Source: Tunavirus T1. Taken from it: a DNA stretch of 48,822 bases. This document shows, one piece after another, positions 1-48,822 of the stretch. The stretch is from the sequence record MN153797.1; one strand, given 5' to 3'. The position numbers and the translations under genes are program-made. The notes below the pieces were generated by a model. That model saw only the letters and a program-made list of their open reading frames with translations. It was not told where the DNA came from and did not search any database. Position 1 is the first letter of the stretch; each line of letters begins with the position of its first letter.

Positions 1-448
1 GTTGCATGGTGTGCAACTGTTGATGTGATTGTTTCTTAGAATGCAATGATTGTGAGAGGGGGGATCTAGTGTTACCAGGTTCGCCTGGTAGTCATCTCCA
101 TTTTTAGCAAAAAGTGCTATCGATTACGATTACGCTTGATTGCGTGTTAATCATTGTATATGATTTGCCTAAATCGCAATCGTATACAAAATTACGCCAA
201 ATTACGCCTTATAATATACATATAGATATATGTATATATATAATATATAAGTGTTTTTTTTATTTATATATATAGATACTATTATTTGTAATATGGTTGT
301 ATAGCGTGTCTTTTATGTTAATCGTTGGATGCTCTGATTATGATGCTCATGTTTATATATACAGTAGTTTTATCGGCGCATATTTATTTAGGGAAATCGA
401 TTAACACGATTAACACGATTAACCACACTTAAAATCGCCCCGCAGACC
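1..448. promoter_or_regulatory. Non-coding AT-rich control region with short direct repeats; candidate pac/ori/early promoter region
   Basis: No RBS-led ORF; cgattacg x2 (121-135), aattacgcc x2 (192-209), cgattaacac x3 (399-430), 6-bp-arm palindrome gttgca..tgcaac at 1-17, GTGTAAC-type motifs at 67-73, 473-481, 493-500. Confidence 0.45.
105..119 (-). promoter_or_regulatory. TAGCA-N5-TGCTA box, minus orientation, followed by hairpin accagg-cgaa-cctggt (71-93); no -10 at the usual offset
   Basis: ttagcaaaaagtgcta read on + strand; hairpin read directly. Confidence 0.4.
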
Positions 449-538
449 TTGACACATGCGGGTCGTCGTGTAACACTACGATTAGAGACACGGTGTTACA
501 TGTTAATCATGGTGTATATTGAAACTAAGGAGAAAGCT

Positions 539-1114
539 ATGAGTTCTTACCAGTCAGACGCAGTACAGGCAGCAATCAAGGCAGCTTACGAGAAGGCCGG
601 AGTAACGGTTGAGCAGCGACCGGAGGCAAAAGTGACCGATGTTATCCGGGCCGCCTGCGATAAGCTTTATGGTGATGGCGAGAATACCGTGTTCACATTC
701 GACGCGAATAAGATGGCTGAGGCCGCAGCAAGAAAGTCGATGCCAGACGCTGACGAACATGATGTTGCCAAAGGCGCCGAGTCCTGGTTGCTCGGGAAGA
801 CGGATGAGATTAACGAGAAGTTTAAATCCTCATTCATCACCCCGATCGTTTCTCGACACTTCTCCAAGATCGGCAAGTCGGTCAAGGTGAGCGTGACCAT
901 GAACGATGAGAAGTTGCGAGTCGTTACTATCTCAGTGAGTGACGAAGAAGTTCCGGTGAAGAAGCGCCGCAGCCGGAAAAAAGTCAGCCTGGCTGATTGT
1001 CTGGATTCGTTTGTTCCTGATGTTGATGATCTTGAGAAAGGCGACGTTACTGTAAGCACCGTGCGCGACCTGGTTCGCCAGATGAAAGCGCATATCGAAA
1101 AATGTGGACTGTAA
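539..1114 (+). CDS. hypothetical protein (basic KKRRSRKK patch)
   Basis: In frame with ORF 449..1114; ATG 539 preceded by AAGGAG at 526-531. Confidence 0.5.
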   Translation: MSSYQSDAVQAAIKAAYEKAGVTVEQRPEAKVTDVIRAACDKLYGDGENTVFTFDANKMAEAAARKSMPDADEHDVAKGAESWLLGKTDEINEKFKSSFITPIVSRHFSKIGKSVKVSVTMNDEKLRVVTISVSDEEVPVKKRRSRKKVSLADCLDSFVPDVDDLEKGDVTVSTVRDLVRQMKAHIEKCGL

Positions 1115-1126
1115 GGAGAAGTAATT

Positions 1127-1453
1127 ATGTTTAATATCAAACCATTAACAGAAGCAGAGAAACAGGCTCAGGCCAAGCAAACCGAAAACATCCAAGTGAT
1201 CGCTGATGCGCTGATTGGTAAGAGGTCAATCAAAATAAACCTCGACACTGTTGGTCAGTCATTTTTTACTAAAGGTTTGGATAAGTACGTTATAAATGTG
1301 AAGGCGAGAGACCTGGTGGCGAGAATTCAAAAGCTAAACAATCAAAAGCTAAAGCTCATCAAGGTCGAAGGCAACATGTGCGAAATTGAGAACCTCAGCG
1401 CACCAGACCCGAATAAGTGGGAAATCACCGATGTCGAGTTTATCGTAGAATAG
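1127..1453 (+). CDS. hypothetical protein
   Basis: ORF track; AAGGAG RBS upstream of ATG. Confidence 0.5.
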   Translation: MFNIKPLTEAEKQAQAKQTENIQVIADALIGKRSIKINLDTVGQSFFTKGLDKYVINVKARDLVARIQKLNNQKLKLIKVEGNMCEIENLSAPDPNKWEITDVEFIVE

Positions 1454-1493
1454 CACTTTTTGTTAAAACCGGATCGGGGTATCTTGCTATAGT
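1451..1493 (+). promoter_or_regulatory. Box-dependent promoter: tagcactttttgtta box + TGc-TATAGT (1488-1493)
   Basis: Box centre to -10 start = 30 bp; box TAG is the stop codon of the upstream ORF; -10 lies in hairpin ggggta..tacccc. Confidence 0.55.
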
Positions 1494-1531
1494 TACCCCA
1501 TCAAAACGAGATACCAATCAGAGGAATCACC

Positions 1532-1762
1532 ATGTCAATCGTCAAGAACCAGCAAGCCATCGATTCAACCAATAACAACCGCTTTGCTATTTTCATCACT
1601 CGCGACAACAAGCGATTTGCAGTAAAGGCCGTACCAGGTGGATACAAAACCTACATGGAAGATAACGGAAAGTGGGTGCGGTGCGACAACCTCGCAAACT
1701 TCTTGGTCTGGAACGCAGACCTGCAGGGATTCGATGACATCAGCACTTTAATTGAGGAGTAA
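1532..1762 (+). CDS. hypothetical protein
   Basis: ORF track; RBS gaggaa. Confidence 0.5.
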   Translation: MSIVKNQQAIDSTNNNRFAIFITRDNKRFAVKAVPGGYKTYMEDNGKWVRCDNLANFLVWNADLQGFDDISTLIEE

Positions 1763-1767
1763 TAATC

Positions 1768-1995
1768 ATGCCACGTTACAGCAACCTAACTCAACTAACC
1801 CGCGTCAACGGGCACATGATCCCGGCAAAATCCACTCACTACGCAATGGGAGCAAAGCACGGATTGTATTTCAAATGGCGCGGTCAATGGAACTTCACGG
1901 TTATTCGTAATTTCTACATTAGAGTTACAGGTGATGACCCGCAATCGGTCGTAGAGAACTCAATCGGCGACAACAAGATCGAGGTGCTGAAATGA
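1768..1995 (+). CDS. hypothetical protein
   Basis: ORF track; RBS gaggag. Confidence 0.5.
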   Translation: MPRYSNLTQLTRVNGHMIPAKSTHYAMGAKHGLYFKWRGQWNFTVIRNFYIRVTGDDPQSVVENSIGDNKIEVLK

Positions 1996-2098
1996 ACTTC
2001 AACATAATTGCTTTCTGGTCTGCCGTATGGTTCTTTTGCGTAGGTCATGTTGTGGTTGGAATCGTAATCATGTTGCTACTGTGTGCGGGAGCGTTCGA

Positions 2099-2272
2099 AT
2101 GATGCGGATTCTGATTTGCATGATGGCGGCGGTCGCCATGGCTATCCTGGTAGTGTCCGGCTGCGGCGAGGCCAGGGATAGCTGTCATGAAACCGGGAGC
2201 CAGGTTACTACTTTCGTGATGGTTGGCAACGTATTGCTACCAATAACATCAAATGAAATCACTTGCGAATAG
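2099..2272 (+). CDS. small putative lipoprotein (signal peptide MMRILICMMAAVAMAILVVSGC)
   Basis: Internal ATG of ORF 2027..2272 preceded by gggag; hydrophobic N-terminus ending in lipobox-like VSGC. Confidence 0.4.
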   Translation: MMRILICMMAAVAMAILVVSGCGEARDSCHETGSQVTTFVMVGNVLLPITSNEITCE

Positions 2273-2312
2273 CACTTTTTGTTAAAACTCAACTCCGGGG
2301 TTGCGATATAGT
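2270..2312 (+). promoter_or_regulatory. Box-dependent promoter: tagcactttttgtta + TATAGT (2307-2312)
   Basis: Centre to -10 = 30 bp; -10 in hairpin ggggtt..aacccc; box TAG = upstream stop codon. Confidence 0.55.
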
Positions 2313-2343
2313 AACCCCATCGACAACGAACGAGGACGCAAAC

Positions 2344-2832
2344 ATGAAAATTAAATTACTTAGCAATGGCGGTTACAAGGGATTCACCCGCGACCTGGAA
2401 GCTGACCCTATCGTGGTTGACGCGGTTAAGTGCGACTCAAGTACTGGAGGCTACCGCGTTAAGGTTGATGACCTTGTAAAAGCTGGCGTGTACGATCTTG
2501 ATTATGGCCTGTCGGTTAGCCCGGTATTTGGCCCAGCTGACTTCAACGAGAAAGACGGAACGATGTTCTTTTTTGATTGGGAAGTGAAGGCAAACATCAA
2601 GCCGCGCAAGGTTCGTCTTCTCAGCAATGGCGGCTACCCGATGCGACCAGGTTATGAGAATCGCACGTTCCCGGTTATCGTTGACTTCATTGGGACAACT
2701 GACAACTTGGTATACGTTAGCCATGAGCAACTTAAGGCAGTTGGATTCGTTGGCGGTATGAATAAAGAAGCGCTTTGCTTCTTCCATCGATGTCCAGAGC
2801 CGATCGGTATTGAGTGCGAGTTAGTATACTAA
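2344..2832 (+). CDS. hypothetical protein with internal duplicated motif K(I/V)(K/R)LLSNGGY
   Basis: ATG 2344 in frame with ORF 2263..2832, RBS gagga; repeat seen in translation. Confidence 0.5.
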   Translation: MKIKLLSNGGYKGFTRDLEADPIVVDAVKCDSSTGGYRVKVDDLVKAGVYDLDYGLSVSPVFGPADFNEKDGTMFFFDWEVKANIKPRKVRLLSNGGYPMRPGYENRTFPVIVDFIGTTDNLVYVSHEQLKAVGFVGGMNKEALCFFHRCPEPIGIECELVY

Positions 2833-2873
2833 GCACGAATTGTTAAAAGGGGATTTGGCCTGACTGGTATAAT
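2831..2873 (+). promoter_or_regulatory. Box-dependent promoter: aagcacgaattgtta + TGg-TATAAT (2868-2873)
   Basis: Centre to -10 = 30 bp; extended -10; hairpin ggggatt..aatcccc. Confidence 0.55.
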
Positions 2874-2903
2874 CCCCACATCAACCACTAATAGGAAAGC
2901 ATC

Positions 2904-3389
2904 ATGTTAAAATTAAAAGATATTCAGTTCCCTGTAGTATTTAACACTATTAGCTGCGGTAAAATAACCTGCCACAGCAAAGATCGCGCAACAGATTCAT
3001 CATTCAATGAGTGCCACCCGTCTATTGTTGGTAATCTTATTGAGCTTCATAACAATCACAATCCTGATAACATCCCATCTCTTCCATATTATGTTGAGGG
3101 AGTCGGGCCTGGTTGGAAGGTTGGTCGCTCCATCTTCCATGCAGCAAAGCCAGAAATCAAGCCAGCGCTACAATGCACTCAGATCGAGAACATGCCATTG
3201 AGCGCGACACTAAAAGGTGTCCAACTTGATAGCGAATCCTGGATCGAGATTACCGCCACGCCTAAAACTATTGAGGTACATGATGATGTGGTGATTCTCC
3301 TGTTGCATTACGGCAGCTTTAAGCACAAGACGGTATCAGGTGAAATCAGCATTAAGCGCGGAACTCTTGTCCGCTACGAGGTGAAATAA
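2904..3389 (+). CDS. hypothetical protein
   Basis: ORF track; RBS aggaaag. Confidence 0.5.
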   Translation: MLKLKDIQFPVVFNTISCGKITCHSKDRATDSSFNECHPSIVGNLIELHNNHNPDNIPSLPYYVEGVGPGWKVGRSIFHAAKPEIKPALQCTQIENMPLSATLKGVQLDSESWIEITATPKTIEVHDDVVILLLHYGSFKHKTVSGEISIKRGTLVRYEVK

Positions 3390-3538
3390 TGACTGCATGG
3401 GTCTTGATTATCTTGATGAGCAAAGGTCCGGATCACGTATACATGGAAAGTCAACAATCATGCAACAAGGCACGGGAAGTTATCGCAGAGAACAAGCCGT
3501 TCGGATATGAAGTAAAAACTATGTGCGTTAAACGATAG
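3389..3538 (+). CDS. small hypothetical protein (49 aa)
   Basis: ATG overlaps upstream stop (taATGa); stop TAG is first triplet of the next box; below ORF-track size cutoff. Confidence 0.3.
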   Translation: MTAWVLIILMSKGPDHVYMESQQSCNKAREVIAENKPFGYEVKTMCVKR

Positions 3539-3578
3539 CACGAATTGCTAAACCTTCCGCAAGGCCATTTGATATAGT
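3536..3578 (+). promoter_or_regulatory. Box-dependent promoter: tagcacgaattgcta + TGa-TATAGT (3573-3578)
   Basis: Centre to -10 = 30 bp; hairpin aaggcca..tggcctt. Confidence 0.55.
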
Positions 3579-3618
3579 GGCCTTATTGAAGCACGACAAC
3601 CAACTGGAGGTAAAATTT

Positions 3619-3993
3619 ATGAAATTCGAATGTATCAGCGATAACACCAAAAAATTTACTGTTGGCAAAATTTACGATGTTCCGACTGAGCACGCAGAGC
3701 AAACCGTAGCTCTGACCGACGACACGGGCCGCAACCGAATTGCAACCGTAACTCACAACGGTGAAGGTCTTCGCTGGAATAGCGGCGGCACTAAGTTCGC
3801 AACGTTCGACAAGAAGCGCAAGCGCACCTTCCGCGTCAACGGCAATGTTGCAGCTAACAAGATCCATAACGTCAAGCCGTCGGAAGTTGACCGCAAGCCA
3901 GCGCTGAAGTTTAAAGAGAAGGTGGATTTATTCAATCTTGCCGCCTCGCTTGTTCTCCTGGTCGCTGCTATTTCGCTGCTTTCCATCATGTAA
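3619..3993 (+). CDS. hypothetical protein with C-terminal transmembrane anchor
   Basis: Internal ATG of ORF 3577..3993 preceded by GGAGG; hydrophobic C-terminus LAASLVLLVAAISLLSIM. Confidence 0.5.
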   Translation: MKFECISDNTKKFTVGKIYDVPTEHAEQTVALTDDTGRNRIATVTHNGEGLRWNSGGTKFATFDKKRKRTFRVNGNVAANKIHNVKPSEVDRKPALKFKEKVDLFNLAASLVLLVAAISLLSIM

Positions 3994-4141
3994 TGCTAAT
4001 GGGGAATCGACTCTGAACGGTTCCCCTATCTTTTGGAGAAAACACTATGCCAGACTTTTCTAACTGGAATAACGAGCCGCCATCATTTCAGGAGTTGCTA
4101 TTCTGCCTCCTGGTCCTGACATTATCTCTTAAGGGTGTTTT

Positions 4142-4360
4142 ATGGCTACTATCATGACAGTAGAAGATGCAGCACGCGATGCAGTGGAAGGAATGCGCCC
4201 AAATACCTCCAGAATAGCACACTACTACAAATCTGAGGTGTCGGCAGTGCAATTGGTCCACGAAATTTTAAGGCTCCCACAAGTCGATTCAGCGCGCGTT
4301 GTGACGTGCTTAAAAAATTATTTTTGCATCACTATTAAAACGAATAGCACGAATTTCTAA
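4142..4360 (+). CDS. hypothetical protein
   Basis: ORF track only; 3' end runs through the next promoter box. Confidence 0.35.
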   Translation: MATIMTVEDAARDAVEGMRPNTSRIAHYYKSEVSAVQLVHEILRLPQVDSARVVTCLKNYFCITIKTNSTNF

Positions 4361-4388
4361 AACCTATCAAGGGGAATACGCTATGATT
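4345..4388 (+). promoter_or_regulatory. Box-dependent promoter: tagcacgaatttcta + TATGAT (4383-4388)
   Basis: Centre to -10 = 31 bp. Confidence 0.45.
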
Positions 4389-4417
4389 CACCTACACCAA
4401 CAAACGAGGAAGCGATC

Positions 4418-4864
4418 ATGAAACACTTAATCTGCATTGAAGCGCCTAACGATCAATACACCCTGCATGGACTTGGTGTGTTCAAAGGTCACTACATTAC
4501 CGCAGGAACTTACGATGCTCGTCGCGGCGATGGCGACCTAATGATTACGTCAAAAGAAGTAAATCCGTACATCATGCAGAATCTTGGCAATAACGAATAT
4601 ATGGCCTATGGCTGCAACGCGGTGTACAAGCACGTTAAGATCCGCAAGCGTGTTGTGCGTGCATTCAAGAAGATTGCAATTAAATACTGGAAAATGAGCA
4701 AGAAAGATGCCGGACGTTGGGCGCGCAACGTTGCAGATTCATACTTCTATCGTAACGGCGAATCCTGCTACTTCCTGATCGATGAACTTATGGAAAACTA
4801 CGGTGGCGACTTCAGCCAGGGTAGCTTTGATGACTGGGCCAACTATGAGATCAGTTGCTGGTAA
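4418..4864 (+). CDS. hypothetical protein
   Basis: ORF track; RBS gaggaag. Confidence 0.5.
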   Translation: MKHLICIEAPNDQYTLHGLGVFKGHYITAGTYDARRGDGDLMITSKEVNPYIMQNLGNNEYMAYGCNAVYKHVKIRKRVVRAFKKIAIKYWKMSKKDAGRWARNVADSYFYRNGESCYFLIDELMENYGGDFSQGSFDDWANYEISCW

Positions 4865-4907
4865 TAGCACGAATTGCTAAAACTTGCTCAAGGGCATTTG
4901 TTAGAAT
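4865..4907 (+). promoter_or_regulatory. Box-dependent promoter: tagcacgaattgcta + TGt-TAGAAT (4902-4907)
   Basis: Centre to -10 = 30 bp; hairpin aagggcat..atgccctt. Confidence 0.55.
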
Positions 4908-4947
4908 GCCCTTCGTTGAGTTAAGCAACCAATCAGAGGAATAAATC

Positions 4948-5478
4948 ATGGATAAAATCACAATTTGGGGCCAGACAATCAACCTGTTTCTCGGCACGCG
5001 CCGAGTGGCAATCTTTGACTTTGACGGGACACTTAGCGATGGATCTGGTCGACTTCACCTGCTGCCAACAAAGGATTTGCACTTGACTGAAAGCTGGTCT
5101 GAGTTTAACCGAGCGGCAATATTTGATAACCCAATCCAGAGCACGATCGATGTGATGAACTCTATGTTTGCCGCTGGGTATCATGTGATCATTTTAACCG
5201 GGCGAAGTGATGAGGTGCGTTACGCATCTGAGTTATGGCTTAAGCATCACGGCGCTCGATATGATTACTTAGTCATGCGACCGCATACCGACAACCGCAA
5301 AGACACGGTAATGAAAGAAGAGGCAGTGCGCGCTATCGGCATTGATAACATTCTTGCGGCTTGGGATGACTCAGTGAATATAATAAAAAAATTCAGAGAT
5401 CTAGGGATAACCACATATCAGGTTTGTGAATATGCCTGTGATAGTCGAGAGGATTTAAATAGTCATGGTGTCGATTGA
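4948..5478 (+). CDS. HAD-superfamily phosphatase (possible 5'-nucleotidase / polynucleotide 3'-phosphatase)
   Basis: N-terminal motif IFDFDGTL (DxDGT signature of HAD phosphatases); RBS agaggaa. Confidence 0.6.
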   Translation: MDKITIWGQTINLFLGTRRVAIFDFDGTLSDGSGRLHLLPTKDLHLTESWSEFNRAAIFDNPIQSTIDVMNSMFAAGYHVIILTGRSDEVRYASELWLKHHGARYDYLVMRPHTDNRKDTVMKEEAVRAIGIDNILAAWDDSVNIIKKFRDLGITTYQVCEYACDSREDLNSHGVD

Positions 5479-5959
5479 TAACAAATCAATGGTAAGAGAG
5501 TTATTTACTTATTCTGACGGCGTTCTGTATTGGAAGGCCAAATCATCTAAATACAGTAGAACTAAAATAGGAGGCGCGGCAGGAAGCAAGGATAAAGACG
5601 GATACATAATAATCAGAGTAAGAAACGAAACTAGAGGCGCTCACAGGCTTGTATGGATATACCATAATGGCAAGATACCTGATGGAATGGAGGTAGACCA
5701 TATGGATGGAGACATAACAAACAATAGAATAGAAAACCTAAGATTGGTAACGAGAACCATAAATAACAGGAATCAAAAAAAGAGATCTGATAACACAACC
5801 GGAGTATCCGGTGTAACTTTCATGAAAGATAGAGGAAAGTATATGGCGCAAGTTAGAAACAAGAGACTCGGGCAGTTCGACACAATAGAAGAGGCCGCCA
5901 AAGCAGTAAAGGATGAGCGGGATAGATTAGGTTTATTCACAAAAAGACACGGGGTGTAA
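5465..5959 (+). CDS. HNH homing endonuclease
   Basis: Motifs HRLVWIYHNG..DHMDGD..NNRIENLRLV and GVSGV; start overlaps upstream stop; paralogous to 42014..42496 and 46071..46610. Confidence 0.7.
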   Translation: MVSIDNKSMVRELFTYSDGVLYWKAKSSKYSRTKIGGAAGSKDKDGYIIIRVRNETRGAHRLVWIYHNGKIPDGMEVDHMDGDITNNRIENLRLVTRTINNRNQKKRSDNTTGVSGVTFMKDRGKYMAQVRNKRLGQFDTIEEAAKAVKDERDRLGLFTKRHGV

Positions 5960-5961
5960 AC

Positions 5962-6534
5962 ATGAAAACAGCTATCATTTTAAACGGCGCACCTGGTGCG
6001 GGAAAGGACACTATCGGATGCATCCTGGCTGACACTTACGATCATGTAGCGCTACGCAGCTTCAAAGCGCCAATGTTTGAGATTGCCCGAGCAATCCTGG
6101 GTGAGACTAATTTCGAGTATTTCATGTTCTTGTATGAGGACCGTCGCTATAAAGAAGAGCCAGCGTCAATCCTGAACGGTAAAAGCCCGCGCCAGTTTAT
6201 GATCTGGATTAGCGAGGAGGTCATCAAGCCGCAGTTCGGAAATCGCTTCTTCGGTATGCGAGCGGAAAGTAAGGTGAAAGAGTCGCATTCACTTTCGGTA
6301 TTTACTGACGGTGGATTCAAAGACGAGATCTTGCAGATGATTGAAGGTGACATCCAGGTCAAGCTGTGTCGAATCCATCGCAACGGTTGCAACTTTGACA
6401 ACGACAGTCGCGACTATATCTATCTTGACGATATGATCGGGGTCAACGGTTATCAGGAGTGTGACTTCTTTTCTGTCGAAGGCCATCCAGAAATTACCGC
6501 TCAGCACATAGCCGCCACGTTCATCAATAAATAG
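5962..6534 (+). CDS. P-loop nucleotide kinase (dNMP kinase-like)
   Basis: Walker A GAPGAGKDT at N-terminus; size and layout fit small (d)NMP kinases. Confidence 0.55.
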   Translation: MKTAIILNGAPGAGKDTIGCILADTYDHVALRSFKAPMFEIARAILGETNFEYFMFLYEDRRYKEEPASILNGKSPRQFMIWISEEVIKPQFGNRFFGMRAESKVKESHSLSVFTDGGFKDEILQMIEGDIQVKLCRIHRNGCNFDNDSRDYIYLDDMIGVNGYQECDFFSVEGHPEITAQHIAATFINK

Positions 6535-6574
6535 CACGAATTGCTAAAACGTCGGTGTGGTGATTTGATATAGT
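6532..6574 (+). promoter_or_regulatory. Box-dependent promoter: tagcacgaattgcta + TGa-TATAGT (6569-6574)
   Basis: Centre to -10 = 30 bp; box TAG = stop of kinase gene. Confidence 0.55.
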
Positions 6575-6606
6575 TACCTCATCGACAACGAAGAGAGAAA
6601 ATCGAA

Positions 6607-6816
6607 ATGATGGTATCAACTGATAAGTTTTTCACTTGCACCAAAACTTCTGAGGTATTCGAGCTGGTTCATACTGACAACGGTGATTTCATGCATGACG
6701 GTTGCGACGCTTTCATTGAAGTGAAAGAAAGCGACTATGACGACGGAGTTTATTACAACCCTGCGGTTAACACGCAGTTTTTTACCCCGATCGAAGAGGA
6801 AGGAGAAGAGGCATGA
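6607..6816 (+). CDS. hypothetical protein
   Basis: ORF track. Confidence 0.45.
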   Translation: MMVSTDKFFTCTKTSEVFELVHTDNGDFMHDGCDAFIEVKESDYDDGVYYNPAVNTQFFTPIEEEGEEA

Positions 6817-7157
6817 TCACGATTAACCTGTCAGATAAACAAGCGCGTGAAATACTAGACACTATCGGAGAACAGCTTCACGTAAAAGGCGATACCGCTG
6901 AGATTCTTAACCAGATCGAAAGACAGCTAACCCCTGTGTCGACGAATCAAGCTGAGTTCGCAGCATGGAAAAGCGAACGCATCCTGCCAAATATCATCAA
7001 GGCATGGAAGCGCAAGCATAAAAAAGAAATCAACGTTGAGGATTTATTTACCGATGAATTAAGTCCTTCAAATGTTGCTCAATACCAGTTGCGATACATG
7101 GAGTCGGTTTGCAATCAGGTTTTAGGTGTAAGTTTTTCATTCAAAGGTGATAAATAA
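6813..7157 (+). CDS. hypothetical protein
   Basis: ORF track; start overlaps upstream stop. Confidence 0.45.
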   Translation: MITINLSDKQAREILDTIGEQLHVKGDTAEILNQIERQLTPVSTNQAEFAAWKSERILPNIIKAWKRKHKKEINVEDLFTDELSPSNVAQYQLRYMESVCNQVLGVSFSFKGDK

Positions 7158-7387
7158 TGTTCGGTTTAAGCGAAGCGGAGTGGAATGTTGTAAAGCGTGC
7201 CGCGAAAGAATTAAACAAATTCGTCAGCGGAATGAAGAAAGAAGATCGGAAAAACGACAAGATTATGATTGACGTAATTTCGACTCACCATAAAAAGGTC
7301 GAACTACTCATTGACCGCTACAAATTTGTCTGGACTGCCGGGTATATTGCAGGGCGCGTAGGTAACAAAGAGGGGGATTATGAATAA
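7157..7387 (+). CDS. hypothetical protein
   Basis: ORF track; start overlaps upstream stop. Confidence 0.45.
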   Translation: MFGLSEAEWNVVKRAAKELNKFVSGMKKEDRKNDKIMIDVISTHHKKVELLIDRYKFVWTAGYIAGRVGNKEGDYE

Positions 7388-7590
7388 TGGCCAATTTACC
7401 AAAGAAAGGCGATCAGGTTCGATGTGTCACTTCACGCAATGGTAATGCTTTATCGGCGGGGTGCTTGTACGACGTAGAAAAAGTCAGTAAGTCAAAGAGG
7501 CTTGTATTCGTGTACGGCGACGATGGAAATCTGCATGAGATTGATTACCCGCAGGATGTAACTAATGGTCAATTCGAAATTAATGATTGA
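7387..7590 (+). CDS. hypothetical protein
   Basis: ORF track; start overlaps upstream stop. Confidence 0.45.
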   Translation: MANLPKKGDQVRCVTSRNGNALSAGCLYDVEKVSKSKRLVFVYGDDGNLHEIDYPQDVTNGQFEIND

Positions 7591-7754
7591 CCTAAATCCC
7601 TGAGCGGTGATAGTATTAATCCCGTAGACAGACGAGGCGCAACTAAGCGCAACGCGTGAGACGATTCTCACACTTCCAGCTAACAAGCTCGGTTGCATAG
7701 TGGTTAAGCAACGCCGCAGACCCGTAAGCGGCAACAATTCAAGAGGATTGCATA

Positions 7755-7916
7755 ATGCAAAAAACTAAAGACGAATCAGTCAAAATTGAAATTAAAGTAA
7801 CTCGCAACGGTGAAACCACTCGTTATAAAAAACAATTAAATCCTGGCGATGCTGTTATTGGTCGCATTGCTGGCGTTATGATTAAGGCGCAGGAAGATGA
7901 AGCGATTCAAAGTTAA
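7755..7916 (+). CDS. small hypothetical protein (53 aa)
   Basis: ATG 7755 preceded by aagagga; not in ORF track (under 60 aa). Confidence 0.4.
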   Translation: MQKTKDESVKIEIKVTRNGETTRYKKQLNPGDAVIGRIAGVMIKAQEDEAIQS

Positions 7917-8082
7917 ATTAATTATTCGAAAGATGGGAATGTTTTGCCAGTCGTGCAAGCAATCTTTCGAAGCTGAATTATCAGCAACCAGTCAGGATGA
8001 AGCCATCACGAAAGCAAAAAAACTTTCCGGCGCTAACCTTGACACTCACAAAATAAATATTGAATTAATCAAGGAGATTTAA
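7897..8082 (+). CDS. hypothetical protein, start uncertain
   Basis: ORF track; no clear RBS. Confidence 0.3.
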   Translation: MKRFKVKLIIRKMGMFCQSCKQSFEAELSATSQDEAITKAKKLSGANLDTHKINIELIKEI

Positions 8083-8083
8083 C

Positions 8084-8311
8084 ATGACAATTTTTTTATT
8101 AATTATCGCTGGTGTCATTATTTTTGGTGCTGGTTTGTTTGCTGGCTTCGCACTTGTGGCGGCAGCAATTGCGATGGACGCGAAGGATAAAACTGGTGTA
8201 TGGCTGACCTACTCACCTAAGAAGGACCAATGGGAAATGACTGGCGACCTTGCTCACTGCTATTCTAAAGCTAAGACCCACCATAAAGGCATTAAACGAC
8301 GATTGTCGTGA
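8084..8311 (+). CDS. small membrane protein (N-terminal TM helix)
   Basis: Hydrophobic stretch FLLIIAGVIIFGAGLFAGFALVAAAIA; RBS aaggag. Confidence 0.45.
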   Translation: MTIFLLIIAGVIIFGAGLFAGFALVAAAIAMDAKDKTGVWLTYSPKKDQWEMTGDLAHCYSKAKTHHKGIKRRLS

Positions 8312-8321
8312 TGAACACTAA

Positions 8322-8342
8322 CCCGCTCCGGCGGGTTTTTTT
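8322..8342 (+). terminator. Rho-independent terminator
   Basis: Hairpin cccgc-tccg-gcggg followed by T7 run. Confidence 0.65.
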
Positions 8343-8354
8343 ATGCCTGCAATA

Positions 8355-8377
8355 TGGTAAAATAGCACTAAATGTTA
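8355..8377 (+). promoter_or_regulatory. Extended -10 promoter (TGg-TAAAAT, 8355-8363) with box tagcactaaatgtta (8363-8377) over the predicted start site
   Basis: Read directly; precedes terminase small subunit gene. Confidence 0.45.
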
Positions 8378-8395
8378 AACAAAGAGGATGTATTT

Positions 8396-8920
8396 ATGAG
8401 TGAACCTAAGAACGCTCCCGTAGTCCAGGGTGGTAATTTCAAAGAGCTATACAAGAAAAAGTTTGGCACTGTACTCGCGAAAAACCGGGCTATGACGCCA
8501 GAGCAACTATTCGATCTGTCAGTGAAGTATTTCGAATGGGCCGAGGACAATGCGATCAAGGCGTCAGAATCAGCCAGCTTTCAGGGTGGCGTTTATGAGT
8601 CGCTTGTCCATAAGCCGCGCGTCTTCACCTGGACCGGATACCGACTATTCATCGGTGCAAGCGAGGCTGCAATCATTAAGTGGAAGCGAGAGGAAGAATA
8701 CAGCGAGGTTATGGAGTTTGTGGAATCGGTAATCAACGAGCAAAAATTCCAGCTTGCCGCCAACGGTGTTATTAATGCCTCCTTTATCGGTAAGGATCTC
8801 GGAATCGATAAGCCAGCCTCAATCAATATCGAAAACTCGTCAGCTTCCGCATCGACAGTAGTCGCCACTACTGAGGATGCGATGAAAGAGGCGGTAAACA
8901 GCATTCTTGATATGCTTTAA
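8396..8920 (+). CDS. terminase small subunit (positional call)
   Basis: Immediately upstream of terminase large subunit; ATG 8396 preceded by agagga. Confidence 0.5.
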   Translation: MSEPKNAPVVQGGNFKELYKKKFGTVLAKNRAMTPEQLFDLSVKYFEWAEDNAIKASESASFQGGVYESLVHKPRVFTWTGYRLFIGASEAAIIKWKREEEYSEVMEFVESVINEQKFQLAANGVINASFIGKDLGIDKPASINIENSSASASTVVATTEDAMKEAVNSILDML

Positions 8921-8959
8921 CTTTAGGGGCGCGAGAGCGCCCACATGGGAGACTTAATC

Positions 8960-10528
8960 ATGATTCAATGGGAAGACCTTAACGCAACGCAGAAGTTAGC
9001 GATCAAGAAAATGAGCGAGGCCAATTTCGAAAAAATGATTCGGATCTGGTTCCAACTTATGCAGGCGCAGCAGTTCCAGCCTAACTGGCATCACCTTTAC
9101 CTATGTCACGAAGTGGAGGAAATTATTGCAGGGCGGCGAGGGAATACAATCTTTAACGTCACACCAGGTTCCGGTAAAACTGAAGTGTTCTCAATTCACC
9201 TTCCGGTGTACGCAATGCTTAAGTGTAAGAAGGTGCGAAACCTTAACGTGTCGTTTGCTGACAGCCTGGTTAAGCGTAACAGTAAGCGCGTATGTGAGAT
9301 TATCAGCAGCAACGAATTTCAAGAGCTATGGCCTTGCAAGTTCGGTACATCGAAAGATGAGGAGATGCAGGTTCTTAACGAAGATGGAAAGGTTTGGTTT
9401 GAGTTGATATCCGCAGCGGCTGGCGGTCGTATTACTGGTTCGCGTGGTGGCTACATGACGCCGGGATTCTCGGGGATGGTAATGCTAGACGATATCGACA
9501 AGCCTGATGATATGTTCTCAAAGGTTAAGCGTGAGCGTACGCACATGCTATTGAAAAACACCATCCGTTCCCGTCGTATGCATAACGAGACGCCTATTAT
9601 TGCAATTCAGCAGCGACTACATGCTCAGGATTCAACCTGGTTCATGATGAATGGCGGTATGGGTATTGAGTTTGACCAAATCTCAATACCGGCGCTGGTG
9701 ACGGAAGAATACGGAAAGACACTTCCTGATTGGTTGCAGCCTTACTTTGAGCGTGATGTTTTATCGTCTGAGTATGTAGAATTGGATGGCGTTAAGCATT
9801 ACTCTTTTTGGCCAAGCAAGGAAAGCGTTCACGACCTGTTGGCGTTACGAGAAGCAGATCAGTATACCTTTGATTCTCAGTATCAGCAGAAACCGATCGC
9901 GCTGGGTGGCTCCGTGTTTAACTCAGAGTGGTGGACTTATTACGGCAGCAGTCTTGACGCTGACGAGCCAGATCCGGGTAAATATGATTACCGATTCATC
10001 ACTGCCGATACCGCTCAGAAGACAGGCGAGCTAAACGACTACACGGTATTTTGTTTGTGGGGCAAGAAGAATGATAAGGTTTACTTTATCGACGGCATTC
10101 GCGGAAAGTGGGAAGCGCCGGATATGGAGAGGCAATTTACAGCTTTCGTCAATCAGGCATGGAGGCACAATAAATCAATGGGGGTACTTCGTAAAATTTA
10201 TGTGGAAGATAAGGCGAGCGGTACGGGCTTAATCCAGAACCTCAGGAAAAAGACCCCGATCTCAATCACTCCATTGCAGCGTAACAAAGACAAAGTTACC
10301 CGAGCTATGGATGCTCAGCCAGTTATTAAAGCCGGGCGCGTGGTTCTGCCAGAAGAGCACCCTATGCTTGCTGAAATTATCGCTGAACACAGTGCCTTCA
10401 CTTACGATGACACCCATCCGCATGATGATATCGTCGATAACTTCATGGATGCGGCGAACATCGAATTGCTGACCATTGATGATCCTATCGAGAGAATGAA
10501 GCGACTCGCCGGGATGGTTAAGCGGTAA
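8960..10528 (+). CDS. terminase large subunit
   Basis: 527-aa ORF with terminase-like ATPase and nuclease regions (family recognised from sequence); ATG 8960 has RBS gggaga, ORF-track start 8945 is the alternative. Confidence 0.75.
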   Translation: MIQWEDLNATQKLAIKKMSEANFEKMIRIWFQLMQAQQFQPNWHHLYLCHEVEEIIAGRRGNTIFNVTPGSGKTEVFSIHLPVYAMLKCKKVRNLNVSFADSLVKRNSKRVCEIISSNEFQELWPCKFGTSKDEEMQVLNEDGKVWFELISAAAGGRITGSRGGYMTPGFSGMVMLDDIDKPDDMFSKVKRERTHMLLKNTIRSRRMHNETPIIAIQQRLHAQDSTWFMMNGGMGIEFDQISIPALVTEEYGKTLPDWLQPYFERDVLSSEYVELDGVKHYSFWPSKESVHDLLALREADQYTFDSQYQQKPIALGGSVFNSEWWTYYGSSLDADEPDPGKYDYRFITADTAQKTGELNDYTVFCLWGKKNDKVYFIDGIRGKWEAPDMERQFTAFVNQAWRHNKSMGVLRKIYVEDKASGTGLIQNLRKKTPISITPLQRNKDKVTRAMDAQPVIKAGRVVLPEEHPMLAEIIAEHSAFTYDDTHPHDDIVDNFMDAANIELLTIDDPIERMKRLAGMVKR

Positions 10529-10544
10529 TAAATGAGATATAATT

Positions 10545-10570
10545 AGGGCTGTCAATTGACGGCCCTTTTT
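10545..10570 (+). terminator. Possible rho-independent terminator or attenuator
   Basis: Hairpin agggctgtc-aatt-gacggccct then TTTTT. Confidence 0.45.
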
Positions 10571-10582
10571 ATTGGAGGAAAC

Positions 10583-11866
10583 ATGAAAATTGTTAAGCAT
10601 GATGGATATAACGATATCTTTAACGGCGGCGCGGACGGATCGACTAAGCCATTCTTTATGTCTGATGCATCATATCACGTCGGTTCTTTCTACAACGACA
10701 ACGCAACCGCGAAGCGAATTGTGGATGTTATCCCGGAAGAGATGGTGACGGCTGGTTTTAAAATGTCAGGCGTTAAGGATGAAAAAGAGTTCAAGTCTTT
10801 ATGGGATAGCTACAAACTTGATTCAAGTCTGGTGGATCTTCTTTGTTGGGCACGACTTTACGGTGGCGCGGCGATGGTGGCAATCATCAAAGACAACCGG
10901 ATGTTAACCAGTCAGGCAAAGCCTGGAGCTAAACTTGAAGGCGTCCGAGTTTATGATCGATTTGCTATCACTGTTGAAAAGCGAGTCACCAATGCAAGAT
11001 CTCCTCGCTATGGTGAGCCTGAAATTTACAAGGTATCCCCTGGCGACAATATGCAGCCGTACCTGATTCATCACTCAAGAGTCTTTATTGCTGATGGTGA
11101 ACGAGTGGCGCAACAGGCAAGAAAGCAGAATCAAGGATGGGGAGCTTCGGTATTGAATAAGTCACTGATTGATGCAATCTGTGACTATGATTACTGTGAA
11201 TCTCTGGCTACTCAGATCTTGCGACGTAAGCAACAGGCTGTATGGAAGGTCAAAGGTCTTGCCGAAATGTGTGATGATGATGATGCTCAGTATGCCGCGC
11301 GCCTGCGACTTGCTCAGGTAGATGATAACTCCGGCGTAGGCCGTGCGATCGGTATCGATGCTGAGACTGAGGAATATGACGTTCTCAACTCTGATATCAG
11401 CGGAGTCCCTGAGTTCTTATCAAGCAAGATGGACCGCATCGTCTCCCTATCCGGGATTCATGAGATTATCATCAAGAATAAGAACGTAGGCGGCGTATCA
11501 GCGAGCCAAAACACAGCGCTTGAGACTTTCTATAAGCTAGTCGATCGCAAGCGCGAGGAAGATTACAGGCCGCTTCTTGAGTTCTTGTTGCCGTTCATTG
11601 TTGATGAGGAAGAGTGGTCGATCGAGTTTGAGCCTTTGTCTGTTCCGAGTAAGAAAGAGGAATCAGAGATCACGAAGAATAACGTTGAGTCAGTCACGAA
11701 GGCTATCACTGAGCAAATCATCGATCTGGAAGAAGCTCGCGACACGTTGCGATCCATTGCCCCTGAGTTCAAACTCAAGGATGGTAATAACATCAACATT
11801 CGCGAACCGGAAGAAACAACCGAACCGGAGCCGGGATTAGGGGAGAAGTTAGAAGATGAAAATTAA
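10583..11866 (+). CDS. portal protein
   Basis: About 430 aa directly after terminase large; RBS GGAGG before ATG 10583. Confidence 0.7.
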   Translation: MKIVKHDGYNDIFNGGADGSTKPFFMSDASYHVGSFYNDNATAKRIVDVIPEEMVTAGFKMSGVKDEKEFKSLWDSYKLDSSLVDLLCWARLYGGAAMVAIIKDNRMLTSQAKPGAKLEGVRVYDRFAITVEKRVTNARSPRYGEPEIYKVSPGDNMQPYLIHHSRVFIADGERVAQQARKQNQGWGASVLNKSLIDAICDYDYCESLATQILRRKQQAVWKVKGLAEMCDDDDAQYAARLRLAQVDDNSGVGRAIGIDAETEEYDVLNSDISGVPEFLSSKMDRIVSLSGIHEIIIKNKNVGGVSASQNTALETFYKLVDRKREEDYRPLLEFLLPFIVDEEEWSIEFEPLSVPSKKEESEITKNNVESVTKAITEQIIDLEEARDTLRSIAPEFKLKDGNNINIREPEETTEPEPGLGEKLEDEN

Positions 11867-12617
11867 TGGCGTTGCAACACAGTGGCGCTATCCTGAAATG
11901 AGCGAGCGCGCAATGTCGCGCTCCCTACAGGATGTTGCAGCCAAACTAACTGAAAAAATGCGTGACGAATTAAAGCCGATGAAATTTGACGCTACCGACG
12001 AAGAGATAGATCAGACAGAGAGGTCATTGCTTGATTACGTCGAATCACTCATCGCTCCGATTATTGGTTCTCTATCATCCGTTGCGCTCACGATCTATAA
12101 ATTCAACTCTAAGCAGTGGCTGCGCATCGCTCGCAATGCTGGAGGTAAGAAGAATCAAGCCGTGATGCTACTTGCCCTGATTGGTCCTACCGCTGCCGAA
12201 AGCTGGTACTCAGGACAATATAATCTGTGGCGATCGCAGGTTGCTACTTCTATCAGGAAATTTGCCGCCAACATGGTTACTGATTTCACTGATAAACTTC
12301 GTGCGGCATCCGGTCAGGGTAAAAGCAAGGATTTTGTTGTTGAACTTGCTAAGGAGCGATTTGGTATTTACCGGAACTGGGCCAAAAATAGAGCGTCGGG
12401 AATTGTCGGAACCTGGAACAGTAGACTGATGCGTCAGCGCATAAAAGACGCTGGTGTCTCTTACTATTTCTGGCGCGGGGTGATGGATTTACGCGAACGT
12501 GAAAAACATGTAAGATGGGAAGGTAAGCGCATAGCGGTAGATTCCGATCATGTATTCCCTGGTGAGGAATACAACTGCCGCTGTTGGGCTGTTCCAGACT
12601 TTTCTACAGGAGATTAA
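11856..12617 (+). CDS. minor head / head morphogenesis protein
   Basis: Position after portal; 253-aa ORF. Confidence 0.55.
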   Translation: MKINGVATQWRYPEMSERAMSRSLQDVAAKLTEKMRDELKPMKFDATDEEIDQTERSLLDYVESLIAPIIGSLSSVALTIYKFNSKQWLRIARNAGGKKNQAVMLLALIGPTAAESWYSGQYNLWRSQVATSIRKFAANMVTDFTDKLRAASGQGKSKDFVVELAKERFGIYRNWAKNRASGIVGTWNSRLMRQRIKDAGVSYYFWRGVMDLREREKHVRWEGKRIAVDSDHVFPGEEYNCRCWAVPDFSTGD

Positions 12618-12619
12618 AA

Positions 12620-13732
12620 ATGAAGGCAAAGCAAAGATTCGATTCAGTAAAAATCAAGGCGCACTTTGATGATAACGGTTTTTTAGTTGACCGCCCAATC
12701 GTGGCGCGAATCGGCGCTCAGGTTTACAAAACGCCGCACGGCGATCGAGTTGAGTTCCGTCCGGCGTCCGAAGTTTTCAAGCAAGACTCCTTGCAAAGTT
12801 TTGCGGGTAAGCCAATTACTGTCGGTCACGTAACGGTAACTCCGCAGAATGCTAAAGACGTTGTTGTCGGATCGTGTGCTGGCGCTGGTATTGCTTCAGG
12901 GGTTGGCGTTGAAGTTCCTTTGAGTATTTACAGCGACTACGCGATCAGCAAGGCTAAAGCAAAAGAAGCAGGTGAATTATCTGTTGGTTATACTTCGGTT
13001 GATATTGATAAGCCTGGTTGGGGTTCAAATGAGACTGGAGAATATATCTTCGAAGAGGATATGAAACAGGACGAAGCGCCGCCTGAAGGTTGGGTGAGAT
13101 TCGACGCGGTACAAACTAATATCAAGGTCAACCATATTGCCCTAGTTTTTAAAGGTCGTGCGGGAATTGCTAAATTAAATCTTGATGCCGAACAGGAGTT
13201 CCCGTATGATAATAACGTTCAATTAACTAACGAGGACAAGCAAATGAAAAAAATTAAGATCGACTCAGTTGATGTGGAAGTAACCGAAGACGTTGCGAAC
13301 CATATCGAAAAATTAACCGCGCAGATTGCCAACATTCAGGGGAAAGCTGATGGCTTCGAAGCTGAGCGCGATGCGCTGAAGGTTAAGGTTGACTCTCTGC
13401 CGGAACTTGTGAAGGCCGAGGTAGAGAAGCAAAAAGCCGATGCCGCCGCACGCGCAGAAGTTACCGCAGTAGCAGAAACCGCAGGCGTCAAACATGATGG
13501 TCTTGATATCAAAGACGTCAAGATTGCCGTAGTTAAAGCCATGCTTGATAAAGATGTTAGTGAAAAATCAGACGCATATATCGACGCTATGTTTGATGTT
13601 GCTAAAGATTCTGATATCATGGCTATTCAGCGTAAAGCAGTAAAAGGCGACTCTATCGAAGGCGGTAAGCCGGAAGAGAAAAACGACGCCGCGCCTGTTA
13701 CGCCAAATTCACGTTTAAGCAAAGTAATGTAA
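12620..13732 (+). CDS. putative scaffolding / prohead protease-like protein
   Basis: Internal ATG of ORF 12584..13732 with RBS caggag; coiled-coil, charged C-terminal half; sits between portal and capsid. Confidence 0.45.
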   Translation: MKAKQRFDSVKIKAHFDDNGFLVDRPIVARIGAQVYKTPHGDRVEFRPASEVFKQDSLQSFAGKPITVGHVTVTPQNAKDVVVGSCAGAGIASGVGVEVPLSIYSDYAISKAKAKEAGELSVGYTSVDIDKPGWGSNETGEYIFEEDMKQDEAPPEGWVRFDAVQTNIKVNHIALVFKGRAGIAKLNLDAEQEFPYDNNVQLTNEDKQMKKIKIDSVDVEVTEDVANHIEKLTAQIANIQGKADGFEAERDALKVKVDSLPELVKAEVEKQKADAAARAEVTAVAETAGVKHDGLDIKDVKIAVVKAMLDKDVSEKSDAYIDAMFDVAKDSDIMAIQRKAVKGDSIEGGKPEEKNDAAPVTPNSRLSKVM

Positions 13733-13743
13733 GGGGAAATATC

Positions 13744-14220
13744 ATGGCACAAATTAATGCATCTTATCAGCGAGATATGGCGATTGCGCTTCCGGGTATG
13801 GTTGCGGATACTTCAAAGTACAATATTGACGGCGCTTGTGTCGTTAATGAAGGTGATGTTCTTGTTGGCGCTGCCGTACAAGTTGTTCAAGCTCAGGCGG
13901 TTGATGGTCATAAGTTGGTTAAGGCTCTTACTACCGGAACCACTCCTTACGGCGTGGCAATCCGATCTCACTGGCAGACTGTTAACGCTCAAAATCAGAT
14001 GATTTACGAAGATGGCGGCGCTATCAACGTGATGACTTCAGGCCGAGTATGGATGCTTTCCAAATCCACCGAAGCGCCAACTTTCGGCTCTGCCGTTAAA
14101 CTTGATGTTGATGGTCAGGAAAAATCTGATGGCACGATCGAAACAACCTGGACCTACGCTGGCGGTTGGATTAAATACAAAGATATTCAGCTTGTTGAGG
14201 TTCAGTTGCATCAACTGTAA
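13744..14220 (+). CDS. putative head decoration protein (paralog A)
   Basis: Shares N-terminal motif (S/T)xYNIDGACV..G(A/S)AVQVV with the next ORF; sits just upstream of major capsid gene. Confidence 0.4.
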   Translation: MAQINASYQRDMAIALPGMVADTSKYNIDGACVVNEGDVLVGAAVQVVQAQAVDGHKLVKALTTGTTPYGVAIRSHWQTVNAQNQMIYEDGGAINVMTSGRVWMLSKSTEAPTFGSAVKLDVDGQEKSDGTIETTWTYAGGWIKYKDIQLVEVQLHQL

Positions 14221-14236
14221 TTAGCGTTTAATATGG

Positions 14237-14267
14237 GGACTATCCTTTTTTGGATAGTCCTTTTTTT
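14237..14267 (+). terminator. Rho-independent terminator
   Basis: Hairpin ggactatcc-tttttt-ggatagtcc then T7. Confidence 0.65.
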
Positions 14268-14281
14268 ATGGAGAAATCATT

Positions 14282-15049
14282 ATGGCTTACGAAAATTTAA
14301 TGTTGCGCCCGGCGTGTCCGGGAAATCTTTCTGATACTTCAACCTACAATATTGATGGCGCTTGCGTGGCTCAAGGTGACATTGAGTTCGGCTCAGCGGT
14401 TCAGGTTGTCGGCATCGTTGATGGTGTAAAAGTTGTTACGGCGCTTTCTGATGGTGGAACTCCTTACGGTATCGCTTTCCGTTCCCAATATGAACACCTG
14501 ATCGGTAAAATCCTCGACGGTGAAGTGTGCAACGTCGTTTCTCACGGTCGCGTGTGGGCGCTTACTTCTCTTGATGAGGCTCCCAGCTTGTTCTCAAAGT
14601 TGCAGTTTGGATCTGGTGGGGTTGTTACTGGTGGATCTGGTTACGCAGGATGGACCTTTGCTGGCGGCTTTGTTAAGCACGAAGATGGCTACATTATTGA
14701 GGTTCGGGTGAAACAAAATGCTTTCATCGTTCCACCGCCGCCGCCCCCTGTCGTTCTTGTTGAATCCGCTACAATCACCACTGACAAGGAAAGCCCTCAG
14801 CCAAACAACGTTACGATCCAGTGTGTAGCTAATGCTCTTCCGGCTAATGCAACTGATAAGACTGGCAAATGGTCAATCGACGCTACCAATATCGCCACTG
14901 TCAATCCGGACTCAGGTCTTGTAACTCCTGTTGGTGGAGAGGTAGTCGGTGATTTCAATATTACCTGGACGGCTAACGATGCCAGCAAGACGACGGCAAC
15001 CATTGCTTATCGCGTAGAAGCAGTGCCAACGCCAGAGGTTGATGTATAA
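14282..15049 (+). CDS. putative head decoration protein (paralog B) with polyproline linker and C-terminal Ig-like domain
   Basis: N-terminus paralogous to 13744..14220; PPPPPPVV linker; C-terminal region resembles bacterial Ig-like domains. Confidence 0.45.
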   Translation: MAYENLMLRPACPGNLSDTSTYNIDGACVAQGDIEFGSAVQVVGIVDGVKVVTALSDGGTPYGIAFRSQYEHLIGKILDGEVCNVVSHGRVWALTSLDEAPSLFSKLQFGSGGVVTGGSGYAGWTFAGGFVKHEDGYIIEVRVKQNAFIVPPPPPPVVLVESATITTDKESPQPNNVTIQCVANALPANATDKTGKWSIDATNIATVNPDSGLVTPVGGEVVGDFNITWTANDASKTTATIAYRVEAVPTPEVDV

Positions 15050-15060
15050 CATAAAAACAC

Positions 15061-15089
15061 TTTGACGCTTTAACAAAAAGTGCTATTAT
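15061..15089 (+). promoter_or_regulatory. Sigma70-like promoter (TTTGAC, 17 bp, TATTAT) with box taacaaaaagtgcta inside the spacer
   Basis: Read directly; box at 15071-15085. Confidence 0.45.
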
Positions 15090-15094
15090 TGAAG

Positions 15095-15119
15095 CCGTGA
15101 ACATAATCACGGTTTTTTA
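15095..15119 (+). terminator. Leader hairpin plus T-run between promoter and major capsid gene (possible attenuator)
   Basis: ccgtga-acataa-tcacgg then TTTTTT. Confidence 0.45.
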
Positions 15120-15139
15120 TTAACTATGGAGAAGTAATC

Positions 15140-16099
15140 ATGACTACTAAAAAATTTGATGAAGCAGATAAAAGCAATGTTGAAATGTATCTGATCCAGG
15201 CTGGCGTAAAACAGGATGCGGCCGCAACGATGGGTATCTGGACCGCTCAGGAACTACACCGCATCAAAAGCCAGTCCTATGAAGAAGACTACCCGGTCGG
15301 CTCAGCTTTACGCGTATTCCCGGTTACAACCGAGCTTTCTCCGACCGACAAGACGTTTGAGTATATGACCTTTGATAAGGTTGGTACGGCTCAGATTATC
15401 GCAGACTACACCGACGATCTTCCGCTGGTTGATGCCCTGGGTACTTCTGAATTTGGCAAGGTGTTCCGTCTTGGTAACGCGTACCTGATCTCAATCGACG
15501 AAATCAAAGCGGGTCAGGCAACTGGTCGCCCACTGTCAACCCGTAAGGCGAGTGCGTGCCAGTTGGCGCATGATCAGCTTGTTAACCGCCTGGTGTTCAA
15601 AGGTTCCGCGCCGCACAAGATTGTGTCCGTGTTCAACCATCCGAATATCACCAAAATTACCTCTGGTAAGTGGATTGATGTATCTACTATGAAGCCGGAA
15701 ACTGCGGAAGCTGAGCTAACTCAAGCGATCGAAACCATCGAGACGATTACTCGTGGTCAGCACCGCGCAACCAACATCCTGATCCCGCCTTCCATGCGTA
15801 AGGTTTTGGCGATTCGTATGCCTGAGACAACCATGTCTTACCTGGACTATTTTAAGTCTCAGAACTCCGGTATCGAAATCGACTCTATCGCAGAGCTTGA
15901 GGATATTGACGGCGCAGGCACCAAAGGCGTACTGGTGTACGAAAAGAATCCGATGAACATGTCCATCGAGATCCCGGAAGCATTTAACATGCTGCCAGCA
16001 CAACCGAAAGACTTGCACTTTAAAGTGCCTTGCACCTCTAAGTGTACTGGTCTTACAATTTATCGCCCGATGACTATTGTCTTAATCACTGGCGTGTAA
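15140..16099 (+). CDS. major capsid protein
   Basis: 319-aa ORF in canonical position with strong RBS ggagaag; followed by a strong terminator. Confidence 0.65.
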   Translation: MTTKKFDEADKSNVEMYLIQAGVKQDAAATMGIWTAQELHRIKSQSYEEDYPVGSALRVFPVTTELSPTDKTFEYMTFDKVGTAQIIADYTDDLPLVDALGTSEFGKVFRLGNAYLISIDEIKAGQATGRPLSTRKASACQLAHDQLVNRLVFKGSAPHKIVSVFNHPNITKITSGKWIDVSTMKPETAEAELTQAIETIETITRGQHRATNILIPPSMRKVLAIRMPETTMSYLDYFKSQNSGIEIDSIAELEDIDGAGTKGVLVYEKNPMNMSIEIPEAFNMLPAQPKDLHFKVPCTSKCTGLTIYRPMTIVLITGV

Positions 16100-16106
16100 T
16101 ATTATA

Positions 16107-16134
16107 GGGGCTAACTTAGTTAGTCCCTTTTTTT
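16107..16134 (+). terminator. Rho-independent terminator
   Basis: Hairpin ggggctaac-tta-gttagtccc then T7. Confidence 0.65.
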
Positions 16135-16149
16135 ATTGGAGAAATCAAA

Positions 16150-16437
16150 ATGGCTAAAGAAAAAACTGTTGTTATCGTAAACGTTGGTGTAGCTCTTCAG
16201 ATGTTCCGTCTTGAAGATGGTTCCTTTGCTAAAGTTCTTCCAGATGAAGAGGTCACGCTTCCGGCGTCCGTTCTTGATTTACCTGGTCTGCGTTGCTTAA
16301 TTGCTCGCGAAGAAATCGAAGTTAAAGACGACAGTGCAACCAACCGCAAAATCCGCGCTGAAATGGCAAAGATCACGAAGCCAGATCCGTGGGATAAAAT
16401 GAGCGTAAAAGAGCTTGAAGACGGCGGCGAATATTAA
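16150..16437 (+). CDS. hypothetical protein
   Basis: ORF track; RBS ggagaa. Confidence 0.45.
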   Translation: MAKEKTVVIVNVGVALQMFRLEDGSFAKVLPDEEVTLPASVLDLPGLRCLIAREEIEVKDDSATNRKIRAEMAKITKPDPWDKMSVKELEDGGEY

Positions 16438-16443
16438 TCATCA

Positions 16444-16469
16444 AGGCGCTCATGTAGCGCCTTTTTTTA
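16444..16469 (+). terminator. Rho-independent terminator
   Basis: Hairpin aggcgct-catgt-agcgcct then T7. Confidence 0.65.
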
Positions 16470-16481
16470 TGGTGGTAAATT

Positions 16482-16892
16482 ATGAATCAAGAAACTTTAA
16501 TTGCAGTTGTTGAGCAAATGCGAAAGCTGGTTCCGGCACTTCGTAAGGTTCCAGACGAAACGCTTTATGCGTGGGTAGAAATGGCTGAGCTTTTTGTATG
16601 CCAGAAGACCTTTAAAGACGCATACGTCAAAGCGCTCGCTCTTTATGCATTGCACCTTGCTTTCCTTGACGGGGCGCTAAAAGGTGAAGATGAGGATCTG
16701 GAATCGTACTCACGACGAGTTACGTCATTCTCCCTGAGCGGTGAATTTAGCCAGACTTTCGGAGAGGTTACAAAGAACCAGTCAGGAGACATGATGCTTT
16801 CGACGCCGTGGGGTAAGATGTTCGAACAGCTTAAAGCGCGACGCCGTGGTCGATTCGCATTAATGACAGGACTCCGTGGAGGATGCCACTAA
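16482..16892 (+). CDS. head-tail connector / head completion protein (positional)
   Basis: ORF track; position between capsid and tail genes. Confidence 0.4.
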   Translation: MNQETLIAVVEQMRKLVPALRKVPDETLYAWVEMAELFVCQKTFKDAYVKALALYALHLAFLDGALKGEDEDLESYSRRVTSFSLSGEFSQTFGEVTKNQSGDMMLSTPWGKMFEQLKARRRGRFALMTGLRGGCH

Positions 16893-17263
16893 TGAACTAC
16901 TCACAGATTGAAAGGATGGCTCGCAAAGGTGTGGCTTTCTTCACCGATCCGTCAAGACCTATGAACCTGATAAAGCAAGGTGAATACGGATATGATGAAA
17001 ACGGATTCGAGATCCCACCGATGGAACAGGTTATTCCAATATCCGGCGCGACGCGAAGACCGAACGCGCGTGAGATTGACGGGGAAACCATCCGCGCCTC
17101 AGATATTTTGGGGATCTTCAATAATGATCATGAAATAAACGAAGGTGACTATATAGAGATTGATGGCATTCGTCATGTTGTCGTTGATGCTCGCCCGGTT
17201 CAGGCGTCACTGGAACCAGTTGCCTATCGTCCAGTATTGCGGAGGGTATCAGTCGGTGGCTAA
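16883..17263 (+). CDS. head-tail joining protein (positional)
   Basis: ORF track; overlaps upstream stop. Confidence 0.4.
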   Translation: MPLMNYSQIERMARKGVAFFTDPSRPMNLIKQGEYGYDENGFEIPPMEQVIPISGATRRPNAREIDGETIRASDILGIFNNDHEINEGDYIEIDGIRHVVVDARPVQASLEPVAYRPVLRRVSVGG

Positions 17264-17699
17264 TTATCAGATTCGTAGATTTCAAGGCGAGATTGATGCG
17301 TGGATTAATGCCGCTGAAAGCACGTTAGAACATGCTATTGAGATATTCGTAAGGGATGTTCACGACGCTCTTGTTAGCCGCTCCCCTGTTGATACAGGTC
17401 GATTCAAGGGTAACTGGCAGATAACTTTTAACGAAATCCCTAACCACGCATTAAACCGATACGATAAAACTGGCGGTGTCGTCAGGGGTGAGGAACAGGA
17501 AAAAACTTATGGCATGTTCAGCCGTGGCGGCGCGATAACATCCGTTCACTTTTCAAACATGTTGATTTATGCAAACGCTCTTGAGTACGGTCATTCACAG
17601 CAAGCACCGAGCGGCGTTGTCGGTCTTGTGGCGTTAAGGCTTAGATCATATATGGCTGACGCAATCAAGCAGGCAAGGAGACAGCAAAATGCACTATGA
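17256..17699 (+). CDS. neck / tail completion protein, probable GTG start
   Basis: GGAGGG at 17241-17246 then GTG 17256 in frame with ORF 17160..17699; overlaps upstream stop at 17261-17263. Confidence 0.4.
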   Translation: MANYQIRRFQGEIDAWINAAESTLEHAIEIFVRDVHDALVSRSPVDTGRFKGNWQITFNEIPNHALNRYDKTGGVVRGEEQEKTYGMFSRGGAITSVHFSNMLIYANALEYGHSQQAPSGVVGLVALRLRSYMADAIKQARRQQNAL

Positions 17700-18087
17700 G
17701 TTATCAGCGGCGGCGCGAGCCGCTTTTCTATCAAATTACAGAGACTTTCCTCACTACATGGAAAACAGAAATTTCACACCGCCGAAGGATGGCGGGATGT
17801 GGCTGAGGTTCAACTACATTGAAGGGGATACGCTTTATCTATCCATTGACAGAAAGTGTAAATCTTACATCGCAATCGTTCAGATCGGCGTAGTGTTCCC
17901 TCCAGGCTCCGGCGTTGACGAAGCAAGATTGAAAGCAAAAGAGATTGCTGATTTTTTCAAAGATGGTAAAATGCTTAACGTTGGTTATATTTTCGAGGGT
18001 GCAATCGTGCATCAAATTGTTAAACATGAAAGCGGGTGGATGATTCCGGTTCGCTTTACAGTACGAGTAGACACAAAGGAGACTTAA
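17689..18087 (+). CDS. tail terminator-like protein (positional)
   Basis: ORF track; immediately upstream of major tail gene. Confidence 0.4.
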   Translation: MHYELSAAARAAFLSNYRDFPHYMENRNFTPPKDGGMWLRFNYIEGDTLYLSIDRKCKSYIAIVQIGVVFPPGSGVDEARLKAKEIADFFKDGKMLNVGYIFEGAIVHQIVKHESGWMIPVRFTVRVDTKET

Positions 18088-18089
18088 TT

Positions 18090-18758
18090 ATGCACTTACC
18101 AAATGGCGCACAAATTTTCGTGGAAACCTCTCGCGGGGTAGAGGTTGAGGCAACCGCTATCACTAACGCAGAAAATCCTGTTGCTACAGTTGCATCTAAG
18201 GGTGACTTGGCAAAAGGTGATTACGTTATTGTAACTCAGTCAACTTGGGCAAAGATGGTTAGTCGAGTGCTAATTGTTACTGACGCTCAGGAAACAAGTA
18301 TCACTCTTGCTGGAATTGACACCTCCGATACTCTTGTTTTCCCGGCTGGCGGCACGATGAGCTTTGCAAAAATTACTGGCTGGACTGAGATCCCTTGCGT
18401 ACAGGAGATTGGTCAGGACGGCGGCGAGCAGCAGTATTACACTTATCAGTGTTTGTCCGACGATAAAGAGCAGCAGATCCCAACGTTTAAATCTGCGGTC
18501 TCGCTAACTTACACCTTCGCGCACGAATTTGATAACCCGATCTACCCGATTCTGCGCAAGCTGGATTCGTCTGGTCAGGTAACAGCGGTTCGAATGTACG
18601 TTCCGAAAGCGAGCGAAATGCGCATGTGGGCTGGCATCTTGTCGTTTAACGATATCCCATCCACGCAGGTTAACGAAATGGAAACGGTGGAACTCGCCGT
18701 ATCCCTGAAAGGTGACTTTACTTTCATCTCATCCACTCTGGCATCGCCTGGTGCTTAA
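18090..18758 (+). CDS. major tail protein
   Basis: ATG 18090 with RBS aaggag; directly upstream of G/GT chaperone and tape measure genes. Confidence 0.6.
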   Translation: MHLPNGAQIFVETSRGVEVEATAITNAENPVATVASKGDLAKGDYVIVTQSTWAKMVSRVLIVTDAQETSITLAGIDTSDTLVFPAGGTMSFAKITGWTEIPCVQEIGQDGGEQQYYTYQCLSDDKEQQIPTFKSAVSLTYTFAHEFDNPIYPILRKLDSSGQVTAVRMYVPKASEMRMWAGILSFNDIPSTQVNEMETVELAVSLKGDFTFISSTLASPGA

Positions 18759-18770
18759 ATACCATCCACA

Positions 18771-18790
18771 GGGGGCTTGCACCCCCTTAT
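18771..18790 (+). terminator. Possible terminator
   Basis: Hairpin ggggg-cttgca-ccccc then T-rich tract. Confidence 0.4.
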
Positions 18791-18834
18791 TCATTTCTGT
18801 AAAATCATCTTATCAACTTTATTCGATTAACTTT

Positions 18835-18849
18835 TAACAAAAAGTGCTA
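18835..18849. promoter_or_regulatory. TAGCA-N5-TGCTA box (taacaaaaagtgcta) about 22 bp upstream of the chaperone gene start
   Basis: Read directly; too close to ATG for the standard promoter geometry. Confidence 0.4.
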
Positions 18850-18871
18850 TCAACCAATCAGGAGAAACATC

Positions 18872-19189
18872 ATGGCTAAATTCAATTTCGTGTTGGGCCA
18901 GCTTCCAGACTTCAAACTTCCGGTGACGTTCACCATGCCAAACGGCGAGGATGCGACTATTATTTTTACAGCACGCCACCTTTCCAGTAAAGAAGTGCAA
19001 GATATGTATGCGAAGCAGGGCGAAATGAATGATAGCGATTTCATCACTAAGATAGCATCAGGATGGAATCTGGAAGAAGAATTTAACGAAGAGAATACGC
19101 GTAAGCTGGTACAGTATTATCCTTCCGCAGCGTACAATCTGACGGCAACTTACATCAAGGCGCTCGCCGGACACCGCGCAAAAAACTAA
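18872..19189 (+). CDS. tail assembly chaperone (G-like)
   Basis: Position between major tail and tape measure genes; ends at slippery site. Confidence 0.6.
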   Translation: MAKFNFVLGQLPDFKLPVTFTMPNGEDATIIFTARHLSSKEVQDMYAKQGEMNDSDFITKIASGWNLEEEFNEENTRKLVQYYPSAAYNLTATYIKALAGHRAKN

Positions 19190-19506
19190 AAAGGGCGGTT
19201 TATCTGTTATATCAGAAACCGCCAACAAAAGAGCAATTAAGATCGGTTGGCCTCAGTCTTTCTGACTATGAAGACGAGGAACCGGAAACGATAATCGGCG
19301 ATGCTGAAATGGTGAAGGCGTGGAATGTTTTTACGTCAATGCTCACTCAGTGGAGAAGTTCAGGCGCTGGAGCTTATGGTCTTGACTATAATGTTTTGCC
19401 TATGTTGTTCAAAATCTATAAAATAGAAGATGAAGAACTGGCATTGCAGGACGTTAGGATCATGGAAGCGAAAGCGCTTGAAATGATTGCTAAGCAAAAC
19501 AACTAA
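18872..19506 (+). CDS. tail assembly chaperone frameshift product (GT-like), -1 shift at A_AAA_AAC 19180-19186
   Basis: Hand translation shows the -1 frame open from 19171 to 19506 with no stop; canonical X_XXY_YYZ heptamer 1 bp before the G stop codon. Confidence 0.55.
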
Positions 19507-19528
19507 GCCGCCGTTTGGCGGTTTTTTC
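19507..19528 (+). terminator. Rho-independent terminator
   Basis: Hairpin ccgcc-gttt-ggcgg then T6. Confidence 0.55.
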
Positions 19529-19547
19529 GTATATAGGGGGGGGTTAT

Positions 19548-22421
19548 ATGGTTGATAAGGTAGCAGGTCTATCTCTTGACGTTGACGTGTCAACAGTTCA
19601 GCGCGCTGTCAAGTCACTGAAAGAGTTTTCAAAGGCCAACGATCAGGCCGCTGATTCTATGGGTTCTTTAATCAATGAGTCAGAGGTTGCAAAACAGAAG
19701 GCCAAAGAACACGCCGAACAACTCAGGCGCCAGAGAAAAGAGTATGAGGCCGTGGAGAAGGCAATCGATCCTACAGTATCAAAAATGGAAAGGTTGAAGA
19801 TTGCATCTCAGCAGCTTGATAAACTCTGGCAGCAGGGAGTCGTTCCAGATGAGACTTTTTTCCGTTTGGGTGAAATGCTGGATCTGCAAAACGCAAAACT
19901 TGCTCGCAGCCGGGCCATGCTGACAGAAGAAGGGCAGGCAGCATTGCAAGAGGCGAAAGCAAAAGAGCAGGCGGCAGTGCGTAGCAAGGCGTTCATGGAT
20001 GCCCTGAATGGTCAAGTTAACGCGATCGGTAAGACTCATGCTGAATTGATGGAACTGAAAGCGGCTGAGCTTGGTTTATCGAAAGAAGCAGAACCACTAA
20101 TCGCAAAACTTAAAGATCAAGGCCGGGCTATGAATGCAGCAGGTATTAGCGCCGGGGAATACAGACAGGCAATGCGAATGCTTCCTGCGCAGATCACAGA
20201 TGTCGTAACATCTCTTGCATCCGGTATGCCAGTATGGATGGTTGCTATCCAACAGGGCGGTCAGATTAAGGATTCGTTCGGCGGGATCGGTAACACGTTT
20301 AAAGTGTTGCTGAGTTATATTAATCCGGTCACGGCAGGTGTTGGCGTTCTTGTTGGTTCGTTAGGTATTCTAGCGAAAGCTGGTTATGACTCTTACAAAT
20401 CAATAACTGATATTCAGAATGCGCTTATTGAGACTGGAGGTTATGCAGGTGTTACGGCTGAAGAGCTTGATTCAGTGTCTAAAAAGATCGCGCAGACAAG
20501 CAACTCAACCATTGGGAGTATTCGCGAGATTGTAACGGAGTTGGCGAGTTCTGGTAAGTACACCCGCGAGCAGATCCAGAACATCACTAAGGCTACCGCA
20601 GAGTGGTCAGCGTCAACAGGAAAATCAGCAAGTCAAATTATTTCTGAGTTCGAAAAAATAGCAAGCGATCCGGTAAAAGGACTGAAGAAGTTAAACGAGC
20701 AATATAATTTCCTTGAAAAAGGGCAGCTTACCTATATCGATACATTAAGCCGGACGAAAGGAGAAACTGAGGCTGTATCAGAGGCTACAAAACTATTCGC
20801 AGACGTAATGGAAAAGCGAATGAAGTCGATCGCGGATAACGCTACTCCTCTGGAAAAGATGTGGAGCGATATTAAACAATGGGCTTCGGACGCGTGGGGA
20901 TGGGTTGGTGATCATACACTCGGGGCACTAAACCTGATTATCGACGTTGTTCAGGGTACAGTGATTCAGGTTAAAATGATTCTTGCGAAGGGTGATGAAT
21001 ACATCTCAAACTTTATCGCCTCAGCCATAAAGGCAACTCAGTCACTGCCTGGAATGAGTGACTTCGGCGCTGATGTACTGAAGGAGCAGGAGAATATTGT
21101 AAAAAGTTCTCGCGACAACTACGATCAGTTAGCTTCAGATCTTGACGCTATTAACGCTCGTGTAGAAAAAAGCGAGATGGGATACATTGAAGCAATGAGG
21201 CAGCGCCGCACCCTTGAAAAGCAGTACAGTGAGGAAACTAAGGAGGCAATAAGGAAAGAAGCAGAAGAGATCGAGAAGCGAAACCGAGAACGAAATAAGC
21301 AGTCGAAAATTGTACGATCACCGACAGAGCAATTCGACAAGGAGTTAATTTCACTCAGGGCTCAACTTAAGGTATTGCAGGAGCATAAGGAGATCGGTCA
21401 AAAACTATCAGCACAGAGAAAGGCGCTGTTTACAACTGAGGCTACGATCGCTGTTCTTCGCGAAGCTAGTTCTAAGCGCCAGTTGTCTGCGGAAGAAAAA
21501 GCGTTGCTGGCAAGTCAGGAGAGAGTTATTGAGCTTGCGAAACAGAAGGCCGAGATTGGCGATCAGATTGTTAAGCAACAGCAGTTGAATGATCTTACCG
21601 ATAAATCTCTGAAGTTTGTCAATGAGATGACGGCGGCGACGGAACAGTTTAACGCGTCACGCGGTCTTAGTACTCGCGACATGGAACGACAAGCTGAACT
21701 AGCTAAAATCACCACTGATTACATCAACTCCGGCGGCAGCGAAGGAGACGAGAAACTTCAGAACATGATTAAGGCGCAAAATGATTACTACGCTGCGGAA
21801 GATGCCAAGCGAGCTGACTGGTTGGCAGGTGCTGAAAGTGCTTTTGCTGATTACGGTGATGCAGCAATGGATATGTACGGCAATGTTAACGAGATCGCGT
21901 CAAGTGCCCTTAACGGAATGTCAGATATGATGGTTCAATTTCTGACCACAGGAAAAGCGAACTTTGAGGACTTTGCGAAAAATATCATCGGCATGATTAT
22001 AAAGATGATTGCTCAGATGGTAATCTTCAATACGATCTCAGGCATGATGGGCGGTAAGACGTGGAGCTTTGCTGGAGGGGCGTCGTCTGGTGCTTCTGCG
22101 GCATCACAGGCAACCACTACACCTGCTGCTTCTGTTTTTAGATCTGTATCTTCCGGCGGGGCCGCTGTATCACTTGCTGCCGCAGCGGGTAGCGTGGCAA
22201 CCTCTGGATTCAACGCATCAAACTCGGCGCCAAAGGTGGTAAACCATTCAGGAGGTGGAACGGTCGTTGACGTTAGCGGAATGGAGGTGAAAGTTGACAA
22301 CGGTTCAGATCCGAGGGGGATTTCTCAGGGCGTGGAAATGATGTTCAAAAAAATGATTCGTGAGTCTTGTTCGCAGGGCGGCGAGGTTTATAATTACATT
22401 CAGGAAAAAACAGGAGGCTAA
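19548..22421 (+). CDS. tail tape measure protein
   Basis: About 958 aa, coiled-coil rich, Gly/Ala/Ser-rich C-terminal region; G8 tract at 19536-19543 directly upstream of ATG. Confidence 0.8.
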
Positions 22422-22423
22422 TA

Positions 22424-22777
22424 ATGGCGACACTTGACACTTTTGGTTGGTGTACGCAGGTTCAAGGGGGCGGTGGCTCCCTTACCACTACCAACAGCGA
22501 CCGCTCTATTCAGTTCGGTAACGGGTACATGCAACTTGCATCATCTGGATTTAACACCACGCGGCGTGAATATTCAGTCGTCTATGCCGGGGAAGATTTC
22601 ATGGCTGTTTACGACTTCTGCAACTCTCACCGCATTAAGCCGTTCGCATGGACGCCGCCGGACGGTAAGATCGGGATATGGGTAGTAAAGCCTAACAGTT
22701 TGGGAGCGAAGCCAGTATCGCGCGACGTGATGGAGATTAACGTCACGTTTATGGAGCAATTTACATCTATGGAGTAA
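22424..22777 (+). CDS. minor tail protein (lambda M-like)
   Basis: 117 aa directly after tape measure; conserved gene order. Confidence 0.65.
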   Translation: MATLDTFGWCTQVQGGGGSLTTTNSDRSIQFGNGYMQLASSGFNTTRREYSVVYAGEDFMAVYDFCNSHRIKPFAWTPPDGKIGIWVVKPNSLGAKPVSRDVMEINVTFMEQFTSME

Positions 22778-22792
22778 CGCCATATAACAAAA

Positions 22793-22815
22793 GCCCGCCT
22801 TGCGCGGGTTTTTTT
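22793..22815 (+). terminator. Rho-independent terminator (copy 1 of duplicated cassette)
   Basis: gcccgc-cttgc-gcggg then T7. Confidence 0.65.
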
Positions 22816-22828
22816 GTAGCTGTAGAAT
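22800..22828 (+). promoter_or_regulatory. Sigma70-like promoter overlapping the terminator (TTGCGC, 17 bp, TAGAAT)
   Basis: -35 sits in terminator loop; -10 at 22823-22828. Confidence 0.45.
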
Positions 22829-22856
22829 GGTTGCAGGTAAACAAGAGGAAAAATCA

Positions 22857-23639
22857 ATGAGCGAAAACAAAAAACTTTATGATGAAGAAAGCGGAAAGAG
22901 CCTGTTTCACAACTGCCTTCAATCACTATATCCGGGAGAGATAATCACTCTCATCGAAGTTGATGGTAGTAAGTTCGGCGCTCAGGTGTACCGATTCCAC
23001 GGTGAGAATATCCAGTACACTCCAGAAGAAATCATGCAGGCCCAGCAAACTGGAACGCTACCGCCGAAGGAAATTACATTCCGTGGCGAGAAATACGGGG
23101 CGCGACCGTTCGGTATATCCGGGATCTCGTTTGACAGTTCCGGGAAGGCAACAAAACCACAATTAACGGTGGCAAACATTGATAGTCGCGTATCTGCGAT
23201 GATTCGTGCATATAACGGACTAATGCAAGCTAAGGTGACTATCTGGATAACTCAGCGTGAGCTTATTAACTCCGATGGCTCAATCGCTGATGGAGCTTAC
23301 CGTAAACTGGTATACTATATCGAGCGTCCGAACTATGTTGATAAAAGCGTTGCGCGGTTCGATCTCACATCACCTTACGATATGGACGGCATAATGATCC
23401 CGTCTCGACTCACGCAAAGCGTATGCTATTTTGCACAACGAGGGTGGTATAAAACAGGGAAAGGCTGCGGATACAACGGGCAAAATGGTTACTTCGATAA
23501 AGACAATAATCCTGTAGACGATCCGTCGCTGGATTTTTGCCCGGGAACGGTAACGGCCTGCCGCCTGAGATTCGGCGCAAACAATGAATTGGATTTTGGC
23601 GGTTGCGCTGTCGCTTCATTACAGAGGAAAAATCAATGA
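22857..23639 (+). CDS. minor tail protein (lambda L-like) with C-terminal Cys cluster
   Basis: ATG 22857 with RBS agaggaa; four spaced cysteines in C-terminal region. Confidence 0.7.
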   Translation: MSENKKLYDEESGKSLFHNCLQSLYPGEIITLIEVDGSKFGAQVYRFHGENIQYTPEEIMQAQQTGTLPPKEITFRGEKYGARPFGISGISFDSSGKATKPQLTVANIDSRVSAMIRAYNGLMQAKVTIWITQRELINSDGSIADGAYRKLVYYIERPNYVDKSVARFDLTSPYDMDGIMIPSRLTQSVCYFAQRGWYKTGKGCGYNGQNGYFDKDNNPVDDPSLDFCPGTVTACRLRFGANNELDFGGCAVASLQRKNQ

Positions 23640-24370
23640 TTAGTGCAAAAATTAAACTTGAAATTATGACTCACGCTCAGGAAGAATACCCCCGCGAATG
23701 CTGCGGGGTAGTCACCCAAAAGGGCCGCGTGCAAAAATACCATCGCATTGATAATGTGCATCGTGATCCCGAGAATCATTTCATGATGGATGCTGTACAA
23801 TACGCTTGCATTGAGGACGATGCGGAATCAACAACAATAGCAATTGTTCACAGCCACACAGGAGACGGGGCTACAACTCTACCAAGCGCTCACGATACGT
23901 GCATGTGCAACGAGATGGAAGTTACCTGGATTATTGTTAGCGTGCCGGAAGGGGATATGCGATTTGTGAAGCCGGAGAAATTGCCTCTGATTGGTCGTCC
24001 GTGGTCATTAGGATCATTCGACTGTTACGGTCTTGTTATGGCGTGGCACAAAGAGCACGGCGTAGAATTGCGCGATCGCCGATTGAATTTTGAATGGTGG
24101 AAACCTGAGTACGGAATTAATCTCTATCAGGATTATTACAAGCAGGATGGCTTCGTTGAGATTCCAGATCAGAATAATCCGTCATTCGGTGATATGGTAA
24201 TCATGCAGATAGGGCAAAACGTTCCGGTATGGAACCATGCAGGGATTTACCTGGGAGATAATCAGATCTTGCATCATGCCTTCGGCAAGCTATCTCGTCG
24301 TGATATTTATTCCGGATGGTATCAGGATCATACTGTTTTAATCGTTCGCCATAAGGATCTTAAATTATGA
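23636..24370 (+). CDS. tail assembly protein (lambda K-like; MPN/JAMM plus NlpC/P60-like)
   Basis: Motifs IVHSHTGDGA and FDCYGLVMAWH; start overlaps L stop (ATGA). Confidence 0.7.
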   Translation: MISAKIKLEIMTHAQEEYPRECCGVVTQKGRVQKYHRIDNVHRDPENHFMMDAVQYACIEDDAESTTIAIVHSHTGDGATTLPSAHDTCMCNEMEVTWIIVSVPEGDMRFVKPEKLPLIGRPWSLGSFDCYGLVMAWHKEHGVELRDRRLNFEWWKPEYGINLYQDYYKQDGFVEIPDQNNPSFGDMVIMQIGQNVPVWNHAGIYLGDNQILHHAFGKLSRRDIYSGWYQDHTVLIVRHKDLKL

Positions 24371-24966
24371 ATGATGTAAAAGTAATTAAATTGTCAGGTT
24401 CACTTGGGAGACGCTTCGGCGTCTTTCACCGTTACGCTGTTGACTCTTACCCGGAAGCCATACGGGCGCTATCCAGTCAGGTTGACGGATTTAAAGAATA
24501 CATGCAAAGCGAGGTAGGATCTCGTAGCAAGTTTGCAATATTTGTGGATGGCGTTAACGTGGGACACCATGAAGAGGAAAAATTCAAGTGCGCGAAAGAG
24601 ATAAGAATCGTACCGATCCCTACTGGCTCTAAGACAGGAGGTCTATTTCAGGTTGTATTGGGCGCGGCAATAATGGTTGCAGCATTCTATACTGGCGGCG
24701 CGTCTCTGGCTTTAATGGGCACAATGTCCTCGTCTCTGTTTATGATGGGCGGCGCTATGGTGCTGGGCGGCGTGATGCAGATGATTTCACCGCAGCCGGG
24801 TGGCGCAAACTTTGAAGTTCAATCAAGCAAGAATAAACCTTCGTACGCGTTCGGCGGTGCTGTCAATACGACGGCGGCGGGATACCCTCTCCCGGTCCCG
24901 TATGGATATCGCGCCGGAGGTGGGGCAACTTTCTCAGCAGGTTCTTATGCCGAGGATATGAGTTAA
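24367..24966 (+). CDS. tail assembly protein (lambda I-like)
   Basis: Gly/Ala-rich hydrophobic C-terminal half; gene order. Confidence 0.6.
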   Translation: MNDVKVIKLSGSLGRRFGVFHRYAVDSYPEAIRALSSQVDGFKEYMQSEVGSRSKFAIFVDGVNVGHHEEEKFKCAKEIRIVPIPTGSKTGGLFQVVLGAAIMVAAFYTGGASLALMGTMSSSLFMMGGAMVLGGVMQMISPQPGGANFEVQSSKNKPSYAFGGAVNTTAAGYPLPVPYGYRAGGGATFSAGSYAEDMS

Positions 24967-24972
24967 AATTAA

Positions 24973-24995
24973 CCCGCCTTGCGCGGGTTTTTTTT
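24973..24995 (+). terminator. Rho-independent terminator (copy 2 of duplicated cassette)
   Basis: cccgc-cttgc-gcggg then T8. Confidence 0.65.
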
Positions 24996-25007
24996 CGCCT
25001 GTATAAT
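24979..25007 (+). promoter_or_regulatory. Sigma70-like promoter overlapping the terminator (TTGCGC, 17 bp, TATAAT)
   Basis: -10 TATAAT at 25002-25007. Confidence 0.5.
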
Positions 25008-25043
25008 GAGTCCACCGATAAATAGCACAAAAAGGTAAACATC

Positions 25044-28000
25044 ATGATTCAAAAAGTGATAAGCGGATCTAAAGGTGGGTCACAGAAGCCTCATAACCCA
25101 GTTGAGATGGAGGACAATCTAATCTCAATCAACAAAATCAAGATCCTGTTAGCTGTATCTGATGGTGAAATTGACGAAACATTCAGCCTGAAGCAGTTGA
25201 TGTTTAACTCAGTCCCGGTGCAAAACGAGGATGGCTCATTTAACTTCGAGGGAGTAAAGGCAGAGTTCAGACCTGGGACGCAGACTCAGGAATATATCAA
25301 GGGAATGGAAGATAGCTCTAGTGAGGTAACTGTAAATCGTGAGGTTACTACCGATAACCCATACACAATCTCAGTAACCAACAAAACGCTGTCGGCAATC
25401 CGTATCAAAATGTTCATGCCTCGCGGCGTACGAATTGAAAGTAACGGTGATAAAAATGGCGTAAGAGTTGAGTATGAGGTGCAACAAGCTGTTGATGGCG
25501 GCTCGTTTGAGACGGTGCTCACCGATGTAATCGAAGGCAAAACAATGTCAGGTTACGATCGGAGCAGACGTGTAAACCTACCTAACTTCAACAATCAGGT
25601 GATATTCAGAGTGGTTCGGAAAACTCCAGACTCTAACGACTCGAACGTTGTTGACGCGATTCAGGTAAAGAGCTATGCCGAGGTGATTGATGCCAAATTC
25701 CGTTATCCGCTGACTGGTCTTCTTTTTGTCGAGTTTGATTCGAAGATGTTCCCAAACCAGTTACCTACGATCTCAATTCGTAAGCGCTGGAAGATTGTAA
25801 ACGTTCCGTCAAACTATGATCCAGAATCACGAACTTATAACGGAAATTGGGATGGAACTTTTAAGAAGGCATGGACGAATAATCCGGCCTGGGTGCTTTA
25901 TGACCTGATGATTAATCAGCGTTATGGCTTGGATCAGAAAGAGCTTGGTATCGCTGTAGATAAATGGGCGCTCTACGAGGCTGCGCAATATTGCGATCAG
26001 ATGGTTCCTGATGGGAAGGGCGGGACGGAACCTCGATACCTTTGCGACGTGATAATCCAGTCTCAGACTGACGCTTACAAGGTTATCCGAGATATTTGCT
26101 CAATCTTTCGTGGTATGAGCTTTTGGAATGGTGAGAGCATTTCGGTAATCATCGACAGGCCGCGTGAACCTGCGTACATCTTCACTAACGACAACGTTGT
26201 TAATGGTGACTTCTCCTACACGTTCGCAAGCGAAAAGAGCATGTACACGACGTGTAATGTGATGTTTGATGATGAACAAAACATGTATCAGCAGGACGTT
26301 GAGCCAGTATTCGATCGTGAGGCTACTCTACGGTTTGGGAACAACGTTACGAGCATTACAGCGATCGGTTGCACACGTCGAAGCGAGGCCAACCGACGCG
26401 GGAGATGGATTCTGAAAACTAACCTCCGCAGCACTACGGTAAACTTCGCTACCGGGCTTGAGGGCATGATCCCGACAATCGGAGATGTTGTGGCAATAGC
26501 TGATAACTTCTGGTCAAGTAACTTGACAATGAACCTGTCAGGGCGTTTGCTCGAAGTGTCTGGAAGTCAGATTTTCTTGCCGTTCCGGGTGGATGCACGC
26601 GCTGGTGACTTTATTATCGTAAATAAGCCAGATGGCAAGCCTGTGAAGCGCACAATCTCAAGTGTTAGTGCGGATGGTAAGACTATAGAGGTTAACATTG
26701 GCTTTGGCTTTCCTGTGAAGCCTAACACGGTATTCGCTATCGACCGCACCGACATTGCGTTACAGCAGTACGTCGTGACAAAAATCGATAAGGGCGATGA
26801 TGATGAGGAATTTACCTACAAAATAACGGCGGTGGAGTACGATCCTAACAAGTATGATGAGATTGATTACGGAGTTAACATCGACGACCGACCGACGAGC
26901 ATCGTTGAACCAGATCAGATCCCTAGACCGAAAAATGTGCAAGTATCCTCAGAGTCGAGAATCGTCCAGGGGATGAGCGTAGAAACGATGATTGTTAGCT
27001 GGGATAAAGTTCCGTACGCTGTTTTCTATGACGTCCAGTGGCGAAAGGATAACGGCAACTGGCAAAATGTACCGCAGACAGCAAACAAAGAGGTATACGT
27101 TGAAGGTATTTACGCTGGCAACTATCAGGTTCGCGTTCGCTCAGTCGCTGGTTCGGGCACGACTTCAGGCTGGTCAAATATCGTCGCGGCAACGTTGACG
27201 GGTAAACAGGGTGAACCGGGCCGACCGATTAACCTCACAGCTACGGATGATGTTGTTTTTGGTATCCGTACAAAATGGGGGTTCTCTGATGGTTCTGGAG
27301 ATACAGCCTATACAGAGTTGCAACAGTCACCGGATGGAACAGTGGATAACGCAAGTTTGCTTTCTTTGATTCCGTATCCGCAGCATGAGTATTATCACTC
27401 ACCAATGCCTGGAGGGAATATTGTTTGGTATCGGGTAAGGATGGTTGACAGGATCGGTAACGTGTCTCAGTGGACTGATTTTGTCAGAGGTATGGCATCA
27501 ACAAACGTTGACGATATCATTGGGGAGATTTCTGTTGATATCGAAAACTCACCTGGTTACGAGTGGCTTGTTGATAACGCAACAGACAACGCGGCGCAGA
27601 ACTCAGCTAACGCAGAGGCAGCAATAGAAAACGCGCTCGCCAATGACAAAGACGCGATCTACATGAAGAAGGAGAACGGAAAACGAAAAGCTGAGTACAC
27701 GAAATCACTGAAACTTATTGCTGATGAGACGCAGGCACGAGTGACGGCGATCGAGCAATTGAAGGCAAGTTTTGGCGATCAGATTAGCGCTAGCAACAGC
27801 GAGCTGCGTGAGGTTATCGCAACCGAGACTGAAGCACTATCGCGTGAGATTGACCAGCTTAAGGCTCAGATTGGTGACGATATTCAGGCAAGTCTGACTG
27901 ATATTCGGGAGGTTATCGCAACCGAGACTGAAGCACTATCGCGTGAGATTGACCAGCTTAAGGCTCAGATTGGTGACGATATTCAGGCAAGTCTGACTGA

Positions 28001-28562
28001 TATTCGGGAGGCTATCGCGAACGAGACTGAGGCTAGAACGCAAGCTGACTTAACACTTAGCGCGCGGCTTGGAAATAACGAGGCGGCACTTGCTCAAAAA
28101 CTAGACTCGTGGAGTAACGCGGATTCTACTGGTGCAATGTACGGTGTCAAGTTGGGTCTGAAATACAACGGCCAGGAATACAGTGCAGGCATGGCTATGT
28201 CTCTAGTTGGTTCCGGAGCTGCGGTTAAGGCGCAGATTTTGTTTGAGGCGTCACGATTTGCCATCATGACTGGAATGAATGGTCAGACTCAGTACCCCTT
28301 CGTTGTTGAGAATGGTCAGGTTATTTTAAGTAGCGCGATTATCAAGAACGGATTCATCACCAACGCAATGATTGGAAACTTCATCCAGTCGAATAACTAT
28401 GTATTTAACCAGTCCGGATGGAGGCTTGACAAGGGTGGAACATTCGAAAATTGCGGAAGTGACGGTGAGGGTGCAATGAAGCAAACTAATACCACAATAT
28501 CTGTTAGGGATGCGAGTGGTCGCCTGAGGGTTCAGATTGGCAGGTTGACTGGCTCATGGTAA
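25044..28562 (+). CDS. central tail fiber / host specificity protein (lambda J-like)
   Basis: 1172-aa ORF after M-L-K-I block; contains in-frame 99-bp tandem repeat. Confidence 0.8.
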   Translation: MIQKVISGSKGGSQKPHNPVEMEDNLISINKIKILLAVSDGEIDETFSLKQLMFNSVPVQNEDGSFNFEGVKAEFRPGTQTQEYIKGMEDSSSEVTVNREVTTDNPYTISVTNKTLSAIRIKMFMPRGVRIESNGDKNGVRVEYEVQQAVDGGSFETVLTDVIEGKTMSGYDRSRRVNLPNFNNQVIFRVVRKTPDSNDSNVVDAIQVKSYAEVIDAKFRYPLTGLLFVEFDSKMFPNQLPTISIRKRWKIVNVPSNYDPESRTYNGNWDGTFKKAWTNNPAWVLYDLMINQRYGLDQKELGIAVDKWALYEAAQYCDQMVPDGKGGTEPRYLCDVIIQSQTDAYKVIRDICSIFRGMSFWNGESISVIIDRPREPAYIFTNDNVVNGDFSYTFASEKSMYTTCNVMFDDEQNMYQQDVEPVFDREATLRFGNNVTSITAIGCTRRSEANRRGRWILKTNLRSTTVNFATGLEGMIPTIGDVVAIADNFWSSNLTMNLSGRLLEVSGSQIFLPFRVDARAGDFIIVNKPDGKPVKRTISSVSADGKTIEVNIGFGFPVKPNTVFAIDRTDIALQQYVVTKIDKGDDDEEFTYKITAVEYDPNKYDEIDYGVNIDDRPTSIVEPDQIPRPKNVQVSSESRIVQGMSVETMIVSWDKVPYAVFYDVQWRKDNGNWQNVPQTANKEVYVEGIYAGNYQVRVRSVAGSGTTSGWSNIVAATLTGKQGEPGRPINLTATDDVVFGIRTKWGFSDGSGDTAYTELQQSPDGTVDNASLLSLIPYPQHEYYHSPMPGGNIVWYRVRMVDRIGNVSQWTDFVRGMASTNVDDIIGEISVDIENSPGYEWLVDNATDNAAQNSANAEAAIENALANDKDAIYMKKENGKRKAEYTKSLKLIADETQARVTAIEQLKASFGDQISASNSELREVIATETEALSREIDQLKAQIGDDIQASLTDIREVIATETEALSREIDQLKAQIGDDIQASLTDIREAIANETEARTQADLTLSARLGNNEAALAQKLDSWSNADSTGAMYGVKLGLKYNGQEYSAGMAMSLVGSGAAVKAQILFEASRFAIMTGMNGQTQYPFVVENGQVILSSAIIKNGFITNAMIGNFIQSNNYVFNQSGWRLDKGGTFENCGSDGEGAMKQTNTTISVRDASGRLRVQIGRLTGSW
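27811..28008 (+). repeat. Perfect 99-bp tandem duplication (2 copies plus a diverged partial third) inside the J-like gene
   Basis: Unit aggttatcgcaaccgagactgaagcactatcgcgtgagattgaccagcttaaggctcagattggtgacgatattcaggcaagtctgactgatattcggg repeats at 27811 and 27910; encodes the same 33-aa segment twice. Confidence 0.85.
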
Positions 28563-28568
28563 TATCAA

Positions 28569-28596
28569 GGGCATCGAGAGATGCCCTTTTCTTTTG
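28569..28596 (+). terminator. Rho-independent terminator
   Basis: gggcatc-gaga-gatgccc then TTTTCTTTT. Confidence 0.55.
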
Positions 28597-28607
28597 GAGG
28601 ATTTATT

Positions 28608-28913
28608 ATGGCGTACGGTATATCAACTTGGGACGCAAATGGCGTTTATAATAACTATGGAATTAAGCCTATTACGGTTGTTGGTTGGAACTTTTTGTCA
28701 GCAGGCCAGAATTCAGCATCGTTCAGCTATCAAGTGCCTCCTGGTATGCATGTGAACTACGTTATAAGCCTTGACGATGGCGCCATTAGTGGGCCTAGCA
28801 GGAAAATTATTGCTAGCGGTAATACGATAACAGTAACGCCAACAAACTCACCTGGGCCAAACGTGTACCCATCATCAAACTGTTACTTAATAGCATATCT
28901 GGAGAATGATTAA
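28608..28913 (+). CDS. tail-associated hypothetical protein (paralogous N-terminus with next ORF)
   Basis: ATG 28608 with RBS ggagga; N-terminus M(A/S)YG..(D/V)ANG shared with 28913..29602. Confidence 0.45.
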   Translation: MAYGISTWDANGVYNNYGIKPITVVGWNFLSAGQNSASFSYQVPPGMHVNYVISLDDGAISGPSRKIIASGNTITVTPTNSPGPNVYPSSNCYLIAYLEND

Positions 28914-29602
28914 TGTCATACGGTGCTTTTATAGATGTAAACGGAAACCCATTCATAACCCCGTTATCCACGCCATTCGCTTTATATGCGAGAGGGGAAA
29001 TTCAATCAGTAAATGTTAGTGGTTCACAGGTTGCGGAGAGATACGTTCGGATACCTACAGGTGTTCCGGTTATAGCTTTTTGCAAAACAACAAACACGCA
29101 GCAGGGGACCGCGCTTTCAGCCTTTACTTTCAGAAGCGGACCCAATGTTGGAACTGTTTATATAAGGGGGACAAATCCAGCAAAACAATCATACACGCTA
29201 ACATACTACATATTTGCCATATTTGAGCAGTCACTACCGAGATGGGGTATGGCAATATGGGATGCGACAGGAAAGCTAGTGCTGACAAATGAGACAAAAG
29301 TCCTTAGTGATTTGGTTACAATCGGCACTCCTGGATACGCTGGCGGTGGATTAAACATAGACACAACACTCAGCGGAAGCTACGCGGTTGTTCCAACTAT
29401 ACTTGGCAACTATCAAATTGTTATTGGAAGGTTGCCAACTGGGCAACCAATAATAGGAAACTCAACAGCAGGCAGTTCATGCAGGTACAACGGGAGCACA
29501 ACGAGAATAAATGCAGCAGCAACCACTGCGGCAGGTCAGATAATGAACACAGCGAATAATGGAAATATTATAACAGCAATCAAAACGGCAGCATACGACT
29601 AA
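28913..29602 (+). CDS. tail-associated hypothetical protein (possible fiber or receptor-binding accessory)
   Basis: ORF track; Gly/Thr/Asn-rich; paralogous N-terminus. Confidence 0.45.
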   Translation: MSYGAFIDVNGNPFITPLSTPFALYARGEIQSVNVSGSQVAERYVRIPTGVPVIAFCKTTNTQQGTALSAFTFRSGPNVGTVYIRGTNPAKQSYTLTYYIFAIFEQSLPRWGMAIWDATGKLVLTNETKVLSDLVTIGTPGYAGGGLNIDTTLSGSYAVVPTILGNYQIVIGRLPTGQPIIGNSTAGSSCRYNGSTTRINAAATTAAGQIMNTANNGNIITAIKTAAYD

Positions 29603-29625
29603 GCCCCTTGCGGGGCTTTTATTTT
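29603..29625. terminator. Bidirectional terminator between convergent genes
   Basis: gcccc-ttgc-ggggc with T-runs on both strands. Confidence 0.6.
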
Positions 29626-29851
29626 ATATCGAGCAATCGTGAGATTTGAAGTTTTTCTCTGATACATAGTTGAAGGAGAATGGGTATCCAGCACGCAATA
29701 CCATCTCCTTTCCGCGCATCTTAGATCCAAAAACGTAAACCGAGTACTCCGCGCCGCCTGATTCATAAATTGCCGTGCAAGTGCGCTCAGGCATCGATGA
29801 GCAACCAGTCAGGATGAATGCCGCAGCGATAACGGTGATTAACTTTTTCAT
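29624..29851 (-). CDS. cor: Cor-like small lipoprotein (candidate superinfection exclusion / receptor blocking)
   Basis: 75 aa; signal peptide MKKLITVIAAAFILTGC with lipobox LTGC; convergent with tail genes. Confidence 0.5.
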   Translation of the reverse strand: MKKLITVIAAAFILTGCSSMPERTCTAIYESGGAEYSVYVFGSKMRGKEMVLRAGYPFSFNYVSEKNFKSHDCSI

Positions 29852-30378
29852 TTGTATGTCCTCGTCGTTAGTGTGATTGCATTGTATGTCGCATTTACTT
29901 TTATTGCAATAGAGCGATTACAATTTTTTTCGTGTAACAGGCGTATATTTTTGTAACCGGAATGGGTGTTACAAAATCGCCTCCATCCGACCGCAGGGAG
30001 ATATGATAAAAACTCTATATAATATATATAGATAGATAATATTTAATTTTAGCTTTATATATATAATTATTGTTGTGTAACAGTTGTATATCGTGTAACA
30101 GGTGATTTGATTGATTCGTCAAATTTCTATCATGTATGTTCAAAATTTAATCAATCTGGATTCTATTTGTAGGTATCTCTGTATTTCTAATAAAAAGCGG
30201 TTACAAGTGTTACGCAATAGACAGCGCATAAAAATCTACTTAAGCCATTGATTCTGTTGATGCTGGTTGTAACTTGAGCAATATAGACACGCAATTACAC
30301 ACTGATTACATGTATTCGATTGACTAAACGCTGTTAATGGCTATAATGGATTCATCGTAAACGAAGGAGATAAACGCA
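29852..30378. promoter_or_regulatory. AT-rich divergent control region with repeated GTGTAACA-type motifs
   Basis: cgtgtaacag at about 29931, 30078, 30098; ggtgttaca at about 29955; gtgttacg at about 30210; poly-AT tracts 30010-30060. Confidence 0.45.
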
Positions 30379-31443
30379 ATGTTCCATGTATTCACATCAA
30401 GCCAGCTTTCTAACGACGAGTATCATAGAAACGAAGGTTGGGCGTCAGAGTATGTAAGCGGATCGAGTCTTGCAGAAATTTATCAGACCTGCCCTGCTAA
30501 CTGGAGATTCAAGAAGAACGAGACAACGAAAACTCTGGAGTTCGGTACTCAGTCGCACACCAACTTTGAGAGTCGAGATCTGTTTACTGCAACGTATGCT
30601 AGATGCCCTGCTCCGTCAGAGTTTAAGGATCTGATTACTTCGCAGGCGGCGCTGGCAGCAAAATTAAAATCATTCGGCCTGAAAGGTACATCCGGTAAGC
30701 AGTACCCGGACCTCATCAAAATGATGGTTGATTGTGGTGAAGAACTCAACGTTCAATACCTGATTGAACTGATCGCAGAAGCTGAGGCCCGTGCTGAAGG
30801 AAAACAACTTGTTGACGCGGACAAATACGACGCTTGCATGAAGATGAGAGTCATCCTTGAGCAGAATCCCGATCATGAAGCGTGCATCAACAGTGAAACG
30901 GCGCAGCGTGAGATTTCAATCTTCGGTGAGATATCCGGCGTAAAAGTTAAGGTTCGACTTGACCATCTGGACTACAAAGAGAATGTTCCAGGTCGTGTCC
31001 TGACTGGTTATGATGAGAATGGCGATCCGGTATTTGAAGACGTAATTTTCCCGGAAGCACTGATTATCACAGATTTCAAAACTACGATGAGCGCCAACCC
31101 GTTAGAGTTCCCGAGACTGGCATACAATCACGGCTATTACCTGAAGATGGCATTGCAGCATGACCTGCTACGACGCGCAATCCAGGCTGGAGCTTTTGAA
31201 GGTAACTTCCCGGAAGACATTCCGATCGTGGTTCGATTGCTTGCGCAGGAGAAAAAAGAGCCTTATATCGCACTGGCTTACCGTATGACTATGGAGCAAA
31301 TCAGGATAGGTCGTAACCAGTACATTAGCGTAGTCCACACTTACAAGGCTTGCTCTGAAATGGATGTTTGGCCTGGGTACGCTGGCGACGCAAGCGAGAT
31401 CGAACTTGAAACGCCATCATGGGTGCGTTACCAAAATAAGTAA
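30379..31443 (+). CDS. recombination exonuclease (PD-(D/E)XK, RecB/RecE-like)
   Basis: Motif IITDFKTT resembles RecB-family (I/V)xDYKT; sits upstream of Erf and SSB. Confidence 0.5.
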   Translation: MFHVFTSSQLSNDEYHRNEGWASEYVSGSSLAEIYQTCPANWRFKKNETTKTLEFGTQSHTNFESRDLFTATYARCPAPSEFKDLITSQAALAAKLKSFGLKGTSGKQYPDLIKMMVDCGEELNVQYLIELIAEAEARAEGKQLVDADKYDACMKMRVILEQNPDHEACINSETAQREISIFGEISGVKVKVRLDHLDYKENVPGRVLTGYDENGDPVFEDVIFPEALIITDFKTTMSANPLEFPRLAYNHGYYLKMALQHDLLRRAIQAGAFEGNFPEDIPIVVRLLAQEKKEPYIALAYRMTMEQIRIGRNQYISVVHTYKACSEMDVWPGYAGDASEIELETPSWVRYQNK

Positions 31444-31517
31444 ACGGCATAAATAGCTAAACAAATAATTAATGAGGTGTTATAATGCACCTCATACACC
31501 AATCAGGAGAAGTTAAG

Positions 31518-32165
31518 ATGCAATTATCACCAGAAACAAACGAAATCCTTCCCGCACTGTTCAATGCTCGCAATAAATTTGCTAAAGCAAAGAAGGACGC
31601 AAAAAACAATCACCTGAAAAATTCATACGCAACTCTTGATGCAATGATGGCTGCGGTTAGTCCGGCGCTAACCGACAACGATATTATGATCCTGCAATCA
31701 ATGCTGGACACCAGCACTGAAACAACCTTCCATCTTGAAACGATGCTGATTCACAAATCCGGGCAGTGGGCCAAATTCTTCATGATGATGCCGATTGCAA
31801 AGCGCGATCCGCAAGGCGTAGGTTCTGCAATGACGTATGCTCGACGTTACTCATTAGCCGCAGCGCTGGGGATTAGCCAGAGTGATGACGATGCTCAGCT
31901 TGCAGTGAAATCCGTCAAGGACTGGAAAAAAGAACTTGATGCGTGTGAAGACATCGAGTCACTGAAAGATGTATGGGCCAACGCTTACCGCCAGACTGAC
32001 ACGGCGAGCAAGTCAATCATTCAGGATCACTACAACGCATTGAAGGCTAAATTTGAGATCGGTAAAGCTCGCGGCATTCGCCCGGCGCAACCGGAACAGA
32101 AAAAACAGGTTGAAGCAACAAGCGCGAAGCCTGTACAATCCCAATCAATCACCAACTTCGAATAA
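31518..32165 (+). CDS. erf: single-strand annealing protein (Erf-like)
   Basis: ATG 31518 with RBS caggagaag; motif GSAMTYARRYSL; sits between exonuclease and SSB. Confidence 0.5.
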   Translation: MQLSPETNEILPALFNARNKFAKAKKDAKNNHLKNSYATLDAMMAAVSPALTDNDIMILQSMLDTSTETTFHLETMLIHKSGQWAKFFMMMPIAKRDPQGVGSAMTYARRYSLAAALGISQSDDDAQLAVKSVKDWKKELDACEDIESLKDVWANAYRQTDTASKSIIQDHYNALKAKFEIGKARGIRPAQPEQKKQVEATSAKPVQSQSITNFE

Positions 32166-32211
32166 TCATCAGGGAGGCTTAGGTCGCCCATAAAATTTAG
32201 GAGAGAAAAAC

Positions 32212-32634
32212 ATGCATATTATCACTGGCGAGATCCGCAAAGAACCAAAGATTCTTGAACGTAACGGCGGCAATACTTATATTATCGAACTGGCAGAAAG
32301 CTATAAGCCTCGTGATGGCGATCGCGAATACACCAACTACACGTTCTTTTTTAGCGACGGTGGGAAGCCAGGCCTTGCTGACTGGTATCGTGAAGCGTTC
32401 CAAGTTGGTCGAGTTATCTCAGTATCGTGCGAGACGTTGAAGATCTCATCACGCGAACACAACGGAATGATTTACAATTCATTGCAGGCGGCTGACTTCC
32501 CTAAACTAGTATTTAGTCAACGAGGTCAAAGCAACCAGCAACAACGAGCGCCTCAGCAACAACAGCGTTCTCAGCAGCAATCACAACCAAAACCAAATCA
32601 ACAATCAACATTTGACGACGATATTCCATTCTAA
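32212..32634 (+). CDS. ssb: single-stranded DNA-binding protein
   Basis: OB-fold-sized N-terminus, Gln-rich linker, C-terminus DDDIPF (canonical SSB tail). Confidence 0.75.
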   Translation: MHIITGEIRKEPKILERNGGNTYIIELAESYKPRDGDREYTNYTFFFSDGGKPGLADWYREAFQVGRVISVSCETLKISSREHNGMIYNSLQAADFPKLVFSQRGQSNQQQRAPQQQQRSQQQSQPKPNQQSTFDDDIPF

Positions 32635-32640
32635 AGAGAA

Positions 32641-32662
32641 GCCCCGCATTGCGGGGCTTTTT
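32641..32662. terminator. Bidirectional terminator between convergent ssb and tail fiber
   Basis: gccccgc-att-gcggggc then TTTTT. Confidence 0.6.
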
Positions 32663-32695
32663 ATTACTTCATCTCAATTGCCTTCGGAAATGAGT

Positions 32696-34312
32696 CTACG
32701 TATTTTTTAAGCTTTCAACAAACTCTCCAGATACCATTCTTTCATGATTTCTTTTGCACTCTTCAACCTTCTTGTTGTAAATCGAGTCATTAGGCATCTC
32801 AACTCGAACGCTAACAAAAACATCACTCGGAATGTCAATAGGATCTCCGTCGCTATACCCATCCTTATGATTTCTTGCGAATGAAGGCGCGTTATCATGA
32901 GTTCTATGATAAGTCTTGATAACCAAAGACCCATCAGGGTTAACATCATAATCTACCCACAATATAGGCTGTCCGTTAATGTCTTTTGGTATCTCTATGC
33001 CACCATTAACACCACCCCACGCTAGATCAGAATTTAGTGATAAACACCCCCTTATCAAATACTCGCCAGTAGAAATCCTCTCAACTGTACAACCTTCGCT
33101 CTCGTCGTTTGTTCTATGGCTCCCGTTGCCAAAAATATCAACGATGGGCGAGGCTCTTTTTATAAATCCGTTAGAGTCAACGGTTGTATTGCCTGTATTC
33201 CATATAACCTGGGTAGATTGCCATTGCCCCGCTCCTGTCTGTTTTCTGAGCCTCACATCCTTATAGTGTGGAGAGGTCATTGATGCGTCTTCAATAACAA
33301 AACCGAAAGCACTACCATCTCCTTGACCGTTTCTATGACGAACAGATATAGCTGTGACCCATCCAACAGAATTAACATTGTAACTTGCAAGGCTGCTAGG
33401 CTGAGATGATAAGGCGTTAACATAATCTACCCAGCTTGATTTCTCGTTAGATGCCGGACTTGATACAACGTTACCGGAAGAACTTGCCTGAAACGGTATC
33501 CACGGAGAAAACTTTGCATTATTGCCGTTTTTCATCCTTATGTAAAAAGTGCCGCGACCCGCTCTTGCGTATTCGTTTTGAGAATTTCCAGATTCTGGGT
33601 CAGTACCCAAATAAGTAAAAGGCGTAAATCTCTGAATGCAAGCGCTTGCACCGTTAGCTCCATTAGGAAGAACCTCAAGCATACCTGCCGTAGCCTCAGG
33701 ATAGCCCCTACTAGCGGTAGCTAAAGCACTTGATGATTGCATATATATTCCAGGGCCATCACCTTCACCAGTTATTGAATCAAGATGTTTTTCCCCTAAG
33801 TTAGTTCTATCAAGTTTGTAAACCTTTAGGCTTGTCCTTGCCTGCTCCTCGGTAGTTCCACCAGTGCCACCAAAATTAACCCCTAGAGCCTTGTTTTCAC
33901 TTCCATCATGAGTCATGGCGCCCCAGTCGCCGCTATCCTTGACGATCAGCTTAAATCCGGTCCTATCGTCATTTGAATAGATTTCCGTTAAATCTCCGCG
34001 AGGTTGATTTAATCTATTTACTGCTAGATTTTTCTTTGATTGCTCCTTGTCAGCAAGGCCAGAAAGATTTCCGTCCTTAGTTAAAAGATTGTCAGCATTA
34101 ACGCTATTTGCTGCGTCCTGAGCTTCCTGAGCACTTACCGCTGCCGCGTCTTTAGCGCTAACCGCCGCATCGCGTGCTGCCTGGGCATCGTTTTTTGCTG
34201 AGGTTGCAGTTTGCGCCGCAGTCTGAGCATCATTAACATAGCCAGATAGATCGCCTTTAGCGTCATTAATTTCTTGAACGATATTGTTCAGTGTCCATAT
34301 CAAGATCGGCAA
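32696..34312 (-). CDS. tail fiber protein, C-terminal fragment (no ATG, no RBS; TTG is the first in-frame start)
   Basis: 538-aa ORF; N-terminus repeats the C-terminus of 34412..34867; Ala/Gln-rich coiled region then Gly/Ser/Asn-rich distal domain. Confidence 0.6.
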   Translation of the reverse strand: MPILIWTLNNIVQEINDAKGDLSGYVNDAQTAAQTATSAKNDAQAARDAAVSAKDAAAVSAQEAQDAANSVNADNLLTKDGNLSGLADKEQSKKNLAVNRLNQPRGDLTEIYSNDDRTGFKLIVKDSGDWGAMTHDGSENKALGVNFGGTGGTTEEQARTSLKVYKLDRTNLGEKHLDSITGEGDGPGIYMQSSSALATASRGYPEATAGMLEVLPNGANGASACIQRFTPFTYLGTDPESGNSQNEYARAGRGTFYIRMKNGNNAKFSPWIPFQASSSGNVVSSPASNEKSSWVDYVNALSSQPSSLASYNVNSVGWVTAISVRHRNGQGDGSAFGFVIEDASMTSPHYKDVRLRKQTGAGQWQSTQVIWNTGNTTVDSNGFIKRASPIVDIFGNGSHRTNDESEGCTVERISTGEYLIRGCLSLNSDLAWGGVNGGIEIPKDINGQPILWVDYDVNPDGSLVIKTYHRTHDNAPSFARNHKDGYSDGDPIDIPSDVFVSVRVEMPNDSIYNKKVEECKRNHERMVSGEFVESLKNT

Positions 34313-34330
34313 TAATATCCATGCCGATGC
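34197..34330. repeat. Direct repeat copy A (134 bp) of tail fiber coding sequence
   Basis: Matches 34418-34555 except three small indels (agt/tgag, gtg/gttg, cca/ccaa). Confidence 0.8.
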
Positions 34331-34355
34331 AGATTAGTGATAGCCTTGTCGGTTG

Positions 34356-34402
34356 CTGAATAAATAAAAAAAATAGGGGCCCCCCCCCCCTTTTTTATTC
34401 AG
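34356..34402. other. Palindromic element ctgaataaa-taaaaaaaa-tagggg-C11-ttt-tttattcag between the two repeat copies
   Basis: Inverted arms 34356-34364 and 34394-34402; homopolymers A8, G4, C11, T6 read directly. Confidence 0.8.
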
Positions 34403-34411
34403 ATAGACACG

Positions 34412-34867
34412 TCACGTGCTGAGGTTGCTGAGTTGCGCCGCAGTCTGAGCATCATTAACATAGCCAGATAGATCGCCTTTAGCGTCATTAATTTCTTGAA
34501 CGATATTGTTCAGGTTGTCCATATCAAGATCGGCAATAATATCCAATGCCGATGCGATCTCAGTCTCTTTGCTCTGGTAGTACCGAAGCGTCTCAGCGAC
34601 GTTTTGCGCAAGACCGTTAACGGTCAATGAATCGTTAAGCAAGATCACATACTTACCGTCAGCGGCAGTCTGACCATCCGTAGAGATAGCCTTTAGCTCT
34701 GTGTCGCTCACAATGTCGCTGATTACCGCCAGTTTAATTGGTTGCTCCAGGAATACGATAGTTGCACCGACTCGAATCAGAGCAAGCTGATCTTTCCATT
34801 TTGTATCGGTTCCGTGAACCGTACCGTCTGCATCCATTGATGCAGTACCGCGTCTATATAAAGCCAT
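34412..34867 (-). CDS. tail fiber protein, N-terminal fragment (151 aa) ending just after repeat copy B
   Basis: ATG 34867 with RBS aaggag; C-terminal ..LNNIVQEINDAKGDLSGYVNDAQTAAQ duplicated at start of 32696..34312. Confidence 0.55.
   Translation of the reverse strand: MALYRRGTASMDADGTVHGTDTKWKDQLALIRVGATIVFLEQPIKLAVISDIVSDTELKAISTDGQTAADGKYVILLNDSLTVNGLAQNVAETLRYYQSKETEIASALDIIADLDMDNLNNIVQEINDAKGDLSGYVNDAQTAAQLSNLST
34418..34555. repeat. Direct repeat copy B (138 bp) of tail fiber coding sequence
   Basis: See copy A. Confidence 0.8.
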
Positions 34868-34888
34868 AGTATAAACTCCTTAAGTAAA

Positions 34889-34935
34889 TAGCACGAATTG
34901 CTAAGCAATGATTTTATCATTGTGATACCTGCCTT
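34889..34935 (-). promoter_or_regulatory. Sigma70-like promoter for tail fiber (minus: TTGCAA, 17 bp, TAAAAT) with box tagcacgaattgcta over the predicted start site
   Basis: Read on minus strand: cattgcaaggcaggtatcacaatgataaaat then box at 34889-34903. Confidence 0.45.
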
Positions 34936-34944
34936 GCAATGGGC

Positions 34945-34968
34945 AATAAAAAACCGCCCGAAGGCGGT
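34945..34968 (-). terminator. Rho-independent terminator after primase gene
   Basis: Minus strand: accgcc-ttcg-ggcggt then TTTTTTATT. Confidence 0.65.
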
Positions 34969-35903
34969 TAGAGTAGGTCACTTGCTGAGAATAATTTGGC
35001 TTGCATTCCTGAGCGGTATCCTCCGGGATTCGGTATGATTATTTTTAATTGTCTGTCGTCTGCCATGTACAAGGTATCCTTGTCTGAAGGTTCACACGCC
35101 ATCCTTACCTCTCGATCACCTTTATACCTGTATGCAACCATTTCGAGGTTTTCAGGGGTGAAGCAGGCCCATACCTCTTGCTTTGTGTGAAATGCAATAT
35201 GCTGAGCATCAATCCAGTTAAGGCATAAGTAGATCGCCTTTTCAGTTTTACCAGTCACGGCAACCGAGCAACTCGTGTATTTCTTCGCATAAAATGACTC
35301 TCTTCCTTCTTCATCAATAATCAAAATATTGCAAAACTCATCATCAAGCCCATCCTCGTGCACAAGTTGACACGGTATAGTGTGAAATACGCTCTCTCTT
35401 CCATCCTCGCTACGCTTTATACCGACATCGAATGATTCGGTGGGTAGTGACTCAAACACGCTCAACGGCGTATTTACACGTTTCTCTGTGCGCTCCATAA
35501 CCTTCATCACCGCCTCATGTTCAGCCATCATGACATTGACACCTGACACCGGAGTCCGGCGCGCTTTCTTGTTTGCCTTGACGATGTATTCCTGCGGAAC
35601 CTTTCCGAGAAATCTTCCCAGGATGTTTACGCATTCGCTGTACGGCATACCAGTCAACTTCATCAGCCAGCCAATACCAGAGTCGTTACCGCATGAGTTG
35701 CAGATCGCACCGCCGTCGCCCGGGGTGTTCAGGTTATCAGTCCAGCGAAATCGGTCTTTACCGCCGCAGTTGGGGCAGGGTTGGTGCTTCTTATTAAAAA
35801 CATTATTCGGCAATCCGCAGATTGATTGGAAAGCCTCGCGCCATAACCCCTTCATGTACGGTAAAACGTCCTCTTTCTGAAACATCATAAATTCTTCGTT
35901 CAC
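34968..35903 (-). CDS. DNA primase-like protein (zinc-ribbon)
   Basis: CPNCGGKDRF..CNSC zinc-binding motif near N-terminus. Confidence 0.5.
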   Translation of the reverse strand: MNEEFMMFQKEDVLPYMKGLWREAFQSICGLPNNVFNKKHQPCPNCGGKDRFRWTDNLNTPGDGGAICNSCGNDSGIGWLMKLTGMPYSECVNILGRFLGKVPQEYIVKANKKARRTPVSGVNVMMAEHEAVMKVMERTEKRVNTPLSVFESLPTESFDVGIKRSEDGRESVFHTIPCQLVHEDGLDDEFCNILIIDEEGRESFYAKKYTSCSVAVTGKTEKAIYLCLNWIDAQHIAFHTKQEVWACFTPENLEMVAYRYKGDREVRMACEPSDKDTLYMADDRQLKIIIPNPGGYRSGMQAKLFSASDLL

Positions 35904-35964
35904 TTCCAGATCTCCAAAATAAAAAACGCGTAGAAGGATGTTAACCCGCTACGCGTCGTTTGTT

Positions 35965-36417
35965 TTAACTAAAAATGCTATTGGTCGTTCCGATATCTTC
36001 CCTCTTCACGACGCGCATAAATTTCTTGTTCTTGCATCGCTTCTCAAGGCACTTGCCGTTACCGTCAAACTTCAGGTCGAATCGCAACCATGCGGCCCTA
36101 AACCCTTTGCACCCCTGTCGGCGGTAAGCACGATGCGCAGCTTCAGCGCCTTGCCATGAAATCATATTGCGTTCTTTCCAGCCTTGCACCGTCTGATTGC
36201 TAACCTTCAGAGCCTTTGCGCAGGCCGCCGGGCCGCCGTAATATTCGATAAGGGCATCAAGTCGCGCTCGCAGTCCGGCGCGCGTTTCTTCTTTATGAAT
36301 ATAGAACCCGCAACGCTGGCGAGGCTTTTTATCTTTACCGCGCCGTGTTCCGTTGTTACCATTGATGTGACGTTTATCGATTTCACCAGTTGACTCTGCG
36401 ATACGTTGAATACTCAT
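35965..36417 (-). CDS. helix-turn-helix DNA-binding protein (candidate transcription regulator)
   Basis: HTH-like segment GGPAACAKALKVSNQTVQGWKERN; divergent from helicase promoter. Confidence 0.45.
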   Translation of the reverse strand: MSIQRIAESTGEIDKRHINGNNGTRRGKDKKPRQRCGFYIHKEETRAGLRARLDALIEYYGGPAACAKALKVSNQTVQGWKERNMISWQGAEAAHRAYRRQGCKGFRAAWLRFDLKFDGNGKCLEKRCKNKKFMRVVKREDIGTTNSIFS

Positions 36418-36430
36418 CTTGATTCCCCTA

Positions 36431-36473
36431 TAGCACTTTTTGCTAAAAACGTTTACTTTATGCCGTGTATTAT
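36431..36473 (+). promoter_or_regulatory. Box-dependent promoter: tagcactttttgcta + TATTAT (36468-36473)
   Basis: Centre to -10 = 30 bp; -10 in hairpin aacgtttac..gtaaacgtt. Confidence 0.55.
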
Positions 36474-36510
36474 AGCGTAAACGTTACAACGATTCAAAGG
36501 ATTAATAGCC

Positions 36511-38529
36511 GTGACAATGAACATTAAAAAACAGATTGCATTACTTGGCGATGACTATATAAAGAGAACTCAGGAGCGATTTACTGTTGGTGAGGTTGTT
36601 CCTTATCCGTACCAGGTTGTTGCTTATGCCGAGATCGCGAAACGCCTATCAAATTACGAGCATCCATTCTTCGTTAAAGCGTCTGTATCCGCAGGTAAGA
36701 CAATCATCTTCGCTATGGTGGCAAAGCAGTGTCAGAAAATGGGCTTAAAAATGCTTGTCCTGGCTCGTCAGGGTGAGATTGTCGATCAGGATAGCGAAGA
36801 GATCGACAACTTCGGGGTAACGAACTCCATCTTCTCAGCGTCACTTGGAATCAAGTCCTGCTACTTCCCGATCGTGGTTGGCTCAGAGGGTACTGTTGCA
36901 AATGGCCTCGACAATGAGTTAGCTGATTTCGTCCCGCATGTAATTGGGATCGACGAATGTCACCAGGTGGATTGGGAAGACCTTGCGCAAGCCATCGAGG
37001 GTAAGGAAACAATGGAACAAATGAGGGGCGAGAAAGGGAAAATTATCATGGACGGAGATATTCCCCTGATTGGTAATGATGGAAAGCCTTTGCTTGGAAC
37101 TAAGCGCAGTCAGTACACGATCGTAATCATGGAAATGATGCGGCGCTGTAAAAAGGTTCACGGTCACGATCTCAGAATATTTGGTATGACTGGATCTGAA
37201 TTTCGTGGCGTAGTTCCTATTCTGGTAGAGAATCCGAAAGCATTGGGATTCTGGCGTGAGCGAGTAACTGATATCGACACAAACTATCTGATTGAGTTCG
37301 GCTCTGTCGTTCCGACTATATTCGGATCAACAGACGGAGTTCATTACGATCTTGATAAGTTCAAGGCGTCTAGCGAGGACGGAGTGCAGGACTTTACAGA
37401 GAAAGACATGAAGGCTATGGAAGATGAGATCCTTCATGATAAATCTCTGACTCAGCGAATCATGCAAATGGTCGCCAAAAAGGCAGAAGAACGCAATGCG
37501 GTCCTGATTACATGTGCTGGTGTGCGCCACTGCAAAGATGCAGCGGCAGCACTTCCTCCGGGAAGCACCTATGCAATTATTACTGGCGACACAGACAACA
37601 AAGCGCGCAAGAAGATTCTTGACGATGTAAGGGCCGGAAAAATTAAATACACCTTTCAGGTAATGGCGCTCACTACTGGCGTTAACGTTCCAAATTGGGA
37701 TTTCAGTGTCATACTCCGCAAGATAGGATCGCTCACTCTGTTGATTCAACTTTTGGGTAGGGGTATGCGACTGCTTAAATACTGGCAGGTTGCTGAAGGA
37801 ATGGTTAAGCAGGACCATCTGGTATGGGATTTTGCAGGTACGATGGATGAGCTGGGTCAGCTTTATTTCGATCCGATACTTGAGCAGGCGCAATTCCAGA
37901 AGCGTTTTGAAAACGGCAAAGATCCGAAAACATGTCCGAAATGCGGTTGCGTAAATAGCTTCTATGCTCGACGATGCGTTAATGTCATTGATGGTGAGCG
38001 TTGCGATCATTTCTGGACTTCTCAGATTTGTGAGGACCAGGTTGACGAGCGAACCGGGAAAATCCTTGTTAAAGGATGCGGTGCAGAGAATGACGTTGTT
38101 GCGCGAGTCTGTCGTTGTTGTGATGCTTCTCTTGTCGATCCTAACCTGAAGTTATCCGGTAAGGCGTACACCAAGAATGACTGGTATGAAGTAAAGAATT
38201 TTGAGGTTACGCTAACCAAAAACCAGAAAGGCATAATATACAAATACACTCTGATTAACGACGATGGTGATGAGTTCAAGGCGTATGAAAAATTCTTCCC
38301 CGAGTCTGACTCTAAGATTTGCGGTACGCTATGGAAAACTAAAGGTGTACTTCCTCATGTGTCAGATCCTAAAATGCGCCGCTACTTTATCGGAATGAAG
38401 AACGCCATCAAGATTTTGCAATACTCACATCATATTGCTCACCCGGTGCGCGTAACTCATCGTCGCAACCAGAAGAAAGAAGATATCATCTCACGCAAAG
38501 ACTTCGGTATGGAGGATATCCCGGAATGA
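36511..38529 (+). CDS. SF2 DEAD/DEAH-type helicase with C-terminal Cys-rich zinc-finger region
   Basis: Walker A SVSAGKT, Walker B DECH; CPKCGC and CRCC clusters; GTG 36511 or ATG 36517 start. Confidence 0.7.
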   Translation: MTMNIKKQIALLGDDYIKRTQERFTVGEVVPYPYQVVAYAEIAKRLSNYEHPFFVKASVSAGKTIIFAMVAKQCQKMGLKMLVLARQGEIVDQDSEEIDNFGVTNSIFSASLGIKSCYFPIVVGSEGTVANGLDNELADFVPHVIGIDECHQVDWEDLAQAIEGKETMEQMRGEKGKIIMDGDIPLIGNDGKPLLGTKRSQYTIVIMEMMRRCKKVHGHDLRIFGMTGSEFRGVVPILVENPKALGFWRERVTDIDTNYLIEFGSVVPTIFGSTDGVHYDLDKFKASSEDGVQDFTEKDMKAMEDEILHDKSLTQRIMQMVAKKAEERNAVLITCAGVRHCKDAAAALPPGSTYAIITGDTDNKARKKILDDVRAGKIKYTFQVMALTTGVNVPNWDFSVILRKIGSLTLLIQLLGRGMRLLKYWQVAEGMVKQDHLVWDFAGTMDELGQLYFDPILEQAQFQKRFENGKDPKTCPKCGCVNSFYARRCVNVIDGERCDHFWTSQICEDQVDERTGKILVKGCGAENDVVARVCRCCDASLVDPNLKLSGKAYTKNDWYEVKNFEVTLTKNQKGIIYKYTLINDDGDEFKAYEKFFPESDSKICGTLWKTKGVLPHVSDPKMRRYFIGMKNAIKILQYSHHIAHPVRVTHRRNQKKEDIISRKDFGMEDIPE

Positions 38530-38942
38530 TTACAGACAAAGGTGATTATTTAGAATTTTACGAGAGAGACACAAGCGACACTCGAAAGGAGGATGCTCAT
38601 CAGGTGGATTGTGTATCTTGGCTGAAATACAATTTCCCTCACCTTCTATTTTGGCACACTGTCAATGAAGGTGAAAAAACAATCACATCGGCGCTCAGGG
38701 ATGAGCAGGCAGGATTACTTAAAGGCGTGTCAGACTTCGTTATCCTGATTGGTGTTAACTCACGATACCCGTTTGCAGCAATCGAACTTAAGCGGGTTAA
38801 TAAGTCAGGCAAAGGAAAGGCGTCACCAGTCAGCGACAAGCAAAGGGAATTTCTCCAAAAGGTCAGGGAGCGTGGCGGCTTCTCTGCCGTCGCATACGGA
38901 TTCGGGCAATTCAAGATCGCAATTTACGAAATGATGAAATAG
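38526..38942 (+). CDS. VRR-NUC-like nuclease domain protein
   Basis: PD-(D/E)XK-like core VSDFVIL..AAIELKR; overlaps helicase stop. Confidence 0.45.
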   Translation: MITDKGDYLEFYERDTSDTRKEDAHQVDCVSWLKYNFPHLLFWHTVNEGEKTITSALRDEQAGLLKGVSDFVILIGVNSRYPFAAIELKRVNKSGKGKASPVSDKQREFLQKVRERGGFSAVAYGFGQFKIAIYEMMK

Positions 38943-38982
38943 CACTTTTTGTTAAAACTGCCGGGATGGAATCTGGCATTAT
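38940..38982 (+). promoter_or_regulatory. Box-dependent promoter: tagcactttttgtta + TGg-CATTAT (38977-38982)
   Basis: Centre to -10 = 30 bp; box TAG = upstream stop. Confidence 0.5.
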
Positions 38983-39009
38983 TATCTCACCAAAACGAGA
39001 GGAATAAAA

Positions 39010-39723
39010 ATGAAAGACTTTAATGATATCGAAACTATCGACTTTGCAGAAACTGGTTGCTCATTCACTCGCGAAGCAATAGCATCAGGCGGTTATTATC
39101 AGGCATTGAAAACGCCAACCTGTAAAGAGATTTCAGGGCGTCGATACAAGGGGACAAATACCCCTGACGCTGTTCGTGATTTATGGTCAACTCCGCGAGA
39201 GGTTATTGCATACCTTGAGGGTCGTTATGGGAAATATGATCTCGACGCTGCGGCAAGCGAAGAAAATAAAGTTTGCGAGAAGTTTTACTCTCAGGAAACA
39301 AACTGCTTAAAACGTTGGTGGGGAAAGAATAAGCACGTTTGGTTAAATCCTCCTTATAGCCGACCTGATATATTTGTCAAGAAGGCCATTGAGCAAATGG
39401 AGCACAACAATCAGATCGATATGCTTTTACCTGCAGATAACTCTACTGCGTGGTTTACTGAAGCGCGGCAGAACGCAGCTGAAATAATCTGGATTGAAGC
39501 GGACTTGACTGAGGATATTGACGGCAATGAATACGCACGATCCGGTCGCCTGGCTTTCATATCCGGTGAAACTGGAAAGGCCGTATACGGTAATAACAAA
39601 GGTTCGGTAATTTTTATTATGCGCGAACTTAAAGAAGGTGAGGTGCAACAGACTCACTACATCCCAATCACAAGCATTTGCCCTTCGGTGAAAAACAAAC
39701 GAGCAAAGGTGAGGAAAGTATGA
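39010..39723 (+). CDS. dam: DNA N6-adenine methyltransferase (Dam-like)
   Basis: Catalytic motif NPPY in WLNPPYSRP; RBS gagagga. Confidence 0.65.
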   Translation: MKDFNDIETIDFAETGCSFTREAIASGGYYQALKTPTCKEISGRRYKGTNTPDAVRDLWSTPREVIAYLEGRYGKYDLDAAASEENKVCEKFYSQETNCLKRWWGKNKHVWLNPPYSRPDIFVKKAIEQMEHNNQIDMLLPADNSTAWFTEARQNAAEIIWIEADLTEDIDGNEYARSGRLAFISGETGKAVYGNNKGSVIFIMRELKEGEVQQTHYIPITSICPSVKNKRAKVRKV

Positions 39724-39971
39724 TGAGCGAAAAAATGGTTCCTGTTAAATTAACTGAGCAAGGTTTATGGCTACTTTATCGAGCTACGTGCTGCGAAATT
39801 ATGGAGCGAAACGGATTGACTCAGGATGTTATTGGTTGCGATCTGTGGGAGTTCACTAGTTCTCTTGATATGTCTTTCGATGAGATAAAAAATGAATACA
39901 TAGAGAACTGGCCTTCAATCATACAGAAAGACGTGGAAGAACTTAAAGCTGATACAATCGTACAGCACTAA
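39720..39971 (+). CDS. hypothetical protein
   Basis: ATG overlaps dam stop; RBS ggtgagga. Confidence 0.45.
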   Translation: MMSEKMVPVKLTEQGLWLLYRATCCEIMERNGLTQDVIGCDLWEFTSSLDMSFDEIKNEYIENWPSIIQKDVEELKADTIVQH

Positions 39972-40005
39972 TTGCTAAAACTACCCGGCGAAAGTCGGGT
40001 ATAGT
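39963..40005 (+). promoter_or_regulatory. Box-dependent promoter: cagcactaattgcta + TATAGT (40000-40005)
   Basis: Centre to -10 = 30 bp; hairpin acccgg-cgaaagt-cgggt just upstream of -10. Confidence 0.5.
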
Positions 40006-40037
40006 TATTTCATAGAAACGAAATGAGGAATCAGAAG

Positions 40038-40247
40038 ATGGCACGCATTAACGCAAACTTTTTCAATATCGCTCAGCAGTCCGCAAAAATGGCTGTTCAT
40101 ATTACGAACAAGCAAGGCGGCAACTTCGATTGGGATATTGCTATGAACTTCCTTAAAATGTCTTATTACCGTTGCTCAGTTGAAGAAGTCGAAGGCTTCA
40201 TCTCTGACGTGGAGAAATTAACTAATGCTGATAAAAAAGCAAGGTAA
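40038..40247 (+). CDS. hypothetical protein
   Basis: ATG 40038 with RBS tgagga. Confidence 0.45.
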   Translation: MARINANFFNIAQQSAKMAVHITNKQGGNFDWDIAMNFLKMSYYRCSVEEVEGFISDVEKLTNADKKAR

Positions 40248-40497
40248 GCGCGAAGTGTGGGAGCACGCAAAGGAATGCGGCATCTCAGACGATATAGCAT
40301 TAATTGCTAAATACTTTGATATAAAGGATGTTAGCATTATATCAAACGGCAAGATTTCATTTATGGAAGGTATGCCGAGAAAAATGCAAAGAGTTCCAGC
40401 CACTCCATCACTTGAGTTTTACCGCGAAGAGGGAAAGAGAATTGAGCGAGAAAGAAAATCCACAAAAAACGGCAAGTCTTCCAGGCTTAAATATTAA
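40225..40497 (+). CDS. hypothetical protein
   Basis: ORF track only. Confidence 0.35.
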   Translation: MLIKKQGKREVWEHAKECGISDDIALIAKYFDIKDVSIISNGKISFMEGMPRKMQRVPATPSLEFYREEGKRIERERKSTKNGKSSRLKY

Positions 40498-40729
40498 TGC
40501 GGACGAATACCAGGCAATATGGATCGGGAAAAAGCAGGTTAAGCAAATCCCTTTCTCTGACTGGTTGCCACCTGACTTTGTTAATGTGCTTTGCACTATC
40601 GGTATTGAGCAGGAGTTGCATATAGGTTACTACTCACCTGGCCGAAACAGTATGATGCTTGAGGTTGACGGAAAGCTCGTTGAGTTTAAATCTTCAGATC
40701 TAGGATTCTGGTTAAAGGCTGTGGCATGA
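40328..40729 (+). CDS. hypothetical protein, start unresolved (overlaps previous ORF in another frame)
   Basis: ORF track only. Confidence 0.3.
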   Translation: MLALYQTARFHLWKVCREKCKEFQPLHHLSFTAKRERELSEKENPQKTASLPGLNINADEYQAIWIGKKQVKQIPFSDWLPPDFVNVLCTIGIEQELHIGYYSPGRNSMMLEVDGKLVEFKSSDLGFWLKAVA

Positions 40730-40807
40730 AACTTTATTTTGCTGTAGTATTAACACCGCTAATTTCATTTTCAGTAATGTATTTCATTATCATGTAAGGA
40801 TTAAAAT

Positions 40808-41941
40808 ATGTCACAAGCTAAAATCACTACCGAGCAACTTATCGAAGAGCGCATGAGCGGCCTGACACTTCGCGAGATCGCGGAAAAGTACGGTATGCAC
40901 ATTCGCACTGTCGAGGCGCGTCACGCAAAACTTGCAAAAGAAGGCCACTTCCACGGCAACGAGCATGTTGCTAAGATGGTTCCGGAAGGCTTCATGGTAA
41001 AAGGCACGTCAACCATGATTGACGCGGAAGGTAACGAGAAGATTCGTTGGGTTAAGACATCAGTTGATAATGAGCGCCTTGAGGTTCTAATGGAAAAAGC
41101 GCGTGAAGCATTCTGTTCAGAGTTGCCTAAGGCTATTCCATCTGAATCACCTGACGTTAGTTTTGATGAAGACACGCTTGCGATGTATCCAGTTTTTGAT
41201 TTGCACATTGGTGCTCTTGCTCACAAACATGAGTGCGGCGAAAACTACGACACAGCGACAGCAGAGAAGGTTATGAATGGGTTCTTTGACTACGCTGTAG
41301 ATAAGGCGCCAAACTCAAAGAATGCCGTATTGGTATTGGGTGGCGATTTCCTACATTACGACTCTTTGGAGTCTAAGACTCCAGCGTCAGGCCATTACTT
41401 AGATTCTGACAGTCGTTACGCTAAGCTTGTTTATGTCGCAATCCGATCAGTACGACGCGCAGTCTCTCGAATGCTGGAGAAGCACCAAGTTATTGATATT
41501 AAAGCAATAAGTGGGAATCACGACGAATCAGGGATGGTTTGGTTGCGCGCTGCGCTTGCTGCATTTTATGAAGATGAGCCGCGCGTAAATGTTGATGTTA
41601 GCCCTGCCGCAATGATGATGACCAGCTTTGGTAAGACCCTTATTGGATACACTCACGGGCATCAAATGCGAAAAGCAGATACTCGACTAAGTGTTATGGC
41701 AACTGATTTTCGTAAGTTGTTTGGTCAAAGTGATTACGTTTACACGCATAGCGGTCACTGGCACAGTCAAAAGATTACAGAAACAAACTTGGGTATTGAT
41801 GAGGTTCATGGTCAGCTTGGAAGTCCTGACGCATACTCTGCCAATGGCGGTTGGAGGTCTCAGCGTCAAGCTGCTGTGATTGTCTATCACAAGGAATTTG
41901 GTGAGGTTGGACGATTCATTTGTCGACCTGAAATGTTCTAA
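40808..41941 (+). CDS. calcineurin-like metallophosphoesterase with N-terminal HTH-like segment
   Basis: Motifs LVLGGDFLHYD and ISGNHDESG; N-terminal LTLREIAEKYGMHIRTV. Confidence 0.55.
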   Translation: MSQAKITTEQLIEERMSGLTLREIAEKYGMHIRTVEARHAKLAKEGHFHGNEHVAKMVPEGFMVKGTSTMIDAEGNEKIRWVKTSVDNERLEVLMEKAREAFCSELPKAIPSESPDVSFDEDTLAMYPVFDLHIGALAHKHECGENYDTATAEKVMNGFFDYAVDKAPNSKNAVLVLGGDFLHYDSLESKTPASGHYLDSDSRYAKLVYVAIRSVRRAVSRMLEKHQVIDIKAISGNHDESGMVWLRAALAAFYEDEPRVNVDVSPAAMMMTSFGKTLIGYTHGHQMRKADTRLSVMATDFRKLFGQSDYVYTHSGHWHSQKITETNLGIDEVHGQLGSPDAYSANGGWRSQRQAAVIVYHKEFGEVGRFICRPEMF

Positions 41942-41942
41942 A

Positions 41943-41985
41943 TAGCACCTTTTGTTAAAACAGTACCCGCGAAAGCGGGTATTAT
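41943..41985 (+). promoter_or_regulatory. Box-dependent promoter: tagcaccttttgtta + TATTAT (41980-41985)
   Basis: Centre to -10 = 30 bp; hairpin acccgc-gaaa-gcgggt. Confidence 0.5.
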
Positions 41986-42013
41986 TGTTTTATAGAAACA
42001 AGAGGAGATTGCA

Positions 42014-42496
42014 ATGAACTGGCACGAGCATTACGAATATAGGGATGGTGTTCTATATCACAAGGTAAAGCCATGCAGAAGGCATGATGTAAATATTGGG
42101 GATGTTGCTGGAAGGGTTGCCAAAAACGGCTATCACTATGTTGTTCACAAGAACAGGCCGTATAAGAGATCTCGAGTTATATGGGAGATGTTTAATGGTG
42201 AGATACCAGATGGTTTTGTTATAGATCATCTGAATCACAATGCCACCGATGATAGGATCGATAACCTTGAGTGTAAGCCAAGAAGAGAGAATATGGTTAA
42301 TGTTAAGTTAAGGATTGATAGCACGACCGGAGTAACTGGCGTATCAAGAAAGAGGGATAACAAGTGGAGGGCGTACATAACAATTATGGGTAAGCAGAAG
42401 TGCAAGAGCTTTGACACGTTTGAGGAAGCTTGCGCGCAGAGGATTGAATGGTCAGTAACTCATGATTTTCACCCAAATCACGGTGGAACATACTAA
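42014..42496 (+). CDS. HNH homing endonuclease
   Basis: GVLYHK..DHLNHNATDDRIDNL..GVTGVS motifs; paralog of 5465..5959. Confidence 0.7.
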   Translation: MNWHEHYEYRDGVLYHKVKPCRRHDVNIGDVAGRVAKNGYHYVVHKNRPYKRSRVIWEMFNGEIPDGFVIDHLNHNATDDRIDNLECKPRRENMVNVKLRIDSTTGVTGVSRKRDNKWRAYITIMGKQKCKSFDTFEEACAQRIEWSVTHDFHPNHGGTY

Positions 42497-42539
42497 TAGC
42501 ACCTTTTACCTAACCCGCGCCACAGAAGTGCGGCATAGT
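42497..42539 (+). promoter_or_regulatory. Box-dependent promoter (degenerate box tagcaccttttacct) + CATAGT (42534-42539)
   Basis: Centre to -10 = 30 bp. Confidence 0.4.
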
Positions 42540-42568
42540 AACCACATCGAAAACAGAGATGCTATATC

Positions 42569-42745
42569 ATGAAGATAGTCAAGTGCATCCGAAATGACTC
42601 CAAAACACTTCCATTCCGTGTAAATCAGATCTATAGTGTTGGTTATGATTTCGGTGGGGGATTATTTGAGATTTACGACGGGCGAGGTTCAGCAATCCAG
42701 ACTCCTCTGAACGGTCACTACCTGGAATTTATTGAGATAGATTAA
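42569..42745 (+). CDS. small hypothetical protein (58 aa)
   Basis: ATG after promoter; not in ORF track (under 60 aa); weak RBS. Confidence 0.3.
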   Translation: MKIVKCIRNDSKTLPFRVNQIYSVGYDFGGGLFEIYDGRGSAIQTPLNGHYLEFIEID

Positions 42746-42863
42746 CAATAGCATTCATCACCTTACAGGCTGGCATGATTTACATGCTGGCCTTTTTGCG
42801 TTGTGTCAAATAAATTTGAAGGTTAAAATCTACTCACTTGTTCAAAAAATATATGGTGAGATT

Positions 42864-43079
42864 ATGAAAGAGTTTTTAACGGCTGCTACGTCAAGCACTG
42901 GCGGTGCTTCGTTGGTAGGGGCGGCGACAGGGCAACTTTATATTGCTGGCGCTACATTCATTTGCTTTCTGCTTTTTGGTGCCTGGGGAGCGTACTGGAA
43001 GTATCGTGATAGCAAGGCAATTCAGGAAGCGTTAAACGATGGCGATCTAAATAAGGCGCTTAAGATCAGGGGGAGATAA
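42864..43079 (+). CDS. holin (small TM protein upstream of endolysin)
   Basis: Internal ATG of ORF 42801..43079; hydrophobic core [21 protein letters not shown], charged C-terminus. Confidence 0.5.
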
Positions 43080-43567
43080 TGAGTTTAAAAAATAACGTTA
43101 TAGGCGCATCAATCGGGGCCGCTTTGACGTTGACACCTACCCTACTGGAACGGATCGAAGGTATAGAATACGAGGTTTATTACGATATCGCCGGAGTCCC
43201 TACCGTATGCAGCGGAATAACCGGGCCTGACGTCATACCTGGTAAGAAATACACTAAGCGAGAATGCGATGCATTGCTGATAAAACATATCGGCGTCGCT
43301 CAGCGATACGTTGACAAGAAGGTTAAGGTTGACATTCCGGTAACTATGCGCGCATCACTGTATAGCTTCACTTTCAACGTTGGGACTGGCGCTTTCGGAT
43401 CGTCTACAATGCTTAAGCTAATCAATCAGAGCAAGCACAAAGAAGCGTGTAATCAGTTATGGCGATGGGTATACTACTACAACCCAAAAACCAAAAAGCG
43501 CGAAGTGTCGAGAGGGATCAAGAATCGGCGCGCTGAAGAATACGCATATTGCGTTAAGGAACTATAA
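43079..43567 (+). CDS. endolysin (lysozyme-like, probable N-terminal signal-anchor-release segment)
   Basis: N-terminal weakly hydrophobic [17 protein letters not shown] then [21 protein letters not shown] lysozyme-like region. Confidence 0.7.
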
Positions 43568-43968
43568 TGAAACTTAAGAAAACGTGCATTGCAATTACGG
43601 TTGCTGTTGGTGTGATTTCTCTATCCGGTTGTTCGACGGCATCTGCTCTGAGTGGTTTACTTTCTGACTCCCAGGATGTTACGGCGCAGGTTGGCGCTGA
43701 GAACACAAAACAACTAGCAGGAGTAACAGCAAAGGCGGATGATAAGCGAGAAGTGAAGGTGAGTGATTCAAATATTGGCAAGATTGACTCATCCGTCAAG
43801 AAGTCCGTGGAGGTGTCAACCATTCAGGCCAACACGGTTAACGCTGAAAGCATCACAGTAACCAAATCTGGAAGCTGGTACGATCCTGTGGTTTGCTGGA
43901 TTCTCGTTTTTATTGTCCTGTTGCTGTTTTATTTTTTAATTCGTAAGCACGAAAAAAAGGAGGCGTAA
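43567..43968 (+). CDS. unimolecular spanin (lipoprotein signal plus C-terminal TM helix)
   Basis: N-terminal lipobox LSGC, C-terminal TM WILVFIVLLLFYFLI; directly after endolysin. Confidence 0.6.
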   Translation: MKLKKTCIAITVAVGVISLSGCSTASALSGLLSDSQDVTAQVGAENTKQLAGVTAKADDKREVKVSDSNIGKIDSSVKKSVEVSTIQANTVNAESITVTKSGSWYDPVVCWILVFIVLLLFYFLIRKHEKKEA

Positions 43969-43980
43969 GCCTCCTTTCTT
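43951..43980. terminator. Bidirectional terminator
   Basis: aggaggc-gtaa-gcctcct with A/T runs on both sides. Confidence 0.55.
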
Positions 43981-44182
43981 ATTTGTACCTTTTGACGTGA
44001 AGTAGCAACTCCCCATCCTGATCGCAAAGATTGTGCTCACCGTCGTTATTGGCCCTCATCGAAGTGAGCAGTAGGCTAAGTAATCCTTGCTCAAATTCTT
44101 CTTTCGTAAGCTGGAGCCTTGCGCACAATTCGACGTTCCGATCTATCAATGTTTCTACGTTCGCCAAACAAGTCTTCATCAC
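43979..44182 (-). CDS. hypothetical protein
   Basis: ORF track. Confidence 0.4.
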   Translation of the reverse strand: MMKTCLANVETLIDRNVELCARLQLTKEEFEQGLLSLLLTSMRANNDGEHNLCDQDGELLLHVKRYK

Positions 44183-44498
44183 TCATTTCTCCAATGTGCA
44201 TCATTTCCCACGTATATCGATTGTTGTAGCCATCAATACACATCAGCTTCATCATTACCGGGCGCTTGATCTTTCCCTTGCACCAGTAAAATCCACCCTT
44301 GCAATCAAGATAACCCTCAGTCACGCAGCGTGCGCAAAACTCCTTAGACAGCGCGCTTGTAAATTCACGGCGAGTCATTCCGGCGGCCTTAGCAAATCGC
44401 TCACTTTCCTTGTGGGCGTATATAAATTTCGCTATGTGCTGTCGAGTGTATTTGTCGTAACCTTCGCAGAACCTGAACAGATCTAAAAGAAGAAGCAT
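44091..44498 (-). CDS. hypothetical Cys-rich protein
   Basis: ORF track; 92-nt out-of-frame overlap with downstream ORF. Confidence 0.4.
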   Translation of the reverse strand: MLLLLDLFRFCEGYDKYTRQHIAKFIYAHKESERFAKAAGMTRREFTSALSKEFCARCVTEGYLDCKGGFYWCKGKIKRPVMMKLMCIDGYNNRYTWEMMHIGEMSDEDLFGERRNIDRSERRIVRKAPAYERRI

Positions 44499-44502
44499 AT
44501 TA

Positions 44503-46071
44503 TTAACCCATCAGTCGAGGATTGATGAAAACAATATCATCAATCCGGCAAGTGTAGTTCATCTCTTCGAGCGTGATCAGCAGGCTGTCGATTCGCTCAG
44601 CTACTTTTTGTTGACCGTTGAACGGCGTAACGTTACGGCACTTTGCAACAATGCTATGAATAGGTGCGCGACCTTTGTTCTTCTTTGCGATCTCAGTGAT
44701 AACATCAATCAGCTTACGAGATTCAGCCTCATCACCAGCATACCCGGCGGCGCTGGCAGACGACAGATAGGTTCTGGAAAGCTCATTGAAAATCATGATC
44801 GCTTCCTGCATTGTTTCAAGGTCAATCTCACGGTTGGAACGGTTCGGTGATTCACCCTCCCAGTTCTTGATTGTGTGAAGAACTGAAGCAATGCGCAAAG
44901 CGTGCTTATCGAACTTGCCGAGATGACCGCGTAGCATTGAGTGAGAGTATTTGCCCCCGGCTGCGAAATCCGGCTCCATAGCCTGGCGAGCAAGGTTTAA
45001 TTCACGCATAGCATTACGGCTTACAGAGAGAACAACGTTGTCCTCCTTCATAATGTTGTGCACAAGTCGATAATATTTACTCACCAATCCTCGATCGACT
45101 TCCTTATACAGTGCATCACCATTTTCATCGCAAAGAATACGAGTGCCTAAAAGAGGTTCCTCGCGAACCAATAGGAAACGCTCAGATACACCGATACCGC
45201 GCTGGCCTGCGTCCATGATACCCTTGATTGTTTCATCCTGCGCAATGACGCAGATCGAACCGACCGGGCAAAGAGATAAGTTATTGTCCTGATTTGAACG
45301 CGCAACCTCCATATGGTTTTTATCCCACGCCTTGAGGATAAGCTCGCTGTTTGATTTCTTATCAGAACCGCCATAAGTCAGGCCAAGCAATGTATTTATT
45401 GCCGTTGCCTCATCAGAGATTACGGAAAAGTGGCCTTGAACAGCAGCTACTTTCGCAAGACCTTCCGGTGTAGGATCTGATACCGCGAAAACAATATCAG
45501 CCATCTTCTTGATCTTCTCTTCCAGTTTTTCCTTGTCCTCGTACAGCGCCGCCGTCGTGTTACCCTTCGGATCGTTTTTGATTTCCTTCTCGATCTGACG
45601 TAGCTGACTGGTTAAACGGATACGTTCCTTTTTGCGCTCTTCATTCAGTCTCTGAATCTCTGCGCGCATAGGTGTAATCGCCGCTGAGTTAATCGCGGAT
45701 TTACCTGTTGATGGTGGCTGGCTAATCACCATATAAAGAGCGGTCGGTTGTTCTTCTCCGTGATATTGCACCCAAAACTTCCCTAGCATCGCGGCTGAGA
45801 TGCACCCAATGAAATGAGCGTACGCAGACGAAACAGGAAACTGTACAGACTCAGCTTTTGCTTTTGCATATTCGAATACCAGGTTATCGCCACCTAACGA
45901 AATCAGCGGGAACTTATCGTTTCCACTGTTGATATCGATCGGGTCTTGCCAAAACGAAACTGAATCCCCGTAGCTGTTTTCACGAATTGCGATCGCCACC
46001 GGATTAACTCCAGTGCTATTTGCGATCTCAATAATCTGTTGGTAATTCAGTTTTGGCTTAATATTAAACAT
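44503..46071 (-). CDS. P-loop ATPase, putative replication protein
   Basis: Walker A-like PPSTGKS; probable start MFNIKP with RBS aaggag, overlapping HNH stop (TGATG); ORF-track 5' extension covers the promoter. Confidence 0.5.
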   Translation of the reverse strand: MFNIKPKLNYQQIIEIANSTGVNPVAIAIRENSYGDSVSFWQDPIDINSGNDKFPLISLGGDNLVFEYAKAKAESVQFPVSSAYAHFIGCISAAMLGKFWVQYHGEEQPTALYMVISQPPSTGKSAINSAAITPMRAEIQRLNEERKKERIRLTSQLRQIEKEIKNDPKGNTTAALYEDKEKLEEKIKKMADIVFAVSDPTPEGLAKVAAVQGHFSVISDEATAINTLLGLTYGGSDKKSNSELILKAWDKNHMEVARSNQDNNLSLCPVGSICVIAQDETIKGIMDAGQRGIGVSERFLLVREEPLLGTRILCDENGDALYKEVDRGLVSKYYRLVHNIMKEDNVVLSVSRNAMRELNLARQAMEPDFAAGGKYSHSMLRGHLGKFDKHALRIASVLHTIKNWEGESPNRSNREIDLETMQEAIMIFNELSRTYLSSASAAGYAGDEAESRKLIDVITEIAKKNKGRAPIHSIVAKCRNVTPFNGQQKVAERIDSLLITLEEMNYTCRIDDIVFINPRLMG

Positions 46072-46610
46072 CACAATAAACTCCTTAGTTGACGGCGTGA
46101 ATGATACACCGTCAATGGTACACGCGTTTTGCAAAAAGTGCTATTCGATCCGTGATTCTCATGAAAACCGTATAGCCTTTCCGCTTCCTTACTTGCTTTA
46201 GCCGCTGCATCCAGCGTCATGAAGGTCCCTAAGTGTTTTGTCTTTTTATTTATGGTTATGTTTGCCGTGTATCTATTTGTTTTTTTATTCCAATACACTC
46301 CCATAACTCCTGTGTTTGATGACACTACTCCCTTGTTTCTTAGGTTGTCTTGCCTAGTTACTAGCCTGAGATTCTCAATTCTGTTATCGTCTCTTTCATG
46401 GTTTATGTGGTCTACATCCATTCCTTCTGGTATGTTTCCGTAGTGTATTTTCCATACTATTCGATGGGCGTATTCAAATACACCTCCTGGAAAACATATT
46501 GACCGATAACCTTTTTTATTAACAGTTCCGGCAAGTAGATTTCGTCTTCTTCCGATTCTCCACTCTTTCCAGTACAGTCTCCCGCTAACGTATTTCAGTT
46601 CATCTTTCAT
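46071..46610 (-). CDS. HNH homing endonuclease
   Basis: AHRIVWKIHYGNIPEGMDVDHINHERDDNRIENLRLV, GVMGVY; 3' end reads through promoter box 46129-46143. Confidence 0.7.
   Translation of the reverse strand: MKDELKYVSGRLYWKEWRIGRRRNLLAGTVNKKGYRSICFPGGVFEYAHRIVWKIHYGNIPEGMDVDHINHERDDNRIENLRLVTRQDNLRNKGVVSSNTGVMGVYWNKKTNRYTANITINKKTKHLGTFMTLDAAAKASKEAERLYGFHENHGSNSTFCKTRVPLTVYHSRRQLRSLL
46101..46143 (-). promoter_or_regulatory. Box-dependent promoter (minus): tagcactttttgcaa + TATCAT (46106-46101)
   Basis: Centre to -10 = 30 bp; lies inside the 3' end of the HNH ORF. Confidence 0.5.
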
Positions 46611-47023
46611 AAGTATTTACTCTCAAAGGTTGTGCCGTCTGCGATACTAAAACCAACCTCTTCGCGGAATAAGGTCCAGCGGCAACCGTCCTCATCAAAG
46701 ATGTAACCAGCCACGCCTCCAAGAGCGCGACCGCTTTCTACCTGGTAACGCTTTCCAACCTTGAATGATTTTTTCATTGGGTTGCGATGGTCAAGTCCGG
46801 TGCACTTGAGCGTCTTTGTTTTCAACTCGGTGAACTTCGCGAAGAAGATTTCATCAGATCCGTGAATATGTAATTCATCATGCTTTTCAAGTTTTAAATA
46901 CTTCCCGCATTTTAACTTTACTTCACGAGTATCATCATAGCGCTCACGACCTTTGTACAGATTGTTTACTTCGAATCCTGTGATTTTGTCTGCGGAAGTG
47001 CATTTAAGTTTGATTGATTTCAT
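46607..47023 (-). CDS. hypothetical protein
   Basis: ORF track; RBS caggag. Confidence 0.45.
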   Translation of the reverse strand: MKSIKLKCTSADKITGFEVNNLYKGRERYDDTREVKLKCGKYLKLEKHDELHIHGSDEIFFAKFTELKTKTLKCTGLDHRNPMKKSFKVGKRYQVESGRALGGVAGYIFDEDGCRWTLFREEVGFSIADGTTFESKYL

Positions 47024-47059
47024 TGTGTTCGCTCCTGATTGGTTATCTTGAATAAGGCC

Positions 47060-47102
47060 ACTTTATCAAATGACCTTACGGCAATATTAACAAATCGTGC
47101 TA
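47060..47102 (-). promoter_or_regulatory. Box-dependent promoter (minus): tagcacgatttgtta + TGa-TAAAGT (47065-47060)
   Basis: Centre to -10 = 30 bp. Confidence 0.5.
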
Positions 47103-47103
47103 T

Positions 47104-47313
47104 TTACCAGGGAATATAATCGTCAACGTCCTCATTAATATCATCACCGGGTAACTCAAAGTTAGGATCGTATTCGCTTTCAGCATCCATATCCATATCA
47201 CCAAGAGCCTCGTCAAGTGTGATTTCTTTATATGCTACCTTGATGCACCATTCGGAACTAAGTCCGGCATCAAGCGCTGCAAAATAACGAGTCCAGAAAT
47301 TATCTTGTTCCAT
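47104..47313 (-). CDS. small acidic protein with C-terminus ..DDYIPW
   Basis: 69 aa; C-terminal third is mostly Asp/Glu and ends in an aromatic residue. Confidence 0.45.
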   Translation of the reverse strand: MEQDNFWTRYFAALDAGLSSEWCIKVAYKEITLDEALGDMDMDAESEYDPNFELPGDDINEDVDDYIPW

Positions 47314-47316
47314 TAA

Positions 47317-47541
47317 TTAGCCCCACGAATTAATGTAAATCGAGTTAGCCTCAAGCGTTGCACGAACATCCGCATCTGTTGCATTTATCAGTCGAGAGCC
47401 TGGCACGCTTCCGATAACACTATTTCCGTTACGCGTCTTAGTTACCGTCATTGAAATAAAGCCTGAAGACTTATCCATCTTGATAAATACACGGCCTTTT
47501 GCGTTCAGGTGCTTGATGATATTCTCAACTTTAATGCTCAT
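47317..47541 (-). CDS. hypothetical protein
   Basis: Internal ATG of ORF 47317..47625 with RBS aaagga. Confidence 0.4.
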   Translation of the reverse strand: MSIKVENIIKHLNAKGRVFIKMDKSSGFISMTVTKTRNGNSVIGSVPGSRLINATDADVRATLEANSIYINSWG

Positions 47542-47574
47542 TTTTGATTCCTTTGTTTTGTTTGGTATGGGAGT

Positions 47575-47618
47575 AATATACCTTACTCCCCGATGTGTGT
47601 CTTTAGCAATTTGTGCTA
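47575..47618 (-). promoter_or_regulatory. Box-dependent promoter (minus): tagcacaaattgcta + TATATT (47580-47575)
   Basis: Centre to -10 = 31 bp; hairpin gggagta..tactccc. Confidence 0.5.
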
Positions 47619-47758
47619 TCAGCACTCAGAAATTACTTTACACTCTTTGATCGTGCCGCCGAGAACTACCTTTTGCATCATTGCTTTTTGGCGACTATCG
47701 TAAACGCGAACATTTTTTACGCTGTTAAACTTTCCTGTATAGAAAGTGTGAACATAAA

Positions 47759-48079
47759 TCATTTTTTACCGTCCCATGTTTGATATGCCGTAACCAGGTT
47801 AATGCTATGGTCGAACTCGTCAACGCTAAGCGATCCGATTCTAACAAGCTCTTTGTTGTGCTTAATGTCAACCATCCGGCTATATGGATGACCTGGCGCG
47901 TATTTAAATAGACGCTTGCTGTCGGCAATGTCTGCGTTAATTCCGTAGAATCGGCCTACTGCCGCCTTAACGCGCTCCATGATGTTTTTTTCGTGGATTG
48001 CCGCCGCGTTATTTAGTGACGCAACCGTACTTCCGTTAATCTTCGGTGACTTCGTTGTGATTTTGTAAGTGTGGTTCAT
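47759..48079 (-). CDS. hypothetical protein
   Basis: Internal ATG (MNHTYK) of ORF 47759..48145 with RBS gggggaa. Confidence 0.4.
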   Translation of the reverse strand: MNHTYKITTKSPKINGSTVASLNNAAAIHEKNIMERVKAAVGRFYGINADIADSKRLFKYAPGHPYSRMVDIKHNKELVRIGSLSVDEFDHSINLVTAYQTWDGKK

Positions 48080-48095
48080 TATTCCCCCTAACCAG

Positions 48096-48296
48096 TCAGG
48101 ATAGCTTTCTAGCTTCATCAATGATAACAGGTTCGAGACGCTCAAGTCGAACGCGGAACGTGTTCATAAATCCCTCGTTATTCTTCAATAACTCGAAGGC
48201 GTCCGTAGCTTCAATGGCGCTACTACCCATGTAAGCGATTACGCGCTTCTGTGTTTTTCGTGAGATCGCCACTACACGGTAAATATTATCACTCAT
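48096..48296 (-). CDS. hypothetical protein
   Basis: Internal ATG (MSDNIY) with RBS AAGGAGG. Confidence 0.4.
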   Translation of the reverse strand: MSDNIYRVVAISRKTQKRVIAYMGSSAIEATDAFELLKNNEGFMNTFRVRLERLEPVIIDEARKLS

Positions 48297-48660
48297 ACAA
48301 TGCCTCCTTAACACGATCCGCTACGAATGAGTTAACGGTGATTGAATAGTCAGCCACGAAGCAAGGAGCAACACTGCCTGGCTCAGTGCGCATGAATGGT
48401 TTATTGAACTGAGTGATTACCTCGCCAGTATCGTTATCAATTAAGCGAGACGCGCCTAAGCGGTCCACCACGCGCGTTACGCGGTCCGCGCACTCCATTA
48501 CATCACTTACGTCATAATAGGCGGTTAGAGCGGCTATCATTGCCTTCTCTTGCTTGTTGTGAATCTTACGCGCAATGTTCTCTATCGCAACGTGCACTTT
48601 CTCGTCAGTCTGGATTACCGAGCTGGCTGAGAAGTCCAGATCTGTGAACTGCTTAAACAT
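48289..48660 (-). CDS. hypothetical protein
   Basis: ORF track; RBS gaggaaag. Confidence 0.45.
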   Translation of the reverse strand: MFKQFTDLDFSASSVIQTDEKVHVAIENIARKIHNKQEKAMIAALTAYYDVSDVMECADRVTRVVDRLGASRLIDNDTGEVITQFNKPFMRTEPGSVAPCFVADYSITVNSFVADRVKEALYE

Positions 48661-48693
48661 AATACTTTCCTCGTTTACTGTTGATGTGATGAA

Positions 48694-48736
48694 TCATACC
48701 CAGTAGACATGGATAAGTCGTTAGCAAAAAATGCTA
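48694..48736 (-). promoter_or_regulatory. Box-dependent promoter (minus): tagcattttttgcta + TATGAT (48699-48694)
   Basis: Centre to -10 = 30 bp. Confidence 0.5.
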
Positions 48737-48822
48737 TTCCAATAATTGCTCATTATTCCATCAATACTGGAATATCTGGAATAATCACGATCATGATTGA
48801 TCTCTAATGATGAGATGTGATT

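Follow-up and report, generated by a model that had tools for sequence, protein, structure and literature searches.

Immediately upstream of the major capsid gene of Tunavirus T1 lie two related genes of unequal length, the second of which continues beyond the shared part into a run of prolines and an additional domain. Why should the head of this phage carry two versions of one protein, what sets their proportions, and what does the extra domain contribute? We examined these questions in sequence record MN153797.1, the full 48,822 nucleotides of which constitute the window analysed here. An earlier note on this DNA had described the genes as a paralogous pair separated by a strong terminator, and had suggested that their ratio could be set by transcription and that an Ig-like domain displayed by the capsid would point to adhesion to surfaces or mucus.

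The identity of the two genes can be stated directly. Apart from one rearranged block (34278-34488), the window is colinear with the deposited T1 genome AY216660, from which it otherwise differs by 60 substitutions and a single-base indel. Comparison with deposited phage genomes by megablast gave 99.9% identity between positions 13500-15300 and three T1 records (AY216660, NC_005833 and MK213796), over the full length and at identical coordinates. The sole long ORFs in the region of the pair extend from 13744 to 14220 (+ strand, 158 aa) and from 14282 to 15049 (+ strand, 255 aa). They are T1 gp49 and gp48, respectively, which are deposited as AAP49951.1 and AAP49952.1 with the same coordinates in AY216660. 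Relative to all three deposited T1 records, the two non-synonymous changes in the pair are T143I in gp49 (nt 14171) and S74I in gp48 (nt 14502). The designations gp49, gp48 and gp47 used here are the original ORF numbers, as employed in the structural study of the T1 head (PMC11945409). In GenBank AY216660 the two genes are labelled 'capsid decoration protein' (CPTT1_029) and 'IgG-domain-containing decoration protein' (CPTT1_030). The status of gp49 and gp48 as a cement pair is already known, both from this annotation and from the structure, copy number and capsid position published in 2025. The features of the locus are as follows, with the basis of each assignment in brackets.

13744-14220, + strand: gp49 (CPTT1_029), main cement/decoration protein, 158 aa, 17.0 kDa (ORF, Pfam, PHROG, PDB, GenBank)
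14235-14269, + strand: predicted rho-independent terminator, stem GGGGACTATCC / GGATAGTCCTT, loop TTTTTT (pattern scan, fold, AY216660 annotation at 14237-14269)
14282-14731, + strand: gp48 (CPTT1_030) residues 1-150, cement (beta-tulip) domain (BLASTP, Pfam, PDB)
14732-14749, + strand: gp48 hexaproline linker, residues 151-156, encoded by CCACCGCCGCCGCCCCCT (regular expression, alignment)
14750-15046, + strand: entire C-terminal module of gp48, about residues 157-255
14807-15001, + strand: predicted Big_2 Ig-like domain of gp48, residues 176-240 (Pfam, PHROG, PDB)
15062-15089, + strand: sigma-70-like promoter site TTGACG-16-TGcTATTAT, candidate restart point for the capsid gene (scan; predicted promoter in AY216660)
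15095-15121, + strand: second hairpin with T6 tract between gp48 and the capsid gene, core CCGTGA/TCACGG (fold; GenBank terminator)
15140-16099, + strand: major capsid protein gp47, HK97 fold, forming the lattice that both cement proteins bind (Pfam, GenBank, PMC11945409)

The pair was said to stand upstream of the capsid gene, and this is where it lies: the next ORF, at 15140-16099, matches Pfam Major_capside with E 4.6e-63. The head module reads portal, MuF-like protein, protease, gp49, gp48 and capsid gene, and the same order is found in six relatives.

When aligned one against the other by BLASTP, gp49 and gp48 share 61 identities in 143 positions (43%, E 1e-32). The alignable core extends over residues 15-157 of gp49 and 11-145 of gp48, the N-terminal arm of gp48 being shorter by four residues. 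A regular expression search recovered each motif that had been quoted for the pair, in the forms SKYNIDGACV/STYNIDGACV, GAAVQVV/GSAVQVV and TPYGVAIRS/TPYGIAFRS (gp49/gp48), together with GRVW in both. The paralogy proposed from these motifs is thus upheld. The shared core is equally real, but its description in the earlier note as N-terminal has to be amended, as it spans the whole of the short protein. Both proteins score above the cut-off (27) for the Pfam family Phage_cement (PF22758), gp49 with 106.4 bits (E 1.9e-30) and gp48 with 61.8 bits (E 9.9e-17), and both belong to phrog_1989 (E 7.6e-66 for gp49). In searches of PDB sequences gp49 matches a chain in 9kmg, 9kmh and 9kzj (E 2.1e-102). 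For gp48 the match is to 9kzj_H across 255 residues with one substitution (E 3.2e-170), and gp48 is about 94% identical to the 'Decoration protein gp29' of 9kmh (9KMG and 9KMH are from a T1-like phage). A single-sequence AlphaFold2 model of gp48 was unusable (mean pLDDT 35.8, pTM 0.18).

PDB entry 9KZJ is the T1 head, determined by cryo-EM from purified virions, and its modelled chains include gp49 as well as gp48 (Chen et al., Viruses 2025, PMC11945409). The head is a T=7 lattice of 415 gp47 subunits and carries 80 homotrimers of gp49 and 60 heterotrimers, each composed of one gp48 and two gp49, so that the copies per head stand at 360 gp49 : 60 gp48 : 415 gp47 (PMC11945409). Both proteins adopt the beta-tulip fold of TW1 gp56 and lambda gpD; a long N-terminal arm of gp49 extends to the inner capsid surface, whereas gp48 is confined to the outside (PMC11945409). 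Residues 2-153 of gp48 were modelled in the cryo-EM map, and residues 154-255 correspond to a weak, outward-protruding density that the authors modelled with AlphaFold3 (PMC11945409). The reading of both gene products as capsid decoration proteins is therefore correct, both being present in purified virions, and the checks that had been proposed for it (decoration fold, virion presence, stoichiometry and cryo-EM) have been carried out in the published work and all support it. The predicted Ig-like domain does lie at the capsid surface, as had been supposed, since the C-terminal module of gp48 is reported to project outward (PMC11945409). The best overall explanation of the locus, and one that we regard as very probably right, is that gp49 and gp48 are paralogous cement proteins with the beta-tulip fold, which fasten a T=7 capsid of the HK97 fold at its three-fold and quasi-three-fold junctions.

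The place that gp48 occupies in the lattice bears on why a second paralogue exists. The geometry of T=7 gives every hexon a single penton as neighbour, and exactly two trimer sites are common to both; there are 60 of these peripentonal trimer sites, each formed where two hexon subunits meet one penton subunit. A second class of quasi-three-fold site, likewise numbering 60, would supply three sites per hexon, not two. According to the legend of Figure 2A in the structural study, a hexon and a penton are displayed with six trimers, of which four are homotrimeric and two heterotrimeric (PMC11945409). Two heterotrimers per hexon, taken together with T=7 geometry, place the heterotrimers most likely in a ring around each penton, and the 60 sites are therefore most likely the penton-adjacent ones, a placement that we infer geometrically from the figure legend. 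If this placement is right, the 6:1 particle ratio is fixed by lattice geometry and not by gene dosage, and the gp49:gp48 ratio of the virion would be set by which lattice sites accept gp48. The single gp48 of each heterotrimer may be the penton-facing subunit, in which case five Ig domains would stand around each vertex.

We offer, as a tentative proposal that falls short of being probable, that the second paralogue is primarily a vertex adapter: its gene product would face the penton in the 60 peripentonal trimers, its supply would be throttled by transcriptional read-through, expression of the capsid gene would be boosted again downstream, and the Ig-like domain would be a later addition. 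The comparative data considered below bear on how a capsid lattice picks a variant subunit for particular sites, and also on whether the displayed domain has a natural ligand.

Homologues of the gp48 cement part were found by tblastn in 816 phage records, nearly all of them from T1-like phages of enterobacteria, and 178 of these records cover at least 80% of gp48. The Ig-bearing pair is syntenic in Citrobacter phage IME-JL8 (Sertoctavirus), Klebsiella phage K50 and Enterobacter phage AS5 (Henuseptimavirus). Phage Tls (NC_009540), in which the paralogues are named HtjA and HdeC, is likewise syntenic, with protease, cement gene, terminator, second paralogue, repeat and hairpin, and capsid gene in this order. 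The Webervirus KP1801 has a single cement gene. As an observation that favours the vertex-adapter proposal, the second paralogue is kept in Drexlerviridae with or without its Ig-like domain.

A strong terminator had been noted between the two ORFs, and the predicted hairpin answers to that description. The stem at 14235-14262 comprises 11 pairs (nine Watson-Crick and two G-U) around a 6-nt loop, a T7 tract occupies 14261-14267, and the centroid energy of -17.4 kcal/mol corresponds to z = -3.5 relative to shuffled sequences. The ribosome-binding site of gp48, GGAG (14270-14273), follows directly on the 3' side. A hairpin and U-tract succeeded by GGAG are present after the first cement gene in all five pair-bearing phages examined (T1, JL8, IsaakIselin, K50 and Tls), where this conserved position is occupied by five different stem sequences; conservation of position with divergence of the stems supports a genuine terminator. 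A hairpin and U-tract, here too with a divergent stem, also follow the lone cement gene of KP1801 at the corresponding position. This last case shows that the predicted terminator is older than the paralogue pair, and that it would be neither specific to the pair nor evolved to balance the two paralogues.

Only 19 nt lie between the end of the terminator stem (14262) and the start codon of gp48 (14282), and a scan of 12500-16600 detected no promoter-like site on the + strand between 13620 and 14482. With neither the room for a promoter nor a promoter-like site before the gene, translation of gp48 should depend entirely on transcripts that have passed the gp49 terminator. gp48 would then be made solely by way of read-through of a predicted leaky terminator, and its message could not exceed that of gp49. 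Supply in the cluster is plausibly graded by gene order, and transcription of the capsid gene may begin afresh at a promoter-like element that is conserved. In the literature searched, neither a transcriptome of T1 nor a mapping of its terminators was found, nor were data on transcript or protein abundance for this phage. For a protein that adapts the vertices, obligatory read-through of a leaky terminator found throughout the family would be the throttle on its supply.

The same arrangement invites the stronger claim that the terminator is the primary determinant of the 6:1 ratio of gp49 to gp48, partial termination leaving about one-sixth as much gp48 message and the capsid taking whatever is supplied. 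A canonical hairpin with a U7 tract right before the gp48 ribosome-binding site is what such a mechanism would use, space for a gp48 promoter is absent, the hairpin position is kept in each of the pair-bearing phages, and the two ribosome-binding sites are alike in quality (AAGGGG for gp49, GGAG for gp48). However, the cryo-EM structure contains ordered, site-specific heterotrimers of fixed composition, one gp48 with two gp49, at each of 60 positions and no statistical mixture, so that geometry and not supply would fix the ratio in the virion. In addition, the same terminator stands behind the only cement gene of KP1801, and the capsid gene, which lies beyond two terminators, gives the most abundant product, so attenuation alone is insufficient for the cluster. 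We consider control of the ratio chiefly by termination to be unlikely. Transcription as the setter of the ratio is plausible in the restricted sense of a supply gradient, but cannot be the whole explanation.

We turn next to the capsid gene and its place in the vertex-adapter proposal. The best promoter-like site within 12500-16600 is that at 15062-15089, with 10 of 12 matches and a TG, and a promoter-like element before the capsid gene is conserved across genera. This site is overlapped by a copy (15069-15086) of an 18-nt repeat with the conserved core TTTAACAAAAAGTGCTAT, which occurs 13 times in the genome, against 0.09 copies expected; copies lie in either orientation, and most of them lack a -35 hexamer. 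The same repeat has been described in Tls and noted for T1, and it has been proposed to serve as a stoperator, an enhancer site or a UP-like element; the same report relays an older view of the T1 late region as a series of modules with terminators on their flanks (PMC11447400). A plain sigma-70 promoter before the capsid gene is uncertain and there may be no promoter here, the 'spacer' of the site being a copy of the 13-fold, two-orientation repeat. The second hairpin (15095-15121) adjoins the -10 hexamer directly and has undergone compensatory stem changes in relatives (GCCG/CGGC versus GGCTG/CAGCC). The predicted start, at about 15096, would fall inside the 5' arm of the hairpin at 15095-15112, and transcripts initiated there might, speculatively, escape the hairpin. 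Were gp48 a vertex adapter, the capsid gene could be boosted anew at this conserved element, which overlaps an 18-nt repeat distributed genome-wide in T1-like phages.

The remaining part of gp48 is the C-terminal module. A polyproline linker, PPPPPPVV, and a C-terminal domain resembling bacterial Ig-like domains had been reported for the second ORF, and both were found. The six prolines are residues 151-156 (nt 14732-14749) and are followed by VV, as located by regular expression. Residues 176-240 match Pfam Big_2 (PF02368) with 30.1 bits, above the cut-off of 22.8 (E 4.6e-7). The C-terminal 99 residues agree with this assignment in matching PHROG families 215, 1280, 341 and 3575, which are Ig-domain families of phage head and tail proteins (E 1e-7 to 8e-12), and the C-terminal part also matches the Ig domain of a tail tube protein, PDB 8hqz_p (E 0.0022). 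By these profile matches, the C-terminal module of gp48 is a proline linker joined to a predicted Big_2 Ig-like domain. The linker sequence at this position differs in JL8, K50 and AS5. The authors of the structure suggested that the gp48 protrusion may help adsorption to the host (PMC11945409). The domain is best regarded as a flexible accessory module, probably for weak adhesion to carbohydrates or surfaces, that would be dispensable for assembly.

Two relatives are informative about the history of this module. In Tls, HdeC is a protein of 146 aa that, unlike gp48, has neither linker nor Ig-like domain; it matches T1 gp48 with E 8e-14 and its own first paralogue HtjA with E 4e-19. In phage IsaakIselin the long gene has an in-frame TAG precisely between the cement and Ig parts, where AS5, its only close relative and 96% identical, has GAA. 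Programmed read-through of this TAG to give a minor long form was considered and rejected as a general explanation, given that AS5 has GAA and one continuous ORF. The comparison shows what appears to be an isolate-specific nonsense mutation, and with it that the Ig-like domain is probably dispensable in culture. From the Ig-less HdeC of Tls and the amber codon of IsaakIselin it follows that the pair predates the Ig domain. These findings indicate that the second paralogue probably plays a structural part independent of the Ig-like domain, which would be a later accessory. Within the vertex-adapter proposal, the Ig module would have been added late and could be exchanged or dispensed with.

This history counts against an alternative in which the Ig-like domain, as a mucus or surface adhesin of the kind envisaged in the 'bacteriophage adherence to mucus' model for T4 Hoc, is the main reason for the second paralogue. 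A Big_2 domain carried on a flexible proline linker at 60 capsid positions would suit such a function, gut and sewage are the sources of T1 and its relatives, and many phages bear comparable Ig modules on their head and tail proteins. Nevertheless, the second paralogue of Tls is without any Ig domain and hence has a role apart from the module, IsaakIselin propagates despite an amber codon ahead of the domain, and the authors of the structure favour transient adsorption to the host cell instead (PMC11945409). Adhesion as the main reason for the second gene thus seems doubtful to us. A displayed Ig domain is in any event a convenient site for phage display and engineering.

The second paralogues have a shorter N-terminus in common, and identity among them is 29-42%, as against 51-66% among first paralogues. 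Their faster evolution and the nonsense codon in one isolate could be read as signs of functional redundancy between the short protein and the long one, the second gene being a recent duplicate drifting to loss. The pair is, however, syntenic across two subfamilies (Tunavirinae and Tempevirinae), every second paralogue, that of IsaakIselin included, retains an intact cement domain, and gp48 has a defined structural position (PMC11945409), which leaves this explanation very improbable. The Ig-less paralogue of Tls, the amber codon of IsaakIselin and the conserved terminator are what comparison adds to a structure that was already known.

Among known systems, the display of an Ig-like domain by gp48 would recall T4 Hoc in function. 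In T4 Hoc, as would be the case for the T1 gp48 module, an Ig-like domain is exposed outside the capsid at fixed positions and is not essential. Hoc is a separate monomer at hexamer centres and has several Ig domains, whereas T1 has one predicted Big_2 domain that forms part of a cement paralogue at trimer sites. T5 and crAss001 have been cited as analogues in which an Ig-like domain is displayed on the capsid (PMC11945409), and many phage tail tube and head proteins carry Big_2-like domains as gp48 does.

The cement domain itself can be compared with two groups of proteins. Like the T1 pair, lambda gpD and TW1 gp56 have the beta-tulip fold and form trimers at capsid three-fold positions (PMC11945409; GenBank HHpred note, 5WK1). 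PDB sequence searches with a single sequence (E up to 10) and with a profile (E up to 1) returned no chain of gpD or TW1 gp56, and the resemblance of the T1 cement proteins to lambda gpD is at the level of fold only. The N-terminal arm of lambda gpD is unlike that of gp49, which extends to the inner capsid surface (PMC11945409), and the sole decoration gene of lambda comes without an Ig module, whereas T1 has two genes, one of them with an Ig-like domain. At the level of sequence the pair falls, well above curated cut-offs, in the Phage_cement family PF22758, which is represented by E217 gp24 and Pam3 gp6. The minor capsid protein gp53 of XM1 (PF23982) is related to the T1 pair, and a profile of Drexlerviridae proteins reaches the 'Cement' chain G of PDB 8HDT with E 8.5e-7. 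The E217, Pam3, XM1 and 8HDT phages are myoviruses with one cement gene, whereas T1 and some of its relatives have a paralogous 2:1 heterotrimer with an Ig-like extension. T1-like phages are a clear-cut natural example of a cement complex in which paralogues form a 2:1 heterotrimer.

A hairpin with a T-tract follows each of four consecutive genes, namely those for the paralogous cement proteins gp49 and gp48, the major capsid protein gp47, and gp46, and each lies directly 5′ of the next ribosome-binding site. The four were located by a pattern scan and folding:

14235-14267, hairpin and T-tract after gp49
15095-15118, hairpin and T-tract after gp48
16106-16135, hairpin and T-tract after gp47
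16443-16468, hairpin and T-tract after gp46

As the downstream genes still need to be expressed, these predicted terminators must either leak, be overridden or have promoters beyond them.

The window also carries 13 copies of an 18-nt repeat, TTTAACAAAAAGTGCTAT, when up to three mismatches are allowed, vs 0.09 expected. Copies occur on both strands and are mostly intergenic:

15069-15086, copy of the 18-nt repeat
103, 1450, 2269, 8362, 18833, 35964, 36430, 38939, 41942, 46127, 47086 and 48720, 12 further copies

This element matches the direct repeat that PMC11447400 describes for Tls and T1.

Relative to the reference T1 genome (AY216660), 48 of the 60 substitutions read A or T in the window against G or C in AY216660, and just nine run in the opposite direction. 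Two of the 60 fall in the cement protein pair (gp49 T143I at 14171 and gp48 S74I at 14502), both of which create an isoleucine. In the whole-window alignment, colinearity is broken between 34278-34488 and AY216660 34277-34502. This block includes homopolymer runs (AAAAAAAATAGGGGCCCCCCCCCCCTTTTTT) and duplicated pieces of its own flanks, 26-39 nt in length, and it interrupts T1 orf26 (CPTT1_053, minus strand, 728 aa), leaving two ORFs of 538 and 151 aa. The block has the appearance of either an artefact of assembly or a rearrangement. Within the coding sequence of the J-like tail fibre gene there is a tandem repeat, as indicated by self-alignment of 27807-27931 with 27906-28030 (125 bp, 96.8% identity), a shift of about 100 bp.

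Among relatives of T1, phage IsaakIselin (MZ501077) has an amber codon at about 2987-2989 in its long cement gene. Phage AS5, which is 96% identical to IsaakIselin, carries GAA at this place within a single 239-aa ORF, which rules out a conserved read-through site; the amber codon is a mutation specific to the IsaakIselin isolate. In phage Tls (NC_009540), hdeC (3006-3446, 146 aa) is a second cement protein paralogue that has no Ig domain, and Gp34 (HtjA), the first paralogue, is the only one that the 2024 re-annotation of Tls discusses as a decoration protein.

Follow-up and report, generated by a model that had tools for sequence, protein, structure and literature searches.

In phage lambda, the tail assembly chaperones gpG and gpGT are produced through a programmed -1 shift at the slippery sequence G_GGA_AAG (Levin et al. 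1993; Xu, Hendrix & Duda 2004, 2013, 2014; reviewed in PMC5009743). The fusion is a fixed minority product (about 1 in 30), and tail assembly requires both G and GT, G being the partner of the tape measure protein and T that of the tail tube protein. Virions contain neither product (PMC5009743). The locus described here, from a genome of Tunavirus T1, resembles this system in several respects. It is flanked by the tail tube and tape measure genes, and consists of a short G gene overlapped at its 3' end by a T ORF in the -1 frame, devoid of a start of its own. A heptameric slippery site is found near the G stop codon, a minor fusion product is expected, and the tape measure protein carries a C-terminal domain of the lambda type (PF09718). 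The two systems differ in the heptamer itself, A_AAA_AAC in T1 instead of G_GGA_AAG, in its position, as the T1 heptamer abuts the stop codon, and in the sequence families of G and T, which are others in T1 (PF08748 and PF08809). Moreover, the product ratio and the requirement for the fusion have been measured in lambda, whereas none of this kind were found for T1 in the literature searched.

The heptamer found in T1 is also that of the insertion sequence IS1, in which a -1 shift on A_AAA_AAC joins insA and insB' in E. coli (Escoubas et al. 1991, cited in PMC4066793). In this host, A_AAA_AAC is a low-efficiency -1 motif (>0.1% without stimulators), with a proven role in the programmed shift of IS1 (PMC4066793). 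Such a motif is well matched to the G/GT system, for which the ratio required in lambda is about 30 G to one GT (PMC5009743). T1 and IS1, thus, have in common an identical heptamer and the host translation machinery, with a low-efficiency motif placed where little fusion protein is wanted, although a virion assembly chaperone and a transposase belong to unrelated gene systems. IS1 has no established stimulator (PMC4066793), whereas the T1 heptamer is accompanied by an adjacent stop codon and a candidate hairpin.

Another point of comparison is the E. coli dnaX gene (A_AAA_AAG), with which T1 shares an A-rich heptamer, a P-site tRNA-Lys, and a hairpin located a few nucleotides downstream. In dnaX, about 50% of ribosomes shift, the shift yields the shorter product, the A-site codon is AAG, and a strong Shine-Dalgarno (SD)-like stimulator is present upstream. 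T1 departs from this scheme, with AAC in the A site, no conserved SD-like element, and a shift that would lead to the longer product.

The T1 site is read here, with a probability of about 90%, as the programmed -1 ribosomal frameshift of the tail assembly (tape measure) chaperone gene pair. This reading draws on the observed anatomy of the sequence, the neighbouring genes, the protein families to which G and T belong, the deep conservation of the site, and the coding selection in the -1 frame. At the sequence level, the locus displays all the hallmarks of the G/GT class, namely its place among the tail genes, two ORFs that overlap in the appropriate frames, a slippery site, and coding selection past this site. 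A G/GT frameshift had been proposed at this place in an earlier, sequence-only reading, and the proposal is supported in silico by the gene position, the assignment to Phage_TAC_4, the start-less coding ORF in the -1 frame, the conserved heptamer, and a joined CDS in GenBank.

Gene order, protein families, and anatomy of the proposed shift site

The window is the whole stretch of DNA that was analysed (48,822 nucleotides, record MN153797.1), and all the features described below lie on its + strand. The 1-kb stretch around the heptamer is 99.7% identical to the T1 records AY216660.1, NC_005833.1, and MK213796.1, with equal coordinates. The gene order is the one expected of a G/GT system: the tail tube gene is followed by G, then by T in the -1 frame, and finally by the tape measure gene. 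The major tail (tube) protein gene (18090..18758) is assigned to Pfam family PF08813 Phage_tail_3 (E 1.2e-70) and to phrog_584, and its product is called major tail protein in AY216660.1. The G-like tail assembly chaperone ORF (18872..19189) encodes the zero-frame product of 105 aa. It is preceded by an AGGAG ribosome-binding site at 18860..18864 (sequence AGGAGAAACATCATG), common to G and GT, and annotated in AY216660.1 as the RBS of both CDS. The T part (19186..19506) is the extension in the -1 frame, made of 106 codons and a stop, which would be produced only as the C-terminal half of GT. The tape measure protein gene (19548..22421) matches PF06791 TMP_2 (E 2.2e-74), PF09718 Tape_meas_lam_C (E 8e-26), and phrog_24. 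The four ORFs located 3' of it presumably correspond, by gene order, to lambda M, L, K, and I.

The G/GT cistron is bracketed by two hairpins that resemble intrinsic terminators. The first one, at 18770..18796 in the interval between the tail tube gene and G, was returned by a terminator scan (18770-18788, plus a T-rich tail) and is listed as a rho-independent terminator in NC_005833.1. The second, a hairpin with a T-run at 19505..19530, in the interval that separates GT from the tape measure gene, was also detected by the terminator scan and is annotated as a terminator in both AY216660.1 and NC_005833.1. This bracketing suggests that transcription is attenuated step by step as it proceeds through the tail operon.

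At the protein level, G is a full-length match to PF08748 Phage_TAC_4 (E 5e-37, 127.3 bits for a Pfam gathering cut-off of 21.1), and the T part matches PF08809 DUF1799 (E 2.8e-12, 47.2 bits for a gathering cut-off of 26). The Pfam scan of G and T (E<=0.1) returned PF08748 and PF08809 only, the lambda gpG and gpT families being unmatched, so the T1 pair would work like lambda G/GT rather than being a member of it at the sequence level. In the profile of phrog_17368 (213 positions), G corresponds to positions 1-107 and the T part to positions 109-212. The G/T boundary thus falls at 107/109, which indicates that this family was built from fused products, with the join at the heptamer. The NCBIfam search gave zero matches, the Rfam search of 18700-19600 (E<=1) returned nothing, and a PDB sequence search with the fusion provided only chance-level matches (proteasome alpha-2, E 0.08).

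In the frame of ORF 18872-19189, the end of G reads gca aaa aac taa (19178-19189). It contains the slippery heptamer A_AAA_AAC (19180..19186), in the correct X_XXY_YYZ phase, directly abutted by the zero-frame TAA stop (19187..19189). This heptamer is the sole in-frame one of its type in G. Both its coordinates and its phase are as the sequence-only reading had given them. In the -1 frame, the last upstream stop is located at 19102-19104, so that the overlap permissive for a shift extends over 19105-19189 (85 nt). Starting at 19105, no further stop is encountered before the one at 19504-19506, in line with the claim that the frame stays open to 19506. The extension, previously estimated by hand at about 105 aa, amounts to 106 residues when computed for a slip at the heptamer, which yields a fusion of 211 aa. 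The occurrence of the heptamer in a single genome is weak evidence, because 12 in-frame X_XXY_YYZ heptamers are found per 9540 nt of structural ORFs, and about 0.11 are, thus, expected by chance per overlap of 85 nt.

Conservation of the slippery site among relatives

The relatives considered comprise 72 IMG/VR loci, with G identities ranging from 99% down to 43% and representing 67 distinct nucleotide versions, together with 6 further loci from a genome collection, including prophages of Gilliamella (37-39%) and Variovorax (28-29%). The heptamer A_AAA_AAC, directly followed by TAA or TGA, is present in 62 of the 67 distinct IMG/VR versions. Its X base is A in every heptamer-bearing version, due to the use of GCA for Ala or GTA for Val, although these codons only represent 29% and 21%, respectively, of the Ala and Val codons in the remainder of G. 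In the same 62 versions, Lys is always encoded by AAA (65% elsewhere) and Asn by AAC (68% elsewhere). The distant prophages also keep the heptamer, as CTA AAA AAC TGA within visibly GC-rich flanks in Variovorax, and as GAA AAA AAC in Gilliamella. Such a retention through synonymous choices, in 62 of 67 versions and in prophages at 28-39% protein identity, is far beyond chance.

The position of the stop codon is conserved as well. TAA or TGA adjoins the heptamer, or the A_AAG variant described below, in every one of the 67 distinct IMG/VR versions, as well as in 5 of the 6 genome loci; in the genome locus L078, the stop lies one codon further on. The abutting stop is maintained through the use of CTA or CTG as the first codon of the -1 frame, CTA making up 10.6% of the Leu codons in T1 structural genes.

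As the -1 frame is open from 19105, a change of frame at any other place in the 85-nt overlap (19105-19189) would also yield an in-frame fusion. Comparison with the relatives makes this extremely improbable. The overlap is just 31-43 nt in several of them (31 nt in L007), which pins the shift site, and G offers no other in-frame X_XXY_YYZ heptamer. In addition, among the few sequences compared upstream, the translation of the -1 frame differs between relatives before the heptamer, whereas it is conserved directly after it.

Six relatives carry A_AAG in phase, without the heptamer: IMG/VR loci L037 and L039-L042 (contigs of about 47 kb), and L076. Near locus position 1500, they read GCA AAG GTC TAA or GCA AAG CCC TAA, their T ORF is otherwise unaltered, and their -1 frame peptide is K-G/A-L-K-R-A-V. 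Among -1 tetramers in E. coli, A_AAG ranks first in efficiency (PMC4066793). These loci represent a sub-clade in which the heptamer has been swapped for the tetramer, inside one and the same chaperone family.

These variants also help to discriminate between slippage of the ribosome and slippage of the RNA polymerase. If the polymerase slipped on the A6 run, some mRNAs would contain an extra A and would encode a G-T fusion with a Lys junction (…AKK-LKR…). The site is indeed a run of six A, in which one added A brings T in frame, and the fusion protein of AY216660.1 (AAP50000.2) is written with K at the junction, although this is only an annotation convention. Polymerase slippage is, moreover, used by some bacterial mobile elements (PMC5009743). 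Nevertheless, codon phasing is irrelevant to a polymerase, whereas both this phasing and the C at position 7 are invariant in the 62 heptamer-bearing relatives out of 62, even though AAT and TTA are synonymous in both frames. Known cases of productive transcriptional slippage involve about nine A or more, compared with which six A is short. Lastly, the six A_AAG relatives, with only three A, are unable to support this process, yet their architecture of G and -1 frame T is intact. The presence, in place of the heptamer, of the best E. coli ribosomal -1 tetramer argues for ribosomal and against transcriptional slippage, and the latter is considered very unlikely at this site.

A few loci look like exceptions at first sight. 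In L033 and L074, the A-run near locus position 1500 counts five A (A5) instead of six, and T is consequently in the +1 frame with respect to G. In L018, the G ORF is split across three frames, with several frame breaks. They were rejected as biological exceptions, since the broken frames and the A5 run most likely result from homopolymer or assembly errors.

Two loci are filed under unrelated bacteria: the above-mentioned L076 (JABUUR010000187.1, 12.7 kb), in a 'Fibrobacter sp.' MAG, and L077 (NZ_VSMK01000220.1, 46.7 kb), under 'Nitratidesulfovibrio liaohensis'. Both contain T1/Rtp-like chaperone genes, the identity to T1 G being 44-56%, and the length of L077 is that of a complete Rtp-like phage genome. 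This points to mis-binning, or to the presence of contaminating phage DNA in these assemblies.

The T part as a coding sequence, and its annotation

Past the heptamer, the peptide LKRAVYL.YQ..PTD.EL..GL.R.DYE is conserved from codon 1 onwards in 43 of 43 distinct versions. For the first 29 T codons, the column entropy reaches 0.50, 0.32, and 1.23 at codon positions 1, 2, and 3, respectively, a dominance of the third position that is characteristic of a sequence translated in the -1 frame. The T ORF overlaps the 3' end of G in this frame, without any conserved start of its own. The first possible start wanders between clades, being found at codon 4, 7, 17, 19, 22, 31, 35, 41, 50, or 51; the first ATG is usually codon 41, and is located at 19309 in T1. 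On the strength of these comparisons, the conserved start-less stretch would be reachable from G only via a -1 shift at the heptamer.

Without recoding, T would have to be translated from an internal start (ATG 19309, ATG 19339 as in RefSeq ST39, or a TTG, as annotated for some relatives), and the heptamer would be incidental. NC_005833.1 and many related records do annotate a separate small ORF (55-89 aa), an ATG is available at 19309, and the above-mentioned chance expectation of about 0.11 in-frame heptamers per overlap leaves room for a coincidence. However, the 40 codons that separate the heptamer from the first ATG are conserved as protein, with variation dominated by third positions, and the position of the first start codon differs among clades (codon 4 to 51). 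The protein families also extend upstream of this ATG: the DUF1799 match starts at residue 24 of the T part, while coverage reaches residue 9 with phrog_680 and residue 1 with phrog_17368. Together with the fact that the heptamer is held through synonymous-site choice down to 28% identity, this makes an internal start highly improbable.

The -1 frameshift at the heptamer is already reflected in one database entry. AY216660.1 includes a two-piece CDS, CPTT1_039 (18872..19506), the product of which, AAP50000.2, is named 'tape measure chaperone, frameshift product'. An exact-sequence look-up identified AAP50000.2 as the fusion with a Lys junction (…HRAKK-LKRAV…), from which it follows that the annotators placed the shift at the same A-run; the fusion with an Asn junction was not found in the searched protein collection. 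The record, thus, differs from the product of a canonical tandem slip after AAC decoding, for which Asn is predicted (…AKN-LKR…), but the junction residue of AAP50000.2 is a convention and not a measurement. Other records describe the locus differently. In NC_005833.1, G, a T fragment (19339-19506), and the tape measure protein are each named 'tail length tape measure protein', G and T being separate. In most related records, G and T appear as separate hypothetical proteins, with differing T starts (55-104 aa), and the joined product is missing. A conserved chaperone frameshift is mentioned in the genome papers of several T1-like phages, such as Stevie (PMC4319613), U136B (PMC8104045), and Rogue1 (PMC3496638). 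No experimental demonstration of the T1 shift was found in the literature searched, Xu et al. 2004 and the original description of the T1 genome lying outside its scope.

Between 17200 and 19530, the sequence differs from AY216660.1 by four substitutions, at 17500, 17736, 18972, and 19228. Two of them fall within the chaperone genes: T>C at 18972 results in V34A in G, and G>A at 19228 in an E>K change in the T part. Outside of these genes, C>A at 17500 creates an additional AAAAAAC run within ORF 17256-17699, and the substitution at 17736 is G>T. Further downstream, the G-run at 19536-19543 counts 8 G, compared with 7 in the T1 reference. It lies between the terminator that follows GT and the tape measure ATG (19548), within the stretch that holds the ribosome-binding site and spacer of this gene. 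The extra G may reflect either genuine variation or a sequencing difference in a homopolymer.

Candidate stimulators and proposed mechanism

A candidate stimulatory hairpin is found at 19194..19223, starting 7 nt 3' of the heptamer. It consists of 7 bp, a 2-nt bulge, 4 bp, and a 6-nt loop, with a minimum free energy (MFE) of -15.9 kcal/mol and a z-score of -4.6 versus shuffles. With a spacer of 6-7 nt, this hairpin is present in the clades near T1, and absent in the Rtp-like clades, as well as in L034/L037, L052, L060, and L063. When the pairs of the T1 hairpin were counted across relatives, 78% of the cells were paired, with a covariation of 0.102 versus 0.078 in shuffles, and RNAalifold found no consensus structure in 38 distinct sequences around the site. 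As the arms of the hairpin encode the conserved residues R-A-V and K-P-P, its conservation is confounded with that of the coding sequence. Given the lack of an RNAalifold consensus and the limited covariation, a conserved stimulatory RNA is not claimed, and the hairpin is considered as a candidate. An upstream SD-like stimulator was rejected: purine conservation there is limited to the GG of a conserved Gly codon, and this GG is missing in the Variovorax relatives.

The T1 gene pair would operate as follows. Most ribosomes would translate G (18872-19189) and terminate at TAA, releasing the 105-aa chaperone, while a minor fraction would move one base back on A_AAA_AAC. This could occur either through a tandem slip, in which tRNA-Lys and tRNA-Asn re-pair to AAA AAA, or through a slip of tRNA-Asn in the P site, while the stop codon occupies the A site. 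The shifted ribosomes would then read CTA AAA AGG and continue to 19506, producing the 211-aa G-T fusion. Slippage of this kind would presumably be of low efficiency, well below 10%, and may be stimulated by the adjacent stop and the hairpin. By analogy with lambda gpG and gpGT, the tape measure protein would be coated by the G part, common to both products, and the tail tube protein would be recruited by the T part, which is rare, allowing a tube of the correct length to polymerise. Both products would be absent from the virion, as in lambda.

A further, rather tentative proposal, judged possible but doubtful, is that the conserved unit consists of the heptamer and its abutting stop, and not of the heptamer by itself. 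The shift would then be a P-site slip competing with slow termination, and the GT:G ratio would be set by the kinetics of the release factor instead of an RNA structure located downstream. The tRNA slipping in the P site would be tRNA-Asn, or tRNA-Lys in the A_AAG variants, and the stop would be held in place by an otherwise disfavoured Leu codon of the -1 frame (CTA or CTG). If true, this would account for the fact that several clades can dispense with the hairpin, while the stop is almost never moved.

Overall, the T1 chaperone frameshift is an already known and ordinary G/GT arrangement, annotated in the curated T1 record. It constitutes one more well-supported example of the G/GT rule, and opens no new question. 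Regarding annotation, this curated record and the comparison presented here indicate that the true second product of the locus is the 211-aa fusion. For the family as a whole, the retention of a low-efficiency heptamer is of very long standing, as it extends to protein identities as low as 28%, and to phages and prophages of both Gamma- and Betaproteobacteria hosts.

Follow-up and report, generated by a model that had tools for sequence, protein, structure and literature searches.

Intrinsic terminators with probable overlapping sigma70-like promoters at tail gene junctions of phage T1 and other Drexlerviridae

Bacteriophage T1 belongs to the classic set of seven T phages. The stretch of its DNA analysed here (Tunavirus T1, record MN153797.1; 48,822 nucleotides, referred to below as the window) contains a run of tail genes, identified by Pfam as M (Phage_min_tail), L (Phage_tail_L), K (JAB and NlpC/P60), I (Lambda_tail_I) and J (with tip-attachment domains). 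Two near-identical segments, termed here cassettes 1 and 2, lie between M and L and between I and J (junctions are denoted below by the flanking genes, e.g. M/L). The initial annotation placed one of them before an L-like and the other before a J-like gene, in agreement with the Pfam identities; its title, according to which the segments flank M-L-K-I, was slightly wrong, since the first cassette comes after M and the genes enclosed are L-K-I. The following features were assigned to the two segments:

22794-22815, plus strand: terminator of cassette 1 (M/L), composed of the hairpin CCCGC-CTTGC-GCGGG (22794-22808) and a T7 run (22809-22815)
22800-22828, plus strand: predicted sigma70-like promoter of cassette 1, with -35 TTGCGC (22800-22805), a 17-nt spacer and -10 TAGAAT (22823-22828)
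22843-22859, plus strand: ribosome binding site (RBS) of L, AAGAGGA (22843-22849), and the L start codon (ATG at 22857; Pfam Phage_tail_L), within the predicted 22-nt leader
24973-24995, plus strand: terminator of cassette 2 (I/J), composed of the same hairpin (24973-24987) and a T8 run (24988-24995)
24979-25007, plus strand: predicted sigma70-like promoter of cassette 2, with -35 TTGCGC (24979-24984), a 17-nt spacer and -10 TATAAT (25002-25007)

The sequence CCCGCCTTGCGCGGGTTTTTTT is present as an exact 22-mer at 22794-22815 and 24973-24994. No third site was found in the window, even with 3 mismatches, and 100 shuffles yielded 0 matches. A direct-repeat search of the region ranked highest a repeat of 45 nt (22785-22829 versus 24964-25008, 80% identity), which bears out the earlier claim of two near-identical segments. 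Direct reading of the DNA also confirmed the proposed hairpin (cccgc-cttgc-gcggg) with a T run in each copy, as well as the arrangement of TTGCGC, 17 nt and TAGAAT or TATAAT; the coordinates were correct except for the start of the first cassette (22793), as the repeat core begins at 22794. In cassette 1 the -35 hexamer occupies the hairpin loop and the 3' arm, and the T run is located inside the 17-nt spacer. The predicted start is A22835 for cassette 1, which would give a 22-nt leader carrying the RBS, and A25014 for cassette 2, which would give a 30-nt leader preceding the ATG of J at 25044.

The terminator half of the cassettes is solid and already public: the hairpins are annotated as "terminator, rho-independent" at both sites in the T1 records AY216660 and NC_005833. 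Each hairpin has 5 G-C pairs and a 5-nt loop (-7.8 kcal/mol for the GC core alone; -12.8 to -14 kcal/mol with the A/U extensions, z of approximately -2.5 versus shuffles), and in both cassettes the U-tract directly follows the stem with zero gap. They are intergenic and lie on the coding strand, 16 nt past the stop codon of M and 6 nt past that of I. When the entire window was searched against Rfam at gathering thresholds, zero matches were obtained, i.e. the repeats are explained by no known RNA family. Hairpin and T run are kept by every clade at both junctions, with stems such as CCCGCC, GCCGCC, CCCCGC, GCGCCC and GCCTCC, and the 45-nt segments of the clade representatives all form a fold, at -11 to -23 kcal/mol. 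Among T1 terminators the hairpin strength of both cassettes is near the bottom, and in vivo they would be expected to terminate transcription, though only in part. Stem and loop lengths vary from clade to clade.

The -10 hexamers match TATAAT at 5/6 positions (TAGAAT, cassette 1) and 6/6 positions (TATAAT, cassette 2). The -35 TTGCGC agrees with TTGACA at 3/6 positions (the TTG only), which is why a consensus promoter scan of the window listed neither cassette. Neither AY216660 nor NC_005833 has a promoter at these two sites, and none was called there by a PePPER-based re-annotation of T1 or in the deliberately strict TLS re-annotation table (PMC11447400). When 487,870 candidates were ranked with a rough position weight matrix, cassette 1 came 21st and cassette 2 came 13th. 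The pattern TTG-N20-TANAAT was observed 8 times in the window versus 2.9 expected; the bare promoter pattern is therefore just mildly unusual, and the weight of evidence rests on its conservation, not on its occurrence. The T1 hexamers are preceded by an abutting TG (cTGTAGAAT, cTGTATAAT) at -14/-13, one base out of register, so that an extended -10 (TGnTATAAT) was rejected for T1; it does hold in relatives. The literature searched yielded no data on transcriptomes, start sites or termination, either for T1 or for its relatives, and promoter activity is thus what we infer from these comparisons.

The M/L and I/J pair is not special, since at least three such cassettes (V/G, M/L and I/J) and a weaker one before terS were identified; those beyond cassettes 1 and 2 are listed here together with a direct repeat next to cassette 2:

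18770-18805, plus strand: third cassette, between the genes for the major tail protein and the tape-measure chaperone (V/G), with the hairpin AGGGGG-CTTGCA-CCCCCT and a degenerate T run; its predicted promoter comprises -35 TTGCAC (18777-18782), 17 nt and -10 TAAAAT (18800-18805)
8322-8380, plus strand: weaker related cassette before terS, with the hairpin CCCGC-TCCG-GCGGG, a T7 run, the hexamer CAATAT (8350-8355) and a forward direct repeat (8359-8380)
25020-25040, plus strand: 21-nt direct repeat copy AAATAGCACAAAAAGGTAAAC, between the predicted start of cassette 2 and the ATG of J (25044)

At V/G of relatives, TTG is found at 17 nt in 33/40 distinct sequences with a hexamer call and in 29/38 hairpin-bearing sequences. 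The terS hexamer is more weakly conserved (TAATAT, GAGTAT or TATAAT in relatives), and this cassette is only weakly characterised, the TerS-based locus scan having given few divergent loci.

The direct repeat at 25020-25040, whose AAGG also serves as the RBS of J, is conserved at I/J in most clades and is a possible operator. Its counterpart in phage TLS is DR8 (PMC11447400, Table S1). We found 18 copies of this T1-like 21-nt repeat (aaATAGCACnnnTTGnTAAAA) in T1; a stoperator, an enhancer or a UP-like role has been suggested for it (PMC11447400). The repeat sits downstream of the putative -10 in the forward orientation at I/J and terS and inverted at V/G, and is lacking from the M/L cassette; in the early regions it is found approximately 22 nt upstream of a TATAGT. 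Given its position downstream of the -10 at I/J, terS and V/G, we rejected the idea that it supplies the -35 of the cassette promoters. A sigma54 promoter (TGGCAC-N5-TTGC) was rejected by eye, as the repeat has AG in place of the invariant GG and its spacing is 2 nt short.

The comparison set consisted of approximately 130 loci of T1-like phages (Drexlerviridae), whose sequences, being related, cannot be counted as independent. At M/L, 49/52 distinct sequences have a -10-like hexamer after the hairpin, as do 51/52 at I/J and 31/38 at V/G, compared with 8/28 at the control terminator GT/H, which is located before the tape-measure gene in the same operon, is directly followed by an RBS and shows 0 cases of TTG at 17 nt. 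When only clade representatives are considered, all 19 carry the hexamer at I/J (TATAAT in 15, TACAAT in 4), with TTG exactly 17 nt upstream in 16 of them, and 17/20 match it in at least 5/6 positions at M/L. The alignment of 106 distinct sequences from the three junction types, anchored on the loop TTG alone, revealed in columns +23 to +28 the pattern T (92%), A (93%), n, A (86%), A (91%) and T (87%), flanked by variable columns. As judged from this alignment, the pattern is that of sigma70 -10 conservation at a 17-nt spacer.

Spacers of 17 nt dominate in the relatives, those of 16 or 18 nt are rare, and nothing beyond this range was observed. TAnAAT and the 17-nt distance are kept even where the L proteins are 63-77% identical and the stems, spacers and flanks change, and within the T1 clade the M/L promoter is invariant while its flanks vary. 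Many relatives have a canonical extended -10 at M/L (TGnTAYAAT; TGcTAYAAT). The idea that the constant spacing reflects compensated indels was dropped, as most changes in the length of the T run can be boundary substitutions; the alignments would support only the statement that there was no net length change, and the fixed distance may in part mean no more than that indels did not arise in so short a stretch inherited from a common ancestor. The loop TTG is maintained at fixed spacing in most clades and is lost in some (L028, L054 and the L056 group at I/J). The M/L hexamer is absent from a few lineages (L048, L051 and L053), and is hence dispensable at that junction there; in L051 a 169-aa ORF with no Pfam match is inserted at M/L. 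In locus L010 the I/J hairpin is destroyed and TATAAT is retained, and at V/G of the T1 clade the T run is degraded and TTG-17-TAAAAT is retained. The survival of the hexamer where part of the terminator decays argues that the promoter part is under selection of its own, separate from that on the terminator.

It follows that the terminator-promoter interpretation of the initial annotation stands for the terminator, which is annotated twice, and gains strong comparative support for the promoter, of which the -35 fits at 3/6 positions and the activity is predicted; as a whole, it is partly supported, also because the pair belongs to a larger set of cassettes and encloses L-K-I instead of M-L-K-I. 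The cassettes are real and probably functional, and the two repeats are the already annotated terminators, probably with an unannotated host-type promoter on top. We consider it reasonably probable that each cassette combines a terminator, acting as RNA, and a host sigma70 promoter, acting as DNA, in one compact element.

An explanation that we regard as unlikely is that the cassettes are terminators or attenuators only, whose hairpins damp read-through and shield the 3' ends of upstream mRNAs, and that TAnAAT is kept for a reason acting at the RNA level, with no initiation (an AU-rich single-stranded leader, RNase E entry and a translation enhancer were proposed). This would agree with the terminators being the sole curated features at both sites, and with a -35 so weak that the consensus scan calls no promoter. 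It would also agree with the situation in lambda and N15, which have homologous M-L-K-I-J genes: lambda has a hairpin in the I/J gap, and in N15 putative terminators are annotated at V/G and I/J, the same junctions as in T1, all without any promoter, which indicates that these junctions can work with just a terminator. In lambda and N15 the RBS and ATG come straight after the hairpin, leaving no space for a -10 hexamer or a leader, the M and L genes are contiguous or overlapping, and read-through occurs via antitermination; their tail operons are expressed as a single late transcript by Q antitermination. The layout of the T1 cassettes does not fit a lambda-type Q unit, as the -10-like element is located downstream of the terminator and not upstream, and the promoter overlay appears to be specific to Drexlerviridae. 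A site recognised merely as AU-rich RNA would not be expected to show near-invariance at positions 1, 2 and 6, free choice at position 3 and a fixed distance of 17 nt to a loop TTG, all of which sigma70 recognition predicts. Nor does a purely terminating role account for the hexamers that outlive terminator decay (T1-clade V/G, L010 I/J), for the relatives with a canonical TGnTAYAAT, or for the GT/H control, where the RBS comes immediately and no such element is present.

Rather improbable, in our view, is that the hexamer, alone or together with the 21-nt repeat, serves for the binding or pausing of a phage factor or of elongating sigma70, and in this way tunes read-through of the terminator instead of providing a new start. 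Such -10-like sequences do act as sigma70-dependent pause signals in the late operons of lambdoid phages, and the conserved direct repeat found right after the I/J and terS hexamers, and inverted after that of V/G, could be part of such a site. Yet the M/L cassette carries no direct repeat, the T1 annotation includes no antiterminator gene, and sigma70-dependent pausing requires a nearby upstream promoter. Moreover, a hexamer placed downstream of the terminator is transcribed only after the decision on termination has been made.

We give very little credence to the notion that the real M/L promoter is TTTACA-17-TATAAC (22763-22791), just upstream of the hairpin, and that the downstream hexamer is incidental. 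A promoter is annotated at the equivalent spot, directly before the terminator, in the close relative SA32RD (OL960578), and comparable matches with a promoter ahead of a terminator were found at 15062, 16077 and 28537. The -10 of this candidate nevertheless ends in C and not in T, and we rejected it because it is lost inside the T1 clade itself (L008 and L012-L014, which read ...CTCATGAC or ...TTCATGAC); it is also absent from other clades, whereas the downstream hexamer does not vary within the T1 clade and is retained widely outside it.

As for the origin of the near-identity, the T1 M/L cassette is 0.85-0.88 identical to I/J-type cassettes and at most 0.82 identical to the M/L cassettes of other clades, and the within-genome identity of M/L and I/J is highest in T1 (0.85 vs 0.53-0.78). 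Judging by these values, the M/L cassette of the T1 clade looks like a copy of the I/J type, which would explain why the two cassettes are nearly identical. That the repeat is a neutral relic of duplication or recombination in the T1 lineage, with only the pre-existing terminators being functional, is highly improbable, since the non-identical cassettes of other clades keep hairpin, T run, spacing and hexamer at both junctions, so that the architecture is older than this copying and under selection.

The favoured reading, in which terminator and promoter are superimposed, is in its general form not new. According to PMC11447400, the T1 late region was proposed in 2004 to consist of "transcriptons", i.e. 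terminator-flanked units with RpoD promoters inside (Roberts, Martin & Kropinski, PMID 14972552), which is the general form of the idea put forward in the initial annotation; that account of transcriptons, as far as it is accessible, does not state the overlap with the -35 in the loop or the family-wide conservation. Computationally, L-K-I and J fit the transcripton layout, with terminators at the boundaries and a promoter-like site at the 5' end: the terminators at 22794 and 24973 enclose L-K-I, which has the promoter-like 22800-22828 in front, and those at 24973 and 28569 enclose J.

One such promoter is annotated in phage Rogue1 (vB_EcoS_Rogue1, JQ182736), at 15169-15196 between the genes for the major tail protein and the chaperone ("extended -10 region"). 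Its overlapping architecture is that of the three T1 cassettes: TTCACA lies in the loop of a GC hairpin and a T7 run in the spacer, followed by TGtTATAAT. Rogue1 differs in that its record does not mark this V/G hairpin as a terminator and lists no promoter at M/L or I/J; its M/L junction contains a direct repeat and, 22 nt later, TACAAT, with no hairpin. A literature search found no phage precedent for a promoter overlapping a terminator.

If the cassettes combine both functions, the hairpin and U run would, as RNA, halt part of the incoming transcription after M at the first site and after I at the second, while as DNA the same 36 bp would serve as a host sigma70 promoter, with TTG in the loop, the 3' arm and T run forming the 17-bp spacer and then TAnAAT. 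Host RNA polymerase would start approximately 7 nt past the -10, at A22835 and A25014. As these starts lie downstream of the hairpin, the new RNAs would be devoid of the terminator and would carry just a 22-30-nt leader with the RBS. If the cassette at 18770-18805 is included, the tail module would fall into G/GT-H-M, L-K-I and J, each unit having its own start and being insulated from upstream read-through. The late operon contains a chain of about 9 intrinsic terminators, and the annotation of T1 includes neither an RNA polymerase nor a sigma factor, and no antiterminator among its 79 genes, so that such restarts would allow the distal tail genes to be expressed past these terminators.

A far-reaching extension, which we consider doubtful, is that the cassettes have evolved as "terminate-and-restart" stations, at which polymerase is recaptured in place and the direct repeat acts as an operator gating the restarts in time. 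Following release of the RNA at the U run, the polymerase would be retained on the DNA and sigma70 would rebind; with the promoter overlapping the terminator, a just-released polymerase could be recaptured on the spot. Polymerase flux along the tail operon would thus be maintained with every transcript reset, and a phage protein bound at the 21-nt direct repeat would time the restarts. According to two reports, E. coli RNA polymerase may remain on the DNA after intrinsic termination, diffuse and reinitiate nearby (PMC6978380, PMC6978322), and for such recycling a promoter overlapping a terminator would be the shortest possible path. The effect described there was seen on engineered templates in single-molecule experiments, and for the T1 cassettes it represents a possible mode of action and not a family. 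If true, the restart stations would be a natural, conserved use of RNA polymerase recycling, so far seen only in single-molecule assays.

The cassettes may therefore offer a natural test bed for post-termination recycling of polymerase, and a terminator plus promoter compacted into 36 bp could be a natural insulator part for synthetic operons. The predicted promoters are features missing from the current annotations of T1, TLS and most Drexlerviridae. Built into three terminators, they would provide a concrete answer to the question of how the distal tail genes of T1 are expressed, i.e. as the units G/GT-H-M, L-K-I and J.

Megablast analysis showed that the region 22400-25100 (window coordinates, i.e. 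record position + 1) is 100% identical over its entire length to AY216660, NC_005833 and MK213796 (Escherichia phage T1), and it also matched more than 130 other Drexlerviridae records. The genes around both cassettes were identified with Pfam as homologues of M, L, K, I and J. Cassette 1 occupies the M-L gap and cassette 2 the I-J gap, so the pair brackets L-K-I and not, as the initial annotation had it, M-L-K-I. The elements it described at both sites (hairpin, T run, -35 and -10) were borne out by direct reading:

Site 1 (M/L junction)
22794-22808, hairpin CCCGC-CTTGC-GCGGG
22800-22805, TTGCGC, followed by a 17-nt spacer
22809-22815, T7 run
22823-22828, TAGAAT
Site 2 (I/J junction)
24973-24987, hairpin CCCGC-CTTGC-GCGGG, as at site 1
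24979-24984, TTGCGC, followed by a 17-nt spacer
24988-24995, T8 run
25002-25007, TATAAT

The proposed near-identity of the two segments was confirmed by a repeat search, in which they formed the top direct repeat within 18-29.7 kb (a 45-nt pair, 80% identity). The 22-mer CCCGCCTTGCGCGGGTTTTTTT is present exactly at both sites and nowhere else with up to three mismatches; none of 100 shuffled sequences contained any match to it. Among T1 terminators, the hairpin cores of both cassettes (-7.8 kcal/mol) rank with the weakest and their U runs are the best, which suggests that termination at these sites is real but partial. The translation-initiation regions of L (22843-22863) and K (23622-23642) share 17 identical bases, AGAGGAAAAATCAATGA, comprising the RBS, spacer and start codon.

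A rough PWM scan of the genome, of heuristic value only, ranked the I/J site 13th and the M/L site 21st of 487,870 candidates, and exposed a third cassette of like build at the V/G junction, between the major tail protein and tape-measure chaperone genes. A weaker relative precedes terS:

18770-18805, V/G cassette: hairpin AGGGGG-CTTGCA-CCCCCT; TTGCAC-17-TAAAAT
8322-8380, pre-terS relative: hairpin CCCGC-TCCG-GCGGG, T7 run, weak hexamer CAATAT

In the pre-terS cassette the hexamer, which in three divergent relatives reads TAATAT, GAGTAT or TATAAT, is followed by a forward direct repeat immediately 5' of the RBS. The pattern TTG-N20-TANAAT occurred eight times in the window (2.9 expected; 0/100 shuffles reached 8). 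Three of these matches are the M/L, I/J and V/G cassettes, and two more follow closely on other terminators, at 42801 (ahead of the holin gene) and 34939 (minus strand). At both of the latter (42768-42829 (+), and 34945-34911 (-) after the primase terminator) TTG-N20-TAAAAT follows the terminator within a few nt, with the -35 clear of the hairpin.

Other promoter-like matches were also recorded. Those at 15062-15089, 16077-16105 and 28537-28565 each directly precede a further late terminator (one on either side of the major capsid gene and one following J), which would put a start within the 5' arm of the hairpin; the 15062 site, which has a promoter annotation in T1, overlaps an inverted copy of the direct repeat (15066-15086). 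A TTGACA-16-TAGAAT match at 28150-28123 (-), 11/12 to consensus and antisense within the 3' part of J, shares the top rough score in the genome, and downstream of it the minus strand carries no annotated gene.

The M/L and I/J junctions were compared in 80 loci around L homologues (63-100% protein identity), in which M, L, K, I and J were placed by tblastn and both junctions extracted. Uniformity was greater at I/J, where each of the 19 clade representatives had the hairpin and T run followed by TATAAT (15) or TACAAT (4), with TTG(C/T)G(C/G) exactly 17 nt 5' of the hexamer in 16 of them. At M/L, a hexamer agreeing at 5/6 or more positions (TACAAT, TATAAT, TATGAT, TAGAAT, GATAAT) was detected in 17/20 representatives, TTG or TTTACG was present at 17 nt in most, and nine had a canonical extended -10, TGnTAYAAT; in the exceptions (loci L048, L051 and L053) the T run leads directly into the RBS or an inserted ORF, with no hexamer. 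The stems always pair, although their sequences differ from clade to clade (CCCGCC, GCCGCC, CCCCGC, GCCCGCC, GCGCCC, GCCTCC and others); the spacer between T run and hexamer and the 10-12 nt 3' of the hexamer also vary. At V/G (53 loci around the major tail protein), TTG was placed 17 nt 5' of the hexamer in 33 of the 40 distinct sequences with a hexamer call (mostly TAAAAT, TAATAT, TAGAAT, TACAAT or TATAAT), and this cassette, too, is family-wide.

The GT/H terminator at 19508, before the tape-measure gene of the same operon, served as a control. Its hairpin and T run are conserved to the same degree, no conserved TTG is seen in its variable loops, and the RBS comes directly after.

Distinct hairpin-bearing sequences at each junction, those with a -10-like hexamer (at least 5/6) within 26 nt 3' of the hairpin, and, of these, those with TTG at 17 nt; the sequences compared are mutually related and not independent samples
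M/L: 52; 49; 25
I/J: 52; 51; 33
V/G: 38; 31; 29
GT/H (control): 28; 8; 0

Circularity was avoided by re-anchoring the alignment on the loop TTG alone. In 106 distinct sequences covering three types of junction, positions +23 to +28 were T (92%), A (93%), any base, A (86%), A (91%) and T (87%), and the flanking columns were far less constrained. Such a profile is that of a sigma70 -10 element behind a spacer of 17 nt. It can safely be stated that the length of the segment containing the T run shows no net change outside 16-18 nt; compensated indels are not claimed, because most differences in T-run length are explainable by boundary substitutions.

Two cases indicate that the candidate promoter part is maintained independently of the terminator part: (i) in the T1 clade the V/G T run has decayed (TTATTCATTTC), with TTG, spacing and hexamer intact, and (ii) at the I/J junction of L010, a T1-clade contig (~4620-4660), the 3' arm of the hairpin is replaced (CCCGCTCCGCATTCATTTTTTTT), with the T run and TATAAT intact. 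Either the terminator has been lost naturally in the latter, or the contig is misassembled there.

In some relatives, extra genes have been inserted at the M/L and I/J junctions. The I/J gap of L041/L042 contains an HNH endonuclease gene (PF13392, E 2e-24) on the opposite strand (5041-5544 (-)), and the M/L gap of L051 a 169-aa ORF (2011-2520 (+)) with no Pfam match. In L053, K and I are separated by an extra segment of ~500 nt.

In most clades the usual M/L type is GCCGCC-TTTGT-GCGGC T6 ATTGgTGc TAYAAT, and the usual I/J type CCCGCC-TTGC-GCGGG T6-8 nnGyCYG TATAAT. The identity of M/L to I/J within one genome is 0.53-0.78 in most clades versus 0.85 in T1. The T1 M/L cassette is 0.85-0.88 identical to I/J-type cassettes of several clades, compared with 0.82 or less to the M/L of any other clade, and it has the spacer GTAGCTGTAnAATG in common with the I/J junction of L038. 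Thus, the near-identity of the T1 pair is best explained by replacement of the M/L junction with an I/J-type cassette in the T1 lineage, an event that the cassette architecture itself predates. The N-terminus of the T1-clade L is also divergent (tblastn).

Both hairpins are labelled as rho-independent terminators in the original and the 2023 re-annotated T1 records, neither of which has a promoter annotation at either cassette. In phage TLS the equivalents are T46 and T49, with no promoter at either junction in Table S1 of PMC11447400, whose authors note that the existence of transcriptons in TLS cannot be stated definitively. The general idea of T1 modules combining a terminator and an RpoD promoter was, as relayed in that paper, published in 2004. 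In Rogue1 (JQ182736, 15169-15196) an annotated V/G promoter ("extended -10 region") shows the same overlapping build as the T1 cassettes, with TTCACA within the hairpin loop and TGtTATAAT beyond the T run. A literature search found no transcriptome or start-site study for any T1-like phage. The terminators, the module idea (as far as it is relayed) and one homologous overlapping promoter were therefore known already; new here are (i) two specific unannotated candidate promoters, (ii) the -35-in-loop overlap as a design recurring at three junctions, (iii) its family-wide conservation, with a negative control, and (iv) a putative copying event within the T1 clade.

A copy of a 21-nt direct repeat (25020-25040) lies between the predicted start of cassette 2 and the J ATG, and an inverted copy (18831-18850) 3' of the V/G cassette; speculatively, this pair is a candidate operator. 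In TLS the repeat DR8 is located after T49 (PMC11447400, Table S1). T1 has 18 copies, including those at 1450, 2269, 3535, 4864, 6531, 39962 (+) and 47619 (-). The early-region repeat ATAGCAC-N3-TTGnTAAAA is followed, ~19-22 nt on, by a hairpin with TATAGT or a similar hexamer in its loop, which places the repeat centre near -42 of the -10-like hexamer, a typical position for activator or operator sites. The same 22-nt repeat-to-hexamer distance was observed at the Rogue1 M/L junction (L158, 19330-19375; hexamer TACAAT).

That the cassettes are terminators we regard as very probable; for the combined reading, a terminator plus an active promoter, our confidence is moderate. The -35 is limited to TTG, and the cassette promoters were not called by standard predictors or curators. 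Host-type initiation is predicted at an A ~7 nt beyond each -10 (22835 and 25014), downstream of the hairpin, so the new RNAs would lack the terminator and include the RBS. The tail module would be divided into three units: G/GT-H-M, driven by the V/G promoter with read-through of the promoter-less GT/H terminator; L-K-I; and J.

In lambda, an unannotated hairpin resembling a terminator is present at I/J (L156 2460-2500, i.e. lambda 15459-15499; CCGCC-TGCG-GGCGG plus TTTTGTCATTT), and N15 has annotated putative terminators at V/G and I/J (L157 597-614 and 6308-6331), so junction hairpins are older or more widespread than the T1-like phages. Unlike in T1, the RBS in these two phages is immediately 3' of the hairpin, and L either abuts or overlaps M. 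Lambda and N15 depend on antitermination. No antiterminator, sigma factor or polymerase is annotated in T1, which makes it plausible that restart promoters substitute for antitermination in this phage. The cassettes would not surprise a specialist, but they are useful for annotation and easily testable.

Follow-up and report, generated by a model that had tools for sequence, protein, structure and literature searches.

A recent tandem duplication of a 33-residue module in the predicted coiled-coil shaft of gp33, the central tail fibre protein of coliphage T1

A tail fibre gene in which the same 99 nucleotides are written out twice, without a single difference, raises the questions of whether the second copy is genuine, how recently and from what it arose, and what it would do to the fibre. 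The gene is found in the window, i.e., the whole 48,822-nt stretch of DNA analyzed (MN153797.1), which, going by its sequence, represents a coliphage T1 variant (its gp33 gene is 99.8% identical at the DNA level to the T1 GenBank records; an exact-protein look-up with its gp33 matched zero contigs). Our main reading, to which we assign a probability of roughly 80%, is that one 33-residue module within the coiled-coil shaft of the trimeric T1 central fibre gp33 was recently duplicated in tandem and in frame, as the most recent of the repeated gains and losses that such modules undergo among T1-like phages. The features on which the argument depends are as follows:

25044-28562, plus strand: J-like central tail fibre gene (T1 gp33, 1172 aa), from the open reading frame list, with Pfam domains FNIII-A_GpJ, Phage-tail_3 and Phage_Tail_Tip
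27552-28070, plus strand: shaft predicted to be one unbroken alpha helix, J residues 837-1009 (helix H37-209 in the AlphaFold2 model of the C-terminal fragment; hydrophobic period 3.67)
27711-27809, plus strand: unit u0, an old 33-aa module, diverged in sequence (KLIADETQARVTAIEQLKASFGDQISASNSELR), with 53/99 nt and 16/33 aa shared with the duplicated unit (unit HMM E 1.4e-17)
27810-27908, plus strand: unit u1, the first copy of the duplicated 99-bp/33-aa module (TRF; direct comparison)
27909-28007, plus strand: unit u2, the second copy, identical to u1 and missing from about 57 related phage records
28008-28106, plus strand: unit u3, an old 33-aa module, diverged in sequence (EAIANETEARTQADLTLSARLGNNEAALAQKLD), with 48/99 nt and 11/33 aa shared with u2 (unit HMM E 2.9e-15)
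28008-28011, plus strand: GAGG microhomology at the duplication boundary, recurring at 27810-27813 and 27909-27912; the perfect period-99 tract ends at 28011
28089-28496, plus strand: Phage_Tail_Tip domain, the C-terminal, beta-rich distal part of the fibre (J 1016-1151; Pfam PF09327, E 5.2e-48; AlphaFold2 beta strands from J 1021; Foldseek)

TRF reported a single array at 27810-28030 (period 99, 2.2 copies, score 421), and direct comparison of u1 with u2 returned identity at 99/99 nt within a perfect period-99 tract of 202 nt (27810-28011); as an exact 99-nt tandem repeat is not attributable to chance, the perfect in-frame duplication pointed out by the initial annotation is real. The coordinates given there (27811-27909 and 27910-28008) also yield identical strings, as the tract extends beyond two units, but are 1 nt off codon phase: the unit start in phase is 27810 (27810-25044 being divisible by 3), and from there both units encode EVIATETEALSREIDQLKAQIGDDIQASLTDIR, as J residues 923-955 and 956-988. 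What had been described as a “diverged partial third” copy is, instead, the full-length diverged unit u3, and another diverged unit, u0, lies upstream, so that u1 and u2 are flanked by old units of the same length in a 4 x 33-aa array (for u0 and for u3 alike, 0/5000 shuffles reached the observed aa identity).

A false expansion of one unit into two during sequencing or assembly would be the most trivial source of such a pattern, and the assembly of the window does not seem to be flawless, as it has a suspicious, possibly misassembled stretch elsewhere (34279-34487). Both copies, however, are also present in the two independently deposited T1 sequences, MK213796 and AY216660 (NC_005833 being the RefSeq copy of the latter), which differ from the window at four other gp33 sites and from each other elsewhere, and in the sequence deposited under PDB 9l9p; since the window differs from GenBank T1 at 63 other sites, the duplication has been sequenced more than once. 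Moreover, the mutually different copies of phage vB_SsoS_008 (see below) could not have come from the expansion of one unit, and assemblers collapse tandem repeats far more commonly than they expand them, which makes an artefact the least credible of the explanations weighed here, to the point of being nearly negligible.

The same sequences bear on the idea of a contingency-type hypervariable repeat, the copy number of which would switch at high frequency within T1 populations and give rise to fibre-length variants. Slippage and phage-encoded recombination should both act readily on a perfect direct repeat of 202 nt, and both the one-copy and the two-copy forms are evidently functional in relatives. 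Against this, every T1 consensus sequence available (the window, the two independent GenBank sequences and the 9l9p sequence) has exactly two copies, with no difference among stocks or clones at the consensus level, the phage records and IMG/VR loci covered here contained no three-copy form of the duplicated unit, and the unit has no unusual DNA hairpin (z = -0.73); we consider such switching very unlikely. All of the sequenced T1 stocks are two-copy, with no sign of fast switching. A DNA hairpin as the driver of slippage was likewise considered and rejected, the folding of the unit being no better than that of its shuffles.

Among relatives, the copy number is not fixed. The unit has matches in 61 records of the phage collection, yet the match spans 198 nt only in the three T1 records and vB_SsoS_008, with one unit in the others (about 57 other Tunavirus records), and the two-copy state is thus confined to two of the distinct Tunavirus genomes searched. 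In IMG/VR, a scan for the junction pattern picked up T1, vB_SsoS_008 and nothing else apart from four matches to DIREVIAT that are unrelated and due to chance; when JGI metagenomes and GTDB genomes were scanned in this way, there were zero matches. At the level of the whole array, the spacing between two conserved anchors in the fibre grows stepwise from 67 aa (17 loci) through 100 aa (24 loci) to 133 aa (T1 and vB_SsoS_008), and a unit HMM run on 115 proteins found four units in T1 and vB_SsoS_008 only, so T1-like phages carry arrays of two, three or four units; a 107-aa spacing class (loci L030, L031 and P0006) has a middle unit of 40 residues. The expectation that copy number can change and thereby alter the protein length is borne out by these comparisons, as close relatives have one or two copies and the predicted helix is 33 residues shorter with one.

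The recency of the event, also proposed at the outset, agrees with the distances: the T1 copies differ at 0/99 positions, whereas the single unit of Shigella phage S2_02, flanked just as in T1, differs from the T1 unit at two (97/99 identical), and the units of other typical relatives differ from it at 12-17/99. Judged by sequence, the S2_02 allele is the pre-duplication one. Zero differences could, however, also stem from gene conversion between older copies, i.e., the duplication would be old and its T1 copies kept identical by concerted evolution, and T1 does encode, just downstream, an exonuclease VIII-like protein as well as a recombination protein. Also in favour of this, vB_SsoS_008 carries two copies that differ from each other (matching the T1 unit at 87/99 and 97/99 nt); yet the gene of this phage is 97-100% identical to that of single-copy Eco_BIFF except for a 100-nt stretch with copy 2, where the identity to T1 is 98%, and its junction (GATATTCGG|GAGGTT) is of the T1 type, a pattern that fits recombinational import rather than long independent divergence. 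With the two-copy state also confined to two of the distinct Tunavirus genomes searched, conversion between old copies appears improbable. The mosaic suggests that the extra unit of vB_SsoS_008 was imported from a T1-type allele by recombination, and an independent duplication in situ was rejected for the same reasons (Eco_BIFF-like backbone, T1-type copy 2 and junction). The vB_SsoS_008 record is of low quality, with the J gene split into six CDS, and so lends weak support to the existence of a two-copy allele in nature.

As for the origin of the recent duplication, the most likely route would be a misalignment, during replication or recombination, of adjacent old modules at their similar starts, with the exchange placed inside the 4-nt GAGG identity (the starts of the unit and of u3 are mismatched on either side of it, at -1, T against G, and at +5, T against C). 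The T1 event would then be the latest of the repeated whole-module gains and losses through which T1-like phages came to have two, three or four modules.

The protein affected is, as the initial annotation had it, J-like: its N-terminal hub domains and FNIII-A are homologous to those of lambda gpJ (residues 12-707 match PDB 8iyk, E 8.3e-116; Pfam FNIII-A_GpJ, E 2e-38; Phage-tail_3, E 3.1e-24), and it has the C-terminal Phage_Tail_Tip (DUF1983) domain of gpJ-like fibres at residues 1016-1151, features that the two proteins have in common. In T1-like phages, however, receptor specificity is attributed to a separate downstream locus (PMC8594841), where the receptor-binding protein is thought to be encoded, unlike lambda gpJ, which binds LamB directly; copy number does not track this locus, as single-copy JMPW1, Eco_BIFF and Sfin-3 share it with T1 at 95-98% aa identity, whereas two-copy vB_SsoS_008 does not share it. 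A link between copy number and receptor type was therefore rejected.

Chain S of PDB 9l9p is near-identical to the window's gp33 over residues 1-1172 (differing at 800 and 1137), and the cryo-EM model of T1 depicts residues 13-820 as a trimer, residues 821-1172 being unresolved and without an experimental structure (PMC11945409). The same 2025 paper, in which the word “repeat” is absent, describes the gp33 C-terminus as noticeably longer than its gpJ counterpart (PMC11945409). The shaft falls within that C-terminal part, and its structure was modelled by AlphaFold2 on monomers of the C-terminal fragment (T1 and single-copy P0001), both runs returning a helix. The long helix is predicted to have 173 residues in T1 and 140 in P0001, i.e., exactly 33 fewer between the same ends, with a pLDDT of 88-97 over J 881-970, so that the prediction is of high confidence over most of the array. 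The hydrophobic period of the array is 3.67 residues, with nearly no power at 3.5 (reached by 0/1000 shuffles), and each 33-aa unit amounts to three hendecads. The coiled region anticipated by the initial annotation is supported by this helix and period and by homology to the experimentally helical F-pyocin shaft, and the shaft of the trimeric central fibre is most probably an alpha-helical coiled coil. A Foldseek search of the C-terminal model against the PDB matched only the tip fibre of SU10 and, in its open state (8xcj and 8xci), the central fibre gpJ of lambda; pyocin fibres were not recovered, and these matches do not inform on the shaft.

Since a module of three hendecads would make nine helical turns, an added copy would leave the hydrophobic seam in register. 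With no other change, the extra module would take the shaft's helical length from about 140 residues to about 173, a gain that, at 1.5 Å per residue, may come to about 5 nm (some 19-24% more); it would also shift the distal beta domain, together with the receptor-binding protein thought to sit there, further from the tail tip. The simplest reading of the extra length is that of a tolerated length polymorphism. Similar repeat-number variation is known from tape-measure duplications that lengthen tails and from the stalk repeats of trimeric autotransporter adhesins, in which, as here, the in-frame gain or loss of whole periods makes a rod longer or shorter while its fold stays intact; the T1 unit differs from both in consisting of three hendecads of a tail-fibre shaft.

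Among the closest known systems, the central fibre of F-type pyocins (PA0641/F2 and F7 CFP; PDB 25vf) is a full-length homologue of gp33 (E 8.8e-223 overall), and the homology extends into the last ~400 residues, with T1 residues 920-1142 (120-342 of the C-terminal fragment) aligning to 974-1194 of the F2-pyocin fibre (25vf_A, E 4.6e-24). In both, a long helical shaft (trimeric in the pyocin, predicted in T1) lies between FNIII domains and a distal beta domain and repeats in sequence every 11 residues, with set positions taken by small residues, although the pyocin shaft of ~163-178 residues has no reported perfect internal duplication and its register was described as heptad by one group (PMC12874032), whereas that of the T1 array is hendecad. 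By cryo-EM, residues 907-1084 of the F-pyocin fibre form a trimeric coiled coil, which serves as the docking platform for side fibres (PMC12874032). The F7 pyocin shaft was shown to switch from a coiled coil to a beta-prism, and the same switch, with an 11-residue SxSxxMxxLxS strand motif, was predicted for 21/24 siphophage fibres, lambda and T5 being without it and T1 not being among the phages studied (He et al. 2026, bioRxiv 10.64898/2026.02.24.707460). The preprint also describes a “helical insert” of 33 residues after strand 3 and before strand 4, i.e., between u0 and u3, in Shigella phage Shfl1, a Tunavirus with a three-unit array (L015, 100-aa spacing), and a 40-residue insert in phage TLS resembling the middle unit of our 107-aa class (He et al. 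2026, Fig. 5b legend). The Shfl1 insert, which stays helical by AlphaFold prediction only, is the module that T1 carries twice (66 residues), a doubling absent from the preprint.

One might suppose that the module tunes a fold-switching “spring”, in which a metastable coiled coil turns into a beta-prism upon receptor binding and the number of modules (two, three or four) sets the reach, stroke, stored energy or spacing of side-fibre docking, with the T1 duplication being adaptive. Besides the homology of the shafts, the position of the Shfl1 insert and the docking of pyocin side fibres, this is favoured by eight windows in the T1 array that fit the S/S/L/S positions of the motif, compared with 2.1 +/- 1.4 in shuffles (1/2000 reaches 8), a count that comes with no clean alternating forward/reverse beta-meander pattern. 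Parsing the unit into alternating forward and reverse strands was attempted and proved ambiguous, the motif being nearly palindromic. The fold switch, however, is shown for the pyocin and only predicted in phages, with lambda and T5 lacking it; our AlphaFold2 runs, as monomer models with trimer packing and other folds outside their scope, yielded helix alone; the inserted module is predicted to stay helical, and would thus add length, not stroke; and copy number is independent of the receptor-binding locus, with more than 50 one-copy relatives infecting the same hosts. We regard the “spring” as an unlikely account of the extra module, and would be slightly more doubtful still of the stronger claim that the 33-residue module is a quantal length/energy element of a metastable fold-switching fibre, the 2-3-4 series reflecting selection on reach, stroke or side-fibre spacing and the extra module of T1 being adaptive. 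The near-isogenic T1-like phages offer a natural series: S2_02 or JMPW1 and T1 are one module apart and have the same receptor-binding locus.

What is left is a real, recent and ordinary module duplication, a sequence feature unremarkable in itself within a genome publicly available since 2004. In structural studies of T1, it means that the flexible C-terminal fibre has 66 residues of exactly repeated sequence, which makes register assignment in maps and models harder. In practical terms, T1 and its one-copy relatives, alike in their flanks and in their receptor-binding locus, constitute a ready-made pair one 5-nm shaft module apart, and the duplicated module lies within the region proposed by the recent pyocin work as the fold-switching energy store, which would make the role of shaft length, including the part played by insert modules in the switch, directly testable.

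The J-like central tail fibre gene (gp33) of a well-known phage has recently undergone a genuine in-frame duplication of one three-hendecad module of its central fibre shaft. Direct comparison of 27810-27908 with 27909-28007 found 99/99 nt to be identical, confirming the tandem copies reported by the initial annotation, whose interpretation also holds; its coordinates (27811-28008) delimit identical strings, yet lie one base off the codon phase. TRF returned a single array over the repeat (27810-28030; period 99, 2.2 copies, score 421), the mismatch-free period-99 tract spans 27810-28011, and EVIATETEALSREIDQLKAQIGDDIQASLTDIR is the product of either copy, first as residues 923-955 and then as 956-988. 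No overlapping ORF of at least 60 aa was found on the opposite strand over the repeat, nor any unusual DNA secondary structure in the unit (z = -0.73).

Repeat-bearing gene, diverged units and other repeats of the window
25044..28562, + strand: repeat-bearing ORF, 1172 aa
27711-27809, + strand: diverged upstream unit, 53/99 nt and 16/33 aa identical to the duplicated unit
28008-28106, + strand: diverged downstream unit, 48/99 nt and 11/33 aa identical to the duplicated unit
34211-34545 region (T1 MK213796 32695..34881), - strand: lateral "putative tail fiber" gene with a non-collinear stretch
32536-32580: TRF short repeat CAGCAACAACAGCGTCCT, 18-nt unit x 2.5, inside a 140-aa ORF (32212..32634)
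189-423: TRF short repeats near the left end: two copies of a 10-nt unit, 2.9 copies of a 9-nt unit, and a run of (TA)n

Escherichia phage T1 MK213796 (48,836 bp) is collinear with the window (48,822 bases) at 99.86-99.9% identity (63 mismatches), the sole departure being the rearranged 34279-34487, which replaces T1 34278-34501 in the lateral fibre gene. A perfect direct repeat of 81 nt + 30 nt, 222-224 nt apart, lies in the 34211-34545 region, with an odd homopolymer tract (AAAAAAAATAGGGGCCCCCCCCCCCTTTTTTATT, ~34367-34400) between its copies, and the 728-aa ORF is broken into 538 aa and 151 aa, reflecting a genuine lesion of the gene or else an assembly artefact; laboratory T1 has been described as fiberless (PMC11945409). 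The gp33 gene shows four base differences from GenBank T1 (25274, 25562, 27442 and 28453). Two of these four sites correspond to the residues at which its product departs from PDB 9l9p, namely 800 (M in the window, T in 9l9p) and 1137 (C in the window, Y in 9l9p), so the window is an independent T1 sequence. The protein bears FNIII-A_GpJ, Phage-tail_3 and C-terminal Phage_Tail_Tip Pfam domains and aligns from end to end with chain S of 9l9p, labelled as the "putative tail fiber protein" of T1. In the T1 cryo-EM structure, gp33 is the trimeric central fibre protein, modelled for residues 13-820, with 821-1172 being too flexible and predicted by AlphaFold3 to form a ~370 A protrusion, "visibly longer" than that of lambda gpJ (PMC11945409).

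The duplicated units sit within an older array. A diverged third unit had been proposed and is indeed present, but it is not partial, being 99 nt long, and another diverged unit lies upstream; none of 5000 shuffles matched the aa identity of either. A profile HMM of such units found four adjacent 33-residue matches in T1 (E 1e-15 to 1e-18). When the array is written in rows of 11 residues, positions 3 and 10 are hydrophobic in almost all rows, and hydrophobic periodicity peaks at 3.67 residues (11/3, hendecad; equalled by 0/1000 shuffles) with almost nothing at 3.5, meaning that each unit comprises three hendecads, or nine helical turns; adding one unit leaves the hydrophobic seam in register.

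The coiled region predicted from the sequence is borne out by this periodicity, by structure prediction and by homology. A monomer AlphaFold2 model of the last 372 residues, built on an 89-sequence alignment, has a single continuous helix at J 837-1009 (gp33 numbering; pLDDT 88-97 for J 881-970, ~50-68 for the final stretch, J 981-1010) and a beta-rich domain from J 1021 on. The helix modelled in the same way for the single-copy relative P0001 has the same two ends and is exactly 33 residues shorter (H44-183 versus H37-209 in T1, considering a 7-residue offset). An alpha-helix rises 1.5 A per residue, and the extra unit would thus lengthen the modelled shaft by about 5 nm. The F2-pyocin fibre (974-1194) aligns with T1 920-1142 (E 4.6e-24), and its residues 907-1084 form a trimeric coiled-coil shaft by cryo-EM, which also bears side fibres (bioRxiv 10.64898/2026.02.24.707460); as the models are monomers, we infer trimer packing of the T1 shaft from this homology.

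Copy number does vary among related phages. The 198-nt query matched 61 records of the GenBank phage collection, being covered as one 197-198-nt piece only in three T1 records and Shigella phage vB_SsoS_008, while the others spanned ~128 nt, i.e., one unit; a 1163-nt query agrees, and a clean 99-nt gap is seen in 13 of 15 aligned Tunavirus loci. Shigella phage S2_02 has T1-type flanks (GATATTCGG directly followed by GAGGCTATCGCG) and one unit, 97/99 identical to that of T1; this is the pre-duplication allele, which, along with the identity of the two copies, supports the proposed recency. Across 47 IMG/VR loci, the spacing between the conserved anchors NGKRKAE and QKLDS is stepwise, at 67 aa (n = 17), 100 aa (n = 24) and 133 aa (only T1 and vB_SsoS_008), indicating repeated gain or loss of whole modules, of which T1's is the latest gain; the duplication is one case of recurrent, unsurprising length variation. 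Two loci have a 107-aa spacing with a middle unit of 40 residues. This class (L030, L031 and the relative protein P0006) corresponds to the TLS insert of He et al., and P0010 has a spacing of 151 aa; in these relatives the middle module measures 40 or 44 residues rather than 33, an increment of one heptad or one hendecad, so shaft length also shifts in sub-module steps.

The copies of vB_SsoS_008 (MK335533) are unlike each other, matching the T1 unit at 87/99 and 97/99 positions. In 100-nt windows its J gene shows 97-100% identity to that of single-copy Eco_BIFF, except for the window of copy 2, where it shares 98% identity with T1, and the copy 1/copy 2 junction (GATATTCGG followed by GAGGTT) is that of T1. 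Most simply, recombination brought in an extra unit of T1 type, rather than a second duplication having taken place. In this low-quality record, J is broken up into a row of six "tail fiber" CDSs, likely reflecting frameshifts or sequencing errors, and the genome is mosaic, its receptor-binding locus resembling neither that of Eco_BIFF nor that of T1.

As for the origin of the duplication, the unit start (GAGGTTATCGCAACCGAGACTGAAGC) matches the next old unit's start (GAGGCTATCGCGAACGAGACTGAGGC), 99 nt apart, at 22/26 positions, and the exchange is placed within GAGG because the copies are identical from the second copy's fifth base and the base just ahead of the boundary differs (T versus G). 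Misaligned replication or short-homology recombination, aided by the surrounding similarity, was probably responsible. The stretch 30379-32165, 2-3 kb downstream, holds genes for an exonuclease VIII-like protein and a "recombination protein", a T1-encoded recombination system for which the 202-nt direct repeat could be a substrate; all available T1 sequences carry two copies, hence there is no sign of fast copy-number switching.

In T1-like phages, a small locus that immediately follows the J homologue and is coupled with a cor-type exclusion gene has been credited with receptor specificity, and the J-like protein is proposed to present the receptor-binding protein distally (PMC8594841). The downstream proteins of one-copy JMPW1, Eco_BIFF and Sfin-3 are 95-98% identical to those of T1, whereas two-copy vB_SsoS_008 has a different locus, so the extra module is not tied to receptor choice; it is best read as a tolerated shaft-length change.

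He et al., whose preprint does not mention T1, report that the F7 pyocin shaft turns from a coiled coil into a beta-prism when the receptor is bound, describe an 11-residue SxSxxMxxLxS motif on every prism strand, find that killing is lost when the fold switch is blocked, predict the switch for 21/24 siphophage fibres and note helical inserts between strands 3 and 4 of 33 residues in Shfl1 and 40 in TLS (their Fig. 5 legend). Shfl1 is our locus L015, with a 3-unit array, and in two-unit phages the outer diverged units adjoin directly, so its "insert" is the middle module, present once in Shfl1 and twice in T1. Motif-fitting windows number 8 in the T1 array versus 2.1 expected (1/2000 shuffles reaches 8); no tidy arrangement of strands could be derived, and the monomer AlphaFold2 models showed the helix only. 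The T1 duplication is chiefly useful as a naturally occurring fibre that differs in length by one module, with which the fold-switch model for siphophage fibres can be put to the test.

Follow-up and report, generated by a model that had tools for sequence, protein, structure and literature searches.

Two genes downstream of the J-like central fibre gene of Escherichia phage T1, a classical FhuA (TonA) phage, are candidates for its receptor recognition proteins. We propose that their products, gp32 and gp31, may combine with the C-terminal ~45 residues of J (gp33) and with Cor into a FhuA-specific host-recognition module. We are fairly confident that gp31 is the receptor-binding protein (RBP). 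A soluble, all-beta protein of two domains, it would attach non-covalently to the trimeric J fibre at its distal tip and bind the outer-membrane transporter FhuA on its extracellular face, and this contact would be the irreversible terminal step of adsorption that triggers DNA ejection. Translationally coupled to gp31 and sharing a conserved N-terminal beta-hairpin with it, gp32 would most likely join it at the J tip as a small partner subunit or adaptor. Cor would act separately, from the periplasmic side of FhuA, excluding superinfection. Taken as a whole, this picture of gp31 as the FhuA binder on the J tip, gp32 as its small partner or adaptor and Cor as an independent factor appears reasonably likely. 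It builds on gene identity, synteny, a fold match, the absence of export signals and a J tip that co-varies with the cassette, from which we infer the virion location, the direct contact with FhuA and the role of gp32.

Identity and organization of the gene pair

The window is the whole stretch of T1 DNA that was analysed (MN153797.1, 48,822 nucleotides). Its positions 28400-29900 are 99.5% identical to three GenBank records of Escherichia phage T1, with the same coordinates apart from a one-base offset. The initial annotation had placed two same-strand ORFs after a J-like gene and before a Cor-like gene. Both were confirmed at their positions, and they are T1 Orf32 (ORF A, gp32) and Orf31 (ORF B, gp31). 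The features of the locus are as follows.

25044-28562, plus strand: J-like central fibre gene gp33, 1172 aa, with Pfam FNIII-A_GpJ, Phage-tail_3 and Phage_Tail_Tip domains
28425-28559, plus strand: last 45 codons of gp33 (J-like), proposed docking site for the cassette proteins, including the hairpin TISVRDASGRLRVQIG
28567-28598, plus strand: Rho-independent terminator-like hairpin (28567-28588) and T-tract in the J/gp32 gap, from a terminator scan, annotated in AY216660 and NC_005833
28596-28600, plus strand: GGAGG ribosome-binding site of gp32, from the sequence, annotated in AY216660
28608-28913, plus strand: gp32 (A; T1 Orf32), 101 aa, phrog_557 (E = 2.9e-31), N-terminus MAYGISTWDANG
28913-29602, plus strand: gp31 (B; T1 Orf31), 229 aa, phrog_425 (E = 2.3e-66), N-terminus MSYGAFIDVNG
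29601-29618, no strand assigned: terminator-like hairpin between the convergent gp31 and cor, from a terminator scan, annotated in T1 records
29624-29851, minus strand: cor, superinfection-exclusion lipoprotein that blocks FhuA, the cassette's cognate partner gene, phrog_1119 (E = 5.2e-30), with a lipobox signal

The start of gp32 was assigned to the ATG at 28608 rather than the upstream ATG at 28581, because the GGAGG at 28596-28600 precedes it and homologs begin with MAYG. This start lies 46 nt from the J stop, and the gp32 stop overlaps the gp31 start (TAATG). The pair is on the strand of the late tail genes, with stop/start overlaps. The terminator between J and gp32 would be expected to lower expression of gp32 and gp31 relative to J. 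Both proteins are roughly as rich in Gly, Thr and Asn as had been described (S 11.9, N 10.9 and G 9.9% in gp32; T 12.7, G 10.9, A 10.0 and N 7.0% in gp31).

The gene pair after gpJ and its likely role in host range have already been described. A 'bona fide RBP locus' downstream of gpJ was described in Drexlerviridae, Dhillonvirus and lambdoid/N15-like phages (Maffei et al. 2021, PMC8594841), and a correlation between cassette and receptor was confirmed in 64 T1-like phages (bioRxiv 10.64898/2026.04.02.716166). The same preprint validated FhuA for T1 by RB-TnSeq. Its supplementary table assigns the FhuA RBP to the second gene following J (CDS_0026 in CPL00221, where CDS_0024 is J), the other proteins are called accessory, and AlphaFold3 support is given only for a homolog, Sew11. 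The suggestion in the initial annotation that the two proteins are candidate host-range determinants is therefore supported, since earlier work had proposed this FhuA-type cassette as the RBP locus of T1-like and related siphoviruses (PMC8594841; bioRxiv 10.64898/2026.04.02.716166). Its proposal of receptor-binding accessory proteins is supported as to receptor binding, but at the central-fibre tip gp31 would more probably be the primary binder of the receptor than an accessory.

Our literature search found no report of gp31 or gp32 in virions, of their binding to FhuA, or of genetic evidence for them. In a cryo-EM study of T1, J residues 821-1172 are unresolved, and gp31 and gp32 are unmentioned (PMC11945409). 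Virion proteomics of SH6, a T1-like phage with an LptD-type cassette, did not detect the cassette protein, and missed several minor tail proteins too (PMC5238451). Reported here as new are the lack of export signals, the co-variation of the J tip, the conservation of the gene order down to ~32% identity with or without cor, and the separate lateral fibre gene gp26.

Conservation of the cassette

Homologs of gp31 were found by tblastn in 349 phage records. They occur in T1-like phages, N15 (gp23), phi80 (gp23), HK022 and several mEp and HK lambdoid phages, and also in Salmonella phage ES18 (gp31), JLBYU37/41/60, Dhillonvirus, Klebsiella Webervirus, and Aeromonas and Serratia phages. T1, phi80, N15, HK022, ES18, JLBYU37/41/60 and mEp phages, in which the gp31 homolog lies after J, depend on FhuA according to the literature (PMC13164509 citing Wietzorrek 2006; PMC10373560).

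In N15, phi80 and ES18, J is followed by a ~100-aa protein, a ~225-aa protein and then Cor, with stop/start overlaps. The locus and the J/~100/~225/cor order of N15 gp22/gp23, phi80 gp22/gp23 and ES18 gp30/gp31 are the same as in T1, the archetype. T1 differs from these three phages in that its cor is inverted, and that a terminator between J and gp32 replaces their stop/start overlap. Identity to the T1 proteins is 53-56% for N15 gp22/gp23 and phi80 gp22/gp23, and 34-37% for the proteins of ES18 and Sweeny. Metagenomic contigs retain the J/~100-aa/~225-aa order at 32-34% identity, with a 75-aa Cor. Cor homologs follow the gp31 homologs in N15, phi80, ES18, L008 and L009. Homologs of gp32 are always standalone ~100-aa proteins adjoining J.

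A short motif shared by gp32 and gp31

The two proteins had been described as paralogs, both starting with M(A/S)YG..(D/V)(A/V)NG. Their N-termini are indeed similar, but they are out of register, with a gap between YG and the DANG-type element of 4 residues in gp32 and 3 in gp31. A ..WDA(T/N)G.. segment had also been said to repeat within the second protein. WDATG is present in gp31 (residues 116-120, within WGMAIWDATG at 111-120), but WDANG belongs to gp32. The internal WDATG of gp31 therefore repeats the N-terminal motif of gp32, and not its own IDVNG. A pattern set post hoc, with the sequences already seen ([YW]G.{2,4}D[AV][NT]G), occurred three times in the 97,640 six-frame residues of the window, always in gp32 or gp31, and three hits were reached in 0 of 20,000 shuffles. 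The shared motif is not an artefact of composition.

Homology over the whole proteins, and with it the paralogy of the pair, was not established by the comparisons made. BLASTP of gp32 against gp31 gave E = 2.6 over 4 residues. Comparison of the family profiles with hhalign aligned 13 columns only, gp32 residues 2-14 with gp31 residues 110-122 (P = 3.8e-4, probability 36%). The alignment of gp32 with gp31 residues 1-105 was colinear but weak (P = 0.0027, probability 11%), and a search for an internal duplication in gp31 found no match between its N-terminal and C-terminal halves (P = 0.45). Judged from these alignments, the similarity of gp32 and gp31 appears to be limited to a short shared beta-hairpin motif.

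Predicted structures of gp31 and gp32

No match to gp32 or gp31 was found in Pfam, NCBIfam or PADLOC, and single-query and profile searches of PDB sequences found no family for either protein. A 'GHMP kinase' note in AY216660 was rejected, the only match being at chance level (1fi4, E = 0.05).

AlphaFold2 models were built from family alignments. This check, proposed in the initial annotation, yielded compact beta-sandwich models for both proteins. The gp31 model is all-beta (pLDDT 90.4, pTM 0.86). Its two beta domains span aa 23-102 and aa 150-224, and the linker connecting them contains a hairpin; the N-terminal hairpin and the central one (aa 100-135) are conserved. In the gp32 model (pLDDT 85.4), a conserved N-terminal hairpin (aa 1-22) is followed by one beta-sandwich (aa 23-100), and residues 1-20 are of low confidence (pLDDT 54-59). 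The first ~20 residues are of low confidence in the gp31 and gp32 models alike, yet they are among the best conserved of each family. The family alignments place the best-conserved segments at the two N-terminal hairpins and at gp31 residues 100-135, and the variable loops of gp31 at residues 30-47, 65-91, 170-173 and 202-210. Across N15, phi80, ES18 and Sweeny, the first 25 aa of gp32 are 64-76% identical, and the remainder 27-50%. The N-terminal hairpins would thus be conserved yet unstructured alone, as expected of an interface element.

A Foldseek search of BFVD returned 17 uncharacterized phage proteins (TM 0.5-0.65), none with a functional label. As far as the models go, the fold is widespread.

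Relation of gp31 to the LptD-type RBP

The gp31 model has the same three-dimensional fold as the LptD-type RBP (9RPT chain C). Entry 9RPT is a cryo-EM structure of Shigella LptDE bound by the RBP of phage Oekolampad (Bas18) (10.1101/2025.07.07.663478). The gene of this protein, RBP_Oeko, lies directly after the J homolog. In vitro the protein by itself binds its receptor, and disorder is seen in its tail-proximal part (10.1101/2025.07.07.663478). Because the gp31 model was made without templates, the fold match is independent of entry 9RPT.

The LptD-type RBP family is Pfam DUF6453 (PF20051). No Pfam hit of gp31 to PF20051 was obtained at E <= 1, and a PDB profile search with gp31 gave nothing at E <= 10. 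With hhalign, gp31 aligned to the DUF6453 profile at P = 0.0043 (probability 8%), and hhalign and hmmsearch --max together showed only motif-level, non-significant similarity. The N-termini are alike (MSYGAFIDVNGNPFITP in gp31, MAQGIYIDLNDGRKPMTIT in Rtp44), as are the mid-protein hairpins (WGMAIWDATGKLVLTNETKVL in gp31, PGINIFNSNNQCTFSTLTRPL in Rtp44). Since a 2026 paper obtained no Foldseek or HHpred hits for gp32 or gp31 (PMC13164509), and the receptor-specific cassette families have been termed unrelated (bioRxiv 10.64898/2026.04.02.716166), the fold link between gp31 and the LptD-type RBP may be a small new point.

The T1 cassette differs from the LptD type in several respects. T1 has two chains of 101 and 229 aa, whereas Rtp44 is one chain of 311 aa. 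The LptD cassette of Rtp consists of rtp44 and rtp45 (RBP and lipoprotein) only, without a gp32-like gene, and lies on the strand opposite J, whereas the T1 pair is co-oriented with J. The receptor is LptD for Oekolampad and Rtp, and FhuA for T1.

The pair totals 330 aa with three conserved hairpins, against 311 aa and three conserved G-led segments in the DUF6453-type protein, and gp32 and gp31 might for this reason be a split, two-chain version of a single-chain DUF6453-type RBP. We put this forward tentatively, as a rather unlikely reading. The N-terminal hairpins of gp32 and gp31 and the hairpin at gp31 residues 111-125 would then dock one-to-one on the three J tips, forming an adaptor of pseudo-threefold symmetry, like PAAR on VgrG, through which a trimeric fibre would carry a single asymmetric receptor binder. 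In that case, the receptor-specific cassettes of small siphoviruses would be one structural superfamily with a common docking mechanism. No gp32-gp31 fusion was found: the gp32 profile, searched against 1.84 billion representatives, gave essentially only standalone ~100-aa proteins. Some long multi-stretch matches in this search look like low-complexity noise.

Role of gp32

We give about even chances that gp32 is a subunit of the virion and not a chaperone. With gp31 as the virion RBP, gp32 could instead be an assembly chaperone of the Tfa or gp38 type that is not part of the mature particle. Such a role fits a small protein that is adjacent to gp31, translationally coupled to it and without a strong structural match in our searches; in addition, LptD-type cassettes function without a gp32-like gene, and RBP_Oeko alone binds its receptor in vitro. 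However, the best-conserved part of gp32 is an N-terminal hairpin like those of gp31 and the J C-terminus, which looks like a structural docking element. Moreover, gp32 comes before its presumed client and not after it, and searches of Pfam, NCBIfam and PHROG found no similarity to known fibre chaperones. We consider the chaperone role rather unlikely.

Co-variation of the J tip with the cassette

The last 45 residues of T1 J are 71, 75, 51 and 66% identical to those of N15, phi80, ES18 and Sweeny, respectively, compared with 20-53% for the 105-300 residues preceding this tip. The pattern is reversed for Rtp, a closer relative of T1 with an LptD-type cassette (tip 37%, upstream 58-62%). The last 45 residues of J thus appear to co-vary with the type of cassette and not with phylogeny. 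As a pattern in sequences, this fits the J tip being the docking site of the cassette proteins. The J tip was also suggested as a docking site from k-mer features, and our result agrees with Fig. S12 of that work (bioRxiv 10.64898/2026.04.02.716166). The Pfam Phage_Tail_Tip domain spans J residues 1016-1151.

The C-terminal hairpin of J, TISVRDASGRLRVQIG, is of the h-x-h-x-D-x-x-G-x-h type, as are the three hairpins of gp32 and gp31. In the whole six-frame translation, this generic pattern was found only at the J, gp32 and gp31 sites and in one unrelated HAD-phosphatase motif. The three gp32/gp31 hairpins are retained in remote Serratia homologs.

The co-variation would equally fit direct contact of the J tip with the receptor. 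J (gp33) might itself bind FhuA through its C-terminal domain, with gp32 and gp31 merely modulating or stabilizing the tip. Lambda offers a precedent, having a homologous J-like hub and fibre and the same post-J position: its J binds the receptor LamB directly, without a separate RBP. Relatives specific for TolC, LamB and NupG use C-terminal extensions of J (PMC8594841; bioRxiv 10.64898/2026.04.02.716166), and Lewis et al. (2023) treated and analysed J itself as the RBP (PMC10373560). However, phages in which J binds the receptor directly are without the cassette (PMC8594841), and the fold of gp31 is that of a protein shown to bind its receptor by itself. In addition, the conserved J tip is only ~45 residues long, and is conserved, not variable, among FhuA-type phages of different genera. 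A receptor-binding J is thus improbable in T1.

The arrangement proposed for T1, with gp31 on the J tip, would resemble that of T5, in which pb5, a separate RBP with FhuA as its receptor, sits non-covalently on pb4 at the tip of the trimeric central fibre (PMC9586334). Cor likewise resembles T5 Llp, a small lipoprotein that blocks FhuA from the periplasm and is ~20% identical to Cor (PMC9586334).

Absence of export signals in gp32 and gp31

RefSeq and PHROG names, and the KanT1 paper of 2026, which read the pair as Sie-related membrane proteins (PMC13164509), would make gp32 and gp31 proteins of the membrane or outer membrane that help Cor to exclude superinfecting phages. The basis for this is the linkage of the pair to cor in FhuA-dependent phages (PMC13164509). 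The N-termini of gp32 (MAYGISTWDANG) and gp31 (MSYGAFIDVNG) are acidic and polar, and a sequence scan found no signal peptide, lipobox or transmembrane segment in either protein. The highest 19-residue Kyte-Doolittle hydropathy is 0.52 in gp32 and 1.12 in gp31, and on account of these maxima neither has a signal peptide or transmembrane helix. PADLOC gave no hits. Klebsiella phage Sweeny and Serratia phage ZDD2 carry the pair but no cor, which argues against a role as Cor helpers. Both genes point the same way as the late tail gene J and are translationally coupled with it; cor of T1 and ES18, by contrast, is on the opposite strand. The fold of gp31 matches a virion RBP. A function in superinfection exclusion is therefore very improbable. 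The RBP reading gains strength over the membrane/Sie annotation from the fold link to the LptD-binding RBP, the absence of export signals and the way the J tip behaves. This corrects the misleading database names 'outer membrane protein' as well as 'membrane associated protein', which led one paper to its superinfection-exclusion interpretation.

The initial annotation had also offered side fibre proteins, in keeping with the resemblance of the post-J position to that of lambda stf/tfa in the established lambda gene order, but this can be dismissed as least probable of all, because lateral fibres are separate genes: that of T1 is gp26, on the minus strand ~3 kb away (notes in the Rtp50 and Sweeny gp49 records), and those of N15 (gp25), phi80 (gp25) and ES18 (gp33) lie downstream of cor. 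The fibrous Stf and Tfa proteins of lateral fibres have no relation to gp32 and gp31, whose models are compact beta-sandwiches, not fibres, and Pfam and NCBIfam searches found no Stf, Tfa or collar domains in them.

Implications and sequence variation

T1 and related phages are candidates for therapeutic use as well as classic contaminants of laboratories. The molecule by which T1 recognizes FhuA has so far been assigned by inference. If gp31, with gp32, is a tip-mounted binder that shares its fold and docking hairpins with the LptD RBP, the post-J cassettes would be interchangeable members of one structural family. Genome-based prediction of receptors, and retargeting by swaps of cassette and J tip, would then become more rational.

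Compared with AY216660, the window carries 20 substitutions in 10.9 kb, of which 7 lie within 28400-29900 (binomial p = 0.014). The five that fall in gp32 and gp31 are all nonsynonymous (G64S in gp32; N91K, S119T, V169I and T214A in gp31), and one in the J tip is Y1137C. Most of these are in or beside variable segments of the family alignments, a pattern that, small as the numbers are, one might expect of receptor-contact surfaces.

Sequence variation in the proposed recognition module and tail fibres

Comparison of 10.9 kb with AY216660, the T1 GenBank record used as the reference, showed 20 SNPs, 7 of which were clustered in window 28400-29900 (p = 0.014), the region of the proposed recognition module formed by the tip of J (the J-like central fibre protein gp33) together with gp32 and gp31, the gene pair that follows J. 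All five SNPs in gp32 and gp31 were non-synonymous, and the J tip carried the substitution Y1137C. A possible explanation of this pattern is that the module is under diversifying selection.

Further differences and repeats were located in two fibre genes:

34268-34487, gene on - strand: block within gp26 (lateral tail fibre) where substitutions and indels are dense compared with AY216660
27810-28030, + strand: tandem duplication of 99 bp (33 aa), within gp33

The flanks of the gp26 block are ~99.8% identical to AY216660, and a divergent block between such flanks indicates, at the level of sequence comparison, that the window is a variant of T1 carrying another side-fibre segment. The gp33 duplication (97% identity between copies, copy number 2.2) falls in the coiled-coil segment of J, where the sequence reads ...EALSREIDQLKAQIGDDIQASLTDIRE... 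Pfam matches to "Zw10_N" and "Apolipoprotein" at this repeat were dismissed as coiled-coil noise.

Cassettes after J in other phages

Two types of cassette after J were located in the comparison sequences, with coordinates being those of each piece:

L007 (Klebsiella phage Sweeny), 2651-3624: gp32/gp31 pair after J, without cor
L011 (Serratia phage ZDD2), 3927-4917: gp32/gp31 pair after J, without cor
L005 (Rtp), 6753-7688: LptD-type receptor-binding protein (RBP) gene, DUF6453

The Cor lipoprotein gene is absent beside the pair in both the Sweeny and ZDD2 pieces, and in ZDD2 the pair is followed by a 564-aa protein. Phage records of the Kuravirus podoviruses SU10, MLP3, MN03 and LAMP contain DUF6453 homologs (22-25% identity), which suggests an RBP module common to siphoviruses and podoviruses.

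Coliphage-type J-cassette genes, at identities of at least 32-55%, were also present in records with non-enterobacterial host labels: MG065679 (Campylobacter phage A13a), ON843697 (Pseudomonas phage Motto) and OQ221563 (Acinetobacter phage NJ01). These three records may have wrong host labels, or may represent coliphage contaminants.

Database annotation and hairpin pattern

RefSeq NC_005833 and PHROGs 557/425 name the products of window 28608-29602 as membrane or outer-membrane proteins; these names are misleading, as neither sequence has a signal peptide or transmembrane segment. AY216660 carries a "GHMP kinase domain" note for the corresponding region; the underlying similarity is only at chance level, and the annotation was rejected. 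Outside the J-gp32-gp31 region, the generic hairpin pattern had a sole match:

4948-5478, + strand: HAD-type phosphatase-like ORF of 176 aa, motif FDFDGT

This ORF has no relation to the gp32/gp31 finding.

Follow-up and report, generated by a model that had tools for sequence, protein, structure and literature searches.

In the 48822-nt stretch of DNA analysed here (i.e., the window), an ATG-initiated ORF of 75 amino acids on the minus strand converges on the tail/receptor-binding genes, which end at 29602 on the plus strand. The initial annotation had described a 75-residue minus-strand ORF with a lipoprotein signal that is transcribed convergently with the tail genes, and the ORF list, the lipobox LTGC and the opposed orientation of the plus-strand genes bear out that description. 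The interval that was given for it, 29603-29851, is right at the 29851 end but not at the 29603 end, as the gene spans 29624-29851 and the 21 extra nucleotides are terminator, non-coding DNA. The features of the gene are given below.

29624..29851, minus strand: coding sequence of cor (T1 orf30), 75 codons followed by the TAA stop at 29624-29626 (ORF list, identity with T1, PHROG 1119, NF047972)
29804..29851, minus strand: signal peptide, residues 1-16, MKKLITVIAAAFILTG (sequence, LPAM_1, comparison with reference T1)
29801..29803, minus strand: codon of Cys17, the lipid-attachment cysteine of the lipobox LTG/C (C17 invariant; right-hand homology breakpoint of the cassette described below)
29627..29800, minus strand: mature Cor domain, residues 18-75, modelled as a small all-beta barrel, with conserved C25, C73 and RAGYPF
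29859..29863, minus strand: RBS GAGGA, 7 nt 5' of the cor ATG (sequence; AY216660 has an annotated RBS at the corresponding position)

Identity and family membership of the ORF

In a megablast search against GenBank phages, positions 28500-30400 of the window were 99.6% identical to phage T1 with 100% query coverage (AY216660, NC_005833 and MK213796). The ORF at 29624-29851 (-) is orf30/ST30 of the T1 records (AAP49969.1, YP_003915.1), in which it is named "lysogenic conversion protein Cor" or "Cor superinfection exclusion protein." This DNA identity and the T1 annotation identify the window as a T1 isolate and the ORF as T1 cor. Between the encoded protein and its T1 reference there is a single difference, V instead of I at position 7 in the signal peptide, and the mature Cor is identical with that of reference T1. 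We are highly confident that the ORF is cor of coliphage T1 with its exclusion function. The cor gene of T1 is already known: it has been annotated since publication of the T1 genome, tested by overexpression and modelled on FhuA. For T1, our analysis thus closes the ORF as a correct re-discovery of a textbook gene, with nothing new.

As a T1 variant, the window has 48822 nt, compared to 48836 nt in the reference, with SNPs at 29833 and 30387 and at nine more positions within 27000-31900. At codon 3 of recE, the window has CAT (His), where T1 and its relatives have CAG or CAA (Gln).

The protein matched PHROG 1119 (i.e., "Cor superinfection exclusion protein") over residues 1-74 with an E-value of 5e-30 and the NCBIfam equivalog NF047972 (i.e., "phage exclusion lipoprotein Cor") over residues 1-73 with 56.1 bits, the curated cut-off being 31. 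Cor homologues were found by tblastn in 244 phage records; among them, those of phi80, N15, ES18 and the HK-type and mEp lambdoid phages were 33-37% identical over 97% of the length. Among 20 homologues with identities of 61-96%, 26 columns were invariant, including C17, C25, C73 and A54-G55-Y56-P57, while R53 and F58 were nearly so. The family scores, the 244 records and the invariant columns place the gene far beyond a chance ORF. The RAGYPF motif is common to the Cor proteins of T1, phi80 and N15, in which the C-terminal cysteine is also retained, and C17 and C25 are invariant among these three proteins and Llp of phage T5. Equivalents of the two mature-domain cysteines, C25 and C73, are present in phi80 Cor, N15 Cor and Llp, as judged from conservation only.

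Cor homologues with 75 and 56% identity to the T1 protein are also encoded in MG065688.1 and MG065687.1, two records of 44-48 kb titled "Campylobacter phage A110b" and "A136," respectively. The presence of Cor in Campylobacter-named records is odd and may reflect coliphage contamination or mislabelling.

The N-terminus of Cor, MKKLITVIAAAFILTGC, contains two Lys residues, a hydrophobic core of 10 residues and an L-T-G-C lipobox whose cysteine is followed by Ser-Ser, which places Ser at +2. Lipoprotein signal prediction had been proposed as a check on the initial annotation, and the Pfam model LPAM_1 scored 20.2 bits on this N-terminus, just above its cut-off of 20. From these sequence features, Cor is predicted to be exported by the Sec pathway, lipidated at C17 and cleaved by signal peptidase II. 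Sorting of E. coli lipoproteins follows residue +2 (i.e., the "+2 rule"), and the Ser at this position suggests that Cor would be sorted to the outer membrane. Conservation of C25 and C73 and the precedent of Llp suggest that the two cysteines may form a disulfide.

Weak PHROG matches to other small lipoprotein families, including the Rz-like spanin PHROG 6073 (E 0.024), and a score of 16.4 bits for the Pfam family PF24052 would agree with an unrelated small lipoprotein, such as an outer-membrane spanin component or a moron of different function, that merely adjoins the tail genes. These PHROG matches, however, cover little past the signal peptide, and that to the spanin is limited to residues 1-24, whereas the full-length matches go to the Cor models, above their curated cut-offs. 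PF24052 represents an alternative, AV106-type lipoprotein family with the same signal peptide. Moreover, T1 has a lysis cassette with holin, endolysin and its own spanin elsewhere, at ~42.9-44.0 kb, while cor is situated between tail and recombination genes. We therefore consider an unrelated lipoprotein extremely improbable, and the gene is treated as cor in what follows. An Rz1-like spanin reading of cor was likewise rejected, as the match ended near the signal peptide and the gene was outside the lysis cassette. PF24052 ("Phage_lipoprotein"; 16.4 bits, cut-off 27) was also tried as an Llp-type family and rejected, as it is in fact the AV106-type lipoprotein family; the weak score of Cor arises because the signal peptide is shared with the AV106-type lipoprotein. 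All matches of a phmmer search of Cor against PDB sequences were to designed armadillo-repeat proteins and were discarded as spurious, owing to low complexity.

Transcription of cor and the cor-recE spacer

Two transcription signals flank cor.

29601..29628, plus strand: intrinsic terminator of the tail/receptor-binding operon, hairpin AAGCCCC-TTGC-GGGGCTT (29601-29618) followed by a T-tract (terminator scan; annotated on the plus strand in both T1 records)
29881..29909, minus strand: candidate sigma-70 promoter of cor, TTGCAA-17 nt-TACAAT, with 9/12 matches (from similarity to the consensus)

The hairpin is located between both stop codons and, on the minus strand, 5 nt beyond that of cor. 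On the plus strand, its tail is the T-tract TTTTATTTTAT, and a terminator was called. The minus-strand hairpin folds equally well, but its tail, AGUCGUAUG, is without a U-tract, and the scan called no minus-strand terminator at 29601-29618. Thus, of the bidirectional terminator proposed initially, the shared hairpin and its canonical plus-strand form stand, while the minus-strand half does not have the expected tail. The T1 annotators also marked the plus strand only at the cor hairpin, yet both strands at 32632-32664. Minus-strand read-through antisense to orf31 is possible.

The proposal that cor is driven from 29852-30378 is consistent with the candidate promoter at 29909-29881, which falls in that interval; this is a moderate 9/12 consensus match and not a mapped promoter, and our literature search did not find a mapped cor transcript. 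Both promoter hexamers are unchanged across seven Tunavirus genomes, one of which is AV106, but the spacer is 96% identical among these genomes, so that the invariance of the hexamers says little. On the opposite (plus) strand, the spacer has a near-consensus promoter of recE, TTGACT-16-TATAAT, at 30320-30347. The recE promoter region was active in GFP reporter assays and repressed by Pir and cAMP-CRP (PMC6737242).

If read in this way, cor would be a small transcription unit of its own, transcribed out of the AT-rich cor-recE spacer from the strand opposite to that of the late tail genes, and a virulent phage could make Cor before the late genes switch on. The inverted orientation of cor would uncouple it from late tail transcription, as would suit a virulent phage, for which the block has to be in place before lysis. 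Both the promoter and the early timing of cor expression are predictions from the sequence.

The spacer at 29852-30378 has 527 nt with a G+C content of 33%, compared to 45% for the genome. Seven of the 24 TGTAAC/GTTACA hexamers in the genome are found inside it, where 0.26 would be expected, and this is the sole such cluster in the genome. The spacer also contains three TCGTGTAACAGG-like 12-mers at 29930, 30073 and 30091, the inverted pair TTTTGTAAC-N10-GTTACAAAA at 29949-29976, whose arms are conserved and whose inner N10 is variable, and an AT-only palindromic core at 30019-30067 that is flanked by the 12-mers and the inverted pair. All sites of the array are conserved in seven Tunavirus genomes, and RobRod40, a distant phage of the Braunvirinae, has a similar TGTAAC cluster with an AT-rich tract in its own cor-recE interval (positions 3471-3736 of locus L004). 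The array resembles an iteron or operator array and is a candidate replication origin or set of regulator sites. When TGTAAC was considered as the site of Pir, one copy was found in the pir promoter region and none upstream of dam or hol. The updated AY216660 record lists CPTT1_049, a hypothetical protein of 46 amino acids, for an ORF within the spacer at 30111-30251 (+); as this ORF runs across the TGTAAC site of the array at 30200, it is possibly not a genuine gene.

The T1/TLS 21-nt direct-repeat element ATAGCACnnnTTGnTAAAA occurs in 21 copies with ≤2 mismatches in the window, including those at 102-120, 1450-1468, 36430-36448 and 41942-41960, where 0.14 would be expected. When it was considered as a phage-specific promoter element upstream of cor, 0 of the 21 copies were found in 29852-30378.

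Tail neighbours and the exchangeable cassette

Upstream of the shared hairpin on the plus strand, the J-like tail tip gene at 25044-28562 (+) is followed by orf32 and orf31, and the gene order J-gp22-gp23-cor is common to T1 and the FhuA-dependent phages phi80 and N15.

28608..29602, plus strand: orf32 and orf31 (N15 gp22/gp23-like), FhuA-type "bona fide receptor-binding protein" genes moving together with cor (PHROG 557, 425)
28399..29801: exchangeable host-recognition cassette, comprising the last ~55 J-like codons, orf32, orf31 and mature Cor (blastn against AV106)

Neither orf32 nor orf31 has a hydrophobic segment (maximal 19-residue Kyte-Doolittle means of 0.52 and 1.12, respectively), and neither matched a family in Pfam or NCBIfam. 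Their annotated names look unsupported, and the receptor-binding reading of the BASEL papers fits better. In the BASEL collection, the loci downstream of gpJ, including the "cognate superinfection exclusion proteins," were matched to receptor type (PMC8594841), and the three-gene cor cassette was found only in FhuA-dependent BASEL phages (PMC13164509).

Comparison of the window with AV106 by blastn showed that homology stops at 28398, within the last ~55 J codons, and restarts at 29802. In ~33 Tunavirus genomes (AV106, SH6, Shfl1, pSf-2, Sfin-1 and others), the cor-recE spacer and the sequence for the cor signal peptide are 91-95% identical to those of the window, and homology breaks at 29801-29804, which is the Cys17 codon. 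The AV106 protein starts with MKKLITIIAAAFILTGC; the mature domain that comes next is unrelated (Pfam PF24052, 86 bits), and a minus-strand gene for a protein of 318 amino acids (PHROG 1265) is found in AV106 in place of orf31/orf32 (positions 2136-3500 of locus L003). Given the breaks at 28398 and 29802, the unit of exchange therefore consists of the J tip, the receptor-binding genes and the mature lipoprotein. Judged by these comparisons, the swap of the cassette gives strong comparative support for a link between the function of the lipoprotein and the receptor specificity of the neighbouring genes, and the AV106-type lipoprotein presumably serves another receptor.

The position of the right-hand breakpoint exactly at the Cys17 codon in ~33 genomes suggests selection for constant export signals and an exchanged receptor-specific domain. 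The 5' end of cor (i.e., promoter region, RBS and signal peptide to Cys17) might thus be a fixed "expression and export socket," with homologous recombination there and in J swapping the cassettes, a proposal for and against which we see the case as evenly balanced. If true, it would provide a precise and portable junction for re-targeting the receptor-binding protein and the exclusion protein together. The modularity of the cor/receptor loci is already published (BASEL papers); descriptions of the exact lipobox junction and of the inverted orientation of cor compared to temperate phages were not found in our literature search.

Exclusion, fold and comparison with known systems

The initial annotation had proposed testing exclusion by expression of the ORF in a sensitive host, and such a test had in fact been published: Laganenka et al. 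(2019) cloned T1 orf30 (cor) in pTrc99A, and its overexpression made the susceptible E. coli ECOR-4 T1-resistant (PMC6737242, Fig. S3). The T1 receptor is FhuA (PMC8594841), and a passage of a recent preprint, in which Uc-Mass 2004 is cited, states that lambdoid prophage Cor proteins exclude FhuA-dependent phages and functionally inactivate FhuA (bioRxiv 10.64898/2026.03.26.714494). For T1 Cor itself, our literature search found neither direct binding, adsorption or ferrichrome-uptake data nor colicin M or albomycin sensitivity data; the published T1 test is a plating/resistance assay.

The AlphaFold2 model of Cor was computed with a 20-sequence alignment, and the homologue search for that alignment gave close relatives only (≥59% identity), so that the alignment is shallow. 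Its mean pLDDT was 75.7, with 82-91 over residues 21-70 and low values in the signal peptide. The mature protein was modelled as five beta strands, and the model agrees with the fold of Llp, a small beta barrel with a disulfide that in Cor is predicted. Its best PDB match was T5 Llp in complex with FhuA (~22% sequence identity), while Foldseek of the model against PDB gave nothing significant and did not link it to Llp. In hhalign, the Cor profile matched Llp (a query sequence 100% identical to T5 llp) with a probability of 94% and an E-value of 1.3e-7 over 50 columns that include the score-inflating signal peptide, and C25 of Cor was aligned to C26 of Llp. After a Cor homologue, the best matches in BFVD were small proteins of T5-like phages, including the "receptor-blocking protein" of phiR2-01. 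At E ≤ 1e-3, tblastn with Cor found no T5 record among the phage matches, and no Pfam family covers Cor or Llp. An identity of ~20% between Llp and Cor, disulfide included, was reported previously (PMC9586334), and the predicted structures of T1, phi80, mEp167 and HK022 Cor resemble Llp and were grouped with it (bioRxiv 10.64898/2026.03.26.714494). In an AF3 model, Cor of KanT1, a close T1 relative, was placed on the periplasmic side of FhuA, overlapping the Llp site, with an ipTM of 0.84 (PMC13164509).

The proposal that the gene encodes a Cor-like receptor-blocking lipoprotein agrees with these results, in which the Cor family models are passed, T1 records carry the Cor annotation, the J-gp22-gp23-cor linkage is kept and Llp is the best PDB match. 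It had been based on position and signal peptide only; both hold, but the evidence is now much stronger, as it comprises family models, linkage, a structure match and a published test.

On the basis of the fold match and the published models, we consider it likely that Cor acts by an Llp-like mechanism, i.e., periplasmic binding and allosteric inactivation of FhuA. The 75-residue precursor would be exported by Sec, lipidated at Cys17, cut by signal peptidase II and sorted to the outer membrane, where the beta-barrel domain of ~58 residues, probably held by a C25-C73 disulfide, would bind the periplasmic face of FhuA, the terminal receptor of T1. FhuA would then be locked in a state that is unusable by T1-type receptor-binding proteins, as with T5 Llp, and the infected cell would be closed to further FhuA-dependent phages, while progeny would not be lost on FhuA of cell debris.

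Cor might instead exclude FhuA-dependent phages without an Llp-like periplasmic lock, by requiring other outer-membrane proteins, by disturbing TonB coupling or by stopping the entry of DNA once reversible binding has taken place, and not adsorption. How Cor excludes phages at the molecular level has been stated as not elucidated (bioRxiv 10.64898/2026.03.26.714494), and the fold match with Llp is modest, at only ~22% identity, and was missed by Foldseek. However, Llp bound to FhuA is the top PDB structural match of Cor, the profile match to Llp takes in the first disulfide cysteine, the Cor of a close T1 relative is docked on the periplasmic side of FhuA over the Llp site in the AF3 model (PMC13164509), and both Cor and Llp have the outer-membrane sorting signal (Ser at +2). 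Together, these points lead us to regard the absence of an Llp-like lock as unlikely.

With the same molecular activity, the main selected benefit of Cor in virulent T1 may be not the exclusion of superinfecting phages but that progeny, once released, are kept from adsorbing irreversibly to FhuA on the debris of lysed cells. As most hosts are infected by T1 in a virulent manner, the main role of cor cannot be lysogenic conversion; "Cor of T1 or Llp of T5" were named as stopping adsorption of progeny to debris in the second BASEL paper (PMC11990801), and a progeny-protection role has been described for receptor-blocking lipoproteins (PMC5238451, PMC13164509). Progeny protection is, however, compatible with superinfection exclusion, as both follow from the same receptor block, and a comparison of yields between cor+ and cor- T1 was not found in our literature search. 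We hold progeny protection as the main benefit only tentatively, at somewhat less than an even chance.

Receptor-blocking lipoproteins of this kind explain how a virulent phage shields the infected cell and its progeny from the phage's own receptor. They also matter for the design of phage cocktails, in which a Cor-producing infection would exclude every FhuA-dependent phage, and for host-range engineering.

Compared to known systems, cor of the window is the same as that of reference T1 in position, strand, length (75 amino acids), mature protein, terminator, RBS and neighbour genes, and differs from it in the conservative substitution at signal-peptide residue 7, with 11 SNPs across the surrounding 4.9 kb. 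The Cor proteins of phi80, N15, HK022 and mEp167 belong to the same family as T1 Cor (NF047972, PHROG 1119), and those of phi80 and N15 resemble it in identity (35-37% over the full length), lipobox, two cysteines, RAGYPF and J-gp22-gp23-cor linkage. In phi80 (positions 2501-2734 of locus L010) and N15 (positions 2501-2737 of locus L011), however, cor is co-oriented with the tail genes, follows them after a gap of ~110 nt and is expressed by the prophage, whereas T1 and other Tunavirus genomes carry it in the inverse orientation, pointing towards the tail operon, with its reading direction out of the cor-recE spacer. The AV106/SH6/Shfl1-type lipoprotein (PF24052, PHROG 4281) shares with T1 cor the genomic slot, the promoter region, the RBS and a signal peptide that is identical at the DNA level up to the lipobox cysteine, but it has an unrelated mature domain and is paired with the minus-strand gene for 318 amino acids. 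T5 Llp (PDB 8A60 chain B, 7QJF) and T1 Cor both carry Ser at +2 as an outer-membrane sorting signal; their identity is only ~22% and their fold match modest, and their partner receptor-binding proteins, pb5 in T5 and orf31/orf32 in T1, are unrelated.
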